This document shows positions 1 through 64,000 of a stretch of DNA of 64,000 nt, in pieces. Location: positions 3,729-67,728 of IMG/VR virus record IMGVR_UViG_3300012931_000002, one strand, 5' to 3'. Numbering within the stretch: position 1 is the first letter of the stretch; every line of letters begins with the position of its first letter. The translations under genes were made by a program, and so were the position numbers. The notes beneath the pieces are model-generated. The model saw only the letters and a list, made by a program, of their open reading frames with translations. It searched no databases and was not told where the DNA came from. The DNA comes from a virus.

Positions 1-1
1 C

Positions 2-799
2 TACTTCGACGTTCTCACAGCCGCGATAAATGATTTTGTGGAGCACGGCTACGACGATCCAAGCCGTGTCAGCTACTGGTCCGAGCGCCTGCGCCAGGCC
101 GCTGAACAATCTGCCACGCCGCCGCCGATCATGGACCGAATGATGCGCGAGCAGCTCGTGGCGATCTACCGAGCTCTGCTCGAGAAGGGTGGCCTGAGCA
201 AGTACCACGGCCGAGTCGATCGTTACACTCTGCAGCGCATCGCTCCCCGGTTGCGCAGCGAACTAGACAGACGGATTCTCGCTTCCGCGAGTCTCATCCG
301 TCTGAATCGCGAAGAAGCGATTCAGTTGACTCTAAAACGGTTCCAGGGCTGGGCGACCAGTATTCCAGCCGGTGGCAGCGAGGCGCTGAGAAAGCAGAGG
401 ACGAAGGCCGAGGTGCGCAAGCCGATGGCTAGTCTGCCGTTCGTCGAGCGGCGCGTGCTCATCGATCAGGGCCACAAGCTCACTGCCGCGATCAACGACA
501 TCGTCGCGCAGGATGGCGGTGCGATTGCTGCGATTTGGCACTCGAACTGGAGGCAGGCAGGCTACGACTATCGTGATACGCACAAGGCGCGTGACGGCAA
601 GGTCTATCTTATCCGCAACTCGTGGGCACACAAGGCCAGTTACGTGAAGCCGGGGAAGGCTGGTTATCTCGACGAGATCACGCAGCCCGGCGAAGAAGTC
701 TTCTGTCGCTGCTACGTTTCCTACGAATACGCCATCAGCGAACTGCCGTTGGACATGATTTCTAAGAAGGGCGCCGAGGCGCTGAGGAAAGTCGCATGA
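2..799 (+). CDS. Head morphogenesis protein (MuF/SPP1 gp7-like), copy 1, 5'-truncated
   Basis: Frame is open from base 2 (YFDVLTAAINDFVEHG). Has WHSNWRQAGYDYRDTH and PGEEVFCRC motifs. Colinear with 3353..4186. Confidence 0.8.
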   Translation, partial: YFDVLTAAINDFVEHGYDDPSRVSYWSERLRQAAEQSATPPPIMDRMMREQLVAIYRALLEKGGLSKYHGRVDRYTLQRIAPRLRSELDRRILASASLIRLNREEAIQLTLKRFQGWATSIPAGGSEALRKQRTKAEVRKPMASLPFVERRVLIDQGHKLTAAINDIVAQDGGAIAAIWHSNWRQAGYDYRDTHKARDGKVYLIRNSWAHKASYVKPGKAGYLDEITQPGEEVFCRCYVSYEYAISELPLDMISKKGAEALRKVA

Positions 800-3015
800 A
801 GTTACTTCGTTACATTGCTGCGTTTGTTCTGGCTGCCAGCGCTGCACTGGCAAACTCCGCGTATCCCAGCACGAAGGCACCTGCCACACCGCTGACGCGC
901 GCTAATGTCGCAGTGCTTACGGCTGCACAGGCGGTGTCTGGCACCTACGGCAACGTTCTCGTCAACGAGGATGGCTATACCGCAGTCTATGTTTGGCGTG
1001 CCTCCGCAAGTCAGACGTGCTCAACACCAAGTTTTATTGCGGCCGACAGTTCTTACATTTGCCCGTCCGACGCGACACCTCCCGCGACTGGCCGCTGGGT
1101 ACGCGGGCCAACTGAATCGCCGCCAATAACCGCGGTTACTGGTCTCGGCACCGGCGTAGCGACGGCGCTTGGGACAAATGTGGGATCGGCCGGGGCGTTT
1201 GCGATTGATGGGGCTACCGCAGTCAGCCTTTACAACTACAGCGGAAATCTGACCACGGCTGCGGCCGCAGCAACGGCGGCTGGAAAGCCGCTTTTAATCG
1301 ACATGACCGTTTCGCTGGCGGGCAATACGGTGGTCAATGCGCCAGCGTTTGCGTTTGCCCCAGGAGCAAAAATTGTTACTGGTTCATATACGCTTCGCCA
1401 AAATGGTCTTCTTTCTGTGCCGGACAACCAGGTTATTTACGACAGCACCGGCACTGGGGTCATCACTCTCCCATATAACAACAAGCTTTCAGCCATTTGG
1501 TTTGGCGCGGACTACACTGGTGCTACAAATAGCCTCGTAGCGATTACGCGGGCCAGCGCGTCTCTGGACGCATCGGTCTCTGCTTCGAACAGCCTGAGCA
1601 ACGTCACACATGGAGGGACGCTGTATTTTCCGGCAGGCCAGTACAAGTACACCTGCAAGTGGATTTGGGGCACCGGGGTAAACTACACCAACATTGTCGG
1701 TGACGGGGCACTCGCGACGAATTTTCAGTTCGTTCCGGGCGGGTCGTGTTCGGCGGATGCAGACGGATACTACGTCGGGATGCAGTTGCTGATGAGTGGC
1801 GGGTCTGGTTATGCGTACAAGCACAATCTTATCGGCATTGGTTTTGGATCGTCCGACACAACCAACCAGAAAGTCGCCGTTGATTTCGTTGATGTCGGCT
1901 CTGTTATGGTCAAGGATATTTTCGTCTATGGTAGTGGTCCTGGGCAGTATTTCCAAGGTGGCACATCCGGAAGCATTGGTATCCGGATCAAGGGGCGCGA
2001 CAACTCCGACATCACGGACGCAGTCATGGTCGCACAACGACCGATCTACGTAGATGCTAACCCAAACGAAGCTGCCACGAACAACGAAGACCTCGACCAC
2101 TGGAATTTCCACAATTTCCTCTGGTACTGCAAGGGCGACTATCCGGCGGTGCAAATCGCGGATGGGCACGGCGTCAGCAACGTTTCTTTTGATGGGCGGC
2201 ACGCGATCGTCGGTTGCCCGACGTTTTTCAAACTCAACGATACGCGGGTTAGCCCGTTGATCAACAGCCGCAACATCACATTTAGCAATCTGCGCGGGGA
2301 ATCCGGAAGCTCGGCCGGTGCTAACTATTGGATCGACCTTGTCGCGGATAGCACTGGGCCGATTGGAACTGTGTCGCTGCGGGATTCGCTGCTTGGCTCC
2401 GGTAACGCTGGCCTTCAGATCACTTCGTACAAAAATTTGCGCTTGGACAATGTGACCCTTGGGCACCCTAGCACCTACGCAATCCTCGCCACAATGCCGA
2501 GCCAGATTTCCAGCGTAACCATGAACAACGTCGAGTGCGCAGCGACGGTGTTGTTCTCAATCGCAGGCATGGCGTCAACCTATGTCGGAAATCACAATAC
2601 GAATTCAGGCTATGCTGGGTGCCCGAATACTGCGGTGTACGCATACAGCCACCCGTCAATCTCCTCGTACAGAAACCCCCTCTTCGGGTGCGGCGCGGCA
2701 GGCGGTACGAGCGGGACGGGAGAGACAAAAGTCTGCGTCTGGAAAGAAACTGTAGCCGCTGGGGTAAGCACCATCCTTGGACCGCCGCAGGCCGGATTTA
2801 ACGCGACCGTTTCGGCGACCGGCGCTACCGCTTCTGAGGCAGGTACATTTTATGGTACATCCAGTGCCGTGAGTTGCCTGACCTGCACGACCAACATGGC
2901 GGCAACTGATACGGCCGGTAAGGTCAGCTTCTTCTACAGCGGATCAAATATATATATTAAAAACAATCTCGCCGAGAGCATCGTAGTTGTGATAACGATG
3001 TACATCGGGTTGTGA
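796..3015 (+). CDS. Pectate-lyase-like beta-helix protein (tailspike/depolymerase-like) with N-terminal signal-peptide-like segment
   Basis: ATGA overlap with the upstream stop. WFGADYTG...GGTLYFPAGQY beta-helix cap motif, Asn/Gly-rich coils, hydrophobic N-terminus MKLLRYIAAFVLAASAALA. Confidence 0.65.
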   Translation: MKLLRYIAAFVLAASAALANSAYPSTKAPATPLTRANVAVLTAAQAVSGTYGNVLVNEDGYTAVYVWRASASQTCSTPSFIAADSSYICPSDATPPATGRWVRGPTESPPITAVTGLGTGVATALGTNVGSAGAFAIDGATAVSLYNYSGNLTTAAAAATAAGKPLLIDMTVSLAGNTVVNAPAFAFAPGAKIVTGSYTLRQNGLLSVPDNQVIYDSTGTGVITLPYNNKLSAIWFGADYTGATNSLVAITRASASLDASVSASNSLSNVTHGGTLYFPAGQYKYTCKWIWGTGVNYTNIVGDGALATNFQFVPGGSCSADADGYYVGMQLLMSGGSGYAYKHNLIGIGFGSSDTTNQKVAVDFVDVGSVMVKDIFVYGSGPGQYFQGGTSGSIGIRIKGRDNSDITDAVMVAQRPIYVDANPNEAATNNEDLDHWNFHNFLWYCKGDYPAVQIADGHGVSNVSFDGRHAIVGCPTFFKLNDTRVSPLINSRNITFSNLRGESGSSAGANYWIDLVADSTGPIGTVSLRDSLLGSGNAGLQITSYKNLRLDNVTLGHPSTYAILATMPSQISSVTMNNVECAATVLFSIAGMASTYVGNHNTNSGYAGCPNTAVYAYSHPSISSYRNPLFGCGAAGGTSGTGETKVCVWKETVAAGVSTILGPPQAGFNATVSATGATASEAGTFYGTSSAVSCLTCTTNMAATDTAGKVSFFYSGSNIYIKNNLAESIVVVITMYIGL

Positions 3016-3031
3016 CGCAACGGAGGTTCAA

Positions 3032-3166
3032 ATGGCACATTCATCGTTGAGATTTTGCCCCGAGTGCGAAGCGGAATGCTTCGATCCTGAGAGGGGCATC
3101 TGTAAAAAGTGCGGCGCCGAACTTGGTCCGAATGCGAAGGCGCGGCCAGATACTGAGGAAAAATGA
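3032..3166 (+). CDS. 44-aa zinc-ribbon protein (not in ORF track)
   Basis: GGAGG RBS at 3022. MAHSSLRFCPECEAECFDPERGICKKCGAELG has two CxxC pairs. Stop overlaps the next ATG. Confidence 0.6.
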   Translation: MAHSSLRFCPECEAECFDPERGICKKCGAELGPNAKARPDTEEK

Positions 3167-3366
3167 GCGACCTTGGGCAGTCTGTAAGCCAGTTTCTGCA
3201 AATCAACGCTAGCCCATCTCAGATAGAGACGAAGTGGCTGCGCGAATCTGTGCTGGCAGTTTCCATTCTGGCGCGCCCAGTCGGGATCGGGCTATGCGGG
3301 ATGGCGCTATCGGCGCCCGGGTTTGTGATAGCATTCTTGGCAGTTTTACCTAATGCCGTCCTCTGA
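3163..3366 (+). CDS. Small putative membrane protein
   Basis: ATGA coupling to the upstream ORF, hydrophobic C-terminal half, fills the gap to the next gene. Confidence 0.35.
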   Translation: MSDLGQSVSQFLQINASPSQIETKWLRESVLAVSILARPVGIGLCGMALSAPGFVIAFLAVLPNAVL

Positions 3367-4186
3367 ATCCTATTTCGACGTGCTTACCGCCGCGATCGCC
3401 GATGTCGCCGAGCACGGTTACGATTCAGCAGAGCGAATCGCATATTGGTCGCAGCGCCTCAAGGAAGCCGCCGAGCGGACGATGGGTTCCGAGAGTGAAA
3501 TGGAGCGTCAGCTTCGCGAAGCGCTCCGGGCCGAGTATTCGCGGCTAATCGAACGAGGCGGCATCGCGCAGTTCCATCAAGGCGTCGCGCGGTTCACGAT
3601 CGAGCGCATTCGGCCGCAGCTTCGCGCGGAACTCGATCGTCGAATCCTCGCGGCGGCGAGCCTTATCAAGCTCAATCGGAAGGCGGCCGTCGAAAAGACG
3701 CTTCGGCGCTTTCAGGGTTGGTCGACGTCGATTCCGAAGGGCGGCTCCGACGCCGTCGGTAAGCGCGAAGAGAAGACGGCAATCCGGAAGTCGATGACGG
3801 CGCTGCCGTTCGAAGAGCGCCGCTGCCTGATCGATCAGTCGCATAAGCTCGCGTCTGCGATCAACGACATCGTCGCGACCGACGGCGGCGCGATTGCGGT
3901 CGTATGGAAAAGTCACTGGCGGCAAGCGGGCTATGACTATCGCGAAGAGCACAAAGAACGCGACGGCCGCGTTTACATGATCCGCGGAAACTGGGCTCTC
4001 GCGAAAGGACTCGTTAAGCCTAGCGAAGACGGCTACTACGACGAGATAACAGCCTTCGGCGAGGAAGTTTTTTGCAGGTGTTCGGGGCGCTACCTGTATT
4101 CGCTCTCCGCTCTCGCGAAGATCGCGCCGGAGATGATCACGAAGAAAGGCGAGGCGGCGCTCGAAGCCGCGAGGAAAGCAGCATGA
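3353..4186 (+). CDS. Head morphogenesis protein (MuF/SPP1 gp7-like), copy 2
   Basis: SHWRQAGYDYREEH and GEEVFCRC motifs; lies upstream of the protease/capsid genes. Confidence 0.8.
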   Translation: MPSSESYFDVLTAAIADVAEHGYDSAERIAYWSQRLKEAAERTMGSESEMERQLREALRAEYSRLIERGGIAQFHQGVARFTIERIRPQLRAELDRRILAAASLIKLNRKAAVEKTLRRFQGWSTSIPKGGSDAVGKREEKTAIRKSMTALPFEERRCLIDQSHKLASAINDIVATDGGAIAVVWKSHWRQAGYDYREEHKERDGRVYMIRGNWALAKGLVKPSEDGYYDEITAFGEEVFCRCSGRYLYSLSALAKIAPEMITKKGEAALEAARKAA

Positions 4187-4785
4187 CCATGAAGCGAATC
4201 GCCGTAGCGCTCGTTCTTCTCGCCAGTACGCTCCTAAGCCCCCCTGCTTCGGCGGATAAGTATCCGAGCGTCTACGCGACGCTCGCCGCGATCCCATGCT
4301 CGTCCGAAATCGCCTGTACGAACGTCGCGCACGTTCAAGTTAGTACGGTGACAGTTTCCGGCGCGACGGGGATGGTTTCGTACGATTGGCACGCGGTCGG
4401 CGACGGCCTCTGCGTCGGGAACTATTACCGGCCGAGCGGGTCGGCGACGGGTTGCTTTGTTCCTCTAACGCCGTCGTCGAGTACGGTCTTTGTGGGAACG
4501 CGGGCCGTTTCCGCCGCGACGACGCTTACCGCCGGAGACGGCGTCGTTCTCGTCACGAATTTCGGCGCCGATACGATCATAACGGCGCCGCCGGCCGTAG
4601 GCTCGGCGACAGCGATCAAGCGCGTCCGCGTTGAGAAGGTCAGCAGCGATGTGTACTCGGTGATCATAACGACCGACGGAGTTACCGAGATCGGTCGCGT
4701 AATCAACACGAACGATGACGGCGGGGCGGGCTACCTTGACGTAGAGATGAACGGTACGACGACGCGCGTATTCGGAATCCCGTAA
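4183..4785 (+). CDS. Hypothetical protein with signal-peptide-like N-terminus and beta-rich C-terminal domain
   Basis: Start reassigned to the ATGA overlap at 4183 (MTMKRIAVALVLLAS). C-terminal part resembles 22423..22833. Confidence 0.6.
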   Translation: MTMKRIAVALVLLASTLLSPPASADKYPSVYATLAAIPCSSEIACTNVAHVQVSTVTVSGATGMVSYDWHAVGDGLCVGNYYRPSGSATGCFVPLTPSSSTVFVGTRAVSAATTLTAGDGVVLVTNFGADTIITAPPAVGSATAIKRVRVEKVSSDVYSVIITTDGVTEIGRVINTNDDGGAGYLDVEMNGTTTRVFGIP

Positions 4786-4852
4786 GAACGTTGCGCGAAA
4801 CTATACGAACCGAGTAAGATTATATATCATCAAATTATGAGGGCCGGTCGAG

Positions 4853-5185
4853 ATGACGGAAGACGGGATGCAGAGGGCGCTAGGGCGAATCGAAGGCGCT
4901 CAAAACCAGATACTCGCCGAGCTTCGTTCGTTCAAAGAAGACTTCGCGGCGCACCAACGGGACAACGCGGAGAGCTTTCGAAGGGTCGACCAGGAGTTTA
5001 TTTCGCAGGCCGCAGAGCGCGACGAGCGCCTGATGGCGCAGGACGTAAGTATCGCCGCGCTCGTCAAGGCGAAGGCCGTCGTCGAAGGGCAGCTAACGCT
5101 CGGGCAAAAGATTCTATATATTACGGGCTCGGTCGCCGTCTTCATCTGGGCGGTATTCGCCACGTTCTTCAATCATCATTCGTAG
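4853..5185 (+). CDS. Coiled-coil protein with C-terminal transmembrane helix (holin-like topology)
   Basis: Heptad-like N-terminal region followed by [20 protein letters not shown]. Confidence 0.55.
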
Positions 5186-5195
5186 GAGTATCTCG

Positions 5196-5834
5196 ATGCC
5201 GCTTGAAGCCGGGAAATCGGAAGAAGCGTTTTCTCACAACGTGAAAACGGAAATCGCCGCGGGGAAGCCGCAGCGCCAAGCCGTGGCGATCGCGTATAAA
5301 CAGGCCCGCGGCGACATGGACGATGCGAAGTTCGGCACGCTCAAGAAGCTCCTCGACGAGTTCTTCTCCGAAGAGGCGAAGGAGCCGGAGCACAAGAAGG
5401 CAGACGGAAATAACACATATAAGGTCGAAGTGCGATTAAAAGATGAATCTTTCCCGAAATCACAAAGCTTTGTGTATCGCACTATAACCGTATCGGCGGA
5501 ATCGGAAGATCGCGCAAAGGCACTTGCTCTTAGCAAGGTTTCTGGTGCCGGAAAGTCCGTAACGAATATCCACCGCGCCGACGAAGACCGTTCGGCCAAG
5601 CTCGACGCCGCGCTCGCGAAGGCGGACGCGATTGCGGCGAAGAAGGACGAAGGTTACGATCGTGAAGCCGTCGAAAAGGCGAAGGCAGAACGCAAAGCGA
5701 TAACCTCGAAGAAGTCACTTACGCAGAAAGACGTCGACCGGCTCAATGAGCTGGGCGTTCCGGCCGTTGTTTATCCGAAGAAGGGCGAAGTCAGCGTAAG
5801 CGGTTTCCAGAAATTTAAATTCGCTGGACATTAA
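5196..5834 (+). CDS. Head-associated multi-segment protein
   Basis: GGAG RBS. N-terminal MPLEAGKS...[12 protein letters not shown] motif typical of small genes next to DUF2213-type prohead proteases. Confidence 0.65.
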
Positions 5835-5853
5835 CGGAACGGCGCTATTCCAA

Positions 5854-7713
5854 ATGATTAAAGCCTCTGGTATATTGTTCCGAACTTCCGAGACGCCTCC
5901 CCGCGCTTTGTTCCTCAAGCGCGGCGGGCGCGGAGCGTTACCGGGAACGTGGGCCTTTCCGGGCGGCGTCGTCGAGGACGGCGAAACCGCCGAAGCCGCC
6001 GCGATCCGCGAGGCCGAGGAAGAGACCGGCGCCTCCCCGAAGATTTCGAAGGGCCTTACCCTTCTTACCCGCCGCCTCTCGGTCGCCGAGACGGGCGCGG
6101 CGCTTCCGGGCGCTACCGTAGCCCCGGCGGGCGAACCGCCGCCTAGCCCCCCTGGAACGGCGGCTCCGGCCCCTTTAGCGGTCGATCCTGAAGTCTGCGA
6201 CTTCTCGACCTTCCTCGTCGCGGTTGAGAAGCCCTTCGAGGTCGTTCTGAACGACGAATCCGACGCCTTTAGCTGGTGCCCGGTCGACTCGCCGCCGGAA
6301 CCCCTCCATCCCGGATGCCGGATCGCCCTCGATCGTCCGGCGATGAATGAACTCGACGTCGCCCGCGCGATGGCCACCGGGGAGCTTTCGAGCCCCCAGC
6401 GCTACATGAACGTTTCGCTCTTCGCGATCCGGATCACGGGAACCGGCGCCGCCTACCGACGAGCCCTCGACGAATACGTCTGGCGCAAGCCGGAAATGTA
6501 CCTCAACGACGAGTTCGTCGCGCGCTGCAACGGCCTCCAGGTGATCTTCGAGCATCCGGACGGTGCGACCCTGAACTCGAAAGAGTTCGCGGAACGTTCC
6601 GTCGGCTCGATCATGCTCCCCTACGTCATGGGGGACGAGGTCTGGGGAATCGCGAAGATTTACGACGACGAGGCGATCGGCGTCCTCCTGACGGACCCGA
6701 TGAGCACGTCGCCGACCGTCGTCCTTTCGCCGGGCAGCAAGACCTATAAAGCCAATGACGGCTCGACCATCCTCGACGAAAGCGAACCCCTCCTGCTGGA
6801 TCACGTCGCCATCTGCGCGAGGGGCGTTTGGGACAAAGGCGGCGAGCCGCGAGGCGTGACTTCTGCAACCATTGGAGACTCTGACATGACCGAAGAAGAG
6901 AAGGCCGCCCTCGCCGCCAAAGCGAAGTCGGACGCCGAAGAGAGCCGCGCGAAGGCGGACGCCGAAGCGGGCGAGAAGCTCGACAAGCTGCTGACGCACA
7001 TGGATTCGTTCGGCAAGCGGATGGACACCGACGCCGAAGAGCGCGCCGAACTCGCGAAGCGCATGGACGCCGTTTGCTCCCGCCTCGACGCGATTGAGGG
7101 CAAGAAGCCCGACGCCGAAAAGACGCCGGAAGAACTCGCCGCCGAGAAGAAGGACGCCGACGAAGCCGCCGAAAAGGAGGCTCAGGCGAAGAAGGACGCT
7201 GAGGAAGAGGTGAAGAAGGAAGCGAAAGCTGACTCCGACATCGCCGCGATCAAGTCGGCCGTTGCCGACCTCGCGAAGCGGACGCCGCGCTCGATGACCG
7301 ACGCCGACTATTCCGCGCTCGCCGACGCGCAGGCTCGCGCCGACGCGGTGATGAGTATGCACGGCGTTCGCGCCGGGCGGCCGATGGACGGCGAGACCGT
7401 CGACGCCTACCGCCTCCGTCAGGCGAAGGCTTTGCAGGTCCATTCGGATTCCTGGAAGGACGTCGACCTGACGAAGATCGCCGATAGTACGGCCTTCGGC
7501 ATCGCCGAAAAAGCGATCTTCGCCGACGCCGAAGCCGCTGCCCTTCGCCCCGTCAACGGCCCCGCCGGCGAGCTTCGCCCCGTCGTCCGCGTCGATTCCG
7601 AGACCGGGCGCCGGACGACCGAATTCTACGGTCGGGGGACGTTCGTACGCCAGTTCAAGCAGCCGAAACGCTTGATCGCCGCAACCAACCTCGGGCGCCG
7701 CGACCGGGGCTGA
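5854..7713 (+). CDS. NUDIX hydrolase fused to DUF2213-like prohead protease and scaffold
   Basis: NUDIX box GGVVEDGETAEAAAIREAEEETG; central EHP and LLDHVAIC..GVWDKGG motifs; charged coiled-coil C-terminus. Confidence 0.8.
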   Translation: MIKASGILFRTSETPPRALFLKRGGRGALPGTWAFPGGVVEDGETAEAAAIREAEEETGASPKISKGLTLLTRRLSVAETGAALPGATVAPAGEPPPSPPGTAAPAPLAVDPEVCDFSTFLVAVEKPFEVVLNDESDAFSWCPVDSPPEPLHPGCRIALDRPAMNELDVARAMATGELSSPQRYMNVSLFAIRITGTGAAYRRALDEYVWRKPEMYLNDEFVARCNGLQVIFEHPDGATLNSKEFAERSVGSIMLPYVMGDEVWGIAKIYDDEAIGVLLTDPMSTSPTVVLSPGSKTYKANDGSTILDESEPLLLDHVAICARGVWDKGGEPRGVTSATIGDSDMTEEEKAALAAKAKSDAEESRAKADAEAGEKLDKLLTHMDSFGKRMDTDAEERAELAKRMDAVCSRLDAIEGKKPDAEKTPEELAAEKKDADEAAEKEAQAKKDAEEEVKKEAKADSDIAAIKSAVADLAKRTPRSMTDADYSALADAQARADAVMSMHGVRAGRPMDGETVDAYRLRQAKALQVHSDSWKDVDLTKIADSTAFGIAEKAIFADAEAAALRPVNGPAGELRPVVRVDSETGRRTTEFYGRGTFVRQFKQPKRLIAATNLGRRDRG

Positions 7714-7758
7714 TAGCCGCCGACCACGACTCGAAACTCAAGAAGGAATTGGAAAGCC

Positions 7759-8658
7759 ATGGCTGGCAATATCGCGTTTAATCCGAGCGTCACTACGACC
7801 GCGTCGGGCAGCTTCAACGTCTCGGCGGACGGCCTTATCCAAGGCACGGCGTTCGACGATCCCGCAACCCGCTACCGCCTCCGCGGCGGTATCCTCGCGA
7901 CCGATGAAACGCTCCCGATGTGGGGCGGCGTCGGTATCTATGAACTCGTCACGGGCGCGACGACCGCGAGCCTCCCGTCGTCGAACCTCGGCGGAACGGT
8001 CGGTCGCGCGAATACGCTTACGGCGCAGGCCGCGAAGCAGCTCGTCGGCTTCTCCGTCTTCGATCAAGCGTATCACGCGATCAATACTCCGCAGTCGCCG
8101 GTTCCGCTCCTCGCGTCCGGAATGTCCGTTAACTACTACCCCCTGGGATCGCTCGCCCGCATCGCCGTCGCGGCCGATCCTTCGCTGATTAGCCTCGAAG
8201 GCGGGATCACGACCCAGCTCGTTTCTTGGGACTTTACCGCTCAACGGTTGATTCCGTATTCGGCGACGTACGGCGCCGGCACGATCACGGGCGCGGTTTG
8301 GGCGAATACCCTCGGCGGGCAGATCGACTACACCGTCAGCACCGACCTGACGTCGTACATCAACGCGGGCGACGACATCAACGTGACCGGCGTCGTATCA
8401 ACCGGCGCGACGACCGACGGCTATAACGGGAACTACGCCGTCGTATCGATTACGTCGACGCACATCGTCGTGACGGCCCCGCGTACGGCGTCGCCGGGTA
8501 CTTACGCGTCCGGCGGGTCGGTCGTCGCCGGTGGCGGCGCGCTTCCCATTCGCATCCTGCGCGTCAAGGCCGACAACTGCATGAACGTCAGCTACGATTT
8601 GGATACAGGTTTCGCGACCTGGGATCGGAACGGCGCGGGCGCGGTCATTCAAATCTGA
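7759..8658 (+). CDS. Capsid decoration/minor structural protein with inserted beta-domain
   Basis: Lies between scaffold and major capsid genes; ETLPMWGGVGIYE motif; Thr/Gly-rich insert. Confidence 0.65.
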   Translation: MAGNIAFNPSVTTTASGSFNVSADGLIQGTAFDDPATRYRLRGGILATDETLPMWGGVGIYELVTGATTASLPSSNLGGTVGRANTLTAQAAKQLVGFSVFDQAYHAINTPQSPVPLLASGMSVNYYPLGSLARIAVAADPSLISLEGGITTQLVSWDFTAQRLIPYSATYGAGTITGAVWANTLGGQIDYTVSTDLTSYINAGDDINVTGVVSTGATTDGYNGNYAVVSITSTHIVVTAPRTASPGTYASGGSVVAGGGALPIRILRVKADNCMNVSYDLDTGFATWDRNGAGAVIQI

Positions 8659-8697
8659 TCGGCGGGTCCGATCTTCAACTCTCCGAGGAGATAGTCC

Positions 8698-9717
8698 ATG
8701 CCGAATCTGAGTCCCAGCTACTACACCGTCAACCCCTCATATACGCTCCCCGAAATGCTCCTGCCCTACTCGCAGGCGTCGGGCGCGTTCGAGCTTCTCC
8801 CGACCGGCGAACCACTCGTCCGCTTGAGCGAAGGCGACCTCTACGTCTACGCGAATCGGATCGAGCTACGCACGAACGTCGCCGCCGGCCAGTCCGCCTA
8901 CAACGAACTGCCGAGCGTCGGCGTCGCGCTCTCGCAGATTTCGACCGCGACCTACCTACTTCGGGTCCGGGCGGAATACGATCATCACGACACCGCCGCG
9001 ATGGGCCGTCGCGGCGTTTCGATCGTCGAAGCGCAGCGCCTCGGTATGCGGCAGGCGCACAACCAGCTACTCCGCAACATGCTCCTGAACGGTATGAACC
9101 CGGCAAACGGCGAGGGAATCCTCAATACCCCCGGCGCCGTCAACGTTACGCTGCCGCCGGACTCGAACGGGGCGACGACGCTCTCGACGTACGACAACGG
9201 CGAGCTTGCGTTCTTCGTCCTCGGTCAAATCCGGGCGATTAAGAGCCGGACGAACCAGCTCGGTCTCGGGACGAAGTTTACGATCCTCGGCCCGCAGCAA
9301 GACCTCGGCCGGCTCGAATACGACGACATCCTGCAACTGACGCAATTCCAGCGCGAAGGCGCCGGCAGTGCGACGACCGCCGGAACCGTCAAAGACATCT
9401 TGAAGATGAACGGCGACGAAATCACCTGGGTCTACGACGACACCTTAATCGGCAAGGGCCTCGGCGGAACCGACGCGATTATCATCAATATGCCCGAAGT
9501 TCAGAAGCCGGACGGCGGGAAGATCAACACGAACACCTTCGCATCGCTCGCGCCGGGCCTCGACGCGTGCGCGTTGCAGTTGATGGACATGGCGGCTCCC
9601 CGCGAGCTTCCGACCCCGCTCGCGGGCGGCGTCACCGACGTCCTGAGCGAACTCCGCGCGACGAGCGGTTGGGCGCTTCGCCCCGAGACCGTCACGATCA
9701 TCAGCGCGGCTCCGTAA
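8698..9717 (+). CDS. Major capsid protein
   Basis: 339 aa, GAGGAG RBS, position after protease and decoration genes, followed by a terminator; ends ELRATSGWALRPETVTIIS. Confidence 0.8.
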   Translation: MPNLSPSYYTVNPSYTLPEMLLPYSQASGAFELLPTGEPLVRLSEGDLYVYANRIELRTNVAAGQSAYNELPSVGVALSQISTATYLLRVRAEYDHHDTAAMGRRGVSIVEAQRLGMRQAHNQLLRNMLLNGMNPANGEGILNTPGAVNVTLPPDSNGATTLSTYDNGELAFFVLGQIRAIKSRTNQLGLGTKFTILGPQQDLGRLEYDDILQLTQFQREGAGSATTAGTVKDILKMNGDEITWVYDDTLIGKGLGGTDAIIINMPEVQKPDGGKINTNTFASLAPGLDACALQLMDMAAPRELPTPLAGGVTDVLSELRATSGWALRPETVTIISAAP

Positions 9718-9739
9718 AGCTACCGTCCGCAAAGACGGC

Positions 9740-9767
9740 GGGGCGTGAAACTCGCCCCTTCCTTTTT
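9740..9767 (+). terminator. Rho-independent terminator after the capsid gene
   Basis: GGGGCG-tgaaact-CGCCCC stem followed by TTCCTTTTT. Confidence 0.6.
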
Positions 9768-9794
9768 CGACTATCTCTGGAGGGAGATTTCCCA

Positions 9795-10325
9795 ATGAAA
9801 CTTTACGTCGCGAATGCCGCGAAGCAAGTCATCGACCTTACATGCCGAATCCCCGGTCTCGGGAGCCTCTACCGGCAGACGATTCCGATCGGCTGCCAGA
9901 TCGTGGTCGGCGGCGACCTCGACCTTACGCAGGTCAACGAGGTCGTCCGGCAACTCTCCGGCTATGGTCTGACGAAGTACGACGAACTCGACCGCGCGAA
10001 GCCGTTCGTCGGCCTCTGCTATGCGGTCGACCGGCCGGTTCCGAACAAGCGAATCCTCTTCGCGATGGAGCACAACGCGAAGGTTCTCGTCGAACGCGGT
10101 AAGGAAATGCGCGCGCAGGCGGCCGTCGCGACGAACAACGCGATCGAGCGGACGCTCGTCGAAGAGGGTCTCGGGAACATCGAGGCGCTCGACGTGACGG
10201 TCGTCGAAGAAGAGAACCGCCACGGGCCGAGCAATCCCGAACCAATCGCCGAAGGGGTCCTCGTGACGAAGGACCCGGACATTCGCCCCGGCAAAGGCAA
10301 CGCGAAGTCGCGCAAGGGCAAATGA
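9795..10325 (+). CDS. Virion-module hypothetical protein
   Basis: Start reassigned to MKLYVAN after a GGAGGGAG RBS; ATGA-coupled to the next gene. Confidence 0.7.
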   Translation: MKLYVANAAKQVIDLTCRIPGLGSLYRQTIPIGCQIVVGGDLDLTQVNEVVRQLSGYGLTKYDELDRAKPFVGLCYAVDRPVPNKRILFAMEHNAKVLVERGKEMRAQAAVATNNAIERTLVEEGLGNIEALDVTVVEEENRHGPSNPEPIAEGVLVTKDPDIRPGKGNAKSRKGK

Positions 10326-10768
10326 CCGTTCCGGCGCCGACGTTCGTAGGATTCCTCGCCTTCGTCCGCAGGACGATGGGAATTTCGACGGCCGTCCTTC
10401 CGGATTCGGGGACGGTCCTCGAAGACTCCTACGCGCTCGCGCTCGAAACCGTCAACCGCGCGATCCGCGTTTCGCCACTAAACTACGTCAAGGCGGTCTA
10501 CAACTTCGCCGGAGACGCGCTGATCAACGAGGCGCCGGATCAGACGGGGCAGACGTTCTTCGCCGATCTTCGCGAGAAGTGGAACATCCTCGACCCGATC
10601 AGCGGCGTCGTCGCGTCTTCCGGCGACGTCTCGACGAACCAATCGCTCGTAGTTCCCGAGCAGTTCTCGACGCTCACGCTCGCCGATCTTCAACAATTCA
10701 AAACGCCTTACGGTCGGGCGTACGTCGCGATCGCGCAACAGTACGGCGCGCTTTGGGGAATCTCGTGA
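10322..10768 (+). CDS. Head-tail adaptor (DUF4054-like)
   Basis: C-terminal KTPYGRAY motif; position. Confidence 0.65.
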   Translation: MTVPAPTFVGFLAFVRRTMGISTAVLPDSGTVLEDSYALALETVNRAIRVSPLNYVKAVYNFAGDALINEAPDQTGQTFFADLREKWNILDPISGVVASSGDVSTNQSLVVPEQFSTLTLADLQQFKTPYGRAYVAIAQQYGALWGIS

Positions 10769-11211
10769 TCCTGCACCTTGGCGTTCTCGAAATCCCGTAC
10801 AACGAGCCGCCCGCGAAAGGCAAACGGAAGAAGGTCGAAGCGGGAACACAAACGACTGGCGACGTCGCGGAATGGCTCGAAAATAAATACAAGATCATGG
10901 CGACGTTCTACGAGCGCAATCAGGAAGAGATCGCGCAGCTTATCATAGACGGCCTAGCTGGTACGATCGAAAGTCTTTCGATGGGCGCGCCGCCGACGAT
11001 CGACCCCTTTGGAGAAGCTACGAGCGCGATCAAGGATAAGTTTTCGCGCTTCCTCGAATCGAAGGCGATGGACGGCCTTGAAGGCATCCCGACGCTCGCC
11101 TCGATCGAGGGCGTAAGTCATCGTTTCAAAAACCGCCGCGGAACACCGTATCGCCCGAGCTTTATTGATACGGGAAACTATGAGAACGCCTTTCAAGCGT
11201 GGATCGACTAG
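10765..11211 (+). CDS. Neck/head-tail protein
   Basis: GTGA overlap start; ends RPSFIDTG, like the KPLIDTG motif of neck proteins. Confidence 0.65.
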   Translation: MILHLGVLEIPYNEPPAKGKRKKVEAGTQTTGDVAEWLENKYKIMATFYERNQEEIAQLIIDGLAGTIESLSMGAPPTIDPFGEATSAIKDKFSRFLESKAMDGLEGIPTLASIEGVSHRFKNRRGTPYRPSFIDTGNYENAFQAWID

Positions 11212-11212
11212 G

Positions 11213-11506
11213 ATGGACAAGTTCTCGAAAATAGCTGCACTCGTAGCTAAGGCAGACGCTATAGCTGCCCGCGCCGACGTCGTAGGGAATAGCCGCGGGA
11301 TCGGTTATAAGATTCAGTTCGACAATCGCTCCGAATTCTTTACGTCAATCCGAGATTTGCAGGCGTGGGTTCACGACATAAAGCGGAAGGACCCATCGGT
11401 CATCGGAAAGATCGCGAAGATATGGAAGGGAGAGATTCCACAAGGCAGCGAATACATTTCCTATTCCGGAGCCCCTACGCAGATAAAAGTCACGGCGGAC
11501 TATTAG
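11213..11506 (+). CDS. Small AT-richer inserted protein with scaffold-like leader
   Basis: Fills the gap between neck genes; leader [17 protein letters not shown] matches a segment of 5196..5834. Confidence 0.6.
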   Translation: MDKFSKIAALVAKADAIAARADVVGNSRGIGYKIQFDNRSEFFTSIRDLQAWVHDIKRKDPSVIGKIAKIWKGEIPQGSEYISYSGAPTQIKVTADY

Positions 11507-12529
11507 ATGCCCTCCGTATCCGAAGCCTCCGGCGACCAGCGGACCCCGCTAGGCGCGGCACTCGCGGCGGGGCTAGAGAACGTCGCGTATAGCAAGACGG
11601 TTACGTTCACGAAGTACGTTCGCCTCGTCCTCCCGCTCGACGGCTTCGTGTTCTGGGTCAAGTCCGACCTCATATCGAACGGGGCGCTCTTAAACGGAGA
11701 CCCCCTGAACGTCGCCGCCCCGGATCAGGGGGGTTCCGTCCTTACCTCGGCGGCGACTATCGTCGCGAAGGGTTCGCTGCACTATTCGACGGAGGCGCGG
11801 CAGAACGAGAGCGAAGGGTCGAGCGTCAACCGGATCGTTTTTACGTCCGAGGTCGAAATAAACGACCTTAACGTGACCGGGCCGAACGAGATTTACATTG
11901 CCGAAGTTGGCGGCGTTCGTTTTGCCTTTTCTTCGCAGGATTCGCGGTATCGGCAGTCTGGGCTTTGGCACTACGGCGGAACCGCCGTCTACGCGGACAC
12001 GGCTTCACAGATCGTCGACGCCTTGGACGGCTTCAATACGGCCGCGGTCGTCTCGAATAGCCTCCCGATTTGGCTTTCGATGAACGGCCTTCCGGTCGTC
12101 GATTGGCAGCCTCTTCGGAATCCGGTGACGTTCTACCCGTCCTTCCTCGTTCCTGGAAACTTCGTCCCGCCGTTCGCGGCCGTCCACGTCGAGAATACGC
12201 GCGGGATCGCTTCCGCTGCTACGCTAGGGCCGACGCTTTCGCATTCGCAGCTCGCTACCGAGCGTGTCCGTGTAACGACCTACGGCCTTCGGAACGCCGC
12301 CGCGCAGGACTTCGTCGACTTCGTCTGCCAGTTTTCGCTCGATACCGATTTGATCGGGATTATGAACATTCCGATCGTCCGCGACGAGAAGAAGACGCAG
12401 GTCGAACTCGGAGTCCTTGCGCAGAAGAAGGTCGTCGAGTTCGACGTCAGCTACTACCAAACGGCCGCGCGCGACGTCGCGCGGAAGCTCATCATCTCCG
12501 CCGTCCCGACCTTCATCTTTACCGACTAG
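11507..12529 (+). CDS. Tail completion/neck protein
   Basis: Position before the sheath gene; VLPLDGFVFWVK N-terminal motif. Confidence 0.6.
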   Translation: MPSVSEASGDQRTPLGAALAAGLENVAYSKTVTFTKYVRLVLPLDGFVFWVKSDLISNGALLNGDPLNVAAPDQGGSVLTSAATIVAKGSLHYSTEARQNESEGSSVNRIVFTSEVEINDLNVTGPNEIYIAEVGGVRFAFSSQDSRYRQSGLWHYGGTAVYADTASQIVDALDGFNTAAVVSNSLPIWLSMNGLPVVDWQPLRNPVTFYPSFLVPGNFVPPFAAVHVENTRGIASAATLGPTLSHSQLATERVRVTTYGLRNAAAQDFVDFVCQFSLDTDLIGIMNIPIVRDEKKTQVELGVLAQKKVVEFDVSYYQTAARDVARKLIISAVPTFIFTD

Positions 12530-12539
12530 GGAGTTCACT

Positions 12540-13475
12540 ATGCCGCAGAACCCGATTCCCGCGCAGGCTTTTGCGCGCAGCCCCTCGAATGCCATCACGC
12601 AGGTTCGATCCGACGCGCTCGGAAACGTCTATGCGTCGCTCGGCGGAGGTACGCGCTGGAGCGTTAATACGGTTTCCGGCCTCGATACGAACGCCGGAAC
12701 CGTTTATGCGCCATTTAAGACTATGTCCGCGGCGCTCGCGGTCGTCGCGTCGAACGATACGATCGAGTTCGTCGGGACAGTTCGCGAGCAGCTCGTCGCA
12801 CCGCTTGGCGTTCGCGCCGTTACGATCATCGGAGCCGTTGGTGGTAACGTGCGTGACGACGACGGTGCGAAGTGGACGGTCCCCGCAAGTCCGGTCGCGG
12901 GTAAAGCGCTCCTTGAAATCCTCGAACAGGGCTGGGTGTTCGAGAACTTCCTGATGACGCCGGACGCAACCGGCGGGGCGTGCATCAAAGCGCACCGCGC
13001 CGAAAGCGCGACTTATCCCGATTCTTCGCACTTCATCTGCCGGAAGATACGCTTCGTGGGCGCAGGCGGGACGCCGATCGGAATTGAAGACGTCGGTGGT
13101 AATCACCACTACGTCATCGACGACTGCGAGTTCCAGACGCTCACCAACGCGATCTACTGCTCCAGCACCAGCATCGCCGTGCCGCTGCGCAATACGATCA
13201 CGAACAACAAGTTCTACGACTGCACGAACGACATCAACTCTTCGCAGAGCTACGGGCGCATTGAAGGCAACCGGTTCTTTACCGATTCGACCGTGACGAT
13301 CAATACGGTCGCGAACGCCGCGCAGGGGGGTTACAACATCGTCACCGGCAACGTATTCCCGAACGCCATCGCCGACATCGATCCGGCGCACGGCTACACT
13401 GGCGCGGCGACCGACGTGTGGACTGGAAATCTCGTGACGGATCAGGCGGCGTTCGCATACGGCGTTCCTGCTTAA
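12540..13475 (+). CDS. Right-handed beta-helix virion protein
   Basis: GGGAG RBS, start MPQNP; G.D.N.GT..APFKT motif followed by Asn-ladder repeats (ITNNKF, IEGNRF, VTGNVF). Confidence 0.7.
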   Translation: MPQNPIPAQAFARSPSNAITQVRSDALGNVYASLGGGTRWSVNTVSGLDTNAGTVYAPFKTMSAALAVVASNDTIEFVGTVREQLVAPLGVRAVTIIGAVGGNVRDDDGAKWTVPASPVAGKALLEILEQGWVFENFLMTPDATGGACIKAHRAESATYPDSSHFICRKIRFVGAGGTPIGIEDVGGNHHYVIDDCEFQTLTNAIYCSSTSIAVPLRNTITNNKFYDCTNDINSSQSYGRIEGNRFFTDSTVTINTVANAAQGGYNIVTGNVFPNAIADIDPAHGYTGAATDVWTGNLVTDQAAFAYGVPA

Positions 13476-13520
13476 CGCGGTTCGATTCGCTTTCGTACTA
13501 GGCAATAGAGGACGCGCTAA

Positions 13521-15140
13521 ATGGCAAATCAGATCGTTACCGTAAACGTCTCGCAGCGCGTCGCGCCGGAGCCGAGCGACCTTCAGAAGTCCGGCGCGTT
13601 CGTATCGCAGGGTGGCACGACGCTCGCTGCGGGCGCGACGGCGTTCCTTACCGAGGAAGCGGACCTCGCCGCGATCCTCGCCGCGGTGAAGCCGGTACAC
13701 TCTTTGACGTGGTCCGGCGGCGTCGTCACGGCGACGACCGAGCAGTTCGCGGCCACGGGAACCTATGATTCGGGAACCGGCGTCGTTACGCTGACGTTGA
13801 CGCCGACTTCGACGATCGAGGTCGGCGATAGCGTCGTCGTTTCGGGTGCTACCGGAACCGGCGACTATGCCGACATCGACGGCGCGCGCGTCGCCGGGGC
13901 GAGTTCCGGTGGGGCGACGCTCAAGTACACGATCACGACCGGGCTAACGATGACGATCACGGCGGCAACCGTCAACGTCGCAATCGGGATGACGGTTTCC
14001 GACACGTTCCTGACGACGATCGCCGGCGCGACTCCGGCCACATACAACGGCGAAGTCCTCGCGACCGTCGCTTCGTCGACGACGTTTACGTACCCCCTAA
14101 CGACCGATCCAGGAACTTCGCCGGCAACCGGAACGGTTACCTATACGCCTCGCGGCGTCGCCGAACTCTCCGCCAACATGAACCCGGTGTTCTTCGCGCA
14201 GGGGAGCGCGCAGGGCGTCTTCGTCCTCGAACTCGGCGCGGGCGAAGATGCGGCGGCAATCGCCGTCCTCGACGCGTGGATTACAGCGAATCCCGGCGAG
14301 TTCTACTCCTACCTCGTTCCGAAGTCGTGGAACGCCGCCGCGACCTTCGTTACGCTCGTCAATAAGTACACCGCGAACACGGCGAAAACCTATTTTTTCA
14401 CTACCTTGACGGCAGGGACCTACGCGAGTTTCGCCGGTATCAAGAGCGTCGTCGGGCACGTCGAATCGCCGGACTCTCCGATTACCGAATTCTCGGCGGC
14501 GGCGGACTTCCGCGCGACGCTGAACTACGCCCCGAGCCCGACGAACAAGGTCACGCCGCTCGCGTTCACGTACCTTCAGGACGTTACGGCCTATCCGACG
14601 AAGGGGAACGGCGCGACGCTTACGGCCTTTAAGGCGGCAGGCGTCAACTACGTCGGGACCGGCGCCGAGGGCGGGATCAGTAGCGAAATCCTGTTCTGGG
14701 GAACGACCATGGACGTGAGGCCGTTTACCTACTGGTATTCGGTCGACTGGATTCAGATCAATACCGACCTCGACGTGACGAACGCGGTCATCAATGGGTC
14801 GAACGACCCGACAAACCCGCTCTACTACAATCAGAACGGCATCGACCGCCTTCAGGACGTTGGCGCGGCGACGCTGTCGAAGGCCGTTTCGTACGGCCTC
14901 GCGAACGGGACCGTGACGCAGACGGCCTTGTCGCCTACGGCGTTCAACGATGCCCTAGACGCGGGAGACTTCGACGGGCAACTCGTGATCAACGCCGTTC
15001 CGTACGCGACGTGGCTCGCGGCGAACCCGAGCGACTACAAAGACCAGACGTACGGCGGCTTTACGGTCGTCTACGTCAACCAGAATGGTTTCATCGAAAT
15101 CATCTTCAACATCGTCGTAACCGATTTCGTCACGACGTAA
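13521..15140 (+). CDS. Contractile tail sheath protein (DUF3383-like)
   Basis: NQIVTVNVS start; YWYSVDWIQIN and PLYYNQNGIDRL motifs; precedes the tube gene. Confidence 0.8.
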   Translation: MANQIVTVNVSQRVAPEPSDLQKSGAFVSQGGTTLAAGATAFLTEEADLAAILAAVKPVHSLTWSGGVVTATTEQFAATGTYDSGTGVVTLTLTPTSTIEVGDSVVVSGATGTGDYADIDGARVAGASSGGATLKYTITTGLTMTITAATVNVAIGMTVSDTFLTTIAGATPATYNGEVLATVASSTTFTYPLTTDPGTSPATGTVTYTPRGVAELSANMNPVFFAQGSAQGVFVLELGAGEDAAAIAVLDAWITANPGEFYSYLVPKSWNAAATFVTLVNKYTANTAKTYFFTTLTAGTYASFAGIKSVVGHVESPDSPITEFSAAADFRATLNYAPSPTNKVTPLAFTYLQDVTAYPTKGNGATLTAFKAAGVNYVGTGAEGGISSEILFWGTTMDVRPFTYWYSVDWIQINTDLDVTNAVINGSNDPTNPLYYNQNGIDRLQDVGAATLSKAVSYGLANGTVTQTALSPTAFNDALDAGDFDGQLVINAVPYATWLAANPSDYKDQTYGGFTVVYVNQNGFIEIIFNIVVTDFVTT

Positions 15141-15156
15141 CGGAAAGGCGCCGCAG

Positions 15157-15597
15157 ATGGGCAACCAACTCGTATCGCAGGGAACGCTCAACCGGCTCCG
15201 GGGCAGCGTCGTGATCACCGACCATCCGACGCTCAACATCACCGCCCCCTTCCTCGGCGACGGCGGCATCGGGCTAACGCTCGAAGGCGAAACGACGACG
15301 ATGATTCCGACGCTCACCGGAACCGCGACGTCACCGGAACCGTACCAGATGTGCTCCTTAACGGTTCACCTGCTCAAGACGCAGCCGCTCTCGGACTCAT
15401 ACAAGAAGCAGATGGAAGTGCTCGCGCTGATCGGCGACATCACCGTTCGACCGGACGCGAAGACGCTTTCGCCGTATCCCTTGAAAAACTGCGCAATCAA
15501 CGCAGTCGCCCCCCTGTCCTTTAACGGTAAGGACGCGGGATTCTTAGTGACGATCAAGGGGTACTATCAGATCAACTCGTCGCTCTTCGACGGTTGA
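15157..15597 (+). CDS. Tail tube protein
   Basis: 146 aa directly after the sheath gene; beta-rich. Confidence 0.7.
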   Translation: MGNQLVSQGTLNRLRGSVVITDHPTLNITAPFLGDGGIGLTLEGETTTMIPTLTGTATSPEPYQMCSLTVHLLKTQPLSDSYKKQMEVLALIGDITVRPDAKTLSPYPLKNCAINAVAPLSFNGKDAGFLVTIKGYYQINSSLFDG

Positions 15598-15626
15598 CCG
15601 TCTAAACAGTTCGGAGGGAACGAACC

Positions 15627-16205
15627 GTGGAACTCGACAAAAAGCTCAACCTCGTGATCCCGGTCGGCGACGCCTGGGTTCACTCGACGCCGATATTGCC
15701 GGAAGCGTTCGCGCGCTACTACCTCGTCCTCGGCAAGACGTTCGCGAAGATTTATACGGGGGGCCTCGGCCAAATCGCGGGACCGCGCCTCGCGATGCAC
15801 GTCCTTCGCGACGTTGCGCGCGACCTCGGAGGAAACGACGAATCGCTTCGCGCGGCGTCCCTCGCCGACGTCGAGAACGGCCTGATCGCCGAAATCGTTC
15901 GGCTATCGAACTACGTTTCCTTGACGCCGTCAGGCTGGGCCTCGGTCCCTCTCCAGGAAGCAATCTCCCAAAACACGATCGACGAAGAGTCGCGCGACGA
16001 GGTCCTCAACGCCGTGGCTTTTTTTATTGTGACCTGGGCGATGCATCTGAGGGAAGTCCGGGTAGCGATCATCGAATCGGCGATAAGCTTGTGGTCCGGG
16101 CATCTCGTGTCGTCGAACTCTACGGCGTTCGCCGCTTCCTTGCCGACGTCGACCGAGACCGCGCCTTCTGGCGCGAAGGCGGCGGTATCGTCGGTTCCCT
16201 CCTAG
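15627..16205 (+). CDS. Tail assembly chaperone
   Basis: Between tube and tape measure genes; GGAGG RBS with GTG start. Confidence 0.65.
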   Translation: MELDKKLNLVIPVGDAWVHSTPILPEAFARYYLVLGKTFAKIYTGGLGQIAGPRLAMHVLRDVARDLGGNDESLRAASLADVENGLIAEIVRLSNYVSLTPSGWASVPLQEAISQNTIDEESRDEVLNAVAFFIVTWAMHLREVRVAIIESAISLWSGHLVSSNSTAFAASLPTSTETAPSGAKAAVSSVPS

Positions 16206-16327
16206 ACTGGGCCGCGGACGAAGGATTCTCTGAAATTATGAATCACTACGGCGCCGCTTCCTGGGAATCCGCCCACGAGTTCCGGCAACGGCACGTCCTC
16301 CGCGCGCTCTCGCGCCAGGGGGGTTAG
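16022..16327 (+). CDS. Probable -1 frameshift extension of the tail assembly chaperone
   Basis: The -1 frame is open from the T7 run (16019-16025) to TAG 16327, just before the tape measure start. Confidence 0.45.
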   Translation, partial: FYCDLGDASEGSPGSDHRIGDKLVVRASRVVELYGVRRFLADVDRDRAFWREGGGIVGSLLDWAADEGFSEIMNHYGAASWESAHEFRQRHVLRALSRQGG

Positions 16328-16330
16328 GCC

Positions 16331-17956
16331 GTGGCGAAGTCGATCATCGACGTCGAGGTCAACGACGAAGATTTCAAGGCGTTCGCCGCGCTTTACGAAA
16401 AGTTTCGCGCCGCCGCCGAAAAGGCTCCGAAAGGTTGGGGCGGTGGGTCTCCCGAAGATCGCAAGAAGCGTGACAATGAAGATTCGACGCGGCGAACACG
16501 CGACGAGCGCTCGGATAAGGACCGCGAGCGCAGCGAGAAGCGGGCGCGGACGACGTGGGCCGACGTCGCGACGAAGTCGAAGCTCGTCTTCGACAACGTC
16601 AAGGGTATCACGGCATCCCTACTTCGCTGGGCATCGATCGGAACGGTCTTTACGGGTCTTCTAGGCGGCGGAGGGCTCTTCGGCCTCGACCGCCTCGCCG
16701 GGTCCGTAGGCGCGAACCGGCGGGCCTCGATGGGCCTCGGCGTCTCCTATGGCGAGAAGAAGGCGTTCGACGTAAACTACGGGCGGGTCGTCGATTCGGA
16801 AGGGTTCCTTTCGAGTATTAATGCCGCCACGCACGACGCTTCCCTTCGCGCGAAGCTTTACGGCGCTGGGATCGGCGAGAATCAGCTACGGGGGAGCACG
16901 GCCGACGTAAGCCTCCGCCTTCTCCAGCAGATAAAGCGGATCGCGGATCAGACGCCGGCGGCGCTCCTTCAGCAGACTATGTCCGCGCGGGGACTCGATC
17001 AGTTCATCTCCTTGCAGGAGTTTGAGCGGATCAAGGCTACGTCGCGCGGCGAACTCGCCGGATACGCGGACGCGTTCGGTCGCGATAAAAGGGAGTTCGG
17101 TCTTGACGCGACGGCGCAGCTTGCGTGGCAGAACTTCGCTGTTCGAATGACTCGCGCCGGGCAGAAGATCGAGAACGTCTTCGTCGTCGGTCTCGGGCGT
17201 GCACATATTCCGGAAGCGCTTGACAAGCTTTCCGACGCCTTCGCGAAATCGGTCGAGACGTTTATGAGCAGTCCCGACCTCGAGAAATGGCTCAAGTCCG
17301 TAGGCGACGGGATTCAGGGCTTTGCCGGGTACGTCGGAAGCGGGAAGTTTCAGACGGATATAAAGGAGTTTACAGCGAATATCGGCCTCGCGGCTCAGGG
17401 AGTCGTTAAAGCGCTTCAATGGCTGCGCTTGATACCGACAAAGGTCGATGTACCGAATATGGCACCTAGCGGCGGCGCCGCTGCGCGGAAGCGCCAGGAT
17501 GATTTTCGCGCGGGGATACTTCAAGGAAATAGCCCCGAAGCTAAAAAGTGGCTCCTTCAAAATAGTAGGCGTATTTCCGTCGACGAGCTTCTTCCTTCAA
17601 TCGCGAAAGTCGAATCCGCGAACGGGAAGTTCAACCTTTCGCCGAAAGGCGCCCGTGGCATGTATCAAATCATGCCTGCGACCGCTGCTGCGTACGGGAA
17701 AAACCCTGACGATCCGAAGCAAGCTCGCGAAATGGCAAAGGCCGAGCTATTGCGGATGATTCGTCATTACTCTGGAGACCTCGAAAAAATCCTCTCCGGA
17801 TATAATTGGGGTCAAGGGAACACCGATAAGGCGATCGCGAAATACGGCGCGAACTGGAAAGCCCACGCCCCCGCCGAGACGAAGGCATACATTATCAAGA
17901 TCGAGAACAACACCGGCGGTAACGCCGTCGTAACCGCGAGCCAGCTTCCGCAATGA
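16331..17956 (+). CDS. Tape measure protein with C-terminal lytic transglycosylase (SLT) domain
   Basis: Helical N-terminal region; IAKVES...SPKGARGMYQIMPATA...YNWGQGN...ETKAY SLT motifs. Confidence 0.85.
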   Translation: MAKSIIDVEVNDEDFKAFAALYEKFRAAAEKAPKGWGGGSPEDRKKRDNEDSTRRTRDERSDKDRERSEKRARTTWADVATKSKLVFDNVKGITASLLRWASIGTVFTGLLGGGGLFGLDRLAGSVGANRRASMGLGVSYGEKKAFDVNYGRVVDSEGFLSSINAATHDASLRAKLYGAGIGENQLRGSTADVSLRLLQQIKRIADQTPAALLQQTMSARGLDQFISLQEFERIKATSRGELAGYADAFGRDKREFGLDATAQLAWQNFAVRMTRAGQKIENVFVVGLGRAHIPEALDKLSDAFAKSVETFMSSPDLEKWLKSVGDGIQGFAGYVGSGKFQTDIKEFTANIGLAAQGVVKALQWLRLIPTKVDVPNMAPSGGAAARKRQDDFRAGILQGNSPEAKKWLLQNSRRISVDELLPSIAKVESANGKFNLSPKGARGMYQIMPATAAAYGKNPDDPKQAREMAKAELLRMIRHYSGDLEKILSGYNWGQGNTDKAIAKYGANWKAHAPAETKAYIIKIENNTGGNAVVTASQLPQ

Positions 17957-18669
17957 GCATCGGGAAGGACATCTTCAAACTCGCGTTCGAGATTTCGCCC
18001 ATCATCTTGAAAGGTGGGATCGCGAAGGAAATCCTCGGAGGCATGCTGCCGATCATTGCAATTACGGAGTCGCTCAACTTCGTCGACGGTCTCCTTAGCG
18101 GCGGAGACGTTCTCAACCTCGACAACTACTTCGCCCACTTCGCGCCGCTTCCCGGTATGACACTGATCGAGCAGCAGGTTGGAGCGTACCCGTTCGCGAA
18201 TCAAGCCGTCGCGGCGAACGCGACGATCGCGCAGCCGCTCGCCGTATCGCTCTTGATGACATGCCCCGCGAAGGCTGCGCTCGGGTACTTCACCAAGCTC
18301 GCGACGATGACCGCGCTCAAGGCCGTTCTTGAAAAGCACAACCTCGCCGGAGGGACCTATACCGTCGCGACGCCGAGCTGCATTCTTACGAACCTCCTCC
18401 TCTTGAAGCTTTCGGACGCCTCGAACGCGCCGACAGCACAAGCACAGACGGCGTGGCAGTGGGACTTCTACCGCCCCCTGCTAACCCTCGATGACGCCGC
18501 GGCGGCCGAGAACGCGCTCATGAGCAAGATTACGGGCGGTACGGCGATCGACGGCGAGCCGACGTGGTCCGGCCTCGCGCAGACGGCGGGATCGTCGATA
18601 GCGAGCATGGTTTCGTCGATCATTCCGAGCGCGTCCGGCGTCTTAGGCGCCAACGTCAGCGGATCATAG
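17953..18669 (+). CDS. Baseplate/tail-tube initiator-type protein
   Basis: ATGA-coupled after the tape measure gene; YPFANQAVAANA motif. Confidence 0.55.
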   Translation: MSIGKDIFKLAFEISPIILKGGIAKEILGGMLPIIAITESLNFVDGLLSGGDVLNLDNYFAHFAPLPGMTLIEQQVGAYPFANQAVAANATIAQPLAVSLLMTCPAKAALGYFTKLATMTALKAVLEKHNLAGGTYTVATPSCILTNLLLLKLSDASNAPTAQAQTAWQWDFYRPLLTLDDAAAAENALMSKITGGTAIDGEPTWSGLAQTAGSSIASMVSSIIPSASGVLGANVSGS

Positions 18670-18673
18670 CTAG

Positions 18674-18940
18674 ATGACGGCATACGACTTTCAACCATCA
18701 TCGTCGGCGCCGTTCCAGTTCCAGCCGACGCTGGACGGCAGTGTCTATACGGTCGTCGTTAAGTGGAGCCTCGCTGGGCAGCGCTACTACGCCGAGGTCT
18801 CGGCGCTCGACGGAACTTTGATCGCGACGGTCGCCGTCGTCGGATCGCCGCTCGGCTACGACATCAACCTCGTCGGAGGCTACTTCGCGTCGTCTATCGT
18901 CTTCCGGGAAGCCTCGCAGCAGTTCGAGGTTTCACCGTGA
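18674..18940 (+). CDS. Small baseplate protein
   Basis: FQPTLDG...W...GQRYY pattern; position. Confidence 0.55.
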   Translation: MTAYDFQPSSSAPFQFQPTLDGSVYTVVVKWSLAGQRYYAEVSALDGTLIATVAVVGSPLGYDINLVGGYFASSIVFREASQQFEVSP

Positions 18941-19944
18941 GGTACTACTCGATCATCATAAGCGACCCCGACAGCGGCGAAGTCGTCAAGCCGAAGAGCC
19001 TCGCGGGTCTCAAGTCGGACGCGACGTATACGAGCTACGTCAACGGCGCAAATCTTCCGGGTGCCTTCAACGTCGAACTTGACATTACCGTCTCGAACCT
19101 CGCCGTCCCCATTCAAGACGGGTGGATTCGCGTTTGGGGTATCGCGCTCGAAGACATTAGCCAAGCGCACGACCTCGTCGGAAAACGGATCGAAGTCTAC
19201 GGCGGAATGAAGAAGGGCCTCCCGCTCGCGAAGGAAAAGCAAAGCGGCCTGATTCTTCAAGGCTATATCTTAAAGGCTTGGGGAAACTGGATTGGTCTCG
19301 ATCAGACCCTCGACATGGTCGTAACCGCGAATCTAGGGACGAACGCTGCTCCGAAGAATATCGTCCACAACTGGAAGAAGGGAACCCCCCTAGCCGACGC
19401 GATAGCGTCGACGCTCAAGACGGCGTTTCCGAAATACGATTCAAAAATCGACATTAGCTCTAAGCTGATTCTTTCGGAAGACGATGTCGGCTACTATTAT
19501 TCGGCGGCGCAGTACGCGAAGCACCTTCTCGACACGAGCACGAGCATCGTCGGTGGAAATTATCAGGGGGTAAAAATCCTCCTGACGGAAACGACCTTCA
19601 ACGTCTACGATGGGTCGACGCAGAAGACGCCGGTCGCGATAGCCTTCGAGGACTTGATCGGTCAACCGACGTGGATCGACCCGAACAAGATTCAATTCAA
19701 GTGCGCAATGCGCTACGACCTCTCGGTCGGAGACTATGTTACGCTTCCGAAGAGCGCGATAACGACGACGTCGGCCGCAAGCGCGATACCGGCTGGAAGT
19801 TCGCAGAACGCAAAGAGCATTTTCCAAGGCACGTTCTGGATTGCCGAAGAGCGCCACCTCGGAAACTTCCGGCAGCCCGACGCCGCGAGCTGGGTTACGG
19901 TCTTCAACGCGTCGTCGATCCCTGCGTCCGGTGGAACCGCGTAA
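18937..19944 (+). CDS. Baseplate hub protein
   Basis: GTGA-overlap start (VRYYSIII); EDLIGQPTWI motif; precedes the spike gene. Confidence 0.65.
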   Translation: MRYYSIIISDPDSGEVVKPKSLAGLKSDATYTSYVNGANLPGAFNVELDITVSNLAVPIQDGWIRVWGIALEDISQAHDLVGKRIEVYGGMKKGLPLAKEKQSGLILQGYILKAWGNWIGLDQTLDMVVTANLGTNAAPKNIVHNWKKGTPLADAIASTLKTAFPKYDSKIDISSKLILSEDDVGYYYSAAQYAKHLLDTSTSIVGGNYQGVKILLTETTFNVYDGSTQKTPVAIAFEDLIGQPTWIDPNKIQFKCAMRYDLSVGDYVTLPKSAITTTSAASAIPAGSSQNAKSIFQGTFWIAEERHLGNFRQPDAASWVTVFNASSIPASGGTA

Positions 19945-20654
19945 TGGCCGACAACGCGCAAAAGACATGGTTCGGCCGTGATATGAACCGGTTCGCGGAG
20001 GGGAAGGTCCTCGACGCGATTCAGCTTACTGGTAAGTCGCTACCGGCGTCGGTCGTGGCCGTCTTCGGATCGATCGTCGAAGTCAAGTTCGAGGTCGACG
20101 CGGCGCCGTTTACGCTTCCGCATGTCATAGTTCCTCTCGCCGGTCCGGAATGGATTCGCTATCCGACGCAGATAGGCGACAAGGGTCGCGTGAGTTCTTC
20201 CGACGCGCGGCTCGGAGCTATGAGCGGCCTCGGAAGCGGAACGCCGAAGCTAACGCTTCCTGCGAACCTTTCAGCGCTCGTATTCGAGCCATTTGGGAAC
20301 AAGAACTGGTCGACTACGGACGACGCGCAGGCGGTCGTCATCTATGGCCCGAACGGCGCGATCCTTCGGACGGTCGACAAGAACTCGACGGTAACGGTCA
20401 ATTCGAGCGGGATCGTCGCGAACTTCGGTGGTAAGAAGATCACGATCGACGCTACCGGAATCGTCGCCGAGTTCTCCGGGAAAAAGTTCACTCTAAATGG
20501 AACGGGGCTTACTTTGGATTGCGACCTGATCGTCAACGGCAAGATCGAAAGCACCGGCGACGCGACGCTTGCCGGTACGGTCTCGTTCGGCGGAGGGTCG
20601 CAGGCCGTCATGCTCGCGGACAATTCCGCCGCTACGAAGGTTATGGCGACGTGA
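19944..20654 (+). CDS. Baseplate central spike protein
   Basis: TAATG overlap; OB-fold-like N-terminal region and short beta-repeat C-terminal region. Confidence 0.65.
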   Translation: MADNAQKTWFGRDMNRFAEGKVLDAIQLTGKSLPASVVAVFGSIVEVKFEVDAAPFTLPHVIVPLAGPEWIRYPTQIGDKGRVSSSDARLGAMSGLGSGTPKLTLPANLSALVFEPFGNKNWSTTDDAQAVVIYGPNGAILRTVDKNSTVTVNSSGIVANFGGKKITIDATGIVAEFSGKKFTLNGTGLTLDCDLIVNGKIESTGDATLAGTVSFGGGSQAVMLADNSAATKVMAT

Positions 20655-21001
20655 GAACCTGGGGGCGTACGTACGCCGAAGACGGAAGCTATACGTGGGT
20701 CAAGGTCGAGACCGACGCGAACGGCTTCAACGATATGGTTATGCTGACGACGCTCGTTCAAGTTCTCAAGCTGAACCTCGGCGAATCCCCGTTCTTTGCG
20801 AATTGGGGCATTCCCGCGAAGCAGACGATCGTCCAACAGGTATTTCCCGACTACTACGTCGCAATGACGCAGCAGCAGTTTTCGAGCGCCTTCGCGAGCC
20901 TTATCGTCGCGAAAGAAGACAGCGCGACGCCTAAGTACAAGATCAACATTACGACGCACGACGGCGTCAAACTCAACGCGGAGGTCCCGATTCCGACATG
21001 A
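20651..21001 (+). CDS. Baseplate wedge/sheath-initiator protein
   Basis: GTGA overlap; LKLNLGESPFFANWGIP motif. Confidence 0.6.
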   Translation: MRTWGRTYAEDGSYTWVKVETDANGFNDMVMLTTLVQVLKLNLGESPFFANWGIPAKQTIVQQVFPDYYVAMTQQQFSSAFASLIVAKEDSATPKYKINITTHDGVKLNAEVPIPT

Positions 21002-22419
21002 CCGACGTACCGATCGTCATGACGAAGGCGGGCCGGACGGTGACGACACCCGCGACGCTTCGCGCGGAACTTATAGCCGCGGTCGCGGCCGACGTTCCAG
21101 GCTACACCGCGAATCTTCCTGGATCGCTGATCGAGGATGTTTCGTCGACCGAAGTCGCTGGCCTGTCCGTAGCGGATTCCTTCGTCTCTGAACTGATCAA
21201 CTCCTTGACGCCATACGGCGCGAACGCGTTCCTCAATAACCAGCTCGGGCAGGTCTACGGCGTCCCGAAAGGCGTAGGGTCGAACGGGTCCGTCTACGTT
21301 ACCTTCTACGATGGAACGCCGGGGTATCAGATTTCACAGGGCTTTACGGTATCCGATGGCACCTACCAGTATGTTCTTCGCGAAGGCGGCACCGTCAAAT
21401 CGGACGGCACAACTTCCCCCCTATACGCCGTCGCTTCGCTCTCCGGCACGTGGGCGATTCCCGAGAACACCGTTACGACGATCGTAACGTCGCTTCCGGC
21501 AGGCATCGCCCTATTCGTCACGAATCCGCAAGACGGCACTCCGGCGTCGAGCGATCAAACTGAAGGCGAGTACCGCGCGCAGGTTCTCGAAGCCGGGCTC
21601 GCCGCCGCGACGGGCTTTACGAAGCTCTTAAAGACTGCACTGAAAAAGATCACCGGCGTTCAGTCTCGGCTCGTTTCCGTTCGGCAGGCGACGGGGGGAT
21701 GGGAAGTTCTCGTCGGAGGCGGTGACCCTTACGAAGTCGGTGGCGCTATATTCGACGCCTTGTTTTGGCTTCCCGGACTCGTCGGGTCGACGATGATGAT
21801 TTCTGGAATCACGAAGGCGAATCCCGGTGTCGTCACGACCGAACTCAATCACGGCCTCGCCACCGGGCAGTCGAACGTCTACATTTCCGATGCGCTAGGG
21901 ATGACCGGCGCGAACGGCGGTCCCTATACAGTTACGGTTCTTTCGCCGACGACGTTCTCGTTCGGCGTCGATACGACGGGATTCGGGACCTATACGGGCA
22001 GCGGCGTCGTTACGCCGAATGCCCGAAACATCGTCGTTTCGATTAACGACTACCCCGACGTCTACACGATTCCGTTTGTCAATCCGCCGCTTCAAACGGT
22101 CACGATGGCCGTCACGTGGAACACGACGTCGACTAACTCCGTTTCGGACACGTCCGTCGCGCAGGCCGCTGCTCCGGCGATCGCCGACTACGTCAACGCG
22201 ATTGCGGCAGGCGTTTCAATGAATTTGTTCGAGCTTCAATCGACCTTTCAGACCGCCGTCGAGTCGCTGATAGCAACTTCGCTTCTGACGCGGCTCGTGT
22301 TCGCGGTTTCGATCGACGGAATAGGTGTGTCGCCGGAGGCCGGAACTGGAATAATCGCGGGCGATTCCGAAAGCTACTTCTCGACGGCTTCGTCGAACAT
22401 CTTGATCGTGAGGGGCTAG
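20998..22419 (+). CDS. Baseplate J-like wedge protein with inserted beta-domain
   Basis: YTANLPGSLIED, TPYGAN and TEGEYRAQV motifs; insert ISGITKANPGVVTT..HGL. Confidence 0.75.
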   Translation: MTDVPIVMTKAGRTVTTPATLRAELIAAVAADVPGYTANLPGSLIEDVSSTEVAGLSVADSFVSELINSLTPYGANAFLNNQLGQVYGVPKGVGSNGSVYVTFYDGTPGYQISQGFTVSDGTYQYVLREGGTVKSDGTTSPLYAVASLSGTWAIPENTVTTIVTSLPAGIALFVTNPQDGTPASSDQTEGEYRAQVLEAGLAAATGFTKLLKTALKKITGVQSRLVSVRQATGGWEVLVGGGDPYEVGGAIFDALFWLPGLVGSTMMISGITKANPGVVTTELNHGLATGQSNVYISDALGMTGANGGPYTVTVLSPTTFSFGVDTTGFGTYTGSGVVTPNARNIVVSINDYPDVYTIPFVNPPLQTVTMAVTWNTTSTNSVSDTSVAQAAAPAIADYVNAIAAGVSMNLFELQSTFQTAVESLIATSLLTRLVFAVSIDGIGVSPEAGTGIIAGDSESYFSTASSNILIVRG

Positions 22420-22422
22420 TCG

Positions 22423-22833
22423 ATGGCATCCGTTCAATCTAACCCCGGCTGGCTGCTCGGATACGTTCCATCACCGGCCGAGTGGGCTGCGGCGTTCTCA
22501 GGAAAGCAAGACGCGCTGCTCTCGAATACGTCGGTAAGCGCCGACGCGACGATCCTCGATACGGCGTGCAAGGTCACGGTCGATACGAGCGCAGGCGACG
22601 TCGTTCTTCGCTTCAATCCGACTTCCGGAACAAGCATCCTTCAAAATACCGTCCGCGTCGTCAAGCGTAGCGCAACCCCGAACGCGAACATAGTCTACAT
22701 TACGCTAGACGGAGTCGCTGCGAACGCGGTCGCGACCATTACGACGGAAAATGGTTCGGCGGGGGCGAACGGCGCCGGATTCATGATCGTCGACGCGAAC
22801 GGTTCGACGATCGAGGCGTACGGCGTAAGCTGA
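22423..22833 (+). CDS. Tail-associated hypothetical protein
   Basis: N-terminal PGW..GYVPSPAEW..AFSGKQD segment plus a beta-domain shared with 4183..4785. Confidence 0.6.
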   Translation: MASVQSNPGWLLGYVPSPAEWAAAFSGKQDALLSNTSVSADATILDTACKVTVDTSAGDVVLRFNPTSGTSILQNTVRVVKRSATPNANIVYITLDGVAANAVATITTENGSAGANGAGFMIVDANGSTIEAYGVS

Positions 22834-23534
22834 TGCTTTCCAAAACGATCCCGGCCTATCTCTATCAACAGTACAACGACGACGAGTCGCTTCAGGCGTT
22901 CGTCAGTGCGTATAATACAAAGTCGCAGGACTACGTCGCGTGGTTCAACGCGATCAACCTCCCAATCTATACGGGGGCGCCGATCGTCGGCGACCTTTTA
23001 GATTGGGAAGCTGCGGGCCTCTATGGTATGGTCCGGCCGTCGCTTTCGGCATCGGGAAGCGCGGAGACGACCGGCCCCTTGAATACGGCCGCGCTAAACA
23101 CGGCACCGTTAAACGGATATGAATCCGTAGGCGGGTCATCCCCGGACCCGGCCGTTACGGACGACATCTTCAAGCGCATTCTGACGTGGCACTTCTACAA
23201 AGGCGATGGAAAGACCTTCAGCGTTCGGTGGCTCAAACGCCGCGTCGTTCGGTTTCTTTACGGGGTGAACGGAACCGACGTCGACGTAGGATCGACCTAC
23301 GACGTTAGCGTCACGTTCGGCCCCGACACGCTCGCTACGATTACGCTTACATACGCCGAAAACGCCTTCTCCGGAATCGGGATATTCGCCATCGGCGTTT
23401 CTCCGATCGGCGGCGTCCCGATCCCTTCCGATCTTTTCGCCTTCGCGCCGGTCCTAAAAGCCGGAATCGAGGGCGGTGTACTCGAACTGCCGTTCCAGTT
23501 TACCTACGCGGTCGACATTTCCGCGGTCACGTGA
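22833..23534 (+). CDS. Baseplate wedge protein (DUF2612-like)
   Basis: TGATG overlap; GDLLDW and TDDIFKRILTW motifs; lies before the fibre gene. Confidence 0.65.
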   Translation: MLSKTIPAYLYQQYNDDESLQAFVSAYNTKSQDYVAWFNAINLPIYTGAPIVGDLLDWEAAGLYGMVRPSLSASGSAETTGPLNTAALNTAPLNGYESVGGSSPDPAVTDDIFKRILTWHFYKGDGKTFSVRWLKRRVVRFLYGVNGTDVDVGSTYDVSVTFGPDTLATITLTYAENAFSGIGIFAIGVSPIGGVPIPSDLFAFAPVLKAGIEGGVLELPFQFTYAVDISAVT

Positions 23535-23541
23535 GGACCTC

Positions 23542-25218
23542 ATGGCACTGATCCTTTGGAGCAATAACGCGAAGACGACAATCGCGGGCTCGATCGCGGC
23601 CGACGCGACGACGGTCAACCTCGCGAGCGGCGCTGGGGCTTTGTTCCCAAATCCGACCGACGGCGACTACTTCCTTTTGACGTTCGTCGATGCCGCGACG
23701 AAGCTGATTTCCGAAATCGTCAAAGTCACCGCGCGAAGCACCGACGCCTTGACGATCGTCCGCGCGCAAGAAGGCACCGCTGCGCGGGCGTGGACCGCCG
23801 GAGATATTGCATCGAATCTTTGGACCGCCGGTGCCGCCGCAGCCATGACGCAACCGCCTACGCTACAAGCTCAAGCGACGAATTACGCCGTCGACGCGGG
23901 AACCGCGAACGCGATCGTCGTGTCGCTTACGCCAGCCCCGGCGGCACTCGCCGCCCTTACCGGCGCCCCGCTCCGCGTCAAAAAGTCCGCGGCGGCGAAC
24001 ACGGCGGCCGTCACGATCGCCGTCGACGGTCTCCCCGCTACCCCCCTGGTTCACGGCGATGGCACGGCGATCGGTAGCGGAGAGCTTCCGGCGAATGGAT
24101 TGTTTTCGACCATCTTCGACGGAACGAACTTCATCCTCCAAAGCCCTATGAACGTCGCAGGCGGCGTTACGACGGCGCAGCTTCAGGCGCAGGGGGGGAA
24201 CTACGCGGCGGATTCGGGCACCGCGAACGCGGCGGCCGTGACGCTTGCGCCCGTTCCGGCGAACCTCGCCGCGATCCTCGGGGCGCCGATCCGCGTCAAG
24301 AAGATCGCGTCGATCAATACCGGGGCGATCACGCTTTCGGTCAACGGCCTGACGGCGACGCCGATCAAACTTCCGAATGGGGCCGACCCGCTTTCGGGGA
24401 TGCTCGCGGCCTCTGCGATTTTCGAGGTCGCATATGACGGAACGAACTTCGAGCTTTTGTCGACTCCGACCGGCCTCGCGCCGCTGAACGCTCCGGCGCT
24501 CGTCAACCCGACTGCGACGACACCGACGGACCCGGCGGACGATTCACAGAAGATCGCGACGACGGAGTGGGTCAACGACTCGTCGATTGTTGCCGCGAAG
24601 ATTCAGGCGCAGGCCGGAAACTACGCGGTTGATTCCGGAAGCACCAATACGGTGCTCATATCCTTGACGCCAGCACCGGCGTCGCTTACGGCGCTCGCAG
24701 GCGTTCCGATCCGGATTAAAAAAAGTAGCACGGACGCGAGTATACCGACGCTCAAAGTAGGGTCGCTGGCCGCGAAGTCCATCGTATATCCGAAAATGCC
24801 TGGGGGATCGTTTAGGACGACTGTGTACATTCCTCGCAATTCGATCTTCCAGGTGATGTACAACACGACCAGCGACAGCTTTGAAATCTTTTCTGCCGTC
24901 GCCTACGCCTCTCGTGCCACGAACGGCTATACGATTCATCCCGATGGAACGATGGACGCTTGGGGAACGACTTCGGCGTATAGTCAAGGGGATGGCGCAT
25001 TCGTCGTGTCGTTTCCTATCACGTTTACTGCATGCTACAATGTTCAAGCGTCTTTGATAAACTCAAGCGCCGGTTTAGGTACCGACTATGATCAAGTAGC
25101 TCATGTCGTTTCGTGGAATACGACCGGAACTACGCTGCTTGTGCAAGCGTTTGGAAGCGCGAGCACATCGCAGGCGTTCCCCGTTTCGTGGCGCGCGGTT
25201 GGGCTTTATGGGACTTAA
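23542..25218 (+). CDS. Tail fibre protein
   Basis: GAGGA RBS; EIVKVTAR...LTIVRAQEGT N-terminal domain, three internal repeats, C-terminal NGY..HPDG....WG...FP..F domain. Confidence 0.8.
   Translation: MALILWSNNAKTTIAGSIAADATTVNLASGAGALFPNPTDGDYFLLTFVDAATKLISEIVKVTARSTDALTIVRAQEGTAARAWTAGDIASNLWTAGAAAAMTQPPTLQAQATNYAVDAGTANAIVVSLTPAPAALAALTGAPLRVKKSAAANTAAVTIAVDGLPATPLVHGDGTAIGSGELPANGLFSTIFDGTNFILQSPMNVAGGVTTAQLQAQGGNYAADSGTANAAAVTLAPVPANLAAILGAPIRVKKIASINTGAITLSVNGLTATPIKLPNGADPLSGMLAASAIFEVAYDGTNFELLSTPTGLAPLNAPALVNPTATTPTDPADDSQKIATTEWVNDSSIVAAKIQAQAGNYAVDSGSTNTVLISLTPAPASLTALAGVPIRIKKSSTDASIPTLKVGSLAAKSIVYPKMPGGSFRTTVYIPRNSIFQVMYNTTSDSFEIFSAVAYASRATNGYTIHPDGTMDAWGTTSAYSQGDGAFVVSFPITFTACYNVQASLINSSAGLGTDYDQVAHVVSWNTTGTTLLVQAFGSASTSQAFPVSWRAVGLYGT
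23866..24900 (+). repeat. Three diverged ~100-aa repeats in the tail fibre
   Basis: QAQ..NYA.D.G..N....L.P.PA.L.A..G.P.R.KK starting at 23866, 24184 and 24604. Confidence 0.8.
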
Positions 25219-25222
25219 GCAA

Positions 25223-25597
25223 ATGAGTAGCATCGGTGAACTCGCGTCGAAGGCAAAAGAAGTGCTGGTTTCTATCGGCAGTACGCCGCAACCAGAAGAC
25301 CCGATGTTCGTGAAAATTACGCGTTCGGCCGTGCTCTGGATGTGCGGTATCACGCTGCTTTTTATGGGATGCTGGTCCGCGTATAAGGGCGATGGCATAA
25401 TCGGAACGGCAGTCATTGCGTCGGTAACGGTCATTGCCCAGCAATTCGGCTCGCAGCGTACCGACGAAAAGAAGGCCGCATTCCTTGCCTCGACCGAGGA
25501 CAAGAAAACCATCACGGGCGCCGCAACGATCGACAAACAAACGGCCGCAACTGCTTCGTCAACCGACAAGCAGACCGCGGCCATAGCAGGAGAGTAG
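25223..25597 (+). CDS. Putative holin (two hydrophobic segments)
   Basis: AVLWMCGITLLFMGCW and IIGTAVIASVTVIA segments, charged tail, upstream of spanins. Confidence 0.5.
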   Translation: MSSIGELASKAKEVLVSIGSTPQPEDPMFVKITRSAVLWMCGITLLFMGCWSAYKGDGIIGTAVIASVTVIAQQFGSQRTDEKKAAFLASTEDKKTITGAATIDKQTAATASSTDKQTAAIAGE

Positions 25598-25598
25598 C

Positions 25599-25751
25599 AT
25601 GACGAACAAAGTGACGGAAATCGTGAACGAAGCCGGCGAGAACTGGGGCACCTTCCGCAAGTGGCTGTCCCGCAATCCGCTGACCGGGTTTTGGTCCGGC
25701 GTCGGCGGTACGGCGGTAGTCATGGGTGTATTATGGGGGCTGCTCGGCTGA
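25599..25751 (+). CDS. 50-aa single-TM protein (not in ORF track)
   Basis: GGAG RBS; MTNKVTEIVNEAGENWGTFRKWLSRNPLTGFWSGVGGTAVVMGVLWGLLG. Confidence 0.55.
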   Translation: MTNKVTEIVNEAGENWGTFRKWLSRNPLTGFWSGVGGTAVVMGVLWGLLG

Positions 25752-25788
25752 TCCGAAACCAACCCGAATCGTAATCAGGGGGTCCGTC

Positions 25789-26376
25789 ATGTTGGCGCTT
25801 CTAAAAACCGCTTGGTCAGCCGCGTCCGGCGCGCTTGGCGGCGTGTGGGGATATGTTGCGGCCGGCGTCGTCTCGGCGGCGCTGGCCGGATACGCCTCCT
25901 ACGCGGTCACCGCGGCCTTCAAGGACAACACTATCAAGGATATGACGATTGCCCAGCAGGCCGCCGTTGTAAAAGCGTACAAAAAGGGCTGGGTGATCCG
26001 CGACAAGCAGCAGGAGGAAACCCGCAAGGCGGACCTCGACAACGCCTACCAGCAGGGCAAGCTGGCCGGTAATACGAAGGAGATTCTTCGCTATGTTACG
26101 AAGTACGTCACCGTTCAAGACGATGCTCGCTGCAAGCTGCCTGTTGGGTTTGAGCGCGTGCTCGACGCAGCCGGACTCGGTGTCCCCGTCGACGAGCTTC
26201 CCAACCGCTCCTCAGAGCCTGACAGTGCCGGTTCCAGCCTATCACTGTCTGATGCCACAGCACTGCTCGCCGACAACCTCGGAACCTGCGCCGGCCTCCG
26301 CGCCCGTATCGTAAATGCGCGCGACGACTGGGCGGCGCAAGAGACGGTGGCGAAACCGTCGCCGCAACCTAACTAG
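25789..26376 (+). CDS. Rz-like inner-membrane spanin
   Basis: N-terminal TM, helical periplasmic region with Cys, embedded lipoprotein gene. Confidence 0.7.
   Translation: MLALLKTAWSAASGALGGVWGYVAAGVVSAALAGYASYAVTAAFKDNTIKDMTIAQQAAVVKAYKKGWVIRDKQQEETRKADLDNAYQQGKLAGNTKEILRYVTKYVTVQDDARCKLPVGFERVLDAAGLGVPVDELPNRSSEPDSAGSSLSLSDATALLADNLGTCAGLRARIVNARDDWAAQETVAKPSPQPN
26093..26314 (+). CDS. Rz1-like outer-membrane spanin embedded in the +1 frame (start 26093 or 26123)
   Basis: Lipobox LSAC followed by a Pro-rich mature part; fully nested in the Rz-like gene. Confidence 0.7.
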   Translation: MLRSTSPFKTMLAASCLLGLSACSTQPDSVSPSTSFPTAPQSLTVPVPAYHCLMPQHCSPTTSEPAPASAPVS

Positions 26377-26390
26377 TACGGTTCGCCTAG

Positions 26391-26483
26391 CACCGCGGCG
26401 GTGGGCCGTTCGAACGGCGCCCGCCGGACCTAACCCCCTCCGGGTCCGACAGGCGGTCACTCGGACGGTCCTCCGCCGCGGTG
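26391..26483 (+). other. Multi-branched structured intergenic element
   Basis: 11-bp closing inverted repeat CACCGCGGCGG/CCGCCGCGGTG enclosing internal hairpins. Confidence 0.5.
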
Positions 26484-26500
26484 TTCAATAAGGAGGTATC

Positions 26501-26872
26501 ATGAAGAAAATCGTTCTAGGCATCGCCGCGGTCTGGTTGATCGCCTTCGCCGTTCCGCTCGGCGGATGCTCGACCGTTACGGCGGTCTACGACACGCTTA
26601 CGTCGACGTCGCCGACGCAGGAGAACGCCGCCGCGGCGGCCGAGAACCTCTATACCGCCACGGTCTCGCTTGGAACCGCGTACGTTCGCTCCGGGAAGGC
26701 GACGGCGGCGCAGATCGACCGGATGGCGGCTATCGAGGCCGGGGCCTATGCCGCGCTCCTCGACGTCCGGAAAGCCGTCAAGAGCGGAAAATCGGGCGCG
26801 CTCGCCGCGGCGAAGGCCGCCCTCGACACCTACAACGCGCAGATGCGCGCCGCTACGGGAGAGCCGTCATGA
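26501..26872 (+). CDS. Lipoprotein
   Basis: AAGGAGG RBS; MKK, hydrophobic core, lipobox LGGC. Confidence 0.75.
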   Translation: MKKIVLGIAAVWLIAFAVPLGGCSTVTAVYDTLTSTSPTQENAAAAAENLYTATVSLGTAYVRSGKATAAQIDRMAAIEAGAYAALLDVRKAVKSGKSGALAAAKAALDTYNAQMRAATGEPS

Positions 26873-27192
26873 GTGAATCCGGAAAATCCATTGCGAAGCC
26901 GACCGTCGAATCCGTCGTTTCCGAAATCTTCAACGTCGCGACGACCATCGCGGCCGTCTTCCCGGTCGGCGCCGAAGTCGCGGGCGCGATCAAGCTCGCC
27001 GCGACGGTCGCGAATGGCCTCGTCAACGCGGTCCCGTCCGTCGTCGCGCTCTACGACAACATCAAGGCCGCCGTAGAAGGCGGCGCGGCGCCGACCGCCG
27101 AGCAGTGGGCTTCCTACAACGCCGCGGCCGATACCGCTCACGTCAAATGGCTCGCGGCCGTAGCCGAAGCGCGGGGCACCAGTACGAGCTAG
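26869..27192 (+). CDS. Ala-rich hypothetical protein coupled to the lipoprotein gene
   Basis: ATGA overlap, start MSESGKS. Confidence 0.6.
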   Translation: MSESGKSIAKPTVESVVSEIFNVATTIAAVFPVGAEVAGAIKLAATVANGLVNAVPSVVALYDNIKAAVEGGAAPTAEQWASYNAAADTAHVKWLAAVAEARGTSTS

Positions 27193-27220
27193 TTCGGCGC
27201 TTCGAGAATCGATCAGAAAG

Positions 27221-27253
27221 AAGGCCCGGCGCGAAAGCGTTCCGGGCCTTTTC
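27221..27253. terminator. Terminator at the convergence of the two genome arms
   Basis: AAGGCCCGG-cgcGAAAgcgtt-CCGGGCCTTTT between convergent genes. Confidence 0.7.
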
Positions 27254-27419
27254 ATCGGCGCGGTACGCCGCCCTTCCAAAAACGCTGCATGATCGCCGCC
27301 ACGCATCCGACGAAGAAGATCGCGAAGAACGCTGCGAGTACCGTCCTCGGAAACGCGAAGGTGACCACGACGAAAATAACGAAGCTAAGTAGGCCGATGA
27401 ACGTGTTCCAGAGAGTCAT
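27252..27419 (-). CDS. 55-aa two-TM membrane protein (not in ORF track)
   Basis: MTLWNTFIGLLSFVIFVVVTFAFPRTVLAAFFAIFFVGCVAAIMQRFWKGGVPRR; AAGGGA upstream. Confidence 0.55.
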   Translation of the reverse strand: MTLWNTFIGLLSFVIFVVVTFAFPRTVLAAFFAIFFVGCVAAIMQRFWKGGVPRR

Positions 27420-27434
27420 GTCAATGTTCCCTTA

Positions 27435-27617
27435 TCATTCGCAAAGGCAGACGGTGACGCATAGTTCCCGCGCGATTAGGAGTCCTCCGAGGACGGCGGG
27501 GCCGCCGAGGACGATCGCGGCGACGACCCATCCTATCGATAAAACACCCCCTGCCCGTTCGGCATCGCGGCGGCGCCAGGGGATTTTCGGCGGGTTCGGC
27601 GGGAAGTAGGCGGTCAT
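27435..27617 (-). CDS. Small membrane protein
   Basis: Hydrophobic C-terminal half; packs tightly with neighbours. Confidence 0.5.
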   Translation of the reverse strand: MTAYFPPNPPKIPWRRRDAERAGGVLSIGWVVAAIVLGGPAVLGGLLIARELCVTVCLCE

Positions 27618-27742
27618 AACGCCAGCACCTTTATCCGCTCGCAGACGGCCCGTGCGGTCGTTTCCCAGTCGTCGTAGTAGCCTTCCGGGGCCGCGAGGAC
27701 GGCGTTCCCTACGGCGTCACGTATCTCCAGGCCCTCGACCTT

Positions 27743-28696
27743 CTACGGTCGCGGATGGGCGTTGAACAGGGACCATGGGGCGCCCGGCCGCGGAGCCCGC
27801 CTCGACGGCGCGTAGGCGCCGTAGTAGGACCACGCGTTCTTCGAAATCCGAACGCGCCGGGCGCGCATAACGCTCTCGAAGGCTTCCGACGGCGCGACGT
27901 AGCCGGGAAGTTCGAGGCCGTGCTCCCAGGCTTCTTTCGGAGCGCTAAGGATCGCGGCGACTTGCTCTTCGGTCGCGGCGGAAAGAACCCATCGCGCGAC
28001 GGCCGCCTTCGCGTAGAACTCGTACTTGATCGTCCGGTCCTCGGTAAGGTCGAGGTGTTCGAGGAAGTTGTACTTGAAGATCGACGGCTTCTTAAGGTCG
28101 GCGGCGCGCATCGTCCGGTAGTAGAGGTGCTCGCTCGGCCCATCGAATGCTTCGAGGATTATGTCCTTCGCGCCTCGGCTCCCGCGCGGGAGGAAGATGT
28201 CGTCGATCGTGGCGGCGGCTTCGGTGAAGGGCGGAAGGTCAATCACGATCCAGGTCAGGTTCGAAGCGCCCTCGACGACGTCGGCAACGGAAAGCTCCGC
28301 GATAGCGTTGACGAGATAGGTCTTTCCGCCTTCGTCGCGGGTGTTGCTCTCCAGCTCGCGGAACGCCTGCCAAACTTCCCAATTCCGCCCGTACGCCGTT
28401 GTATAGGGAAGCTCGTAGGTCGTCGCGCGGCGGTTCCCGGCCTTGAGGACCCGCATCACGATGGTCTCTAACGGGGAACCGCGGAAGGTCGAAGCCTTCT
28501 TCGAGAATGAGAACCGATCCTTGCCGATCCAGGCCACCGGCTCGGCGCCGAGCCGGACGAGGACGGTGAGCGCGAGCTTCAGGCCCGTTCCGAAGTAGCC
28601 GATAGGATTCGCGGAGTTCGGCTTCGCGTGCGCGCCCATGATCGTAAAGGCGCGGACGTCGATAAGGCCGGGGGTTTCGAAGACGACGGCGGTCAT
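27743..28696 (-). CDS. GHKL-type ATPase-like protein (permuted motif order); frame continues past TAG to 27614
   Basis: IGYFGTGLKLA glycine box and WQAFRELESNTRDE N-box. Confidence 0.65.
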   Translation of the reverse strand: MTAVVFETPGLIDVRAFTIMGAHAKPNSANPIGYFGTGLKLALTVLVRLGAEPVAWIGKDRFSFSKKASTFRGSPLETIVMRVLKAGNRRATTYELPYTTAYGRNWEVWQAFRELESNTRDEGGKTYLVNAIAELSVADVVEGASNLTWIVIDLPPFTEAAATIDDIFLPRGSRGAKDIILEAFDGPSEHLYYRTMRAADLKKPSIFKYNFLEHLDLTEDRTIKYEFYAKAAVARWVLSAATEEQVAAILSAPKEAWEHGLELPGYVAPSEAFESVMRARRVRISKNAWSYYGAYAPSRRAPRPGAPWSLFNAHPRP

Positions 28697-28707
28697 ATAC
28701 GCAGTTC

Positions 28708-28974
28708 CTATAGATTGCGAACGAACGCTTCGGCTTCTTCTAGCGTTCCGAAGCGTATGTTCTGGCTCATGACGGCATCCATAATTTCGAACGGGAGGAA
28801 GTCGGATGGTATCGGACGCCCACCGACCTTTGCCTGTCCGACCGATAGCGCCTTAAAATCGCCTTTCGACGTTTTCCCGACCGACCATCGGCACGAATAT
28901 CCGCGGCTCGACTTGCAGCGGAACGAGCGGCGCGTTTCTCCCGGCTTCGCGGGGCTTACGAGTATCAGCTTCAC
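28708..28974 (-). CDS. Hypothetical protein
   Basis: GTGA overlap and GGAG RBS. Confidence 0.5.
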   Translation of the reverse strand: MKLILVSPAKPGETRRSFRCKSSRGYSCRWSVGKTSKGDFKALSVGQAKVGGRPIPSDFLPFEIMDAVMSQNIRFGTLEEAEAFVRNL

Positions 28975-29168
28975 GACTGTTCTCCTTGCGCGGCGGTAGC
29001 CGCGGCCAATGCTTCGGCGCGGGCGCGCTTCTCGAACGCGACGAGGTTCGCGAAGACGGACGGGTCGAGGAAGATCGTCTGGTTGTTTCCGTCGCCGGTT
29101 CGTAGCTTGACATGGTAGCCGTCGAAGCTCGCGTAGACCGCGTCGCCGATGTAGGTTTCGTTATTCAT
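28971..29168 (-). CDS. Small phage hypothetical protein
   Basis: YIGDAVYASFDGY motif; overlapping start/stop codons. Confidence 0.6.
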   Translation of the reverse strand: MNNETYIGDAVYASFDGYHVKLRTGDGNNQTIFLDPSVFANLVAFEKRARAEALAAATAAQGEQS

Positions 29169-29422
29169 AAATTAGGCTCCCCTTCATCTTCTTCCGCCGC
29201 ATCTATAATAGCTTGTTGCGCAGGAGTCGGCTCCCAGTCCGACGGTATGGAGTTCGCCAAATTAGCGGCGCGCTCCGCCTCCGCTTCGCGAACGGCTCGG
29301 CAAGATTCGCAAACCGTTTCCGTCCAGTTCATCCGTCGCATATTCCCGACTTCAACGAAGCAGTCGGGATCGTCATCGGAGTCGATGAGGCGATCGCAAT
29401 CTTTACATAAGCATACGCTCAT
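29165..29422 (-). CDS. Small Cys-containing protein
   Basis: Start MSVCLCKDC at an ATGA overlap; two CxxC pairs. Confidence 0.55.
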   Translation of the reverse strand: MSVCLCKDCDRLIDSDDDPDCFVEVGNMRRMNWTETVCESCRAVREAEAERAANLANSIPSDWEPTPAQQAIIDAAEEDEGEPNL

Positions 29423-30978
29423 CTCGCGTACTCCCCTTCCATGAAGTAAAGCCCGAACTTCGTTCGCGTGTCGCGAACATATTGAAGATTGAGTTCCTGC
29501 TGATAAGCTTCGACGCTCTTCGCCGCCTTCGACGGCGAAAGCTCCGGCGCGAGCACCGCTACGTTCGACCACTCCCTGCCCTTCGCCTTATGGATCGTCG
29601 AAAGCGTCAGGAGACCGTTCCCGGTCCCGTCGGCGAACAGCTCGGCGATCCGCGCCAACACGCTAGGAACCGTCCGGTCGGCCTCCGGAATCGAATCGGC
29701 GACGACTCGGATCGCGGCGGCGCGGTCGGCTGCGGCTTCGCCCTTGGCAGGCTTTCCGGCCTTCTCAGCTTCCGCGACTTCCTTCTCAACCCACGCGTCG
29801 AGCCGCTCGATGAGGTTCGGAACGCCCTTCGGCCGGAGCTTCTTGATCAGGTTCGCAAGGCCGGCGCCGATGTCCTTTCCGAGCACGAAATACCCCCTGC
29901 CATCCGCGATAAGGGCGAATGCAAGTGAGACCAGGGGGGCGGTTTGGCGGCAGAGTACTGCGTCAGCGTTCGAGAGCTTCGCGATCGCCTTTTTCGCCGG
30001 CAGCCACTCGACCTCGCCATCGGGGTTCGTATCGGCGACCTCGAAGTAAGGAACTAAGTCACGGGCGAGGGTGCCTACGGCCTTTGGGCAGCGGTAGGAG
30101 GTTGTAAGCGGAAGCTCTACGGTATGGAACTCGGCGGCGATAAGGTCCATCGCGTTCGAGTTCGCGCCCGTGAACGCATATATGCTCTGGCAAGGGTCAC
30201 CAACGCCGACGAACCGTCCGGAAGGCTTCAGCGAACGGCGGGCGAAGAGGCGACGGACGGGGTTCGTATCCTGACATTCGTCGACGATCACCCAATCGTG
30301 CTGGAAGAGCCGAAGGTTCCAAAACAGCGGAAGATAAAGCTGGTCGTCGAAGTCGATCCACTTCTCCGTCTCGGCCTTGTGATTCGAGACCTTAAGCGCC
30401 TTGCGGGCGACGTCGATCGCGCGGGCCTCGGTCGCTTCTTCGTCGTCGAGCCACATCTCCTGTGTCGCGATTATCTCGGACCACGTCGCGTATTCGTCCG
30501 GCGCAAGGCCGGGGATGCCGACGCCGACGCCCTTCGCGTATCCGACCAACTTGCAGACGAAATCGCCGTACATATCGAGTTCGCGCTCCGAGAGCCGATC
30601 CTTAAGAATCTTCCGAACTTTGCCGCTGTCGACTTCGATCTTCGAATCGCGAGGCCAGCGCTTGCAAAGCGCGCGGAAGCCTCGGGAATGGAACGTCGCG
30701 GCTTCGATGTTACGGAACGGGCGCCCTACTTCGAGCCCGAAGTCGACGATCTTTCCTCGCATCTCCTTCGCGACGGGCGCGTTAAAGGCGAGGATAAGAA
30801 CGGTCGCGGTTTCTGGAATGCCTGCCAGGGCGCGAACGATGCTCGTCGATTTTCCCGATCCTGCGACTGCCTTGAGCGTCGCGGAGCCGGAGCCTACGGC
30901 GACCCATTCGAAGAATCTTTGTTGATGATTCGATGCGACGAAGGCGCGGGGCGATTTGACGGCGAGGGCGGCGCTCAT
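29419..30978 (-). CDS. UvrD/Rep-like SF1 helicase
   Basis: AVAGSGKS, VDECQD, GDPCQSIYAF, SYRCP and STIHKAKGRE motifs. Confidence 0.9.
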   Translation of the reverse strand: MSAALAVKSPRAFVASNHQQRFFEWVAVGSGSATLKAVAGSGKSTSIVRALAGIPETATVLILAFNAPVAKEMRGKIVDFGLEVGRPFRNIEAATFHSRGFRALCKRWPRDSKIEVDSGKVRKILKDRLSERELDMYGDFVCKLVGYAKGVGVGIPGLAPDEYATWSEIIATQEMWLDDEEATEARAIDVARKALKVSNHKAETEKWIDFDDQLYLPLFWNLRLFQHDWVIVDECQDTNPVRRLFARRSLKPSGRFVGVGDPCQSIYAFTGANSNAMDLIAAEFHTVELPLTTSYRCPKAVGTLARDLVPYFEVADTNPDGEVEWLPAKKAIAKLSNADAVLCRQTAPLVSLAFALIADGRGYFVLGKDIGAGLANLIKKLRPKGVPNLIERLDAWVEKEVAEAEKAGKPAKGEAAADRAAAIRVVADSIPEADRTVPSVLARIAELFADGTGNGLLTLSTIHKAKGREWSNVAVLAPELSPSKAAKSVEAYQQELNLQYVRDTRTKFGLYFMEGEYAR

Positions 30979-31142
30979 GGCGTAAGCTTCCGTACAGCGC
31001 GAATCCACGATAACGCGTAGGGCAGCTTGCGCGACGCATCGAGAAGTATCTCTATTGCCTTTGCCGCGCCGTGAAGGCTTTTTAATTTTTTATAGATATG
31101 CGGGTATCTTTGATCGAGAGGGTATTTTACGCGTATCGTCAT
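30975..31142 (-). CDS. 55-aa basic protein (not in ORF track)
   Basis: GGAGG RBS; MTIRVKYPLDQRYPHIYKKL...; stop overlaps the helicase ATG. Confidence 0.55.
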   Translation of the reverse strand: MTIRVKYPLDQRYPHIYKKLKSLHGAAKAIEILLDASRKLPYALSWIRAVRKLTP

Positions 31143-31199
31143 CTTCTTCCCTCCGGTCGCCCTCCCCGAAGTCGATCGGGGAATCGGGTCGACGGTCCA

Positions 31200-31229
31200 A
31201 ACCTATTCCCGCTTTGCGGAAAAGTAAAG
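31200..31229 (-). promoter_or_regulatory. Sigma70-like promoter of the repeated CTTTACTTTTCC family
   Basis: TTTACT-17-TAGGTT. Confidence 0.6.
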
Positions 31230-31232
31230 CGC

Positions 31233-31871
31233 CTATTTCGCCTTGTGCCGGGCCAATCCAGGATGATTTTCGACGACGCCGATCAGGTAGAGGTAGTCGG
31301 CCCGGTACGCCAGAGCGTCCTCGTCTTCGCTATCGGCGGGATACTCTTCGTCGAGTCGCGCTCGAAGGTCTTCGGTCGTCAAGGCGTGCTGGCAGCCGAC
31401 CCACCACCGGAGGCCGTATTCGGCGGAGTAGACTGCCGTAGCCCAGGCGGCGCGCGAACCCTGCGGCCCGGCGACGAATAACCAGTCATCCTTCTCGATG
31501 CTCGCGCTTTCGCCGATGCTCGCGCCGTAGCCGATGCTCGCGCCGTAGCCGATGCTCGCGCGATTGCCGATGCTCGCGCCGTAGCCGATGCTCGCGCGAT
31601 TGCCGATGCTCGCGCGATTGCCGATGCTCGCGCCGTAGCCGATGCTCGCGCCGTAGCCGATGCTCGCGCTCTCGCCGATGCTCGCGCTCTCGCCGATGCT
31701 CGCGCCTGCCATAACTTCGGAATTCGCCGGAATCGTAATCGCCGCCGCGATCTTCGCAGAGACTGCTACGATGCCGCCTTCGGACCCGTCCGGGTTCGTA
31801 TGACGCTGGCACAAAACTTCCGGCATCCAGCTGCGGAAGCGATGCATAAAGGTTTTTGGGGTTTCGGTCAT
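31233..31871 (-). CDS. Hexapeptide-repeat (left-handed beta-helix-like) protein
   Basis: Eleven ASIGxx units plus one partial; C-terminal GPQGSR...WVGC domain. Confidence 0.75.
   Translation of the reverse strand: MTETPKTFMHRFRSWMPEVLCQRHTNPDGSEGGIVAVSAKIAAAITIPANSEVMAGASIGESASIGESASIGYGASIGYGASIGNRASIGNRASIGYGASIGNRASIGYGASIGYGASIGESASIEKDDWLFVAGPQGSRAAWATAVYSAEYGLRWWVGCQHALTTEDLRARLDEEYPADSEDEDALAYRADYLYLIGVVENHPGLARHKAK
31493..31707 (-). repeat. 18-bp coding tandem repeat, about 12 units
   Basis: Constant GCCGATGCTCGC core with 6-nt variants encoding ES, YG or NR. Confidence 0.9.
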
Positions 31872-31886
31872 TTTTGGTTCTCCTGG

Positions 31887-32162
31887 TTATTTTCGATTTG
31901 CTGCTTCAACAATTTCCCGCGCCTTCTGGTCGAACTCGGTCTCCTTCGCGACGGCGGTTCCGTCGGCGATCCCGACCGCTTCGAAGAGCGCGGTGCGGAA
32001 GACGTTCCAGCCCGCCTTCGCCTTCGGAACCTTCTCCTCAGTAAGGGTCGTCAGGACGGTCGCCCTAGCCGCGGCGGCCCGCGGCCCGTAGAACGCGGCG
32101 AGCGGGCCGTTGATTACGACGAGGTGAAGCGCCGCGATCCGGCGCTCTTCGATAGTTTTCAT
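31887..32162 (-). CDS. Hypothetical protein
   Basis: ATGA overlap; codon style matches neighbours. Confidence 0.55.
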   Translation of the reverse strand: MKTIEERRIAALHLVVINGPLAAFYGPRAAAARATVLTTLTEEKVPKAKAGWNVFRTALFEAVGIADGTAVAKETEFDQKAREIVEAANRK

Positions 32163-32344
32163 TGGCGAGCCGGAATACGCGCGTTCCGCTCCTTTAGGAG
32201 CGCGACGGCCTCACGACGATCTACGCGCGTAAGCGGGAGCCCTTCGACGTAGCGGGCGATCAGCGCGTCTTCGTAGGCGCGGGTCTTCTCCGCTTCTTCC
32301 TCGGGGGTCGTCCACCCCGGAATTCTTCTCGCTACCGACGCCAT
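32159..32344 (-). CDS. Hypothetical protein
   Basis: GGAG RBS downstream of a promoter motif. Confidence 0.55.
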   Translation of the reverse strand: MASVARRIPGWTTPEEEAEKTRAYEDALIARYVEGLPLTRVDRREAVALLKERNARIPARQ

Positions 32345-32368
32345 GCTTTGTGCTCCGATTCTTCGCCC

Positions 32369-32400
32369 TTATTAGGCTCCCGGAATACGGAAAAGTAAAG
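32369..32400 (-). promoter_or_regulatory. Promoter of the repeated CTTTACTTTTCC family
   Basis: TTTACT followed by CCTAATAA at 17-19 bp spacing. Confidence 0.5.
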
Positions 32401-32793
32401 CTACTTCTTCGGAAAGACGTACCCCCTCCGCTCCCAGAAGACCTTCAGACCCGGCCCGCCGTCTCGCTCCCAGGCAAGAAGCGTAACCTTGCTGACGCCG
32501 AGCGCCGCCGCCGTTCCGTCGAGGCCGAGTCCCGAGCGCCGCCGGGCGAGAGCGAGAAGGACCGGGAGGGAAGGCTTCGAAATCGGCGGGAAAGGGCTTT
32601 TAAAGGGGGTAGGAGCCCCAAACAGGACTTTCTCCGCCTTCCCGTAGGCCGTTTCGCCGACGCCTGCGAGCGCCGCTGCCTGGACCTGAGAGAGCCCGAG
32701 TCCCTTCCGGGCAAGCCAGAGCCTTTCTCCCGGCGTTCGGGTCCTGAGGTCTTTAGGGTCGAAGTCCTTTATAGGGATTTTTTTCTTCGTCAT
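32401..32793 (-). CDS. Tandem XRE-type helix-turn-helix protein
   Basis: LARKGLGLSQVQAAALAGVGETAYGKAE and LARRRSGLGLDGTAAALGVSKVTLLAWE. Confidence 0.75.
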   Translation of the reverse strand: MTKKKIPIKDFDPKDLRTRTPGERLWLARKGLGLSQVQAAALAGVGETAYGKAEKVLFGAPTPFKSPFPPISKPSLPVLLALARRRSGLGLDGTAAALGVSKVTLLAWERDGGPGLKVFWERRGYVFPKK

Positions 32794-32806
32794 AGGAAGA
32801 CGTTCC

Positions 32807-33283
32807 TTATTCTACGAGGCGCCGGAGGATCGGCCCGAGCGGGAACTTTCCGCGGCCGACGACGAGCGGATGATGCGGGCGAGAATCGTCCGCGTGTCGC
32901 CCCGCGACTATCGCGTCGGCGGTCCCGGCGTAAACACCCCCCTGATAAAGCGCCCGTATGCCAGGGGGGCTAAAGAGGAGGTAGAAGGGCGCCATCCGAA
33001 GCAAGAGGAACGCGCGGCCTCCGGCGGCGGACCAGTCCTCCGCGAACTTGACTTGGTCGATCGTCAGGTGATGCGGGCGGATCGGCGTCATCGGCCGAAC
33101 CGGAAGCTCGGCGACCTTGAGTTCGAGGAAGCCGGTAGCGGCGATCGAGCCGGGCTTTAGGCTGCGAAGGCAATAGACGACATCGCCCTCGCCGGTCCCG
33201 ATGGCATTCTCGAAGCGAACGAGCTTTCCGAACGGGGATAGGTTCGCCTTCGTCGTCGACCAGAGCGAGGATTCGAGGGTCAA
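32807..33283 (-). CDS. PD-(D/E)XK nuclease, Holliday junction resolvase/VRR-NUC-like
   Basis: TTGA-overlap start; E...RFEN...GD...FLELK...Q..F......GG pattern. Confidence 0.7.
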   Translation of the reverse strand: MTLESSLWSTTKANLSPFGKLVRFENAIGTGEGDVVYCLRSLKPGSIAATGFLELKVAELPVRPMTPIRPHHLTIDQVKFAEDWSAAGGRAFLLLRMAPFYLLFSPPGIRALYQGGVYAGTADAIVAGRHADDSRPHHPLVVGRGKFPLGPILRRLVE

Positions 33284-33573
33284 AGGCCGTGCCCCAGGCC
33301 GTCCCGCGATTCGTCCGGGCGGAGTTCGTCGACGTGAATTCCGCAGATAGCGCAGATTTTTACGTCTAGCTGAGACGCTACGTGGCCGGGACAATCTTCG
33401 GGAGCAATCTTCTTCGACGCCGCGAGGACCTCGGCGCGAACCGCCCGTACGACCGCCCGCCATCTTTCGTTCTTTCGCTGCTCCGCCGTACCAGTCGCGA
33501 GGGGCTTTGACGCGGCCCAGGCGTCTTTCGCGATCTTCGCGAGCGCGATTTCCGCGCGTTCGGAGTCGGTCAT
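33280..33573 (-). CDS. Hypothetical protein
   Basis: GGAGG RBS, start MTDSERAE; C-terminal CPGH...CAICG. Confidence 0.55.
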   Translation of the reverse strand: MTDSERAEIALAKIAKDAWAASKPLATGTAEQRKNERWRAVVRAVRAEVLAASKKIAPEDCPGHVASQLDVKICAICGIHVDELRPDESRDGLGHGL

Positions 33574-33815
33574 CGTAAGCCCTCCAGTAAGCCGTGTTCG
33601 GCGACGAACACTTCGCCTTCTTCGCGGGCGGTATCGCACGGGTCACACCGCAGCGTTCCGTCGGGCTGGCGGACTAGCGGGCCGCCGCAGCACTCGCAGA
33701 TGCAACCTTTACCGCCATAGTCTTCGCACTGCCCGATATCGGTTTCGAGGTACGGGTCGTCCGGTTGCGGGCCGTGCCGCATAGTACGCCCGTCGCCGCA
33801 TCGCGTTCTGCTCAT
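33570..33815 (-). CDS. Small Cys-rich protein
   Basis: ATGA overlaps at both ends; CECCGG...CDPC. Confidence 0.55.
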   Translation of the reverse strand: MSRTRCGDGRTMRHGPQPDDPYLETDIGQCEDYGGKGCICECCGGPLVRQPDGTLRCDPCDTAREEGEVFVAEHGLLEGLR

Positions 33816-34225
33816 CTTCGTTCCTCCGCCCTCTTCGCCGATTTAAAGAGCGCCTCGGCCTGCGCTTCCGAAAGACGGCCTTTCGAATCCCACTGCGATT
33901 TCAAAGACGCGATGAAGTCCGCGAAGTCGCCGCGCGGGTCTGTATCCTCGATCACCGAGAACGCCTCTTCGACCCGCTTCGCGTAAGCGGCCTTCCGCGC
34001 CGCGACCGCCGACGGCGATCCGTCCCGCGCGAAGCTCGTCGCCGCCTCGACCGACTCGATCTGGTTCTCGATCGTTATGACGCGGTCGAGGATTCGGTCC
34101 CAGGTCGTGTCGGATCGCCGGACGATCTCGTTCGCCTTATCGATCGCGGTCAAGCGTTCCTGGTCGGCGCCGGAGAGGGTCATGTTCATTAAAAGCTTCA
34201 ACTTACGAAAATCGGACAGCTTCAT
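33812..34225 (-). CDS. Hypothetical protein
   Basis: AAGGAGG RBS; FIASL..QW...GRLSEAQ motif. Confidence 0.6.
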   Translation of the reverse strand: MKLSDFRKLKLLMNMTLSGADQERLTAIDKANEIVRRSDTTWDRILDRVITIENQIESVEAATSFARDGSPSAVAARKAAYAKRVEEAFSVIEDTDPRGDFADFIASLKSQWDSKGRLSEAQAEALFKSAKRAEERR

Positions 34226-34857
34226 AGTTCGCGCCTCCTTTTCCATGCGGCAATAGCCGCTTTGCGCATTCGCTCGCACGATTCCGGAGACCGTTTCTTT
34301 CCTCGAAGTGCCGCGGCGTGCGCTTCTGATAACGGGACGCCTTTTCGCGCGTCGGATAGTTTTTGACAGTGCTCTTTCGAGTATTTTCTGCCGCGAATCT
34401 TCGACGCGCGCCGCTCAACTACTTCGCGATCCCATACGCGACCAGTATGAAGCATTGATACACTTTTACAAAATTCCGGAGAGCGCTTCTTTCCCGACAC
34501 CGCTTTGCTTATCTTTTCGCGCGTTTCTTTTGAAACCTTTATTCCAGAAAGTCCGCCATCTCCTCCGTCCGTTCTATTGACTAACGGCCCGCCGTTAGCC
34601 GTACGCCCTATCCGCGCGATCATCGCAACCTCAAACGCAGAAGCCTCTTCCATGGTTGCGAAGATTCCGAGCTTTTTCTTATTAATAGCTTTCCCTAGCG
34701 CCAAAATCGCTTTTATAATTTCATACTTCTGTCGATTTCCTTGAACTTCACCGCGTCGCGTAGCGCGTTCGTGACTTCCCCATCGCGCCTTTGTTCCACG
34801 ACCCACGTAGAACGGCGTACCGTCTTCTCGATAAAGCGCGTAGACATACCATTTCAT
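34222..34857 (-). CDS. Free-standing GIY-YIG homing endonuclease with NUMOD3-like repeats
   Basis: YVYAL...PFYVGRG..R, E..MI, LVN.TDGGDG, then SKETREKIS/SKEHCQKLS repeats; AT-richer than its flanks. Confidence 0.8.
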   Translation of the reverse strand: MKWYVYALYREDGTPFYVGRGTKARWGSHERATRRGEVQGNRQKYEIIKAILALGKAINKKKLGIFATMEEASAFEVAMIARIGRTANGGPLVNRTDGGDGGLSGIKVSKETREKISKAVSGKKRSPEFCKSVSMLHTGRVWDREVVERRASKIRGRKYSKEHCQKLSDARKGVPLSEAHAAALRGKKRSPESCERMRKAAIAAWKRRREL

Positions 34858-35459
34858 CACGCGCCCCTTTTCTTGATTTCGAACCAAATTCGCGCCGTAG
34901 CCCGCGCGTCGGCGAGGGCGCCGTGCGCGCCCTCGAACTTCTCGCCGAAGAAGTACTCGTAAGCCTCGATCAGCTTCGGCATCTTGAACTGATCGCCGCG
35001 CCCGGCCGCGATCATTCGTTCGGTAGGCGGCATCTCGCAGAGTGGCGTCGCGAAGGCCGCGACGTCGTCGACGCCGTCCGGACCAGGAAGCGTCACCGGC
35101 TTGCCGAGCCGCGCGATCGCCTGCCGCATGATCGTCAGGTCGAAGGGCGCGTTGTAGGCGACGATCCGGCTCGCCAAGTGTCGCAGGCGGACGAAGGCGG
35201 GCACGACGAGGCTGAGGGGAACGCCCACGGCTTCCGCGAGTTCGGTCGTGATGCCGTGAACGCGGGCCGCGGAATCGGGGATGCGGTACTTCCCCGCGGG
35301 CTTGACGATCAGTTCGAGCGTCGCCCATTCGGCGCCGTTGTCTTCGTCGATCAGGAGCGCGCCGAGCTGGACGAGCGGCGGCTGCGCCGGGTGGTCGTCG
35401 GGGAGGCGGTCGTTCGGAATCCCGCACGTCTCCGTATCGAATGCTAACAATAATCCCAC
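34857..35459 (-). CDS. DEDDh 3'-5' exonuclease (DnaQ-like)
   Basis: FDTETCG, AYNAPFD and AHGALAD motifs. Confidence 0.85.
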   Translation of the reverse strand: MGLLLAFDTETCGIPNDRLPDDHPAQPPLVQLGALLIDEDNGAEWATLELIVKPAGKYRIPDSAARVHGITTELAEAVGVPLSLVVPAFVRLRHLASRIVAYNAPFDLTIMRQAIARLGKPVTLPGPDGVDDVAAFATPLCEMPPTERMIAAGRGDQFKMPKLIEAYEYFFGEKFEGAHGALADARATARIWFEIKKRGA

Positions 35460-35475
35460 GGCTATTTTCCCTTCC

Positions 35476-37458
35476 TTATAACGCTTTTCCCCACGTCTCG
35501 CCGAGCTTCGCCGAAACTTGAACGGGGACCTTCAACTTGATCGCGTCGCGCATGCCGACTTGCAGGGCTTCCCAAGCCTCGCGCCCGCGCTTCGTCCGCG
35601 GAACGGACACGTTCGTTTCGTCGTAGATCGTCGAAAGGTACGGCCCGAGCGCGTCGGGCGCGGTCAACCCCGATTCGGCGCCGTCGGCCATAAAAAGCTT
35701 GATCCAATCCGCGTTGCTCGATTGCATTTTGCGATTCAGCGCGGCGTACGTTTGATAGCGAACGATACGCGGCCCCCACTTCTTCAGCGCTTCTTCGCGG
35801 CGGAGCGGCGTCGCGGGATTGTCCCAGTCCTTCTTCGCCGGTTCCCAGAGGAGGAAGCGCTGGCGACGGCGGAGGATCGACCGAACGAAACCGTACTTGT
35901 TCGCGTAGTTCTGACACGCCTCGAACGTCGCCTTGTTGAACGGAAGCTTTTCGTCGTACAGGTCCATGAAGTCCTGCGCGTCCGCCTTCGAACAACCGAG
36001 CATCGTACTTATCTTGTTCGCGCGGGCTCCGTACGTTTTTCCGAAGTTCAGATTTTTCACGTATTTTCGCCGCTTCTTGTCCTCCGGCGGAATACCCGCA
36101 AGCTCCGCGCACATCTTGTGATAGTCGGTCGTCGGGTCTTCGTTGTAGCGCCGACGGACTTCTTCCGATCCGGGACCGACGGCGAAGTGCGCGAGCAACC
36201 GATACTCGATCTGCGATAAGTCCGCCGAACCCCAGTCCTCGCCCTCCTCCGGAAGGAACAGCCCCCTGATCAGGGGGGCGACCTCGCGAAGGGATTCGTC
36301 GGCGCGGTCGTCGTCGCGGCCTGGGATGTTCGCGAGGTTCGGGTTCGCGGAAGCCGTTCGCGCGATCGTTCCGCCGCCGTCGTCCTTGAGCTGCTTCCAC
36401 TCGGAATGGATTCGACCGTTGACGTGATGGCCGAGGATGTTGCCTTCGATGAAGGTCGTGATCAGCGTATTGACCTTCCGCGCGTTGAAGATCGCCGCGC
36501 AGAGGGGGTCGTCTAAGTGCGCCTGCAAGAATTCTTTTCGGATCGACGGCGCGGGTTCGCCGTTCGGAAGCTTCTTCTTCGGAGCCGTCGGGACCGTTAT
36601 CCCGCGCGCGCGGATCGCGTCGACGAACGTGTCCGGGATCAGAATCTCCGCCTTCGGGCCGGCTAACCTCCGGACCTCGCCGACGATTCGGTCGCGAATC
36701 TTCGAAAGCTCTCCGTGGACGCGATCCGTTCCCGCGACGTCTACGCGAACGCCGCGCCGCGTCATCTCGATGAGCGGCTTTACGAGTCGCCTTTCGACGT
36801 CCCAAACCGCGCCTAGCTCTTCTTCCTCGATCTTCTTCCGCTGTAGCTTTATGATCTTGAGCGGAAGGTCGACGTCGCCCTCGGCGTAGGCGCCGACGAA
36901 GGCCGCCGGGAGTCGCCAGAGGTTGCCCTTTATTTCCTTCTCGGTCTTCCATCCACGCGCCGCCGCGGCCTGTTCGAGGCCGCCCTGAACCTTTCGCTCA
37001 CCGAGATAGTCCGCCGACAACGCGTTGAGGTTAAACTCGTAGCGCCACTCGTCGATAAGGGGCTCGGCGATTTGAACGTCGTCGAAGTATCGTACGTGCG
37101 GGAACGTAATGCCGTTCTCCGCGAGCCAGTCGAGGTCGTAGGCGAGCTTCGCCCCGACGACAGTCCCCCGAAAAGCATTTAGCTCTTCGCGTGCCCATCG
37201 CCAGACGAGCGCCTCGTCGAGGTTCCCGCCGCCCTCATGGCGGACGGGGAAGTACCATCGGCGACCGTCGTCAGTCCCAACGGCTAGGCCGACGACGTAG
37301 TTCCCCGGCCGTCGTACGCCGGGACCGAGCGCCTGTAAGTCCGGATCGCGCGTCTCGACGTCGACGGCGAGTTCGCCGGTTCTTGGTAACGTCGGGAGTT
37401 CGACCGGGGGGAACCACGGCTCGGCGTCCTCTAGCTCGACGGCGGAGAGGAGGTTCAT
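35476..37458 (-). CDS. polA: Family A DNA polymerase with 3'-5' exonuclease domain
   Basis: VDVET and YAEGD exonuclease motifs; motif A DLSQIEYR, motif B KNLNFGKTYG, motif C IYDE. Start at MNLL after GAGGA. Confidence 0.9.
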   Translation of the reverse strand: MNLLSAVELEDAEPWFPPVELPTLPRTGELAVDVETRDPDLQALGPGVRRPGNYVVGLAVGTDDGRRWYFPVRHEGGGNLDEALVWRWAREELNAFRGTVVGAKLAYDLDWLAENGITFPHVRYFDDVQIAEPLIDEWRYEFNLNALSADYLGERKVQGGLEQAAAARGWKTEKEIKGNLWRLPAAFVGAYAEGDVDLPLKIIKLQRKKIEEEELGAVWDVERRLVKPLIEMTRRGVRVDVAGTDRVHGELSKIRDRIVGEVRRLAGPKAEILIPDTFVDAIRARGITVPTAPKKKLPNGEPAPSIRKEFLQAHLDDPLCAAIFNARKVNTLITTFIEGNILGHHVNGRIHSEWKQLKDDGGGTIARTASANPNLANIPGRDDDRADESLREVAPLIRGLFLPEEGEDWGSADLSQIEYRLLAHFAVGPGSEEVRRRYNEDPTTDYHKMCAELAGIPPEDKKRRKYVKNLNFGKTYGARANKISTMLGCSKADAQDFMDLYDEKLPFNKATFEACQNYANKYGFVRSILRRRQRFLLWEPAKKDWDNPATPLRREEALKKWGPRIVRYQTYAALNRKMQSSNADWIKLFMADGAESGLTAPDALGPYLSTIYDETNVSVPRTKRGREAWEALQVGMRDAIKLKVPVQVSAKLGETWGKAL

Positions 37459-37469
37459 CCGTTCGGTCC

Positions 37470-37946
37470 TCAAAAGACCATCCCACCGTAGACCTTCGCC
37501 GCCGCGCGAAGTTTCGTCGCGTCCTTCGCGCGCATACCAATCAGGAGCGACGAGAACCACTTCTGCTCCCACGGCTTCCCGGTCGTCTTAAAGAATGTTA
37601 GGCGACCTTCCGGAAGCCAGAGCGAATGACATGCCGCGAGAATACCCTGCGTTGCCCGCGTTTCCGTTGATCGGCCGTTGAGCAGCGCGATCCCGTTCCC
37701 GTGCTCTATGAACTTCTTCGCCCAAGCGCAGACGCCGCGGTACGGTGGATTCATGAAGACGCGACCCTTCCAAGGCGCCGCGAGACCGTCTTCGCGCGGA
37801 GCGATCATCTTCTTCGCCGTCGGCCAGGGCATCGTCTCCGGCGTCGCGACGTCGCAGTCGAAGGGTCCGAGGAGCTTGATCAGTTCCGGATCGGTCAAAT
37901 AGTCGTTCGACCAGTTCTTCTGATCGGAGTAGGGCGCGGCTTTCAT
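37470..37946 (-). CDS. Phage-type DNA N6-adenine methyltransferase
   Basis: LGPFDCDVA, DGLAAPW and FMNPPY motifs; ATGA-overlap start. Confidence 0.8.
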   Translation of the reverse strand: MKAAPYSDQKNWSNDYLTDPELIKLLGPFDCDVATPETMPWPTAKKMIAPREDGLAAPWKGRVFMNPPYRGVCAWAKKFIEHGNGIALLNGRSTETRATQGILAACHSLWLPEGRLTFFKTTGKPWEQKWFSSLLIGMRAKDATKLRAAAKVYGGMVF

Positions 37947-38593
37947 AACTTCTCCGTGAGCCAGGCGGCGAAATCGCCGAACCGGAAAAACTCTACCGGG
38001 CTTCCGGGAAGGCACGAGACGTCGAGTGGCCTCTGGACGCCCGCGAGCGAAAGCTCCTTCGCGAGGACGTCTCCGGGAACCGCCCCGGCGCGGAGCTTCT
38101 CCGCTAGCGTAAGGCGCCAGAGGACCGTCGCAGGGTATCCCGACGCGGCCGGTGTCCGGTCGACGACGATCATGACGCCGCCGACGCGGAGCTTTTCCCA
38201 GGCTCGGGCGAGGACGGCCTTCCGGCAGTCTGGAGGGAGGAACATGAGCGTCAGCATAAACACTGACGCGTCGTGCTCTACCCACTCGACGTCCTCGGCG
38301 GCCTTCCGGACGAGTTCACCGGGGCCGCGCCAGAGCGCCGACATCTCGGCGCTCGGTTCTACGGAAATCAGGTGGGCGCCGCGCGCGAGGAGGACCGGCG
38401 CGAGTTCCCGCCCGACGTTCCCGGTCGACGCGCCGACGTCGTAGACGGTTCCCTCGCGCGAGAGGTAGTGCGCCGCGACGTGCGCGACGGCCCTCGTCAC
38501 GAAGGGGTAGAACGGGAGCTGCTCGACGACATGCTCGTCGAACTTCCGTGCGACCTCCTCGTCCTCGAAGGTCCAAGTTTCCGGTATTTTCAT
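37943..38593 (-). CDS. CmoA-like SAM-dependent enzyme (putative carboxy-SAM synthase)
   Basis: WTF..EVARKFDEHV..QLPFY, VYDVGASTG and LTLMFLP motifs parallel CmoA (WTF...VA..F..M..RSVPGY, VYDLGCS.G, FTLQFL). Confidence 0.75.
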   Translation of the reverse strand: MKIPETWTFEDEEVARKFDEHVVEQLPFYPFVTRAVAHVAAHYLSREGTVYDVGASTGNVGRELAPVLLARGAHLISVEPSAEMSALWRGPGELVRKAAEDVEWVEHDASVFMLTLMFLPPDCRKAVLARAWEKLRVGGVMIVVDRTPAASGYPATVLWRLTLAEKLRAGAVPGDVLAKELSLAGVQRPLDVSCLPGSPVEFFRFGDFAAWLTEKL

Positions 38594-39687
38594 TTAGCCT
38601 TCCTCGCTTCTCTAAGCTCCCGGTACGGAATCAAGACGCGATCCCGAACCGTCGCCGCGATTGCCCACATCATTAGCGGCGGAACGGCGCGGCCCATCCG
38701 CTCCCACTGCTGCTCGCGGCTTCCCGTAAGGGCGAAATCGTCGGGAAACGAACAAATCCGGCGAACCTCCGGAATCGAGAACTTCCGCTTCTCGGTCGGG
38801 TGGCAGACGCCCGCGATCCCCGGCGCGCCGTGGCTTGCGAGGATTGTCGGCGACGGCTTCGTCCGGCTCGCGCGGATTAGGTTAAAGTACCGATCCGACT
38901 GCTCGCCTTCCCGGCACTTCTCCCATTCCGGCCCGATCGCGTACCGCGAGATATCAGGACCGTCGCGCGGCTCCGGCGCTACTATTGAATCGTCGACCAT
39001 CCAAGGGCAGGCGTCACCAAGCGTATAGCGGAAGTCGAACGGCTCCGGATGCGCCGGTTCGAGCCCGAGGTCCTCGCGGACACCGACGAAGATTATCCGC
39101 GTCCGCTGCTGCGGGACGCCGAGCCATTGCGCGTCGAGGAGCCGCGCCGCGACGCGGTATCCTAAAGCTTTCGAGCGCGAGAGGATTTCGTTAAAGTACC
39201 CGACGGCAACCCCCCTGACTAATCCGGCGACGTTCTCGGCGACGAAGGTCTTCGGGCGAATACCATCGAGGAGGCGGAGATATTCGAAGAAGAGGTCGTC
39301 GGTCCTCTGCGAGGAATCCGAATACTTCTTTACGCCGCCCCATCCTTTAGATTGAGAACCAGAAGTGGAAAAACTGGCGCAGGGCGGCGAGCCATCAAAG
39401 AGGTCTAACTGCCCCGGCTTTAGCCCGATCCGTTCGAGGACGTCCTTGGCCGTCACCTCGCGAATATCGCGCCCGTCGACATAGGTATAGTCGGCGGCGT
39501 TTTCGGCGTAGGTTTTCCGCGCCTCGGGAATAAACTCGTTCGCGTAGGCAACGCGAAATCCCGCTATCCTGTAACCAAGAGATGAGCCACCACAGCCGCT
39601 GAACGTCGAAGCAACGACGAACCCATTCGGTTCGAGCGCGCGGATTTCCGCCATAGACGGAACGCGGTACGGAGGATGGTCGGTCAT
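38590..39687 (-). CDS. C5-cytosine DNA methyltransferase with motif X Asn->Arg (putative carboxymethyltransferase)
   Basis: FSGCGG, GSPPCASFS, ENV, Q.R.R and SFPDDF motifs; GRAVPP in place of GNAVPP. Confidence 0.85.
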   Translation of the reverse strand: MTDHPPYRVPSMAEIRALEPNGFVVASTFSGCGGSSLGYRIAGFRVAYANEFIPEARKTYAENAADYTYVDGRDIREVTAKDVLERIGLKPGQLDLFDGSPPCASFSTSGSQSKGWGGVKKYSDSSQRTDDLFFEYLRLLDGIRPKTFVAENVAGLVRGVAVGYFNEILSRSKALGYRVAARLLDAQWLGVPQQRTRIIFVGVREDLGLEPAHPEPFDFRYTLGDACPWMVDDSIVAPEPRDGPDISRYAIGPEWEKCREGEQSDRYFNLIRASRTKPSPTILASHGAPGIAGVCHPTEKRKFSIPEVRRICSFPDDFALTGSREQQWERMGRAVPPLMMWAIAATVRDRVLIPYRELREARKAK

Positions 39688-39923
39688 TCGGTCGCTACTT
39701 TCGTGTCTTCTTCGTTCGGCTTCGCGTTTCCGCGCCACGCATACGCGCAGCAGGGACACGCATACTCGGTCTCGATACCGTTCGAGAAGTCAGGCCATAC
39801 TTCCGGCGGAATCGCGCTCTCGGGATCATACCCGGCGAGGTCGGAAATCGCCTTGACGTCGAATAGCGCGCCGCCGGAGGCGATACTCGAAGGGCCTAGC
39901 GAGGAGGAGCGGAGCTTGGCCAT
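39684..39923 (-). CDS. Small protein with C-terminal zinc-ribbon-like motif
   Basis: IETEYACPCCAYAW; ATGA-coupled to the C5 methyltransferase. Confidence 0.6.
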   Translation of the reverse strand: MAKLRSSSLGPSSIASGGALFDVKAISDLAGYDPESAIPPEVWPDFSNGIETEYACPCCAYAWRGNAKPNEEDTKVATE

Positions 39924-40670
39924 CTAGTCTAGCCCCGCGAGGAGATTTCCGTTAGCTCCCGCCTCTATACGGCTTGTCATAGCAGCGAAGTAGTCGGGAT
40001 TTTTTTCAATTAATATATAGGCGCGTCCCGTAGACTTCGCGGCGATTCCGGTCGTTCCGGACCCGGCGCAGTTATCGAGGACGAGATCTCCCGGATTAGA
40101 GTATGTTCGGATTAAGAAGGAGAATAATGCTGCTGGTTTTTGCGTAGGATGATCGAGAGCGCCGTCGTCTAGTGGTAAGTCTATGATACTTTTCGGGTAT
40201 CCGGTAAACTCTTGCTTGTAAGGCTCTTTCGGTGCTCCGGCATTAAAGTTTGTGCTTTTCGACGGAGCAGTTCCGCCCAGAGGCTTAGTTACCGGCGTTA
40301 GGTCGCGCGGAAAATAGTTCGGAGGCTCCCGGCCAAATACGACGACGTCTTCGTGTATCTTTAGTGGTTGCTTCTTTGCAAGCATAACGTTCGCAGGACG
40401 TACTTTTTTAAATACCCAGCAGTAACGGAACCATGCATAGTTAGACGCGATCAGCCGCGTCGTAAAAGGCTGGCTCGCCGTTAAAATGATCGGGGCGTTT
40501 GGCTTCGTGACGCGCGCGTAAGCAGCCCAGAGCGGCTCGAATGGGATAACTTTGTCCCATTCGTTCGACGTCGTTCCGTATGGAAGATCACATAGTATCA
40601 TATCGATTGACGCGTTAGGAATCTCCTTCATGCGCTCTAAGCAGTCACCTTCGAGTATTACGTTCCGCAC
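39924..40670 (-). CDS. Beta-class N4-cytosine/N6-adenine DNA methyltransferase
   Basis: GDCLE, DLPYG, HPTQKP and LDNCAGSGTT motifs; GTG start after GGAGG; AT-richer. Confidence 0.88.
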   Translation of the reverse strand: MRNVILEGDCLERMKEIPNASIDMILCDLPYGTTSNEWDKVIPFEPLWAAYARVTKPNAPIILTASQPFTTRLIASNYAWFRYCWVFKKVRPANVMLAKKQPLKIHEDVVVFGREPPNYFPRDLTPVTKPLGGTAPSKSTNFNAGAPKEPYKQEFTGYPKSIIDLPLDDGALDHPTQKPAALFSFLIRTYSNPGDLVLDNCAGSGTTGIAAKSTGRAYILIEKNPDYFAAMTSRIEAGANGNLLAGLD

Positions 40671-40671
40671 G

Positions 40672-41688
40672 CTAATTCCTCCCCGTAACGAGCCCGCGTA
40701 CGACCGGGCCGACGAACGCCGCCGGAGCCGGATAGGCCGACAAATCCCAGCCTTCCGCGTTCGCGACGACGAGGTCCGCGATCGCCTTATGCCACTTCGA
40801 GTATTCCCGGCCCTCGGGAACCACGCTCTCGACGAGTTCTTCGACGATAGCGATACGCTCTTCTCCGCCGTTTCCGATAATCTTACCTCGCGCGCCGACG
40901 ATCCGGTCGGTATAAAACGCGACCTCGTCTTCGGCGAAGCCCGCGACCCGTACGAACGCCTCGCGCCATTCCGGCGATATTTCCGGCGGGTTCGCGCTCG
41001 TCGCTGCCTTTTCCGCGAGCCGGTCGATTGTTCCGGGAACTTTCCCGTCGACAAGTTGCGAGGCAAGCCAGGACCCGTCCGGCCAGAAGAACGCGGCGCG
41101 GTTCGCCGAGAGTGCGATTCGATCAGGCGGCTCCTTCGCCGCGAGGACGGCCGCGAGCGCCCGCTTCGGGATCAGCGCGTCCGTCCCGAAGTCGGGGATC
41201 GCGGCATAGGCGTAGACGACCGCGGAAGGCCCTACGGCCGACGCCCGGCCGCGTTGAATGATTAACGAGTTCATCCAAGCCGGAACAGGGTCGTCGGAGA
41301 TAAAGTTCGAGAGGACGGCGAACCGCGCAAGCGTCGCCGAATCGAGGGTATGCGCGTCCTCGTCGTCGGGAGCCGCCGGAAGGACCGGCGGAGATTCCGT
41401 CGCGAGCCGGACCTTCGCCTCGAAGCTCCCGGCGACGATCCGGAGGACACCGCGCTCGATCCGCATCTCGGGGTCGGACGGCATTCTCCCGAGAACGGCC
41501 TCAAACTCCGCGCCCGCGACGACGACGTCCCCTCCCCACGGAAAGGGAGCCGCCGCCGAAGCGAAGCGCGAGGTCGCGGCGATCGTCCCGCCGGAAATCG
41601 AAAGCCAGGAGAACGCTCCGCCGTCCTCCTTGTCGAGCGCGGATTTCACGCGGGCGATAGCCGCGACGGCGCGGGAGAGGTCCATCAC
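40672..41688 (-). CDS. Divergent DNA polymerase III beta-clamp-like protein
   Basis: 338 aa with a three-fold alpha/beta repeat pattern; LIPKRAL and SQLVDGKVP recall DnaN. Confidence 0.55.
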   Translation of the reverse strand: MMDLSRAVAAIARVKSALDKEDGGAFSWLSISGGTIAATSRFASAAAPFPWGGDVVVAGAEFEAVLGRMPSDPEMRIERGVLRIVAGSFEAKVRLATESPPVLPAAPDDEDAHTLDSATLARFAVLSNFISDDPVPAWMNSLIIQRGRASAVGPSAVVYAYAAIPDFGTDALIPKRALAAVLAAKEPPDRIALSANRAAFFWPDGSWLASQLVDGKVPGTIDRLAEKAATSANPPEISPEWREAFVRVAGFAEDEVAFYTDRIVGARGKIIGNGGEERIAIVEELVESVVPEGREYSKWHKAIADLVVANAEGWDLSAYPAPAAFVGPVVRGLVTGRN

Positions 41689-41689
41689 C

Positions 41690-42406
41690 CTAGCGCCCGA
41701 AGACGGAATCGAGCGAGGCGCCCTTCGGCAGCGAGAAGGTGACCTTTCCGTCGTCGAACGCTACGGTTGACCCTTCGATCGCCTCGGAGACCTTCCGGAG
41801 GCGAATCTTCGCGCGGGTCGGCGCGTCGGTCGATCCCTCCGAAGACGTCCCGGCGCGGCTCGCGAGGGCCTTGAGGCTAATCCCCGGATTCTCGACCGCG
41901 ATCCGGAGGAGCTTCCCGCGGTTCGACGATTCGCGGACGAGCGCCGCCGTTCCGCCGCTCTTCTTCTCGCGCGGGGCCTTCGGCGCTTTCGCGACCTTTT
42001 CGACTTTCGCCTTCTTCGCCTTGGCAGGCTTCTTCGTCGCCATTTCGTCTTCCTTATTAGCCGCGGTTTCGCCCGAACTCGTCGGCGCGGCAGCCTCCGG
42101 GGCTTGGTTCTGGTAGAGTTCCTCGATCAGCGCGAAGACACGCTCGGCGCCGGCCGTCCGTGACTTGAAGCGCTCGGTCGTTTCGCGCCCGAGGCGCTCG
42201 GCGAGGACGTTGTAGAGCCGGACGAGCCGCGGCCCCGAGAGGTCGGCGGCCGGGGCCTTCGAGATAAGGTCGAGGGGTTCGGCAATCGCGACGAGTTCCG
42301 CCGTATCGGCGTCGGAGGTACTTGCTATCGCGCTCTGCGCAACGCCGAGGCTCGCGGCGACCGTCGCGAAGCCGGTCGTCATGTTGACTACGTACGCTTT
42401 CGTCAT
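41690..42406 (-). CDS. Hypothetical protein with Lys/Ala-rich linker and possible C-terminal winged helix
   Basis: GGGAGA RBS downstream of a promoter motif; KKPAKAKKAK tract. Confidence 0.65.
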   Translation of the reverse strand: MTKAYVVNMTTGFATVAASLGVAQSAIASTSDADTAELVAIAEPLDLISKAPAADLSGPRLVRLYNVLAERLGRETTERFKSRTAGAERVFALIEELYQNQAPEAAAPTSSGETAANKEDEMATKKPAKAKKAKVEKVAKAPKAPREKKSGGTAALVRESSNRGKLLRIAVENPGISLKALASRAGTSSEGSTDAPTRAKIRLRKVSEAIEGSTVAFDDGKVTFSLPKGASLDSVFGR

Positions 42407-42440
42407 TTAGGAATCTCCCGATTCGTTGGTTAGTTCGCCA

Positions 42441-42470
42441 AGTGTATCCGCACGCGGCGGAAAAGTAAAG
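42441..42470 (-). promoter_or_regulatory. Sigma70-like promoter of the repeated CTTTACTTTTCC family
   Basis: TTTACT-17-TACACT. Confidence 0.7.
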
Positions 42471-42473
42471 TAC

Positions 42474-42803
42474 TCATTTCGCGACGATATGAACTTCTCC
42501 GCCGAGGGCCGTCGCTTCGGCGATCCGACGCGCCGCGAGTTCGATTTCATTGCGGAGAGAGGCGGCCTCGTCGTGGCCGTATGGGAGCTTCGCGCGCGGC
42601 GCCGCGATCTGGTAGAGAATCGTACGGCCAACTTCGATCGGCGCCGTCGCATCCGTACCCTCGTGCGCAATAAGTATGCCTGCCTGCGTAAAGGCCCTCC
42701 GTAAATCTTCTTCGCCAGGAGAGCCTTCGCCGTCGGCAATAGCGTCCGCTACAGCCTCGCATACGGCGGACCAGTCAACATTTTCTTGATTCGGCGTCGT
42801 CAT
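42474..42803 (-). CDS. Hypothetical protein
   Basis: ATGA-overlap start MTTPNQ. Confidence 0.55.
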   Translation of the reverse strand: MTTPNQENVDWSAVCEAVADAIADGEGSPGEEDLRRAFTQAGILIAHEGTDATAPIEVGRTILYQIAAPRAKLPYGHDEAASLRNEIELAARRIAEATALGGEVHIVAK

Positions 42804-43081
42804 TTCGATTCCCTTCCGGCACGCAGGAGCGCCCGCTCTTCCTTCGTCAACGTCAATTCGAGCCGCGCTATGACGCATCCAGCGTCGGCGTTCCCGCGCG
42901 GCGGCTTAGCCGCGAGCGCGTAAAGCTCGCGATAGTACCGGCGCGCTACTTCGATACTCCCTTCGGCGTCCTCATCGCGCCGAAGGTACTCGATCACGTT
43001 CGAGGCGGCAAAGATCGGCCCCCAGCCGGCCGCGACGATCGCGTCCCATGCCTGAGGCTCGATGCGGCCGGGTTCGCTCAC
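42800..43081 (-). CDS. DUF3310-like protein
   Basis: AWDAI...F...NVIEYLRR...ARRY pattern. Confidence 0.5.
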   Translation of the reverse strand: MSEPGRIEPQAWDAIVAAGWGPIFAASNVIEYLRRDEDAEGSIEVARRYYRELYALAAKPPRGNADAGCVIARLELTLTKEERALLRAGRESK

Positions 43082-43254
43082 GGCTTCTTCCTCCGAATCG
43101 GAACGACGTTGCTCGAACCGCCAGAAAGCTCGGCGAAGATGATCGCTTCCTTTCGACGAAGGTTCTCGACGAGGCGCTCGCGCTCTTCGATCGTGCCGGC
43201 GGCGCGAATCTTACTCGCCGTTTCCGCGTCCATGCGCGCGAAGTCGGGCATCAT
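43078..43254 (-). CDS. 58-aa hypothetical protein (not in ORF track)
   Basis: Overlapping start/stop at both ends; ends SNVVPIRRKKP. Confidence 0.55.
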   Translation of the reverse strand: MMPDFARMDAETASKIRAAGTIEERERLVENLRRKEAIIFAELSGGSSNVVPIRRKKP

Positions 43255-43502
43255 TTCCGCGCCTCCGCCTCGATCTGATTCCGCGTAATCCCGGAAATGT
43301 CGCTCGCGCGGCGGATTCGTTCGGGGCGGTTATCGCTCGTCCCTTCGTTCACGAACCGCACGGCCGCGCGGAGGAGCGAAGTCCGCAGCGACGCGATCCT
43401 CTTCACCCCCTGATCTTCGTCGTAAGCGCCAGGGGGTTTCGCGCTCTTCTCCGCCTTCACGGCGGAGAGGACTTCGGGGACGATCTTCAGGCTCGATCTC
43501 AT
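43251..43502 (-). CDS. Hypothetical protein
   Basis: ATGA overlaps; AAGGA RBS. Confidence 0.5.
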   Translation of the reverse strand: MRSSLKIVPEVLSAVKAEKSAKPPGAYDEDQGVKRIASLRTSLLRAAVRFVNEGTSDNRPERIRRASDISGITRNQIEAEARK

Positions 43503-43879
43503 TTCGATTCCTTCATCTTTTCTTGAGCCGCCGCGTTCGCGGCGTCGAACGTTTCGAACCGGCGGTCGTCGTAGACGCCGCTTATCGAAAAAGCGTACCG
43601 ACGCGCCGATACTAGCGAGCACTTAGCGCTCCCGCGAGCCGGAATTCTCGCATGGTCGCGATGCGAAGCGTCTTTTCCGCATTTGACGCAAACGCGAATA
43701 CCGAAGACCGCGATGGGCGAGTATGTCACCTGCGGATGGCGCTTTAGCGTAAACTTCTGCAGCGTTGCGGACATCGTTCCGTCGTTCATTAGCGCCAGTG
43801 CGTGCTTCGACGGCTTGAAGGACAGCCGCGTCGGAACGCCGTTTACGATCACGCGGTAGCCGCCAGTATAATAGTCCAC
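43499..43879 (-). CDS. Hypothetical protein
   Basis: GGAGG RBS, GTG start; contains CVKCG. Confidence 0.5.
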   Translation of the reverse strand: MDYYTGGYRVIVNGVPTRLSFKPSKHALALMNDGTMSATLQKFTLKRHPQVTYSPIAVFGIRVCVKCGKDASHRDHARIPARGSAKCSLVSARRYAFSISGVYDDRRFETFDAANAAAQEKMKESK

Positions 43880-43881
43880 GA

Positions 43882-44676
43882 TCAGCCCTCCGATTCGCCA
43901 TCGACTTTACTCTTCCTTTCCGGGAAAAGTAAAGGCGCGAATTCGTTCTCGATGGCTTTGGCTCGCGCTGCGAAGGATTCGATTCCTTTGAGGACGTTCT
44001 TTAGGCCGTTAAACCCATTTCCGGCGAATCCGAGTTCGACGACGACCTCGATGGCGCGGACGATCTGCGCTTCGGAAAGGTCGCCTAGTCCGCCGTAAGA
44101 CTTGATCGCCCGCGCGAACGCTTCGTGCTTCTTCATGATTTCGTTCGACGACGCTAATCGCTGCGCGATCGAGCGCTCCGATCGTTCTTCGATCTTCTTA
44201 CGCTCCGCTTCGACGCGAGCCGCGATGATCGATTCCATCATCCGTTCGTCGCGTCCGGCGGAAGCTCTAGCTAGGCTCGCGAAGAAGGAGCGGTCGACGA
44301 CCGAAGCTTCCCGCTTGTCGGGTGCTTTTTTCTGGCAGACTTTGCCGTCGTCGACTTCGAAGAGGCCCCAACCTACCGGCAATTCCTTCGGATCGATCAA
44401 GCCCTTCGGGGCCGCGATCAACCAGAAATCACAGAAACGCGCGATCGCTTCGGCCTTCGCCGGATCGGCGAGTTCGCGCTTGAAATCCCCACGCGACACC
44501 TTGATTTCGAATCCGAAGATCGCGAGCCCGCGGGAAGGCCACAGGTTCATGGCGACCGCGTCCGCATGCCGCCGCGCGGCTGCCCCCGTTCCGTCGGAAA
44601 CTTCGAAGAACAGCGCCCATTCCGGCGCCTTATACGCTTCCGCGAGCGCGGCCTTGATTTCGGAGGAAGTCGTCAT
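43882..44676 (-). CDS. MmcB-like PD-(D/E)XK nuclease-fold protein
   Basis: EV...R.ADAVA...GFEIKVSRGDF..EL..P.K...CDFW...AP. Confidence 0.75.
   Translation of the reverse strand: MTTSSEIKAALAEAYKAPEWALFFEVSDGTGAAARRHADAVAMNLWPSRGLAIFGFEIKVSRGDFKRELADPAKAEAIARFCDFWLIAAPKGLIDPKELPVGWGLFEVDDGKVCQKKAPDKREASVVDRSFFASLARASAGRDERMMESIIAARVEAERKKIEERSERSIAQRLASSNEIMKKHEAFARAIKSYGGLGDLSEAQIVRAIEVVVELGFAGNGFNGLKNVLKGIESFAARAKAIENEFAPLLFPERKSKVDGESEG
43904..43934 (-). promoter_or_regulatory. Promoter of the repeated CTTTACTTTTCC family, within the 3' end of the upstream gene
   Basis: TTTACT-18-TAAAGT; also an imperfect inverted repeat. Confidence 0.5.
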
Positions 44677-44678
44677 CG

Positions 44679-46148
44679 TCAAATCCTGAACCCGTAAGCC
44701 CCGCTCGGGGCGATCAGCGCGATTCCTTCCGAACAGCGCGTCAGCCCGACGTAGAAGGTCCGCGTCTCCGAATCGGGGTCGAGTTCGTAACCTCGGCTCG
44801 TCCGGTACGTCATGTCGGTCGAAAGAAGGACGCGCCGCGCTTCGGCGCCCTTGCTCCCGTGAATCGTTTCGACGCGGACGCGCGGCGGATCGGTCAACTT
44901 TCCCCCGCGCCGCATGATCGAAAGGTAGTATTCCCGCGCGTCGATCGAAATCCCCGTCAGCGCGTCGTGCCATATCTTCGAAGCGTCGTAGCCGAGGCCC
45001 TTCGCGGTCCGCGTTTCTCCGCCGCCGGGGAACAGCTCGACGCCCGCCGCCTTTTCGAGGAACGGAACCTCCGCCGCTTCGATCGATCGCCCGGCGCGGA
45101 GCGCCTCGTGCGCCTTGATCGCGCGGACGTCGTCCCACTTCACCGAAGACTCGCCCTTGATCGAATACGCGACCCCCTGCCTCCGCGCAGCCGCCGCGAG
45201 CGCCGGAAGCTGCGCGCGGGTTCGCGCGAGGAGGAGCCATTCGTCGTTCGCGAGGTCGACTTCGTCCGGCCCGGCGACCCAGTCGACCGATCCTTCGCGA
45301 TCCGACGAAGACCATTCGCGCTCGTAGCGCCTTTCGATCCGGTCCCCGACCTCCTTCGCGAGTTCGAACGGCAAGCGCGGAAGGCGATGGGACAGGGGAA
45401 GGACCTCGACGGCGAAGCCCTCGCGTTCGAGGCCGAGGAAGCGGTCTTCGTCGGCCCCAGCCCAATGAAAGATTTGTTGCATATCGTCTCCACCGACGAC
45501 GAGTTCCGCCGCGCGCGCGAACGCGTGATTGACGACGGCCCACTGCGCGCGCGAAAGGTCCTGCGCCTCGTCGACGACGGCGAGTTCCAAATCGAGAGGC
45601 GGCAGCGACGATCGCGCGTAGAGTGTTAGCATGTCCGTAAAGTCGACGACGTCTTCGTCGGCCTTGTAGGCTTCGTACGCGCGCGAGAAGCGGAGGAGGC
45701 GAAACCATTCGAGTTCGGAGCCGTGGTTCGACCACGCGTCGGCGAGGCTCTGCCCGGTCGTCCGCGCGTAGTGGTCGAGGGTGAGCAGAGGATCGGCCGA
45801 ACGCCCCGCCACCGGCGCGTCGGAGAACGGGCTTTCGAGGGTCGTCAGAAGCTCTCCCGTGACTTCGGAGACCTTGTCGAGGTGATCGTCGTCGAGGACG
45901 CGACCCTTCGAAAGCCCTAACTCGCGGAAGGCGAGGGAATGAACGGTGCGGAAGTGCGGAAAGTCGTCGGGCTCACGCCCGAACTCCTCGACGGCGCGCC
46001 GAATCGCCTCGTTGACGGCGCCGCGCGTGAACGAGACGAAGGCGATCTTGTCGGGCTTTACGCCGCGGGCCAAAGCGCCGTGGACGATCTTGAGGAGTCG
46101 CTCGGTCTTTCCCGAACCCGGCCCCCCGAGCACTAGCGTCCTGCGCAT
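44679..46148 (-). CDS. UvrD-like SF1 helicase
   Basis: GGPGSGKT, VDEAQD, GDDMQ.I, SHRLP, TIHGSKGAEA and YVGLTR motifs. Confidence 0.9.
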   Translation of the reverse strand: MRRTLVLGGPGSGKTERLLKIVHGALARGVKPDKIAFVSFTRGAVNEAIRRAVEEFGREPDDFPHFRTVHSLAFRELGLSKGRVLDDDHLDKVSEVTGELLTTLESPFSDAPVAGRSADPLLTLDHYARTTGQSLADAWSNHGSELEWFRLLRFSRAYEAYKADEDVVDFTDMLTLYARSSLPPLDLELAVVDEAQDLSRAQWAVVNHAFARAAELVVGGDDMQQIFHWAGADEDRFLGLEREGFAVEVLPLSHRLPRLPFELAKEVGDRIERRYEREWSSSDREGSVDWVAGPDEVDLANDEWLLLARTRAQLPALAAAARRQGVAYSIKGESSVKWDDVRAIKAHEALRAGRSIEAAEVPFLEKAAGVELFPGGGETRTAKGLGYDASKIWHDALTGISIDAREYYLSIMRRGGKLTDPPRVRVETIHGSKGAEARRVLLSTDMTYRTSRGYELDPDSETRTFYVGLTRCSEGIALIAPSGAYGFRI

Positions 46149-47137
46149 CGCGCTTCCTCCGCCGCGAGGATGAATTCGGCGGCGAGCCACGGGTTTATCG
46201 CGTTGCCAGCGCCCCTGAGCAAGCCCACGCGGTTGCGAATGGTCCCAGCATCAACCAAAGGGAAAATGCCGGGTTCAATACGCCGTGCCTTTCCGTCGGC
46301 GCAAGGAACGAAGACGCCTGCGCCCCAAGGGGCTTCCCGCGCGAGTGCGCCCACCGTTTTTCGTCGTACGCCTTCGTCGCGCTTTCGCTTCTCCAGTCCC
46401 GTGCGCAGGGGGTCGCCCAGCCCGCTAGTTGCGCGAAGTCCCGTAGGTCGTTCGCGTGTGGCCCTATCGCCCGCGCAAGCGCTTTCATCGGGTCCTTGTA
46501 TTCGCCCCCTGCTTTGATCTTCGCGTACGGCGTCGGCCACCCCGCCACGAGCGCTACCGTCTTTCTTCCGTTGTCCGTATTCCCCGCTTCGTTGTAGCCC
46601 TTCCGCGCCGGCGTTCCGGCCATCGGCGTAGGCCACCCAGTGTAGTCTTTGGCGGATGTGCGGCGCGCCGACGCCCGCAGAGCAAAGATCGGCGGCCCCG
46701 AAATCATACCCCATTCCTTCAAGGTCAGTTCGTACTCCGGCGAGCCAAAGGCGGCCATCCTTGCTCGCAACTTGCTCGCCAAAGATCGCTGGAACATTTC
46801 CGATTCGGCGCTTTCGCTCGGCGACGATCCTTCGGAATTCCGGCCATAGGTGTCTTTCGTCATCGACGCCTTTTCGATTTCCGGCCGCCGAGAACGGTTG
46901 ACAGGGGCAAGACCCCGTCCAGACTTCTTCGTCTTCGGGCCATCCGGCGATTCGCAATGCGAGGGACCAGCCACCAATTCCCGCGAAGAAGTGACACTGA
47001 GCGAAGCCTTCGAGGTCTTTCGCGCGAACTTCTTTGATCGAACGCTCATCTACTTTTCCTTTCGGGATCAATCCGTCTTCGATCAGCGCGCGAAGCCACG
47101 ACGCCGCGAACTTGTCGTTTTCGTTGTAGTAATTCAT
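46133..47137 (-). CDS. C5-cytosine DNA methyltransferase, main frame
   Basis: FFAGIGG, GSCPCQPFS, EQV, H.RQR and LRGAGNAI motifs; no motif IX in this frame. Confidence 0.85.
   Translation of the reverse strand: MNYYNENDKFAASWLRALIEDGLIPKGKVDERSIKEVRAKDLEGFAQCHFFAGIGGWSLALRIAGWPEDEEVWTGSCPCQPFSAAGNRKGVDDERHLWPEFRRIVAERKRRIGNVPAIFGEQVASKDGRLWLAGVRTDLEGMGYDFGAADLCSAGVGAPHIRQRLHWVAYADGRNAGAEGLQRSGEYGQRKKDGSARGGVADAVREDQSRGRIQGPDESACAGDRATRERPTGLRATSGLGDPLRTGLEKRKRDEGVRRKTVGALAREAPWGAGVFVPCADGKARRIEPGIFPLVDAGTIRNRVGLLRGAGNAINPWLAAEFILAAEEARCAGR
46195..47049 (-). CDS. Nested alternative-frame polypeptide (putative second methyltransferase subunit; true start uncertain)
   Basis: Three GW(P/A)TP repeats and LNPAFSLWLM, which resembles motif IX. 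Confidence 0.6.
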   Translation of the reverse strand: MSVRSKKFARKTSKASLSVTSSRELVAGPSHCESPDGPKTKKSGRGLAPVNRSRRPEIEKASMTKDTYGRNSEGSSPSESAESEMFQRSLASKLRARMAAFGSPEYELTLKEWGMISGPPIFALRASARRTSAKDYTGWPTPMAGTPARKGYNEAGNTDNGRKTVALVAGWPTPYAKIKAGGEYKDPMKALARAIGPHANDLRDFAQLAGWATPCARDWRSESATKAYDEKRWAHSRGKPLGAQASSFLAPTERHGVLNPAFSLWLMLGPFATAWACSGALATR

Positions 47138-47526
47138 ATGAGCGCCTCGTACCATCCGTCGGCGCGCTCGACCAAAGCCCCGGCGGCGACGAGTTCGTCT
47201 AAGCCCTTCCGAAGGCTCCGCCGCAATATTCCGGCATTCGCCGCGAGTTTGCTAGGAAGGACGTCCGACTTCGCGGCCTTGACGGCGTTAAGCAACCGCC
47301 GCTGCTCGTCCGACAACCTCGCCGGGCGCTCCTTGAGCCGCCATTCGCCCGAAGCCGTCTTGACGACCCGCCCGGCGCTTTTGAGGTCGTAGAGGACGCC
47401 GGTAACGACGCCGAAGCGCGCGTTTAGCCGCTTCGCAACGTCCATCGTCGAAAGATAGGGCAGCGGGGCGGCGGGCGACGGCGGCGCGAGCGTTGCGAGT
47501 ATCCGGCAGGCAAAGGCGGTTAGCAT
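47134..47526 (-). CDS. Tandem winged-helix-like protein
   Basis: LYDLKSAGRVVK...GEW and LDELVAAGALVE...GWY repeats. Confidence 0.55.
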   Translation of the reverse strand: MLTAFACRILATLAPPSPAAPLPYLSTMDVAKRLNARFGVVTGVLYDLKSAGRVVKTASGEWRLKERPARLSDEQRRLLNAVKAAKSDVLPSKLAANAGILRRSLRKGLDELVAAGALVERADGWYEALI

Positions 47527-47686
47527 AGTTCGAGCATTCCTCTTAGGTTATCCGCTGCCCTAGCGAGGTCGGAGGCGGCGGCTTCGACGACCGACCGCCT
47601 TATCCGCTTGAGGACGAGCATGGCGACCAACGACCCCGCTACGCGGAGGACGCGGGTCGTTTCAGCGTCGAGGATCGCGGCGGGGC

Positions 47687-49414
47687 TCAAGCGCAGTCCT
47701 TCCGACCCGTCTCGGGATCGATAGCGCAGGTTCCGCCTTCGCCTTCGTTCTTCGGGCTTTCCGCGACGAGAAGCGCCATACGGGAACCGTCGGCGTTAAA
47801 GGTTGTACACCCCTTGCCGCCGCCCTCGTAAACGCGCCGATAGATTCCAGTAAAGTCGTCCCAGGGGGTCTTCTTCGTGACGTTGACCGTTTTCGAGACG
47901 GCAGAGTCGACGTAGCGCTGGGCGGTTACGAGGACTGCGACGTGCTCGTCCGGCGTTACGTCAGCCGCGAGCTTACCCCGAACGCCGAGGAACTCCGAGC
48001 CGTAATCGCCGATCGTAGATACGACCGGCCCGTCCGGAGCATTGATCGTCCGCTTCGTCGCGTAGGCGAAGACCGGCTCGATTCCAGAGCTTACGTTATC
48101 GGCGCAGAGGGAGATAGTCCCCGTCGGAGCAATTGAGGTAAGGTGACTATTGCGAATGCCGTCGCGCGCGATCGCGTCGCGAACGTCTTCCGGGAGCGTC
48201 TTGACGAATTCGCCTTCGAGATACTTCGTCCTATCGAGCATCGGGAACGATCCCTTCTCCTTCGCGAGCACCGTCGACGCGCGGTAGGTCTCGTCGCGAA
48301 TCGCTTCGAGGATTTGTGCTTCGAGCGCGAGGAAGCCGGAAGAGCCGTAATCGTGGCCGCAGGATTCGAGCGCGTTCGCGAGTCCGGTAACGCCGAGACC
48401 CATACGCCGCTTCGCGAGCGCCTCCGCCTTCTGCGCCGGAAGCGGATAGTTCGTACGGTCGGTGACGTTGTCCATCGCGCGGACGATCGTCGGAACGTCG
48501 GAGCGGAGTTGGTCGAAGTCGAAGTAGTATTCATCACTATCTGCGGAAGGGTCCACCAGCTTCTTCCGCAGATACTGAACGAGGTTAAACGACCCGAGCA
48601 AGCACGCGCCGTACGGAGGGAGTGGCTGTTCGCCACATGGGTTCGTAGCCGCGATCGTCTCGCAGTACCAAAGGTTGTTCATCCTATTGACGGTGTCGAT
48701 AAATAACACTCCTGGTTCGGCATAATCCCAGGTACTTCGCATGATCTTTTCCCAAAGATCGACGGCGCGGATTTCACGGTAGGTCGTTCCTCCAAAAGAG
48801 AGAGGAAAGAGGGAGTCGTTCGCGACGGCTTCCATGAACTTGTCCGTTACCGCGACCGACACGTTGAATCCTTCGAGCGCGCCCTTCTTCTTCTTCGCGT
48901 TCACGAAGACCTCGACGTCGGGATGATCGACGCGGAGGACCGCCATCTGCGCTCCCCGGCGGTGGCCGGAAGACGCGACGCCGAGCCCGACGGTGTTGAA
49001 GTACTCCATGAACGAGACCGGCCCCGTCGCGTAGGTCTCGATCTTCTTTACGCGGTCGCCATGCGGGCGGATCGTCGAGAAGTCGTAGCCGATTCCGCCG
49101 CCGAGCTTCGAAGTCGCGGCGGCTTCGAGGAGGCGCATCATGATACTTCCGTCGCCTTCGACGAGCGAATCCTCGATCGTTCCCGATACCATGCAGTTAA
49201 AGGCAGTAGTCTGCCGCGTTGCCCCGATCGCCCCCTGTATTCTCCCGCCGGGAAGAAAGCGCTGCGCAAGGCAGACGTCACGGATCGCGTGATAGTGATG
49301 TCCATCGTCCGCGAGCCCGAAGGCGAAGCGGTTTACCGATTCTTCAAAGTCCTCGCCGGGCGAGCGGTACTTCATCGCGTGTAGGCTATCGGCGGCTTCC
49401 GTTCTGGGGGTCAT
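47687..49414 (-). CDS. nrdJ: Class II (adenosylcobalamin-dependent) ribonucleotide reductase
   Basis: GGGIGYDFS, RRGAQM, TNPCGEQPL..YGACLLGS and IAPTGTIS motifs; no NrdB-type gene seen. Confidence 0.9.
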   Translation of the reverse strand: MTPRTEAADSLHAMKYRSPGEDFEESVNRFAFGLADDGHHYHAIRDVCLAQRFLPGGRIQGAIGATRQTTAFNCMVSGTIEDSLVEGDGSIMMRLLEAAATSKLGGGIGYDFSTIRPHGDRVKKIETYATGPVSFMEYFNTVGLGVASSGHRRGAQMAVLRVDHPDVEVFVNAKKKKGALEGFNVSVAVTDKFMEAVANDSLFPLSFGGTTYREIRAVDLWEKIMRSTWDYAEPGVLFIDTVNRMNNLWYCETIAATNPCGEQPLPPYGACLLGSFNLVQYLRKKLVDPSADSDEYYFDFDQLRSDVPTIVRAMDNVTDRTNYPLPAQKAEALAKRRMGLGVTGLANALESCGHDYGSSGFLALEAQILEAIRDETYRASTVLAKEKGSFPMLDRTKYLEGEFVKTLPEDVRDAIARDGIRNSHLTSIAPTGTISLCADNVSSGIEPVFAYATKRTINAPDGPVVSTIGDYGSEFLGVRGKLAADVTPDEHVAVLVTAQRYVDSAVSKTVNVTKKTPWDDFTGIYRRVYEGGGKGCTTFNADGSRMALLVAESPKNEGEGGTCAIDPETGRKDCA

Positions 49415-50253
49415 TTCGGTCCTAACTCCTTCGTAAATAGCTTCGTCAATTCTTCGGAATACGCAAGGACATACGACGTATGATTATAGTGCTTCGCCTT
49501 CTCGGCTCGCGCCCAAAGGTTCCGAACGCCTACGGTCGAAACCGCGGCGAGAACTCCGGCGGAATCCTTCGCCCACTTCGGCGCGTCCCAGAGGACCGCC
49601 GCCGTCGCCTTGATCAGGGGGCTCTTGAGCATGCTTGGGTTTCCGTCGCCGGTTTCGACGACCGTTCGGAGCGCGAGTTCGGTCGCGGCGTGGCCGTAGC
49701 GCTTGAACGTTGTCTCAATCGCGTCGATCGCGACAGTCTCTCCGCGAAGATAGTTCTTCGCCGCCTTCGGCGTCTTGAGAACGCGAACGCCGACGGCGTC
49801 TAGCATACGGGACAATAGGATCGCGTCGTAATCTCCTGCGACGACGCGCGCAGCCCAAATCTGGGTTGGTAATATTGCCGTAACCGCGCCATTGATTACC
49901 GCGAACGCCTTCGCTTCGTCGCTCGGGGACCCGTTGATAATCAGCGCCGGGACCTTCTCGATTCCGCCGTGCGTAAGCGCGGCTATTGCGCGGTGCTGTC
50001 CGTCAATAACCGCGAACCGCCCGCCTTGTCGCCGCGCGACAACAACCGGGGAAAAGAGCGCCCACGAGAAGTTCTCGATAACCTGCCGAATGTTCTTTTC
50101 GCCGCGGTCGTTGATCGGGCGCTGATATTTCGGATCGATAAAGAGGTCCGAGACAGGAACCCAGGCAAGTTCACCGACGGCGTCCGTAGGCGCGGGATTC
50201 GGAAAGGGTGGTGCGAACGCGATTTCGGAAAGCGGCAAAAGGTCGTCGGTCAT
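49411..50253 (-). CDS. ParB/Srx-like domain protein
   Basis: IDPKYQR and VIDGQHR motifs. Confidence 0.7.
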   Translation of the reverse strand: MTDDLLPLSEIAFAPPFPNPAPTDAVGELAWVPVSDLFIDPKYQRPINDRGEKNIRQVIENFSWALFSPVVVARRQGGRFAVIDGQHRAIAALTHGGIEKVPALIINGSPSDEAKAFAVINGAVTAILPTQIWAARVVAGDYDAILLSRMLDAVGVRVLKTPKAAKNYLRGETVAIDAIETTFKRYGHAATELALRTVVETGDGNPSMLKSPLIKATAAVLWDAPKWAKDSAGVLAAVSTVGVRNLWARAEKAKHYNHTSYVLAYSEELTKLFTKELGPK

Positions 50254-50609
50254 TCGGTTAGTTCCTTCATAGGCTCGACGAGGCGGTAACCGCGGCCCCA
50301 TACCGTCGCGATTTCCAGCCCGAGCGGAATCAGCTTCTTTCTGAGATGGCAAACGTAGACGTCTACGATCTTCGTGCCGCTAGGAACGTCTTCTTCCGCC
50401 GCGACGAGCTGATACATGCGGTCGAATAGCGCATCCTTACTCGCTACCATACCAGCCTTGTCGAGGAGGAATCGGAAAAGTTCGAATTCCGTCGACGTCA
50501 GGTTACGGATCATCTTTCCGCCGAAGCGGATTTCGCCACGATCGGAGTCGGCGACGATCCCGCCGTATTCGGGGAGTACTTGCCCGCAACAGGAGCAGCG
50601 CTTTTCCAT
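50250..50609 (-). CDS. Stand-alone OmpR-type winged-helix DNA-binding protein, CtrA-like, no receiver domain
   Basis: LT..EF.L...KIVDVYVCHLRKKL...I.TVWGRGY.L. Confidence 0.8.
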   Translation of the reverse strand: MEKRCSCCGQVLPEYGGIVADSDRGEIRFGGKMIRNLTSTEFELFRFLLDKAGMVASKDALFDRMYQLVAAEEDVPSGTKIVDVYVCHLRKKLIPLGLEIATVWGRGYRLVEPMKELTE

Positions 50610-50610
50610 C

Positions 50611-52209
50611 CTACATCTCCGGTCCCGACGGCGTCCGCGGAACGTCGTGCTCTTCGGCTTGCTCGGGGAAGGCGGCTACGGACCAGAAGTCCGTGACCTT
50701 TCTCTTCAGCGGCATCTCGTGGTGCTCGGCGCCGCCCTTCCGAAGCCATCGCCACGCGTCGCGCTCGGAGAAGCCGGAGAAGCGGTGCGCGGAGAGGTAG
50801 GCGAAGAAGTCGGTCGAGCGGAAGTAGACGCGCCCCGCTTCCGCGCCCTTGAAGGCTTTGCCCGCGAGGTCCGTGTGCGCCTTGCCGAGCAGGATTTCGT
50901 CGAGCGTCCGCGCGCGGGCCTTGCCGGTGCAGAAGTTCGCGAGGTGTGCCCAGAACTGACCCTCGCGCGTTCCGTCTACGGGAACTTCGACGACCTTCGC
51001 GCGCGCGAGGCGGTCCCTTATCATCTTCGCCCATTCGTCGGGGTCGATCATGTTCGGCCACTTCGTCAGCTTCTCCATGACCGTCATTCGAAACTTCCGC
51101 TGATCGGCGAGGTCGGACGTCGCGCACTCGATCTCGGCGCCGTCGACGGTGAAGACCCACGTCACCGGGTCGGTCAGGACCTTGACGAGTTCGCCGTAGG
51201 TCACGCCCGGATCGGAAGGCCCGCCGACGCCGAAGTCGCGCTTGAGGCACGCTGTTTTGTTGCACGCCGAGTGAAGCGGGTCGTTTCGGCACTGATACTG
51301 GTACTTCTTCTTCTTGACCGACTTGACGATCGTCGCGACGTCCTTCGGGCCGAGGCCGAGGCCCGCCCACGCGGCGTTGTGCTTTTCGATCTGCGAATCC
51401 CAGTCGTCGCCGAAGCGCTTCTTCAGGTAAACCGCGACGTTGAAGAGCCCGTTATTTCCCCAATCGCCGAATCCCTTCTGCGACAAGGTGACGAGGCACG
51501 GCGGCGCGCCGCGGAGCATCTCGTCCTCGTCGGCGAGCGCGGGCAATTCGAACGCGCGAAGCTCATCGACGGTCAAGGCTACGGCGTCGACGGCTTCGAT
51601 GAACTCGTCGACGCTCATCGCCGAACCGTCGGGCTTCAGCGCGTAGCGGACGGAGCGGTTTCCTCCGGAATATGGAACGTTTATCCAGGAGCCGTCGGAT
51701 ATCGGCGCGAGCTTGACCTGCTTCGGGAACACCTCGATTCCGGGATAGCCCAAAGCCGAGGCCCATTCGGTCAGCTTGTCGCGCACGAGCGCGGCGGGAG
51801 CCGGTTCCTTCAGGAAGACGTAGCCGTGCGCGCCGGCCGACTTCGACCGGCATAGGAGGACCGGGAGCTTCAGCTTCTGCGTCGCCGCGAGGAGCTTGCT
51901 CAGGTCGAGGGGGTAGACGTCGACGTCGAAGGCGCCGAAGACGACGGTGTCGTCCTCGCGGATCGGCACTATGCCGAGGCCGAGCGCGCCGGTCATGGGC
52001 TCGTCGGTTTCCTCGTTCCGAACGTTCGCGGGCTTTCCGGAAAGGTGGTCCTCCCAGAGCGCGAGGGTCACCGGCGCCTTAGCCGTCCACGCGCGGCCGA
52101 GGACCTTCCCCTCCGCGTTCGGCTTCGCGCCGACGGGGACGACGTAGCGCCCCGACGAGCGTTCGAGCCCGGCGAATATTTTGGCGAAGCGTTCGGCGGC
52201 GTGGGTCAA
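50611..52209 (-). CDS. AEP-superfamily primase
   Basis: GIVP, FDVD, RSKS.GAH, EVFPKQ and G..INVPY motifs; Cys-containing C-terminal module. Confidence 0.75.
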   Translation of the reverse strand: MTHAAERFAKIFAGLERSSGRYVVPVGAKPNAEGKVLGRAWTAKAPVTLALWEDHLSGKPANVRNEETDEPMTGALGLGIVPIREDDTVVFGAFDVDVYPLDLSKLLAATQKLKLPVLLCRSKSAGAHGYVFLKEPAPAALVRDKLTEWASALGYPGIEVFPKQVKLAPISDGSWINVPYSGGNRSVRYALKPDGSAMSVDEFIEAVDAVALTVDELRAFELPALADEDEMLRGAPPCLVTLSQKGFGDWGNNGLFNVAVYLKKRFGDDWDSQIEKHNAAWAGLGLGPKDVATIVKSVKKKKYQYQCRNDPLHSACNKTACLKRDFGVGGPSDPGVTYGELVKVLTDPVTWVFTVDGAEIECATSDLADQRKFRMTVMEKLTKWPNMIDPDEWAKMIRDRLARAKVVEVPVDGTREGQFWAHLANFCTGKARARTLDEILLGKAHTDLAGKAFKGAEAGRVYFRSTDFFAYLSAHRFSGFSERDAWRWLRKGGAEHHEMPLKRKVTDFWSVAAFPEQAEEHDVPRTPSGPEM

Positions 52210-52225
52210 GGAATCAACAATCTAA

Positions 52226-53107
52226 TTAAACTTTATGATGAACCGGCGCGCTCGTCGTAAACCCGGCGGCGTTCTTATGGCCTCCGCCACCGAAGCTCTT
52301 CGCGACCGCGGAAACGTCAAAGTCACCGCGCGAGCGAAGCGAATACTGCCAGCGATCCGGAGCGACCTCGAAGTAACAAGCGCCGAAGTCCACCCCCTGG
52401 CCTTCGGCAAGTTCGCCTGCGACTTCGGACGCCGCGAAGTATGGTGCGTTAGCGATAGCAATCCTCGACGTAGCCGCGCTATCACCGCCGTCGTCCCATA
52501 AGATTACCGCGCGATACGCCGACCGTTTAAGTTCTTCGACGCGAAGGCGGTAGTAGCGCTGAATCGCTTTTCCTTCCGCGATCAGGGGGGCCGGACCGGA
52601 AGCGACGAGCGCGTCCCATATATAGAAGTCTTGTGGATACGAGCGGAGCGCGATCGTAAATTCATCTCCGCAAGGAAGTGCCTTTCGCCAGAGGTCGCGA
52701 TCTTCGACGTAATCTATAAAATCCGGGCACGTAGAAGTCGGATGGAAGAAGGCCCAAGCGAGGCTCGCACCACTACGGTTCATATCAAATAACGCGGCGG
52801 CGCCTTCGCCTTTTTCTGCCCATCTACCGAACGATCCTGGATTTGGTAGTCCCGCGAGGTCTTCCGCCGCCGTCTTATGGTGATCAAGGATAAGGACGGA
52901 AAGGGCAGCCTCCGCCATCATTTCGAGGACGGGCCGTTTATAGCTAAAGTCGACGAGGACGACGTGGCGACCGGCGACATCCGGCGGAGGATTACCGTAG
53001 ACACCAGCGTAAAATTCGAACATATCCGGCGGCATCGCCGCGCGGAGAGCCCAGGCCGCCGCGAAGCCGTCGTCGCATCCGCCGTGGTATATACATAAAG
53101 GTTTCAT
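52226..53107 (-). CDS. DHH/DHHA1 phosphoesterase
   Basis: YH..C.DG, VDFSY, LDHH and GGGGHKNAAG motifs. Confidence 0.85.
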   Translation of the reverse strand: MKPLCIYHGGCDDGFAAAWALRAAMPPDMFEFYAGVYGNPPPDVAGRHVVLVDFSYKRPVLEMMAEAALSVLILDHHKTAAEDLAGLPNPGSFGRWAEKGEGAAALFDMNRSGASLAWAFFHPTSTCPDFIDYVEDRDLWRKALPCGDEFTIALRSYPQDFYIWDALVASGPAPLIAEGKAIQRYYRLRVEELKRSAYRAVILWDDGGDSAATSRIAIANAPYFAASEVAGELAEGQGVDFGACYFEVAPDRWQYSLRSRGDFDVSAVAKSFGGGGHKNAAGFTTSAPVHHKV

Positions 53108-53123
53108 GGTTCGCCCTTTAGAA

Positions 53124-53152
53124 GCGGGAGAGGACCTTAAGCCCTCTCCCGC
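53124..53152 (-). terminator. Strong hairpin after the putative SSB gene (terminator or RNA-stabilising stem)
   Basis: GCGGGAGAGG-loop-CCTCTCCCGC; U-tract is weak. Confidence 0.4.
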
Positions 53153-53159
53153 GGTCGCT

Positions 53160-54092
53160 CTACATTTCGACTTCGTCTTCCGGCTTCGGCGCTTCTTCGG
53201 CCGCCGTCGAGTAGTCGACTTCGGCCTTACCGGCTTCGACGAACTTGCAGAACTCCTTGCCCATCGCGTAGAGCGGGTCCTTCATGCTGACGAAGGACTT
53301 GATCGGGAGGTCGTCGGAACCGTCCGGCTTCTTCGCGAGGAGGCCTATGACGTAGCCCTTGAACGAGCCCTTCTTGTTCTTTTCCTGGGCCGTCGTCATT
53401 ATCCACTTGTGCGCCCAGAACGGCGGCTTGACGATCGAGCCGTCGGCAACGCGGTACTCAAAACTGTCCGCGCGATCGACGAGGGCCTGATACTTACCGA
53501 TCTGCATACTGGAGAAGCTAACGACCGCCCGAAACTTCGCGCCGGTCTCGGGATCGATCAGAATCGCGTAGATTTCGAAGCTCTCGACGATTTCGGTCCC
53601 GTCGAGGGCCTGCCCGGTCTGGTCGCGCTTCGTGACGTTGTAAGAAAGCTTGCCGAACTTCCCCTGCTTCGCGCGAAGCATCAGCACGATCGGATCGTCG
53701 GGCTTCCGGACGCCGACGAAGCCGGAGCCGATCGCGCGCGGGATGTACTCGATGTACTTATGATCGCGAGCGCACGGGATCATGATCAGCGACTTGTAGA
53801 GCTGCTTCGTCGCCGTGTTGATGAAGAGCCCCGCCTTCGCGTTCGGCATGAACTTCGTGTTGCCTTCCTCGCACTCCGGCGAGTTCGTCTGGAGGATGCG
53901 GACGAACGGGACCTTCCGCTCGTTCGGGTCGATGTTCGAAATACCGGCCCCCCTGTCCTCCTCGTCGATTTCGACGACGGCGAGTTCGGTTCCGTAGTGC
54001 TGCGCGGCAAGTTCGGTGCCGGGAGCTTTTTCTTCAGGGGCAGGGGGGCTCTTCGGGTCTTTGCTGTTATTTTTGATGTCGTCTTTGCTCAT
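53160..54092 (-). CDS. Putative single-stranded DNA-binding protein
   Basis: PFVRILQTNSP motif, acidic C-terminal tail, position in the replication module. Confidence 0.55.
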   Translation of the reverse strand: MSKDDIKNNSKDPKSPPAPEEKAPGTELAAQHYGTELAVVEIDEEDRGAGISNIDPNERKVPFVRILQTNSPECEEGNTKFMPNAKAGLFINTATKQLYKSLIMIPCARDHKYIEYIPRAIGSGFVGVRKPDDPIVLMLRAKQGKFGKLSYNVTKRDQTGQALDGTEIVESFEIYAILIDPETGAKFRAVVSFSSMQIGKYQALVDRADSFEYRVADGSIVKPPFWAHKWIMTTAQEKNKKGSFKGYVIGLLAKKPDGSDDLPIKSFVSMKDPLYAMGKEFCKFVEAGKAEVDYSTAAEEAPKPEDEVEM

Positions 54093-54176
54093 TGTGTTTT
54101 CTCTCATCTTTGGTCTGCCGGTGCTTGAAAGCCTCGACCGGCGGCGGGGCGGTTCCCGTTAGGGAATCTCCGAATT

Positions 54177-54370
54177 TGGTGCCGGTCTCTCCCGGCTTGT
54201 CTCGACTACGGCTGACCGCAGAACTTCCTCTCAGTTATTCCGCCTTCCAGTCTGTTACCCTACCGACCTAGCTGGCCGTCGTTCACCGTGGCATATCGCG
54301 GGCAGTACGCGTCCCCGGTATTAGCCGACGTATCTCCGGGGCTTTGGCTCCATCACGCTCCGTAGCGCTG
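54177..54370 (-). ncRNA. Candidate structured non-coding RNA ending in a hairpin plus ACCA
   Basis: Large intergenic gap; CTACGG/CCGTAG closing helix, CCCCGG/CCGGGG inner helix, terminal GCCGG-GAGAGA-CCGGC-ACCA. Confidence 0.45.
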
Positions 54371-54392
54371 TAGGATCGGCGTCAAGTATTCC

Positions 54393-55055
54393 TCACATCT
54401 CCACCTCTTCGCCCTTCTTCGCCTTCTTCTTGTCCTTCGCGCCCGCGACCGCCTTCTCGGCCGGGTCGATAAGAACCGCGCGGACGTATTCGTAGACGCC
54501 GAAGAGGTCGCGGGGAAGCTTCTTCTCGGGCGGAACCGTTCCGGCGTTCTCCGCCTCGATCCGCTCGCGGACGAACTTCTTGAGTGTTCCGGCGTGGACG
54601 GCGTCCGTCCGGTCGAACTTGAGCGGGCGCTTTCGGGCCGCGAGGTCGCGGAGGAACTTCGCGGCCCACTTCTCCTCGCCCATCCCGAACTCGATCGTGA
54701 TCACGCGCTTGATCAGGCTGCCATAGTTGTTCTTTTCGAGGAACTCGTGCGCGGCAGCTTTGTGCTCCTTCGTGATGCTGCCGGTCACGCCCTTCTCGAC
54801 GCTGACCTCGAAGCCGCCGGTCAGCTCGAAGCGCGTCATCCCGATCTTCGCCATGGCGTCGGGGATGACCTTCGTTTCGAGGACTTCGATCTCGTCGGCG
54901 AGCGCTTTCGCTTCGGCGAGCAGCTTGTCGACTTCGCGGCGCTTCTTCCAAAGCGCGGCGGCGTGATCGCGGACGTTCTTGAGGTCCGCGTCCTTCGGCG
55001 GGGCCGCGGCTTCGATTTCGCCTTCGGGGAGGGCCGGGAGGTCTTCGATGGTCAT
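54393..55055 (-). CDS. Replication-module hypothetical protein
   Basis: IPDAM..IG..RFEL and VH.GTLKKFVRE motifs; next to the putative SSB gene. Confidence 0.65.
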   Translation of the reverse strand: MTIEDLPALPEGEIEAAAPPKDADLKNVRDHAAALWKKRREVDKLLAEAKALADEIEVLETKVIPDAMAKIGMTRFELTGGFEVSVEKGVTGSITKEHKAAAHEFLEKNNYGSLIKRVITIEFGMGEEKWAAKFLRDLAARKRPLKFDRTDAVHAGTLKKFVRERIEAENAGTVPPEKKLPRDLFGVYEYVRAVLIDPAEKAVAGAKDKKKAKKGEEVEM

Positions 55056-55084
55056 CGTTCGGTCTTTCGGTTAGTTCTTTCAGG

Positions 55085-55444
55085 TTACGCCGATTCGCCC
55101 GGCGCGTCGCGCACTATCAAGGACGCGTAGGATTCTTTCCGACGGTCCCATTTCAGAAATCTAAGCTTCTCACCGTCCTCGGCGTATTCGCCCAAGGCGA
55201 ATCCCGCGAAGGCGACGAGCGCGTAGTCGCCAACGAGGACGAGGTAGTCGCCGTCGCGCCATAGTTCCTTCAGGCCCTTCCGGATCGCGGCGCAGCTCTC
55301 GTCGAAGCTTCGCGCCCGGCCCTTCGGCGTCAGCTCCACGACTTCGCCGTATTTGACCAAGGAGTCGAGCGGGAGGTACCGCTCCCACTCGCCGGTATTG
55401 GCGTTCTTGCGGAGGGGCTCGTTCGGGACGAAGACGCGGGGCAT
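55085..55444 (-). CDS. Hypothetical protein
   Basis: GGAGG RBS; DYLVLVGD...LKWDR..Y pattern. Confidence 0.6.
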   Translation of the reverse strand: MPRVFVPNEPLRKNANTGEWERYLPLDSLVKYGEVVELTPKGRARSFDESCAAIRKGLKELWRDGDYLVLVGDYALVAFAGFALGEYAEDGEKLRFLKWDRRKESYASLIVRDAPGESA

Positions 55445-55963
55445 TTAATGATTCCTCCGTAAGGATTCTATAATTTCCTTTACTTCGAGGGCCTCTCTAT
55501 CAGAGGGTTGAATCGTAATAGGCCCAAGCTTTAAAAACATGAGCGCCCAACCGTCTAAATCAGCAGCCTCAACGAAGCCAAATTTTTTAAAAAAACTCCT
55601 CCGTTTCGTCATTAGAAGCGCGAGTGCGGTTTCGTCTTCGCGCAGCTTCTTAAGCCGATGCTCCGTCAACGCACTACCTACGCCGAATCCTTGATACTCC
55701 GGAAGAACATTTACCCATACGAGTTCTTTGACATTCCACAAAATCCACGCCGTCTTAAACCCCGCATAGCCAACGATTTTTCCATCAATCTCCGCGACGA
55801 AGTAGTGCGGGCGCCATCTACTGCTTCCGAACATCTCTGCAATTTCGAGTAGCGCGTTATAGTAAAGCGCGTCGCCCCAATTCGCGCGTACTATGCTTGC
55901 ACATTTTTCCGCGTCATCTTCACGTAAGTCGCGAATAGTGAAGACGGAATCGGCGTGCGACAT
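55445..55963 (-). CDS. GNAT-family acetyltransferase
   Basis: VLPEYQGFGVGSAL acetyl-CoA motif and FFKKFGF; AT-richer. Confidence 0.8.
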   Translation of the reverse strand: MSHADSVFTIRDLREDDAEKCASIVRANWGDALYYNALLEIAEMFGSSRWRPHYFVAEIDGKIVGYAGFKTAWILWNVKELVWVNVLPEYQGFGVGSALTEHRLKKLREDETALALLMTKRRSFFKKFGFVEAADLDGWALMFLKLGPITIQPSDREALEVKEIIESLRRNH

Positions 55964-55964
55964 T

Positions 55965-56426
55965 TCAAAAAATCTCCAAGACTTCGATTCCGGCATCGCG
56001 GGCTCGGCGGATCATGTCTGCGGTTCCGCGCCCTCCGGGAAACGCGACGACGAGGTCGGGGCGGCCTTCGTCGATCATCTTCTGGTTGCGGACGAAGCCC
56101 GCGAGGGCGTCGTACTTCTTTCCGGCGCGGTTGACTTTCACGACGGCGCCGGGGCGGTCGATGTTGTTCCAGTCGGCGGGGAACATGAGCGGAAGTTCGA
56201 CTAGGTCCGAATAAGTCGGATGGTTGTCTTTGGCCCACTCCGCGGCGAGCGAATCTGCGCCCGAAGCGGCGCCGGAAATTATTAAAACCCGGCCCATCTT
56301 TGCGACGAACCCCTTGAGGACTATGCGCAGATAGCTACGCTCTAGCGCCCGCCGCTCGGCTTCTTCCGGCTTCTTCGGATCGACGACGCCGTAGTCGCGC
56401 CCGCCGCAGACGAGGATTCTTTTCAC
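55965..56426 (-). CDS. SLOG-family protein (YspA/DUF2493-like)
   Basis: ILVCGGRDY, ISGAASGAD, RNQKM and AFPGGRGTADM motifs. Confidence 0.85.
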   Translation of the reverse strand: MKRILVCGGRDYGVVDPKKPEEAERRALERSYLRIVLKGFVAKMGRVLIISGAASGADSLAAEWAKDNHPTYSDLVELPLMFPADWNNIDRPGAVVKVNRAGKKYDALAGFVRNQKMIDEGRPDLVVAFPGGRGTADMIRRARDAGIEVLEIF

Positions 56427-58174
56427 GACGCCGCTCCCTTCAATTGCCGCCAGAACTCCCCGGCGTTTTCGAGCTTTCCAAGCTGCGACGCAAGCTGGAT
56501 GTCGTCATAAGTATCGTCTGCAACGACGTCGTAAATCGCCGTCCCCTTCGTACGCCCAACGACCTCGGCCCGGTCTTCGGACTGCGAGCGCTTTCGGCGC
56601 GACCACGTATTCTCGACGTAAGCGTGCCAGCCCGCCGCCGATAGGCAAAGCCCGCGCCCGCCCGAAGCCTCCTTCGAAACGAAGAGCCCGGAACGGCCCC
56701 CCTGGAACGCCGCCTTGTTCTTCGCCTTCTCTTCTTCGGAGACCTTCCCGTCGTAGCGAACGGGGTCGAGGCCGAGCTTCGTTCCTAACGCAAGAATCGC
56801 GTCGATCGTTTCGTCGAAGACGGCCCAAACGATTCCCGGCTCGCGGTTCGCGGTAATTATTTCCGCGAGCGCGTCGAGGCGCGGATTACTAACCGGGTCG
56901 ATGATCTTCTTTTCCGTCGCGATCATGAGCGCGCCGACGTCGGCACAAACTTCACAGCCGTCGCCACCGCAATCGGGGCATATCATCGGCAACTTCATAG
57001 AAGGCCAAAAATTACTGCCCACCTGATTTAGGCGGACCATGCGGGCCAAGGCGTGCGTAGCGCTCACGATCGTGCCGTCTCTAAGCTCGGCCTCGAACTC
57101 CTCGCGCAGGGGGTCATAGACTTTTCGCTGCGCCTTCGAGAGTTCGAAGCGATGCGTTTTGTAGAGCTTGTCGGGAACGTCGAAGCAGTCGGCGCGGCGA
57201 ACGCGGAACGAGTATGGCGCGATCGCCTTCGCCATGACGTCGAGGTTCGCGTAGACCTTCTTACTCGTTCCTTCGTCTACGGATTGCTTTAGGACGTTCC
57301 GCGCTTCGGGGCGCCCGGTCTTCGGGTTCTTCACCCATATTTCCGCAACCTCCCACGATGCGTAAAACTTTTTGAATGCCGTCCACGAATCGAAGCCGAG
57401 TATCTTCCGGTCGAGGAACGAGAACTGCGCGAACGCGTCGAGGATCGACTCCTCGCATGGAGTCCCATCGAGAATCCGCCGCGCTATCGCGCCCGGCAGG
57501 CCCTTGATCGCGTCCATGACCTTCGCGCGGACGTTCCCGGGCTGCGAGCATATCAGCGACGTCTCGTCGCCTACGGTCAAAGCGCGGCGGGTTCGGAGGA
57601 ACGTCCCGATCGCCTTTCGCGCGAGCGCCGTAGGAATAGCTTCCCCGTTAATGAGAAAAGCAGCCCATCCCATATGGCTAACGAAGCGGCGAAACTCTTC
57701 GGCGTAGGCGACGCCGTCGGCTTTCTTCGAGTCCCAGAGGAAGGTTCTCGGGGACATGCTGGGTGGGATTCGAAGTTCGATCTCGTCCCGCCAGTTTCGC
57801 GGAACGCCGCTCGGGAGCGCAACGACGATCATCGCGTCGAGGCCCTTCGAGGCCCACGCTTCCGGACGGTAGATCATGCTGGGCTTCGAGGGCTTCTTCG
57901 GAAGGTCCGAGAGGCGCGCGAATTTCGGGAGGCGCGGGAGGTCGATCGTCGCCGCGCCGGCCGCCCCGAAGCCCCCGGCGGCGAGGAAGCGGCGGTACTG
58001 GAAGGCGGCCGTCCCGAGCGTCACGCCGGTCTTCCCCGTCCGCTGCTCCATGAGCAGCGCGAAGAGGCGCTCGCCGGAGGACTTCTGGTGCCCCTCCTCC
58101 TGCTTCGCCCAAGGCTTCTGACCTTCGGGCCATATAAGGAGTTCGGAGAGCGACGGGATCAGCTCTTTGGTCAC
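56423..58174 (-). CDS. SNF2-like SF2 helicase
   Basis: MEQRTGKT, GDETS, LDGTP, GGRGL.L and QSEDRA motifs. Confidence 0.8.
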   Translation of the reverse strand: MTKELIPSLSELLIWPEGQKPWAKQEEGHQKSSGERLFALLMEQRTGKTGVTLGTAAFQYRRFLAAGGFGAAGAATIDLPRLPKFARLSDLPKKPSKPSMIYRPEAWASKGLDAMIVVALPSGVPRNWRDEIELRIPPSMSPRTFLWDSKKADGVAYAEEFRRFVSHMGWAAFLINGEAIPTALARKAIGTFLRTRRALTVGDETSLICSQPGNVRAKVMDAIKGLPGAIARRILDGTPCEESILDAFAQFSFLDRKILGFDSWTAFKKFYASWEVAEIWVKNPKTGRPEARNVLKQSVDEGTSKKVYANLDVMAKAIAPYSFRVRRADCFDVPDKLYKTHRFELSKAQRKVYDPLREEFEAELRDGTIVSATHALARMVRLNQVGSNFWPSMKLPMICPDCGGDGCEVCADVGALMIATEKKIIDPVSNPRLDALAEIITANREPGIVWAVFDETIDAILALGTKLGLDPVRYDGKVSEEEKAKNKAAFQGGRSGLFVSKEASGGRGLCLSAAGWHAYVENTWSRRKRSQSEDRAEVVGRTKGTAIYDVVADDTYDDIQLASQLGKLENAGEFWRQLKGAAS

Positions 58175-58725
58175 GGCGTATCTCGCGTAAGCTCGTTAAA
58201 CCGGCTCCAGAACATCACCATCGCAGTGTCGGGGTCCCAACACTTAAGCGTAATCCCATCCGCCTTCGGCGGCTCGGGAATGCCCCACTCTTCGACGGGA
58301 ACCGCCGTAAGCGCCCGCGCTTCGAGGAAGAGGAGCTGAAGGTCCGCGAGCTTTACGGCATCCGAAAGCTCGACCAGCGTTCCGAACCGCATCGCGACCG
58401 CGATCCGCGCGGAAACGTCGATTCGCTGATAACCCTCTCCGATCGCGACCTTGAGCGGCGACGAAACGTCCTGAACGTACGCCTCGTGAGCGTCGTGGAG
58501 CAGGGCCGCGAGCGCTTCTTCGGGAGGAACGAGGTAAGAGGCGTTCACGCTGTGCTCGGCGACCGAGTAGAAGCGGCTAACGTGTCCGGTGAAGCGGCAG
58601 AGGTTCGAAAGCGCGTGCGCGACGTCTTTGATGTTGATATCATCAGCGCGCGGATCGTCGAAGTAGTATCGGCCGCCGGAATAGGTCGCGATCCAGGGGC
58701 CTTTGCGGGTCGAGTAGTCGGTCAC
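58171..58725 (-). CDS. HD-domain phosphohydrolase (YfbR-like)
   Basis: CRFTGH..FYSVAEHS, LLHDAHEAY and K.AD motifs. Confidence 0.85.
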   Translation of the reverse strand: MTDYSTRKGPWIATYSGGRYYFDDPRADDINIKDVAHALSNLCRFTGHVSRFYSVAEHSVNASYLVPPEEALAALLHDAHEAYVQDVSSPLKVAIGEGYQRIDVSARIAVAMRFGTLVELSDAVKLADLQLLFLEARALTAVPVEEWGIPEPPKADGITLKCWDPDTAMVMFWSRFNELTRDTP

Positions 58726-58729
58726 GGCT

Positions 58730-59767
58730 TTATCTCCACGGCATCGATTCGAGGGCGTCAGCGAGTGCGTCGCCGGTCAACGGAACGCACGGTACGCAAC
58801 CATCGTCGTGTGTACGAGGACGACGTAGCGCCGCCGCCAAAGCAAGGACGTCCGATTCGGTTAAAGCCCGATTCTTCGGCTCTTTCGGCGCTTTCGGCGC
58901 TTCGTCCGCGGGCGGAGCTTCCCGCGGAGGAGACCACGCGCCCTTCGACGCCATCGCGTCGTTCCAATCTAACTGAGCCACGGACGAAGGCGCGAGGACA
59001 GGGGGGCTTTTCGTTTTCGCCGCCTTCCGCATCGCGAGGTCGTAAGACGCGCGGTCTACCGGCGCGGGGAACAATTCGGGACCGGGCATCAGGTCGAGGA
59101 GACGCGTCCGCGCGCGGCGCTCGAAGGCGGACTCTTCGGATGCCGACGGCCTTTCGGACGGGGAACCATTTAAGACGTCCCAGATCGCGCCAAAGAGTTC
59201 GGCACTCATCGGTAGAGACGGTTCGACCTTCGCGGGTTCTTCGTCGACGCGGACGATCGATCCGGTCGGCAGCGCGATTCGACCAACGAGGGTATCGAGG
59301 AACGAATCGCGGGATACGATGAAGGTCGAAAGGGTTCGCAGAAGCCTCGCCACAGATTCGTGCGAAGACTTCTCTGGCGCGCCGCCGCGCGCGGCGGGGG
59401 TGTTTTCGATGACGTCGGCTTCCAACGCGTCCCGCGCCGCGAGGGCGTCGGCGAGGGTCAAGAGGCGCTTGCCGCCGCGGCCGTAAAGTAACTCGACGTT
59501 CTCGAATTCCGGCGGTTTCGATCCCGCGCCGTGAATCGCTTCCCAGCGCCTACGCCAGCTAGGACGATCCTCGTCGAGGCCGTCTTCGTCCCAGCACTCG
59601 GCGACGGTGCGTAACGGTTCGAGGGCCTTCGCCAAGCGGTCGATCGCGTCGGCGGCGAGGGCGGCTAGGGGGTCGGGAACCGCGTTCGCGCATTCGCATG
59701 GCGACGCGAAGATCGTCCGCGCGCGGAGCGCTTTCGTAAGATCGGCGAGGGCTTTCGGGAGGGGCAT
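58730..59767 (-). CDS. Hypothetical protein
   Basis: GGAG RBS; long ORF in the backbone codon style. Confidence 0.55.
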   Translation of the reverse strand: MPLPKALADLTKALRARTIFASPCECANAVPDPLAALAADAIDRLAKALEPLRTVAECWDEDGLDEDRPSWRRRWEAIHGAGSKPPEFENVELLYGRGGKRLLTLADALAARDALEADVIENTPAARGGAPEKSSHESVARLLRTLSTFIVSRDSFLDTLVGRIALPTGSIVRVDEEPAKVEPSLPMSAELFGAIWDVLNGSPSERPSASEESAFERRARTRLLDLMPGPELFPAPVDRASYDLAMRKAAKTKSPPVLAPSSVAQLDWNDAMASKGAWSPPREAPPADEAPKAPKEPKNRALTESDVLALAAALRRPRTHDDGCVPCVPLTGDALADALESMPWR

Positions 59768-59922
59768 CGAGGTCTCCGGTTATTCGGTTTTGCGGGCTCC
59801 CCGCCGTCCCTACCTTCCCTTCGCGCGGGGGCTGGGGGCTTTAGCCGCGAAAGGTAGGCGAGACGACGGGGAGGCGAAAGCTACGCCCGATTCGGGAGCG
59901 ATGGGAAGGGGCTTTCGAAGAT

Positions 59923-60372
59923 TTATTTTTCGGGCGCTTCGTCGCGGGGAATCGGTTCCTTAGTATTGGGAATTTCGTCTTCGTCAAGCGCGGGATCGCC
60001 GTCGACGATGTCTTCGCCGGAAGGCGTAAGCCAAGAACCACCGATGCTTCCGCCGTATTCCATGACGCCGGTATTATCGAGAAGATGAAGCATCGCGTGC
60101 GCGGCGGTCTCTGGATCGGATGTGATAAGCTTCGCGAGCGCGTCTTCCGCGCTTATCCATTCCTTCGTCGGCGGGTTATCGTGGTAGCCCCGACGATCGA
60201 ACAAGGCGATGGCTTTTCGGAGGAAGTTATAAGCTTCTTTCGGATTTCCGCATCCGCACATACCGAGGACGCCGGAGCTTCGCGATTCCCATAGCGTTTC
60301 GTAGCTACAGCCGTCGGGGCCGAAATAGCGGCCGTTCGTAGGGTCTTTCTCCCATTCTATTTTTATAGTCAT
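59923..60372 (-). CDS. Hypothetical protein
   Basis: CGCGNP and EYGGSIGGSWLT motifs; ATGA overlap. Confidence 0.65.
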   Translation of the reverse strand: MTIKIEWEKDPTNGRYFGPDGCSYETLWESRSSGVLGMCGCGNPKEAYNFLRKAIALFDRRGYHDNPPTKEWISAEDALAKLITSDPETAAHAMLHLLDNTGVMEYGGSIGGSWLTPSGEDIVDGDPALDEDEIPNTKEPIPRDEAPEK

Positions 60373-61451
60373 TGATCGGAGTCCTCTTCGGGTTCGTCGT
60401 GTGGCGTTTCGCGGCGGGGGGTATCTACGTCGCCGGACGGTATCGCGAAGGATTCGATTTCGTTCTCGAAGCGGCGGATGTTACCTACCCGAGGATTCAT
60501 CACCTTCTTCGCAAGCCTCTTCGCGCCCTTCCTATCCGCTTGGGGTTTCTTCCTAACGGTAGTTACGAACAGCTCTTCGTCCGTAGGCGGATTTTCGACT
60601 TCGGGAGGACGCCTCGCGTACTTTTCGTCCGGCGTAAACGCGGTTTGTAGCCCGAGAATTTTCGCGCGCTCCGGGATCGCCGCGCCTTCGCGGAAGAGCC
60701 GAACGCGCCCGCGCGAATCGAGGCGACGCTCGACTAAACCTTGTTTCATAAGCGTTCTTAGAGCCGCAGCTGCGTTATCGCGAGATGCGCGGACGAAGAC
60801 CTCACCGCTTCCGCAGATCGGAAAGGCGGCCTTTACCCAGTCCTCATAGAGGATTCCGGGAGCGACGACAATCTTCTGCAAAGCCGCGTCGTACCGAGTC
60901 TTCGGGTCGGGTTTGTTGTAAATAATTTTCTGCGAATCGATCGGAGAGCCAATCACGTAAAGATACATTGTCCCGTTCGCGCCGTAGCGCTTCTCGATCC
61001 GCGCGTCGCGGTTTAACCGCGATAGCGCGATATGCGCGTTCTGCTTCGCCGCCCGCGCCGCCGTAGCACCGTTCGCGATAGGCGGATAGCAGATAGCAGC
61101 CCATTCGTCGAAAGAGATTCCGGGGTTCGCGGCGATTTCGTCAAAGCAATCTTCGAGCGGCTTACGGCCCGCGGCCCAAGTCTTACGCCCGCGAGTTTCT
61201 TGAAAATCGACCTCGTGGGTTATCATCCCGAAGTACTCGGCCGCGCGACAAAGTTCATTGTACCGCGTGCGCTTCTCGGGCGTCCAAATCAATACGTCGG
61301 CGCGACCCTCGACGAAGATCGTAGACGGATCGGGCTTGTCGTTCGGCGCCTCGATCGCCGGACCAGGGGGCCTGCCCGGCGTACCCTCTCGCCACTTCCG
61401 GCGCTCCCGGCGGACGTCGTCGACGTATTCGCGCTTGTCCGGTTCTTCCAT
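60369..61451 (-). CDS. Hypothetical protein with two winged-helix-like repeats
   Basis: GAGGAG RBS; repeats I.A.PGI...W....(Y/F)P...A...NA..AL..L.....(I/V)E(K/R)R. Confidence 0.6.
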   Translation of the reverse strand: MEEPDKREYVDDVRRERRKWREGTPGRPPGPAIEAPNDKPDPSTIFVEGRADVLIWTPEKRTRYNELCRAAEYFGMITHEVDFQETRGRKTWAAGRKPLEDCFDEIAANPGISFDEWAAICYPPIANGATAARAAKQNAHIALSRLNRDARIEKRYGANGTMYLYVIGSPIDSQKIIYNKPDPKTRYDAALQKIVVAPGILYEDWVKAAFPICGSGEVFVRASRDNAAAALRTLMKQGLVERRLDSRGRVRLFREGAAIPERAKILGLQTAFTPDEKYARRPPEVENPPTDEELFVTTVRKKPQADRKGAKRLAKKVMNPRVGNIRRFENEIESFAIPSGDVDTPRRETPHDEPEEDSDQ

Positions 61452-61496
61452 AGTTTATATCTCCTCTAAGGTTCGCAGCCTACCCTACACGTACGT

Positions 61497-61570
61497 AAAT
61501 CGGTGGCTTAATAAAGATAGTCTATCTTTCTATCGAGAAAAAGAGAATAGAAATAATAAGCCACCGATTT
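61497..61570. repeat. Perfect 14-bp inverted repeat around an AT-rich core
   Basis: AAATCGGTGGCTTA (61497-61510) and TAAGCCACCGATTT (61557-61570); inner palindrome AAAGATAG-T-CTATCTTT. Confidence 0.85.
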
Positions 61571-61651
61571 GCCGTCTTAAGGTAGGGGTTAGCCAGTTTT
61601 CGTTTCGTTCTCGTTCTTCGCGATTTTGGTAGGGTTTCCGCGGGAGGAGGG

Positions 61652-61680
61652 TTTACTTCGAGCCCCCCTGCTCTTACGGT
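61652..61680 (+). promoter_or_regulatory. Sigma70-like promoter for the NusG-like/late operon
   Basis: TTTACT-17-TACGGT, same -35 hexamer as the repeated family. Confidence 0.5.
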
Positions 61681-61710
61681 CCTGGTCCGGAACTTTTCGA
61701 GGGGACGCGA

Positions 61711-62286
61711 TTGGATGATTTCCGTTGGTACGTCGCGAGAGCGCTTCCGGGATTAACCGCTACGGCCCTCTGGCATCTCTCGCGGCTCGCGGAAAGCGCG
61801 GGCGGGGGTATCCGGGAGTCGTTCTCCGCCGAGGCGCGGGGGCGGCCTTCGAAGGGCCGAGAGCGGACGGTTTCGCTCTATCCGGGATACGTCTTCGTCG
61901 AACTCGACGGCTTCGATTACGCCGGGCGCGTTAACCGAACGCGGGGAATTCACAAGCTCCTGCCGATTTTCGCTGATCACCCTTCGCCGCTTCCGCGAGG
62001 GTTCGTCGAAGGGCTTAAGGCCGAAATCGGTCACGGCGATTTCGACGAGAAGACCGAGGAGCAGCGCCTTCATTCGTTCGTTCCGCAAGACGAGGTCGAA
62101 ATGGTTTCCGGACCTTTCCGTGATCATCGGGGGCGGTTTCTCCGGTACCACAAGGGGGCAGGCGAGGTTCTTACGCGTTTACTTGGGCGCGAGGTTACGC
62201 TACAAATACCTCTACACCAGCTTGCGGCGGTCGGGGGTCGTTCCGAACCGGGCGCGCGGAGCGTTCGAGAGAGCGCGGCGGCGTAA
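61711..62286 (+). CDS. NusG/RfaH-like transcription antiterminator
   Basis: WYV, LYPGYVFV and TRGI NGN motifs; KOW-like V.MVSGPF...G. Confidence 0.8.
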   Translation: MDDFRWYVARALPGLTATALWHLSRLAESAGGGIRESFSAEARGRPSKGRERTVSLYPGYVFVELDGFDYAGRVNRTRGIHKLLPIFADHPSPLPRGFVEGLKAEIGHGDFDEKTEEQRLHSFVPQDEVEMVSGPFRDHRGRFLRYHKGAGEVLTRLLGREVTLQIPLHQLAAVGGRSEPGARSVRESAAA

Positions 62287-62397
62287 AGCATCTAGTTGAG
62301 GTAAACGAAGGGGATATGGCGGGATTAAAAGCCCGTTCTTAAGCGCACTCTAGGCTAAAGTTCCTAGACCGTTCCCCATAAAGGGACCGCAATCATC

Positions 62398-62970
62398 ATG
62401 AACCCCGGCCAACGGCTTTGCGGCGCGAAAACGCGGGCCGGTCATCCCTGCAAAGACATCGCGATGAAGAACGGGCGCTGCAAGCGCCACGGCGGCAAGG
62501 CGACGGGGCCGAAGGTCGCGAACACGAAGGCCGCGACGGCCGCGGCGACGAAGCACAACGTCTACAGCCAATTCCTCTCGCCCGAAGACCGCGCGATCTA
62601 CGAAGCGGTCGACATGGGAAGCGTCGACGCGGAACTCAAGCTCGTCCGCATGCGCCTCGCCCGGTGCGTCAAGGCGCGGAGGGCTTGGGAAGAATCGCTC
62701 AAGACCGACGCGAACCCGCTCGGCGGCGACGGCGGCGAGCATCAAGTGCTCGTCGAGCAGGTCGACGACGAGGGCCTCTTCGAAGGTTCTCCGGTCCCGA
62801 CGACGAAGAAGACCTTCCGCCTTCCCGATTTCGACAAGATCGAGCATTCGTTGCTCGCGCGCATCGAGAGCTTAGAGCGTACCCGCAAAGACCTGCTCAA
62901 GGGCGACGGCGAGCAGGAAGACGGGGCGGATGTCATCATTCACGGTGGCTTGCCAGACGATGAAGCGTAA
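62398..62970 (+). CDS. terS: Terminase small subunit with HGGxSTG-like domain
   Basis: CGAKTRAG.PC...NGRC..HGGKATGP; directly upstream of the large subunit. Confidence 0.75.
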   Translation: MNPGQRLCGAKTRAGHPCKDIAMKNGRCKRHGGKATGPKVANTKAATAAATKHNVYSQFLSPEDRAIYEAVDMGSVDAELKLVRMRLARCVKARRAWEESLKTDANPLGGDGGEHQVLVEQVDDEGLFEGSPVPTTKKTFRLPDFDKIEHSLLARIESLERTRKDLLKGDGEQEDGADVIIHGGLPDDEA

Positions 62971-64000
62971 TGGCCGTTCACGTAACGCTGCCGACGCTTC
63001 ACACCGATCAGGTGAAGGCCTACGCGACTACGGACCCGAAGACGGGGCGCCGAGCGCGGTTGACTGCGATTCGCTGCGGACGGCGGTGGGGCAAAACTGC
63101 CCTCGGTAAGACGATCGCCTGCAACGGCGCGACGAAGCAGAAGCGAATCGGATGGTTCGCGCCCGACTACAAGCGGTCGTCGGAGAGCTACGAGGAAATC
63201 CTCGACGTTCTCGCGCCGATCAAGAAGCGCTCTTCGAAGACCGAAGGCGTCATTCGGACGAAGACCGGCGGCCTGATCGACTTCTGGACGCTCGACGACG
63301 AGAGCGCCGGCCGATCCCGCAAATATCACACGGTGATCATCGACGAAGGCGCGTTTACGAAGCCGAACATGATGGGGATATGGGAGAAGTCGATCCTCCC
63401 GACCCTCCTCGACTACCAAGGCTCGGCGTACGTCCTCTCGAACACGAACGGGAACAACCCCGAGAACTTCTTCTGGCAGATTTGCAACGATCCGAAGTAC
63501 GGGTTCGTTCAGTACCACGCCCCGTCGTGGAATAACCCGACGATCCCGGCACATCTTCCGAACGAGACCGCCGAAGAGTATATGAAGCGCCGCGAGGCGA
63601 TCTTCGCCGAGCTTCGGGCGAACAACCACCCCCTGGTATTTGCCCAGGAATATGCCGCAGAATTCGTGGACTGGAGTGGTGTAGCCTTCTTCTCGCTGGA
63701 GAAGCTCCTCGTAAACGGGAACCCGGTTCCGCGCCCGACGAAATGCGACGGCGTCTTCGCGGTCATCGACTCGGCGACGAAGACGGGCAAGGGAAACGAC
63801 GGAACGGCCGTCGTCTACTGCGCCGCTACGAAGGTCGGTTACGCGTACAAGATGGTCATTCTCGACTGGGATATAATCCAGATCGAAGGCGACCTTCTGA
63901 TAACGTGGCTTCCGACCGTCCTCTCGAATCTCGAAGCGCTGTCGAAGGCGTGCGGATCGCGGGCCGGATCGCTCGGGGCGTTTATCGAGGATAAGGACAG
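62970..64000 (+). CDS. terL: Terminase large subunit, 3'-truncated
   Basis: TAATG overlap; Walker A CGRRWGKT, Walker B VIIDE, FAQEY.AEF, nuclease IDSA.K.G..ND.TA. Confidence 0.88.
   Translation, partial: MAVHVTLPTLHTDQVKAYATTDPKTGRRARLTAIRCGRRWGKTALGKTIACNGATKQKRIGWFAPDYKRSSESYEEILDVLAPIKKRSSKTEGVIRTKTGGLIDFWTLDDESAGRSRKYHTVIIDEGAFTKPNMMGIWEKSILPTLLDYQGSAYVLSNTNGNNPENFFWQICNDPKYGFVQYHAPSWNNPTIPAHLPNETAEEYMKRREAIFAELRANNHPLVFAQEYAAEFVDWSGVAFFSLEKLLVNGNPVPRPTKCDGVFAVIDSATKTGKGNDGTAVVYCAATKVGYAYKMVILDWDIIQIEGDLLITWLPTVLSNLEALSKACGSRAGSLGAFIEDKD

Follow-up and report, generated by a model that had tools for sequence, protein, structure and literature searches.

In this work we ask whether an uncultivated phage, known from a complete record of 67,728 bp, encodes its own route to carboxymethylated DNA. 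The stretch analysed here, hereafter the window, comprises 64,000 nucleotides of this 67.7-kb genome, and all coordinates refer to it. A cytosine C5 transferase gene with an unusual motif X lies there next to a gene for a CmoA-like protein. The initial annotation had proposed that the phage makes carboxy-SAM (Cx-SAM) and that the Arg-bearing transferase uses it to form 5-carboxymethylcytosine (5cxmC). This proposal is supported by the homology of the transferase to CmoX, by the retention of all nine residues checked in it and by the linkage of such genes to CmoA. We regard it as quite probable that the pair constitutes a DNA hypermodification module in its minimal form, with CmoA and CmoX and without a ligase. 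It adds a further example to the known, widespread CmoX-CmoA system.

Gene organization and the C5 transferase

Three minus-strand ORFs are joined by ATGA overlaps at both junctions, exactly as initially described: a 79-aa ORF for a small Cys-rich (CPCC) protein (39684..39923), the 365-aa cmoX counted from its ATG (38590..39687) and the 216-aa cmoA-like gene (37943..38593). The search for near-identical DNA among named phages gave none.

The 365-aa product is, judged by its sequence, a clear homologue of CmoX, a DNA cytosine C5-carboxymethyltransferase. In the Pfam profile search it matched PF00145 with E 3.6e-50 across profile positions 3-321 of 324, and in NCBIfam it scored 149.7 bits against TIGR00675 (cut-off 100.65 bits); the full C5 methyltransferase motif set is present. 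Among solved structures it comes closest to SpCmoX (8YF3, E 2.6e-69), crystallised and assayed by Yang et al. 2025 (PMC12783734), with HaeIII next at 3.4e-23, and identity to SpCmoX in blastp reaches 41.7%. We checked the nine active-site and SPPC-motif residues described by Yang et al., and found all of them kept (F25, E47, F48, D69, S95, P96, P97, C98 and R350 in SpCmoX numbering). The Cx-SAM contacts F25, E47, F48 and D69 of 8YF3 correspond in blastp to F29, E51, F52 and D74 of the window protein. The SPPC motif, which together with the catalytic Cys served Yang et al. as a search criterion (PMC12783734), occupies residues 100-103 (39379..39390, minus strand) and aligned with S95-P96-P97-C98 of SpCmoX, making Cys103 the predicted nucleophile.

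In motif X (MGRAVPP), the Arg codon noticed previously was confirmed as CGC of Arg333 (38689..38691, minus strand). In phmmer and blastp alike, R333 aligned with R350 of SpCmoX, which is equivalent to Asn304 of HhaI; in SpCmoX this Arg contacts the carboxymethyl group of Cx-SAM (PMC12783734). The second C5 enzyme encoded in the window (46133..47155, PF00145 E 2.2e-12) does keep GNAI, with the Asn at 46202-46204.

The 79-aa protein gave no match in Pfam, NCBIfam or PHROG. Even so it is no orphan: over residues ~20-68 it can be aligned with the Cys-rich C-terminal tail of ParB-like proteins (167-201 aa, five of which were aligned) preceding CmoX in related phages. Of the 80 related viral loci, 35 gave tblastn matches to it, every one belonging to the 50 loci that bear CmoX. 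Yang et al. noted a ParBc-domain (PF02195) partner of CmoX (PMC12783734). Beside the window cmoX this N-terminal domain was not found and the tail alone is encoded; the one PF02195 match obtained was weak (18.7 bits, under the cut-off) and is located ~10 kb off, in a DUF6551-type protein (window ~49894-50064). As the alignments indicate, the 79-aa protein is the C-terminal tail of CmoX-associated ParB-like proteins, leftover or stand-alone, without the ParB domain.

The coupled block exceeds these three genes. Downstream of the cmoA-like gene, a Dam-like N6-adenine methylase gene (37470..37946, minus strand) is likewise ATGA-coupled; it matched PF05869 with E 1.6e-05, which is below the cut-off, and phrog_111 with E 4e-17. 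On the other side, the terminal TAG of an N6_N4 DNA methylase gene (39924..~40655, minus strand; PF01555 E 9.3e-20, phrog_67 E 8.5e-64) directly abuts the ATG of the 79-aa gene, and its GC3 is 0.54 versus 0.72-0.83 for the neighbours. Both were considered as members of the module and rejected, nearby homologues being present in 0/80 related loci for the Dam-like gene and, as one weak match, in 1/80 for the N6_N4 methylase. They are most likely ordinary SAM-dependent enzymes of the same coupled operon and are given as context only.

Linkage of the gene pair and the predicted base

The lineage of the window CmoA-like protein has hundreds of phage and prophage members, and relatives of it were surveyed in 80 viral and 73 bacterial-genome loci, the co-occurrence of an Arg in motif X with cmoA-like neighbours being one of the checks suggested at the outset. 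A same-strand CmoX was located directly upstream of the CmoA relative in 50 of the 80 viral loci, with Arg in motif X in 50/50 and Asn in none. The same arrangement occurs in 21/73 bacterial-genome loci, with no non-Arg case. Among 10 hand-picked loci of named phages, a CmoA-like gene was found within 6 kb of 4/5 Arg-type enzymes and of 0/4 Asn- or Met-type ones. The lineage that includes the window cmoA-like gene shows tight linkage to CmoX genes of the Arg type. CmoX is not the sole partner of this lineage, because a ParB-fused non-C5 transferase replaces it in 26/80 viral and 45/73 genome loci; a search of the window for the 511-aa ParB-fused transferase of related proviruses gave nothing at E ≤ 1e-5.

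According to the mechanism we propose, the 216-aa CmoA-like enzyme would convert host SAM and prephenate to carboxy-SAM, which CmoX would then bind, Arg333 holding the carboxyl group as its counterpart does in SpCmoX. By the same homology, Cys103 would attack C6 of cytosine and the carboxymethyl group would pass to C5, giving 5cxmC in phage DNA. With no CmoY-type amide ligase to act on it, 5cxmC would be the probable final base, shielding the DNA from host restriction.

The earlier remarks that no tailoring ligase, CmoB or tRNA gene is seen agree with our searches. A search of all 67,728 bp of the complete record for PF00733, the family of CmoY-type Asn-synthase ligases, returned nothing at E ≤ 0.1; ligase absence is judged here by this one Pfam family, whose control matched in 14/14 genomes. 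Neither CmoB nor a chorismate mutase, as a phage-encoded prephenate supply, was found in the complete record, and no tRNA genes in the 64-kb window, the sole part scanned for them. Since the complete genome has no CmoY-type ligase, bare 5cxmC is the likely product and probably the final base in the phage DNA. Being both complete and ligase-less, the genome is a clean candidate for natural bare-5cxmC DNA.

There is a modest chance that 5cxmC is only an intermediate here, derivatised further by an unrecognised phage enzyme outside the Asn-synthase family or by a host enzyme, as is done by CmoY in Synechococcus phage S-B43. Virions of S-B43 were reported to give the glycine amide only, with no 5cxmdC detected, and the ligase clusters described by Yang et al. 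have varied active sites (PMC12783734). In many relatives of the window pair, a PF00733 ligase gene lies between the two genes or follows them (e.g. loci L027, E 2.6e-10, and L081, E 1.6e-41). Against further tailoring stand the controlled PF00733 search of the complete record and the commonness of ligase-less systems, as follows from the 2251 ligases counted by Yang et al. for 5615 CmoX candidates (PMC12783734). Relatives such as L019 and Moraxella phage Mcat8 likewise have ParB-CmoX-CmoA with no ligase between the genes.

The CmoA-like protein and its active site

The protein assigned to carboxy-SAM synthesis is a divergent one. Its top NCBIfam match was TIGR00740 (E 2e-11) with 44 bits versus a cut-off of 193.3 bits, and PRK15451 scored 29.2 versus a cut-off of 285, so that it stays below both curated CmoA cut-offs. 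Identity to SpCmoA, the assayed CmoA of S-B43, amounts to ~20%. In PHROG, phrog_4752 is the best match for the window protein (E 3.8e-35), for SpCmoA (7.4e-71), for E. coli CmoA (1.4e-101) and for four other phage CmoAs; in six of these seven it is the sole match at E ≤ 0.001, E. coli CmoA having one further weak match. The top three sequence matches among solved structures are CmoA chains, and hhalign gave probabilities of 99.4 to E. coli CmoA and 98.3 to SpCmoA.

The AF2 model (pLDDT 91.3) points the same way. CmoA chains fill the top six rows in Foldseek (TMq 0.80-0.87), and also the top three rows in VIA (Z 26.2, 25.8 and 25.4, rmsd 2.1-2.3 over 205-211 residues), the CmoA entries concerned being 4GEK, 1IM8 and 4IWN in both. 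The next nearest folds are the CysG/BelI C-methyltransferases, at Z 23.6-23.9 versus 25.4-26.2 for CmoA. By family, sequence and fold alike, CmoA is the best match of this 216-aa protein, which belongs to a divergent phage lineage and probably acts as a carboxy-SAM synthase; fold alone does not equal function.

In E. coli CmoA, Arg199 forms a salt bridge with the carboxylate of the cofactor (Byrne et al. 2013, PMC3663124). The caveat raised initially, that the window protein reads AKELSL for QKRSML, was right: in hhalign the Arg199 column holds Glu180 (KELSL) and Lys198 corresponds to K179 (Lys179-Glu180, 38054..38059, minus strand), with an Arg following in VQRP (R188, 38030..38032, minus strand). 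SpCmoA likewise reads Lys-Glu at this column, and because it was validated by assay, Arg199 is not universal among active CmoAs. Tyr39, Asp62 and Gly64 of E. coli CmoA are kept as Y29, D52 and G54; Asp89 is exchanged for Glu78 and the Asn132 column holds Met, a column at which SpCmoA too is without Asn. SpCmoA and the Staphylococcus phage and TurkishDelight proteins have an Arg at the fifth residue past the conserved Lys, whereas the window protein has none there. The only Arg nearby is R188, nine residues past Lys179 and eight past Glu180, in a predicted loop. R188, K179 and E180 are invariant in the alignment of 120 homologues (QRP in 118/120 by regex count), which indicates a selected active site, and we propose R188 of the SLxGVQRP motif as the candidate carboxylate-binding Arg of the lineage. 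Members of the lineage are ~8-15 residues shorter, and the C-terminal helix is missing.

It is unlikely that the CmoA-like protein acts as a plain class I methyltransferase, or is a relative without activity, and that CmoX depends on carboxy-SAM made by the host CmoA. Such a role would fit the scores far under the CmoA cut-offs, the Glu in place of Arg199, the CysG/BelI methyltransferase folds being nearly as similar, and the report that host CmoA alone was enough for SpCmoX in E. coli (PMC12783734). It agrees poorly with the ATGA coupling to cmoX, with the linkage to CmoX of Arg type (50/80 and 21/73 loci) and never of Asn type, and with a PHROG common to the window protein and two assayed CmoAs, one of which, SpCmoA, also has no Arg at the 199 column. 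The invariance of R188, K179 and E180 over 120 homologues argues against it too.

That the lineage might make either a non-carboxy-SAM derivative or carboxy-SAM via a rebuilt active site appears quite improbable. The first case alone, in which the base in phage DNA would differ from the published 5cxmC, we hold to be very unlikely. The basic residue has moved to R188, neither of the positions that hold Arg in E. coli and in S-B43 has one, the C-terminal part is shortened, and the lineage pairs also with a second, non-C5 transferase family, all of which would suit another cofactor; however, CmoX keeps every checked Cx-SAM-site and catalytic residue of SpCmoX, including the carboxyl-binding Arg, and no other donor chemistry was met for the CmoA fold group in the parts of the literature examined. 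A milder version, that this ligase-less phage packages as its final base the bare 5cxmC unseen in S-B43 virions, is more likely than an altered SAM derivative or a rebuilt active site. Scarcely credible is an ordinary 5-methylcytosine methyltransferase with an incidental Arg, which the complete motif set would allow, as wild-type SpCmoX, 41.7% identical, takes only Cx-SAM while its R350N mutant takes neither cofactor (PMC12783734), and the Arg co-occurs with CmoA-like neighbours that close Asn- and Met-type relatives do not have.

Relation to known systems

The module we favour, a phage CmoA supplying CmoX for the probable synthesis of 5cxmC, is not new in kind, because the mechanism has already been published: CmoA-CmoX-CmoY carboxymethylation was shown experimentally in S-B43 in December 2025 (Yang et al., Nat Commun 2025, PMC12783734). 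The suspicion in the initial annotation that similar phage pairs had been reported was therefore justified. These authors traced 5,615 candidate CmoX and 4,257 CmoA sequences (PMC12783734), and the window contig or its lineage may already be among them. Among the papers listed on CmoX, and on 5cxmC or carboxy-SAM from 2024 on, there was no second one dealing with natural phage systems. One complete phage genome added to a system of 5,615 CmoX candidates is of small value alone. A large CmoA lineage with a moved putative carboxylate-binding Arg bears on the question of which parts of the CmoA active site are really needed, and the service of this lineage to a non-C5 ParB-fused transferase in other phages suggests a broader use of carboxy-SAM on DNA than in the published case.

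With S-B43 the window phage shares a C5 transferase with SPPC and a motif X Arg (41.7% identity, nine of nine residues) and a neighbouring CmoA-family gene of phrog_4752, and no CmoB is present in its genome. The association with a ParB-type partner is also common to both, although the window phage has only its tail. In contrast to S-B43, it has no CmoY, and 5cxmC is predicted as its end product in place of the glycine amide. The gene order is tail-CmoX-CmoA instead of CmoA-CmoY-CmoX, and its CmoA, ~20% identical to SpCmoA, carries the Arg four residues further along. S-B43 modifies GC, and the passages of Yang et al. on protection show HhaI resistance only (PMC12783734).

Among named phages, the pair has its closest relative in Moraxella phage Mcat8 (KR093632; AKI27362/AKI27361, annotated hypothetical). 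Its CmoX-like protein is 46% identical and reads ERMGRMV, its CmoA-like protein is 42-43% identical and reads SLSGIQRP, and the two genes are immediate neighbours in the same orientation, without an intervening ligase gene. Mcat8 differs in being a 40.7-kb Moraxella phage whose pair sits just ahead of the terminase genes.

E. coli CmoA (4GEK/4IWN) has the same fold as the AF2 model (Z 26.2, rmsd 2.3 over 211 residues) and shares with the window protein Tyr39/Asp62/Gly64 (Y29/D52/G54) and Lys198 (K179). The window protein departs from it in Glu180 for Arg199, Met in the Asn132 column, Glu for Asp89 and the missing C-terminal helix, and it scores far under the TIGR00740 cut-off. The acceptor in the E. 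coli system is tRNA, via CmoB, whereas in the window system it is predicted to be DNA, via CmoX. M.MpeI N374K is reportedly an engineered carboxymethylating CpG methyltransferase. A basic residue in place of the motif X Asn permits the use of carboxy-SAM in M.MpeI (PMC12783734, its reference 21). Unlike that engineered variant, the window enzyme is natural, has Arg and not Lys at this position, and belongs to the CmoX clade.

Gene content of the minus-strand block

The source record is 67,728 bp long, carries direct terminal repeats and is rated complete. On the minus strand of the window five tightly packed genes lie head to tail, encoding an N6_N4 DNA methylase (39924 to ~40655; PF01555, E 9.3e-20), a 79-aa Cys-rich protein (39684-39923), a 365-aa C5 cytosine transferase (38590-39687; PF00145, E 3.6e-50), a 216-aa CmoA-like protein (37943-38593) and a Dam-like adenine methylase (37470-37946). 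The stop codon of the N6_N4 gene directly abuts the ATG of the 79-aa gene, while the remaining three junctions (small protein/transferase, transferase/CmoA-like, CmoA-like/Dam-like) are ATGA overlaps. The motif X Arg of the transferase, R333, is encoded by CGC at 38689-38691, within the string MGRAVPP, and the second C5 enzyme of the window (46133-47155) retains GNAI. The gene trio, its overlaps, the position of the R333 codon and the GNAI of the other enzyme were thus confirmed as the initial annotation had described them.

The coupled block contains four DNA-base transferase genes, in addition to the second C5 methylase at 46133-47155. Elsewhere in the window a 313-aa protein (49411-50352) matches DUF6551 (E 7.9e-7) and, weakly, GmrSD_N and ParB_N; it adjoins a 575-aa ORF (47687-49414) which, judged by eye, resembles ribonucleotide reductase.

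The cytosine transferase

When compared with all solved structures, the transferase matched best the Synechococcus phage S-B43 CmoX (SpCmoX, 8YF3; E 2.6e-69), followed by the HaeIII methylase (E 3.4e-23). In blastp against SpCmoX, translated from the S-B43 record, identity was 41.7% across 360 columns, and all nine SpCmoX residues examined were identical in the window enzyme. According to Yang et al. (Nat Commun 2025, PMC12783734), F25, E47, F48 and D69 contact adenine and ribose, S95-P96-P97-C98 form the catalytic motif and R350, which replaces Asn304 of HhaI, touches the carboxymethyl group of the cofactor through a carboxyl contact. The same paper gives carboxy-SAM (Cx-SAM) as the sole cofactor accepted by SpCmoX and 5-carboxymethylcytosine (5cxmC) as its product, and reports HhaI resistance of SpCmoX-modified DNA. 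It counts 5,615 candidate CmoX sequences with SPPC and Arg, and 4,257 CmoA, 2,251 ligase and 1,660 ParBc sequences on the same contigs (PMC12783734). Judged by all sequence criteria of these authors, the window transferase is a CmoX.

The CmoA-like protein and its genomic linkage

The weaker link of the pair is the CmoA-like assignment. TIGR00740 (CmoA) is the best NCBIfam family for this protein (E 2e-11), at 44 bits, far under the 193.3-bit cut-off. The top three sequence matches among solved structures are CmoA/YecO entries (1IM8, 4GEK, 4IWN), covering residues 6-146 only. Profile comparison gave probabilities of 99.4 against E. coli CmoA (EcCmoA) and 98.3 against the assayed CmoA of S-B43 (SpCmoA). 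The high-confidence AlphaFold2 model built from 120 homologues (pLDDT 91.3, pTM 0.88) placed CmoA chains first both in Foldseek (TMq 0.80-0.87) and in VIA-align, where they reached Z 26.2, 25.8 and 25.4 with an rmsd of 2.1-2.3 across 205-211 residues and the CysG/BelI methyltransferases came close behind (Z 23.6-23.9). One family, phrog_4752, was the best match for the window protein, EcCmoA, SpCmoA and the CmoA-like proteins of Moraxella phage Mcat8 (KR093632), a Staphylococcus SPbeta-like phage, TurkishDelight and PaBG; at E <= 0.001 it was the sole match for six of these seven, EcCmoA having one additional weak match.

The initial annotation had suspected that the key Arg of EcCmoA is replaced here. 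Arg199 of EcCmoA is the salt-bridge partner of the cofactor carboxylate (Byrne et al. 2013, PMC3663124), and the alignment does place Glu180 of the window protein in that column. This substitution does not disqualify the protein as a CmoA, since the biochemically validated SpCmoA likewise has Lys-Glu there. In a nine-sequence alignment the position of the Arg relative to the conserved Lys varies: it is adjacent to it in E. coli and PaBG, at Lys+5 in SpCmoA, the Staphylococcus phage and TurkishDelight, and at Lys+9, within SLxGVQRP, in the window lineage, which also lacks the short C-terminal helix seen in the other aligned CmoAs. K179, E180 and R188 are invariant across the 120-sequence alignment, and a regex count found the QRP string in 118 of the 120. 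R188 is a candidate for the residue that would reach the cofactor in this lineage.

It is mainly the linkage to Arg-type CmoX that leads us to assign cofactor supply to the CmoA-like gene. The lineage is large (445 proteins at E <= 1e-5, the 120 listed among them having 49-66% identity), and at least 575 loci were confirmed on viral contigs, the best 80 of which were analysed. A CmoX homologue lies immediately upstream on the same strand in 50 of these 80, with Arg at motif X in every one and Asn in none. In the other 30 no sequence aligned with the motif X column, three of them (L043, L051, L052) matching at the Cys motif only. Directly upstream in 26 of the 30 are a ParB protein, a 511-aa protein combining ParB-N with a class-I-methyltransferase-like part, and a 150-aa protein; fewer than 130 nt are available upstream in three more (L054, L082, L083), leaving L033 as the one unexplained locus. 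The second arrangement is exemplified by an IMG/VR provirus (L077:3196-6663), where the three genes precede the CmoA-lineage gene and terminase genes come next. Its 511-aa protein matches Methyltransf_23 (E 5.8e-4), and PF00145 was not matched in four of the five records of this type searched. The window lacks the ParB-fused protein, which is a candidate for a second, non-C5 type of carboxy-SAM user.

The two arrangements recur in bacterial genomes, where 80 loci were collected, mostly from MAGs labelled Alphaproteobacteria/Rickettsiales but also from Verrucomicrobia, Desulfovibrionaceae and Vibrio. Among the 73 counted, those with at least 1,500 nt upstream, 21 had an Arg-type CmoX, 45 the ParB-fused protein, none both and seven neither; no CmoX was of non-Arg type. 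One might regard the CmoA-like protein as a substrate-specific methylase, yet its occurrence beside two unrelated candidate transferases fits better with a cofactor-making role.

The reverse check covered ten hand-picked named-phage loci, nine from 85 transferase-matching records (one per host group, non-random) and one via a CmoA-like match. Motif X was Arg in five (Mcat8, S-B43, TurkishDelight, PaBG and Erwinia phage pEa_SNUABM_46). A CmoA-like gene lies no more than 6 kb away in four of these; none was found within that distance of the Arg-type enzyme of pEa_SNUABM_46. This jumbo phage (L095:4636-6771, MZ475894) carries the motif, ERLGRVCVP, in the C-terminal portion of a 711-aa fusion protein. 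No CmoA-like neighbour accompanied any of the four Asn/Met-type enzymes, from CL131, FPSV-S2, BMBtp14 and BI-TP1 (L092, L093, L094 and L096). CL131 has Asn in the Arg column and the other three Met, a residue unusual there among C5 methylases; all four keep SPPC at 30-37% identity to the window CmoX. In the Staphylococcus SPbeta-like phage (L002:3989-5688, KT429160) a canonical-looking cmoA, its product 33% identical to E. coli CmoA, stands beside a C5 enzyme annotated hhaIM, which has Gly instead of Arg or Asn in the aligned motif X column (VVGGVINQ).

Predicted product, ParB remnant and comparison with the published system

An Asn-synthase-type ligase (PF00733; the control was found in 14 of 14 genomes), a CmoB and a chorismate mutase are all missing from the complete record, and the 64-kb window, the portion scanned for them, has no tRNA genes. 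Because of these absences the product is predicted to be bare 5cxmC, for which the host would supply both SAM and prephenate. Ligases are frequent among relatives, such as the 267-aa protein of L027 (PF00733, E 2.6e-10) and, in L081, a 460-aa one bearing a glutamine amidotransferase domain.

The 79-aa protein had no match in Pfam, NCBIfam or PHROG searches. By tblastn it was matched in 35 of the 80 best viral loci, all 35 within the 50 CmoX loci. In the five inspected it corresponds to the C-terminal tail (consensus IETEHxCPxCGYxWSG) of the protein encoded ahead of CmoX, which is 167-201 aa long and whose N-terminal two thirds match the ParB protein of the L077 provirus (tblastn). The window keeps the tail alone, with the consensus His changed to Tyr and Gly to Ala. 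The N6_N4 methylase gene (39924-40655) occupies the site of the relatives' ParB part, and its GC3 (0.54) lies below that of the four coupled neighbours (0.72-0.83). Both features suggest, as the simplest interpretation, that this gene was inserted recently, displacing the ParB domain and truncating the ParB-like gene. Yang et al. (PMC12783734) describe the role of the ParBc partner as unknown.

Taken as a whole, the CmoA-CmoX mechanism probably operates in the window phage; what doubt is left attaches to whether the CmoA-like enzyme is active and to tailoring that may have escaped notice. The proposal of the initial annotation, that phage-made Cx-SAM serves an Arg-type C5 enzyme, was well caveated and we consider it correct, although the system had already been published. 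Among the papers listed by our literature search, none besides Yang et al. dealt with natural phage CmoX systems. Compared with their CmoA-CmoX system, that of the window is the same minus CmoY, the S-B43 amide ligase; it differs in drawing its CmoA from a large, unassayed lineage and in having its ParB partner reduced to a stump.
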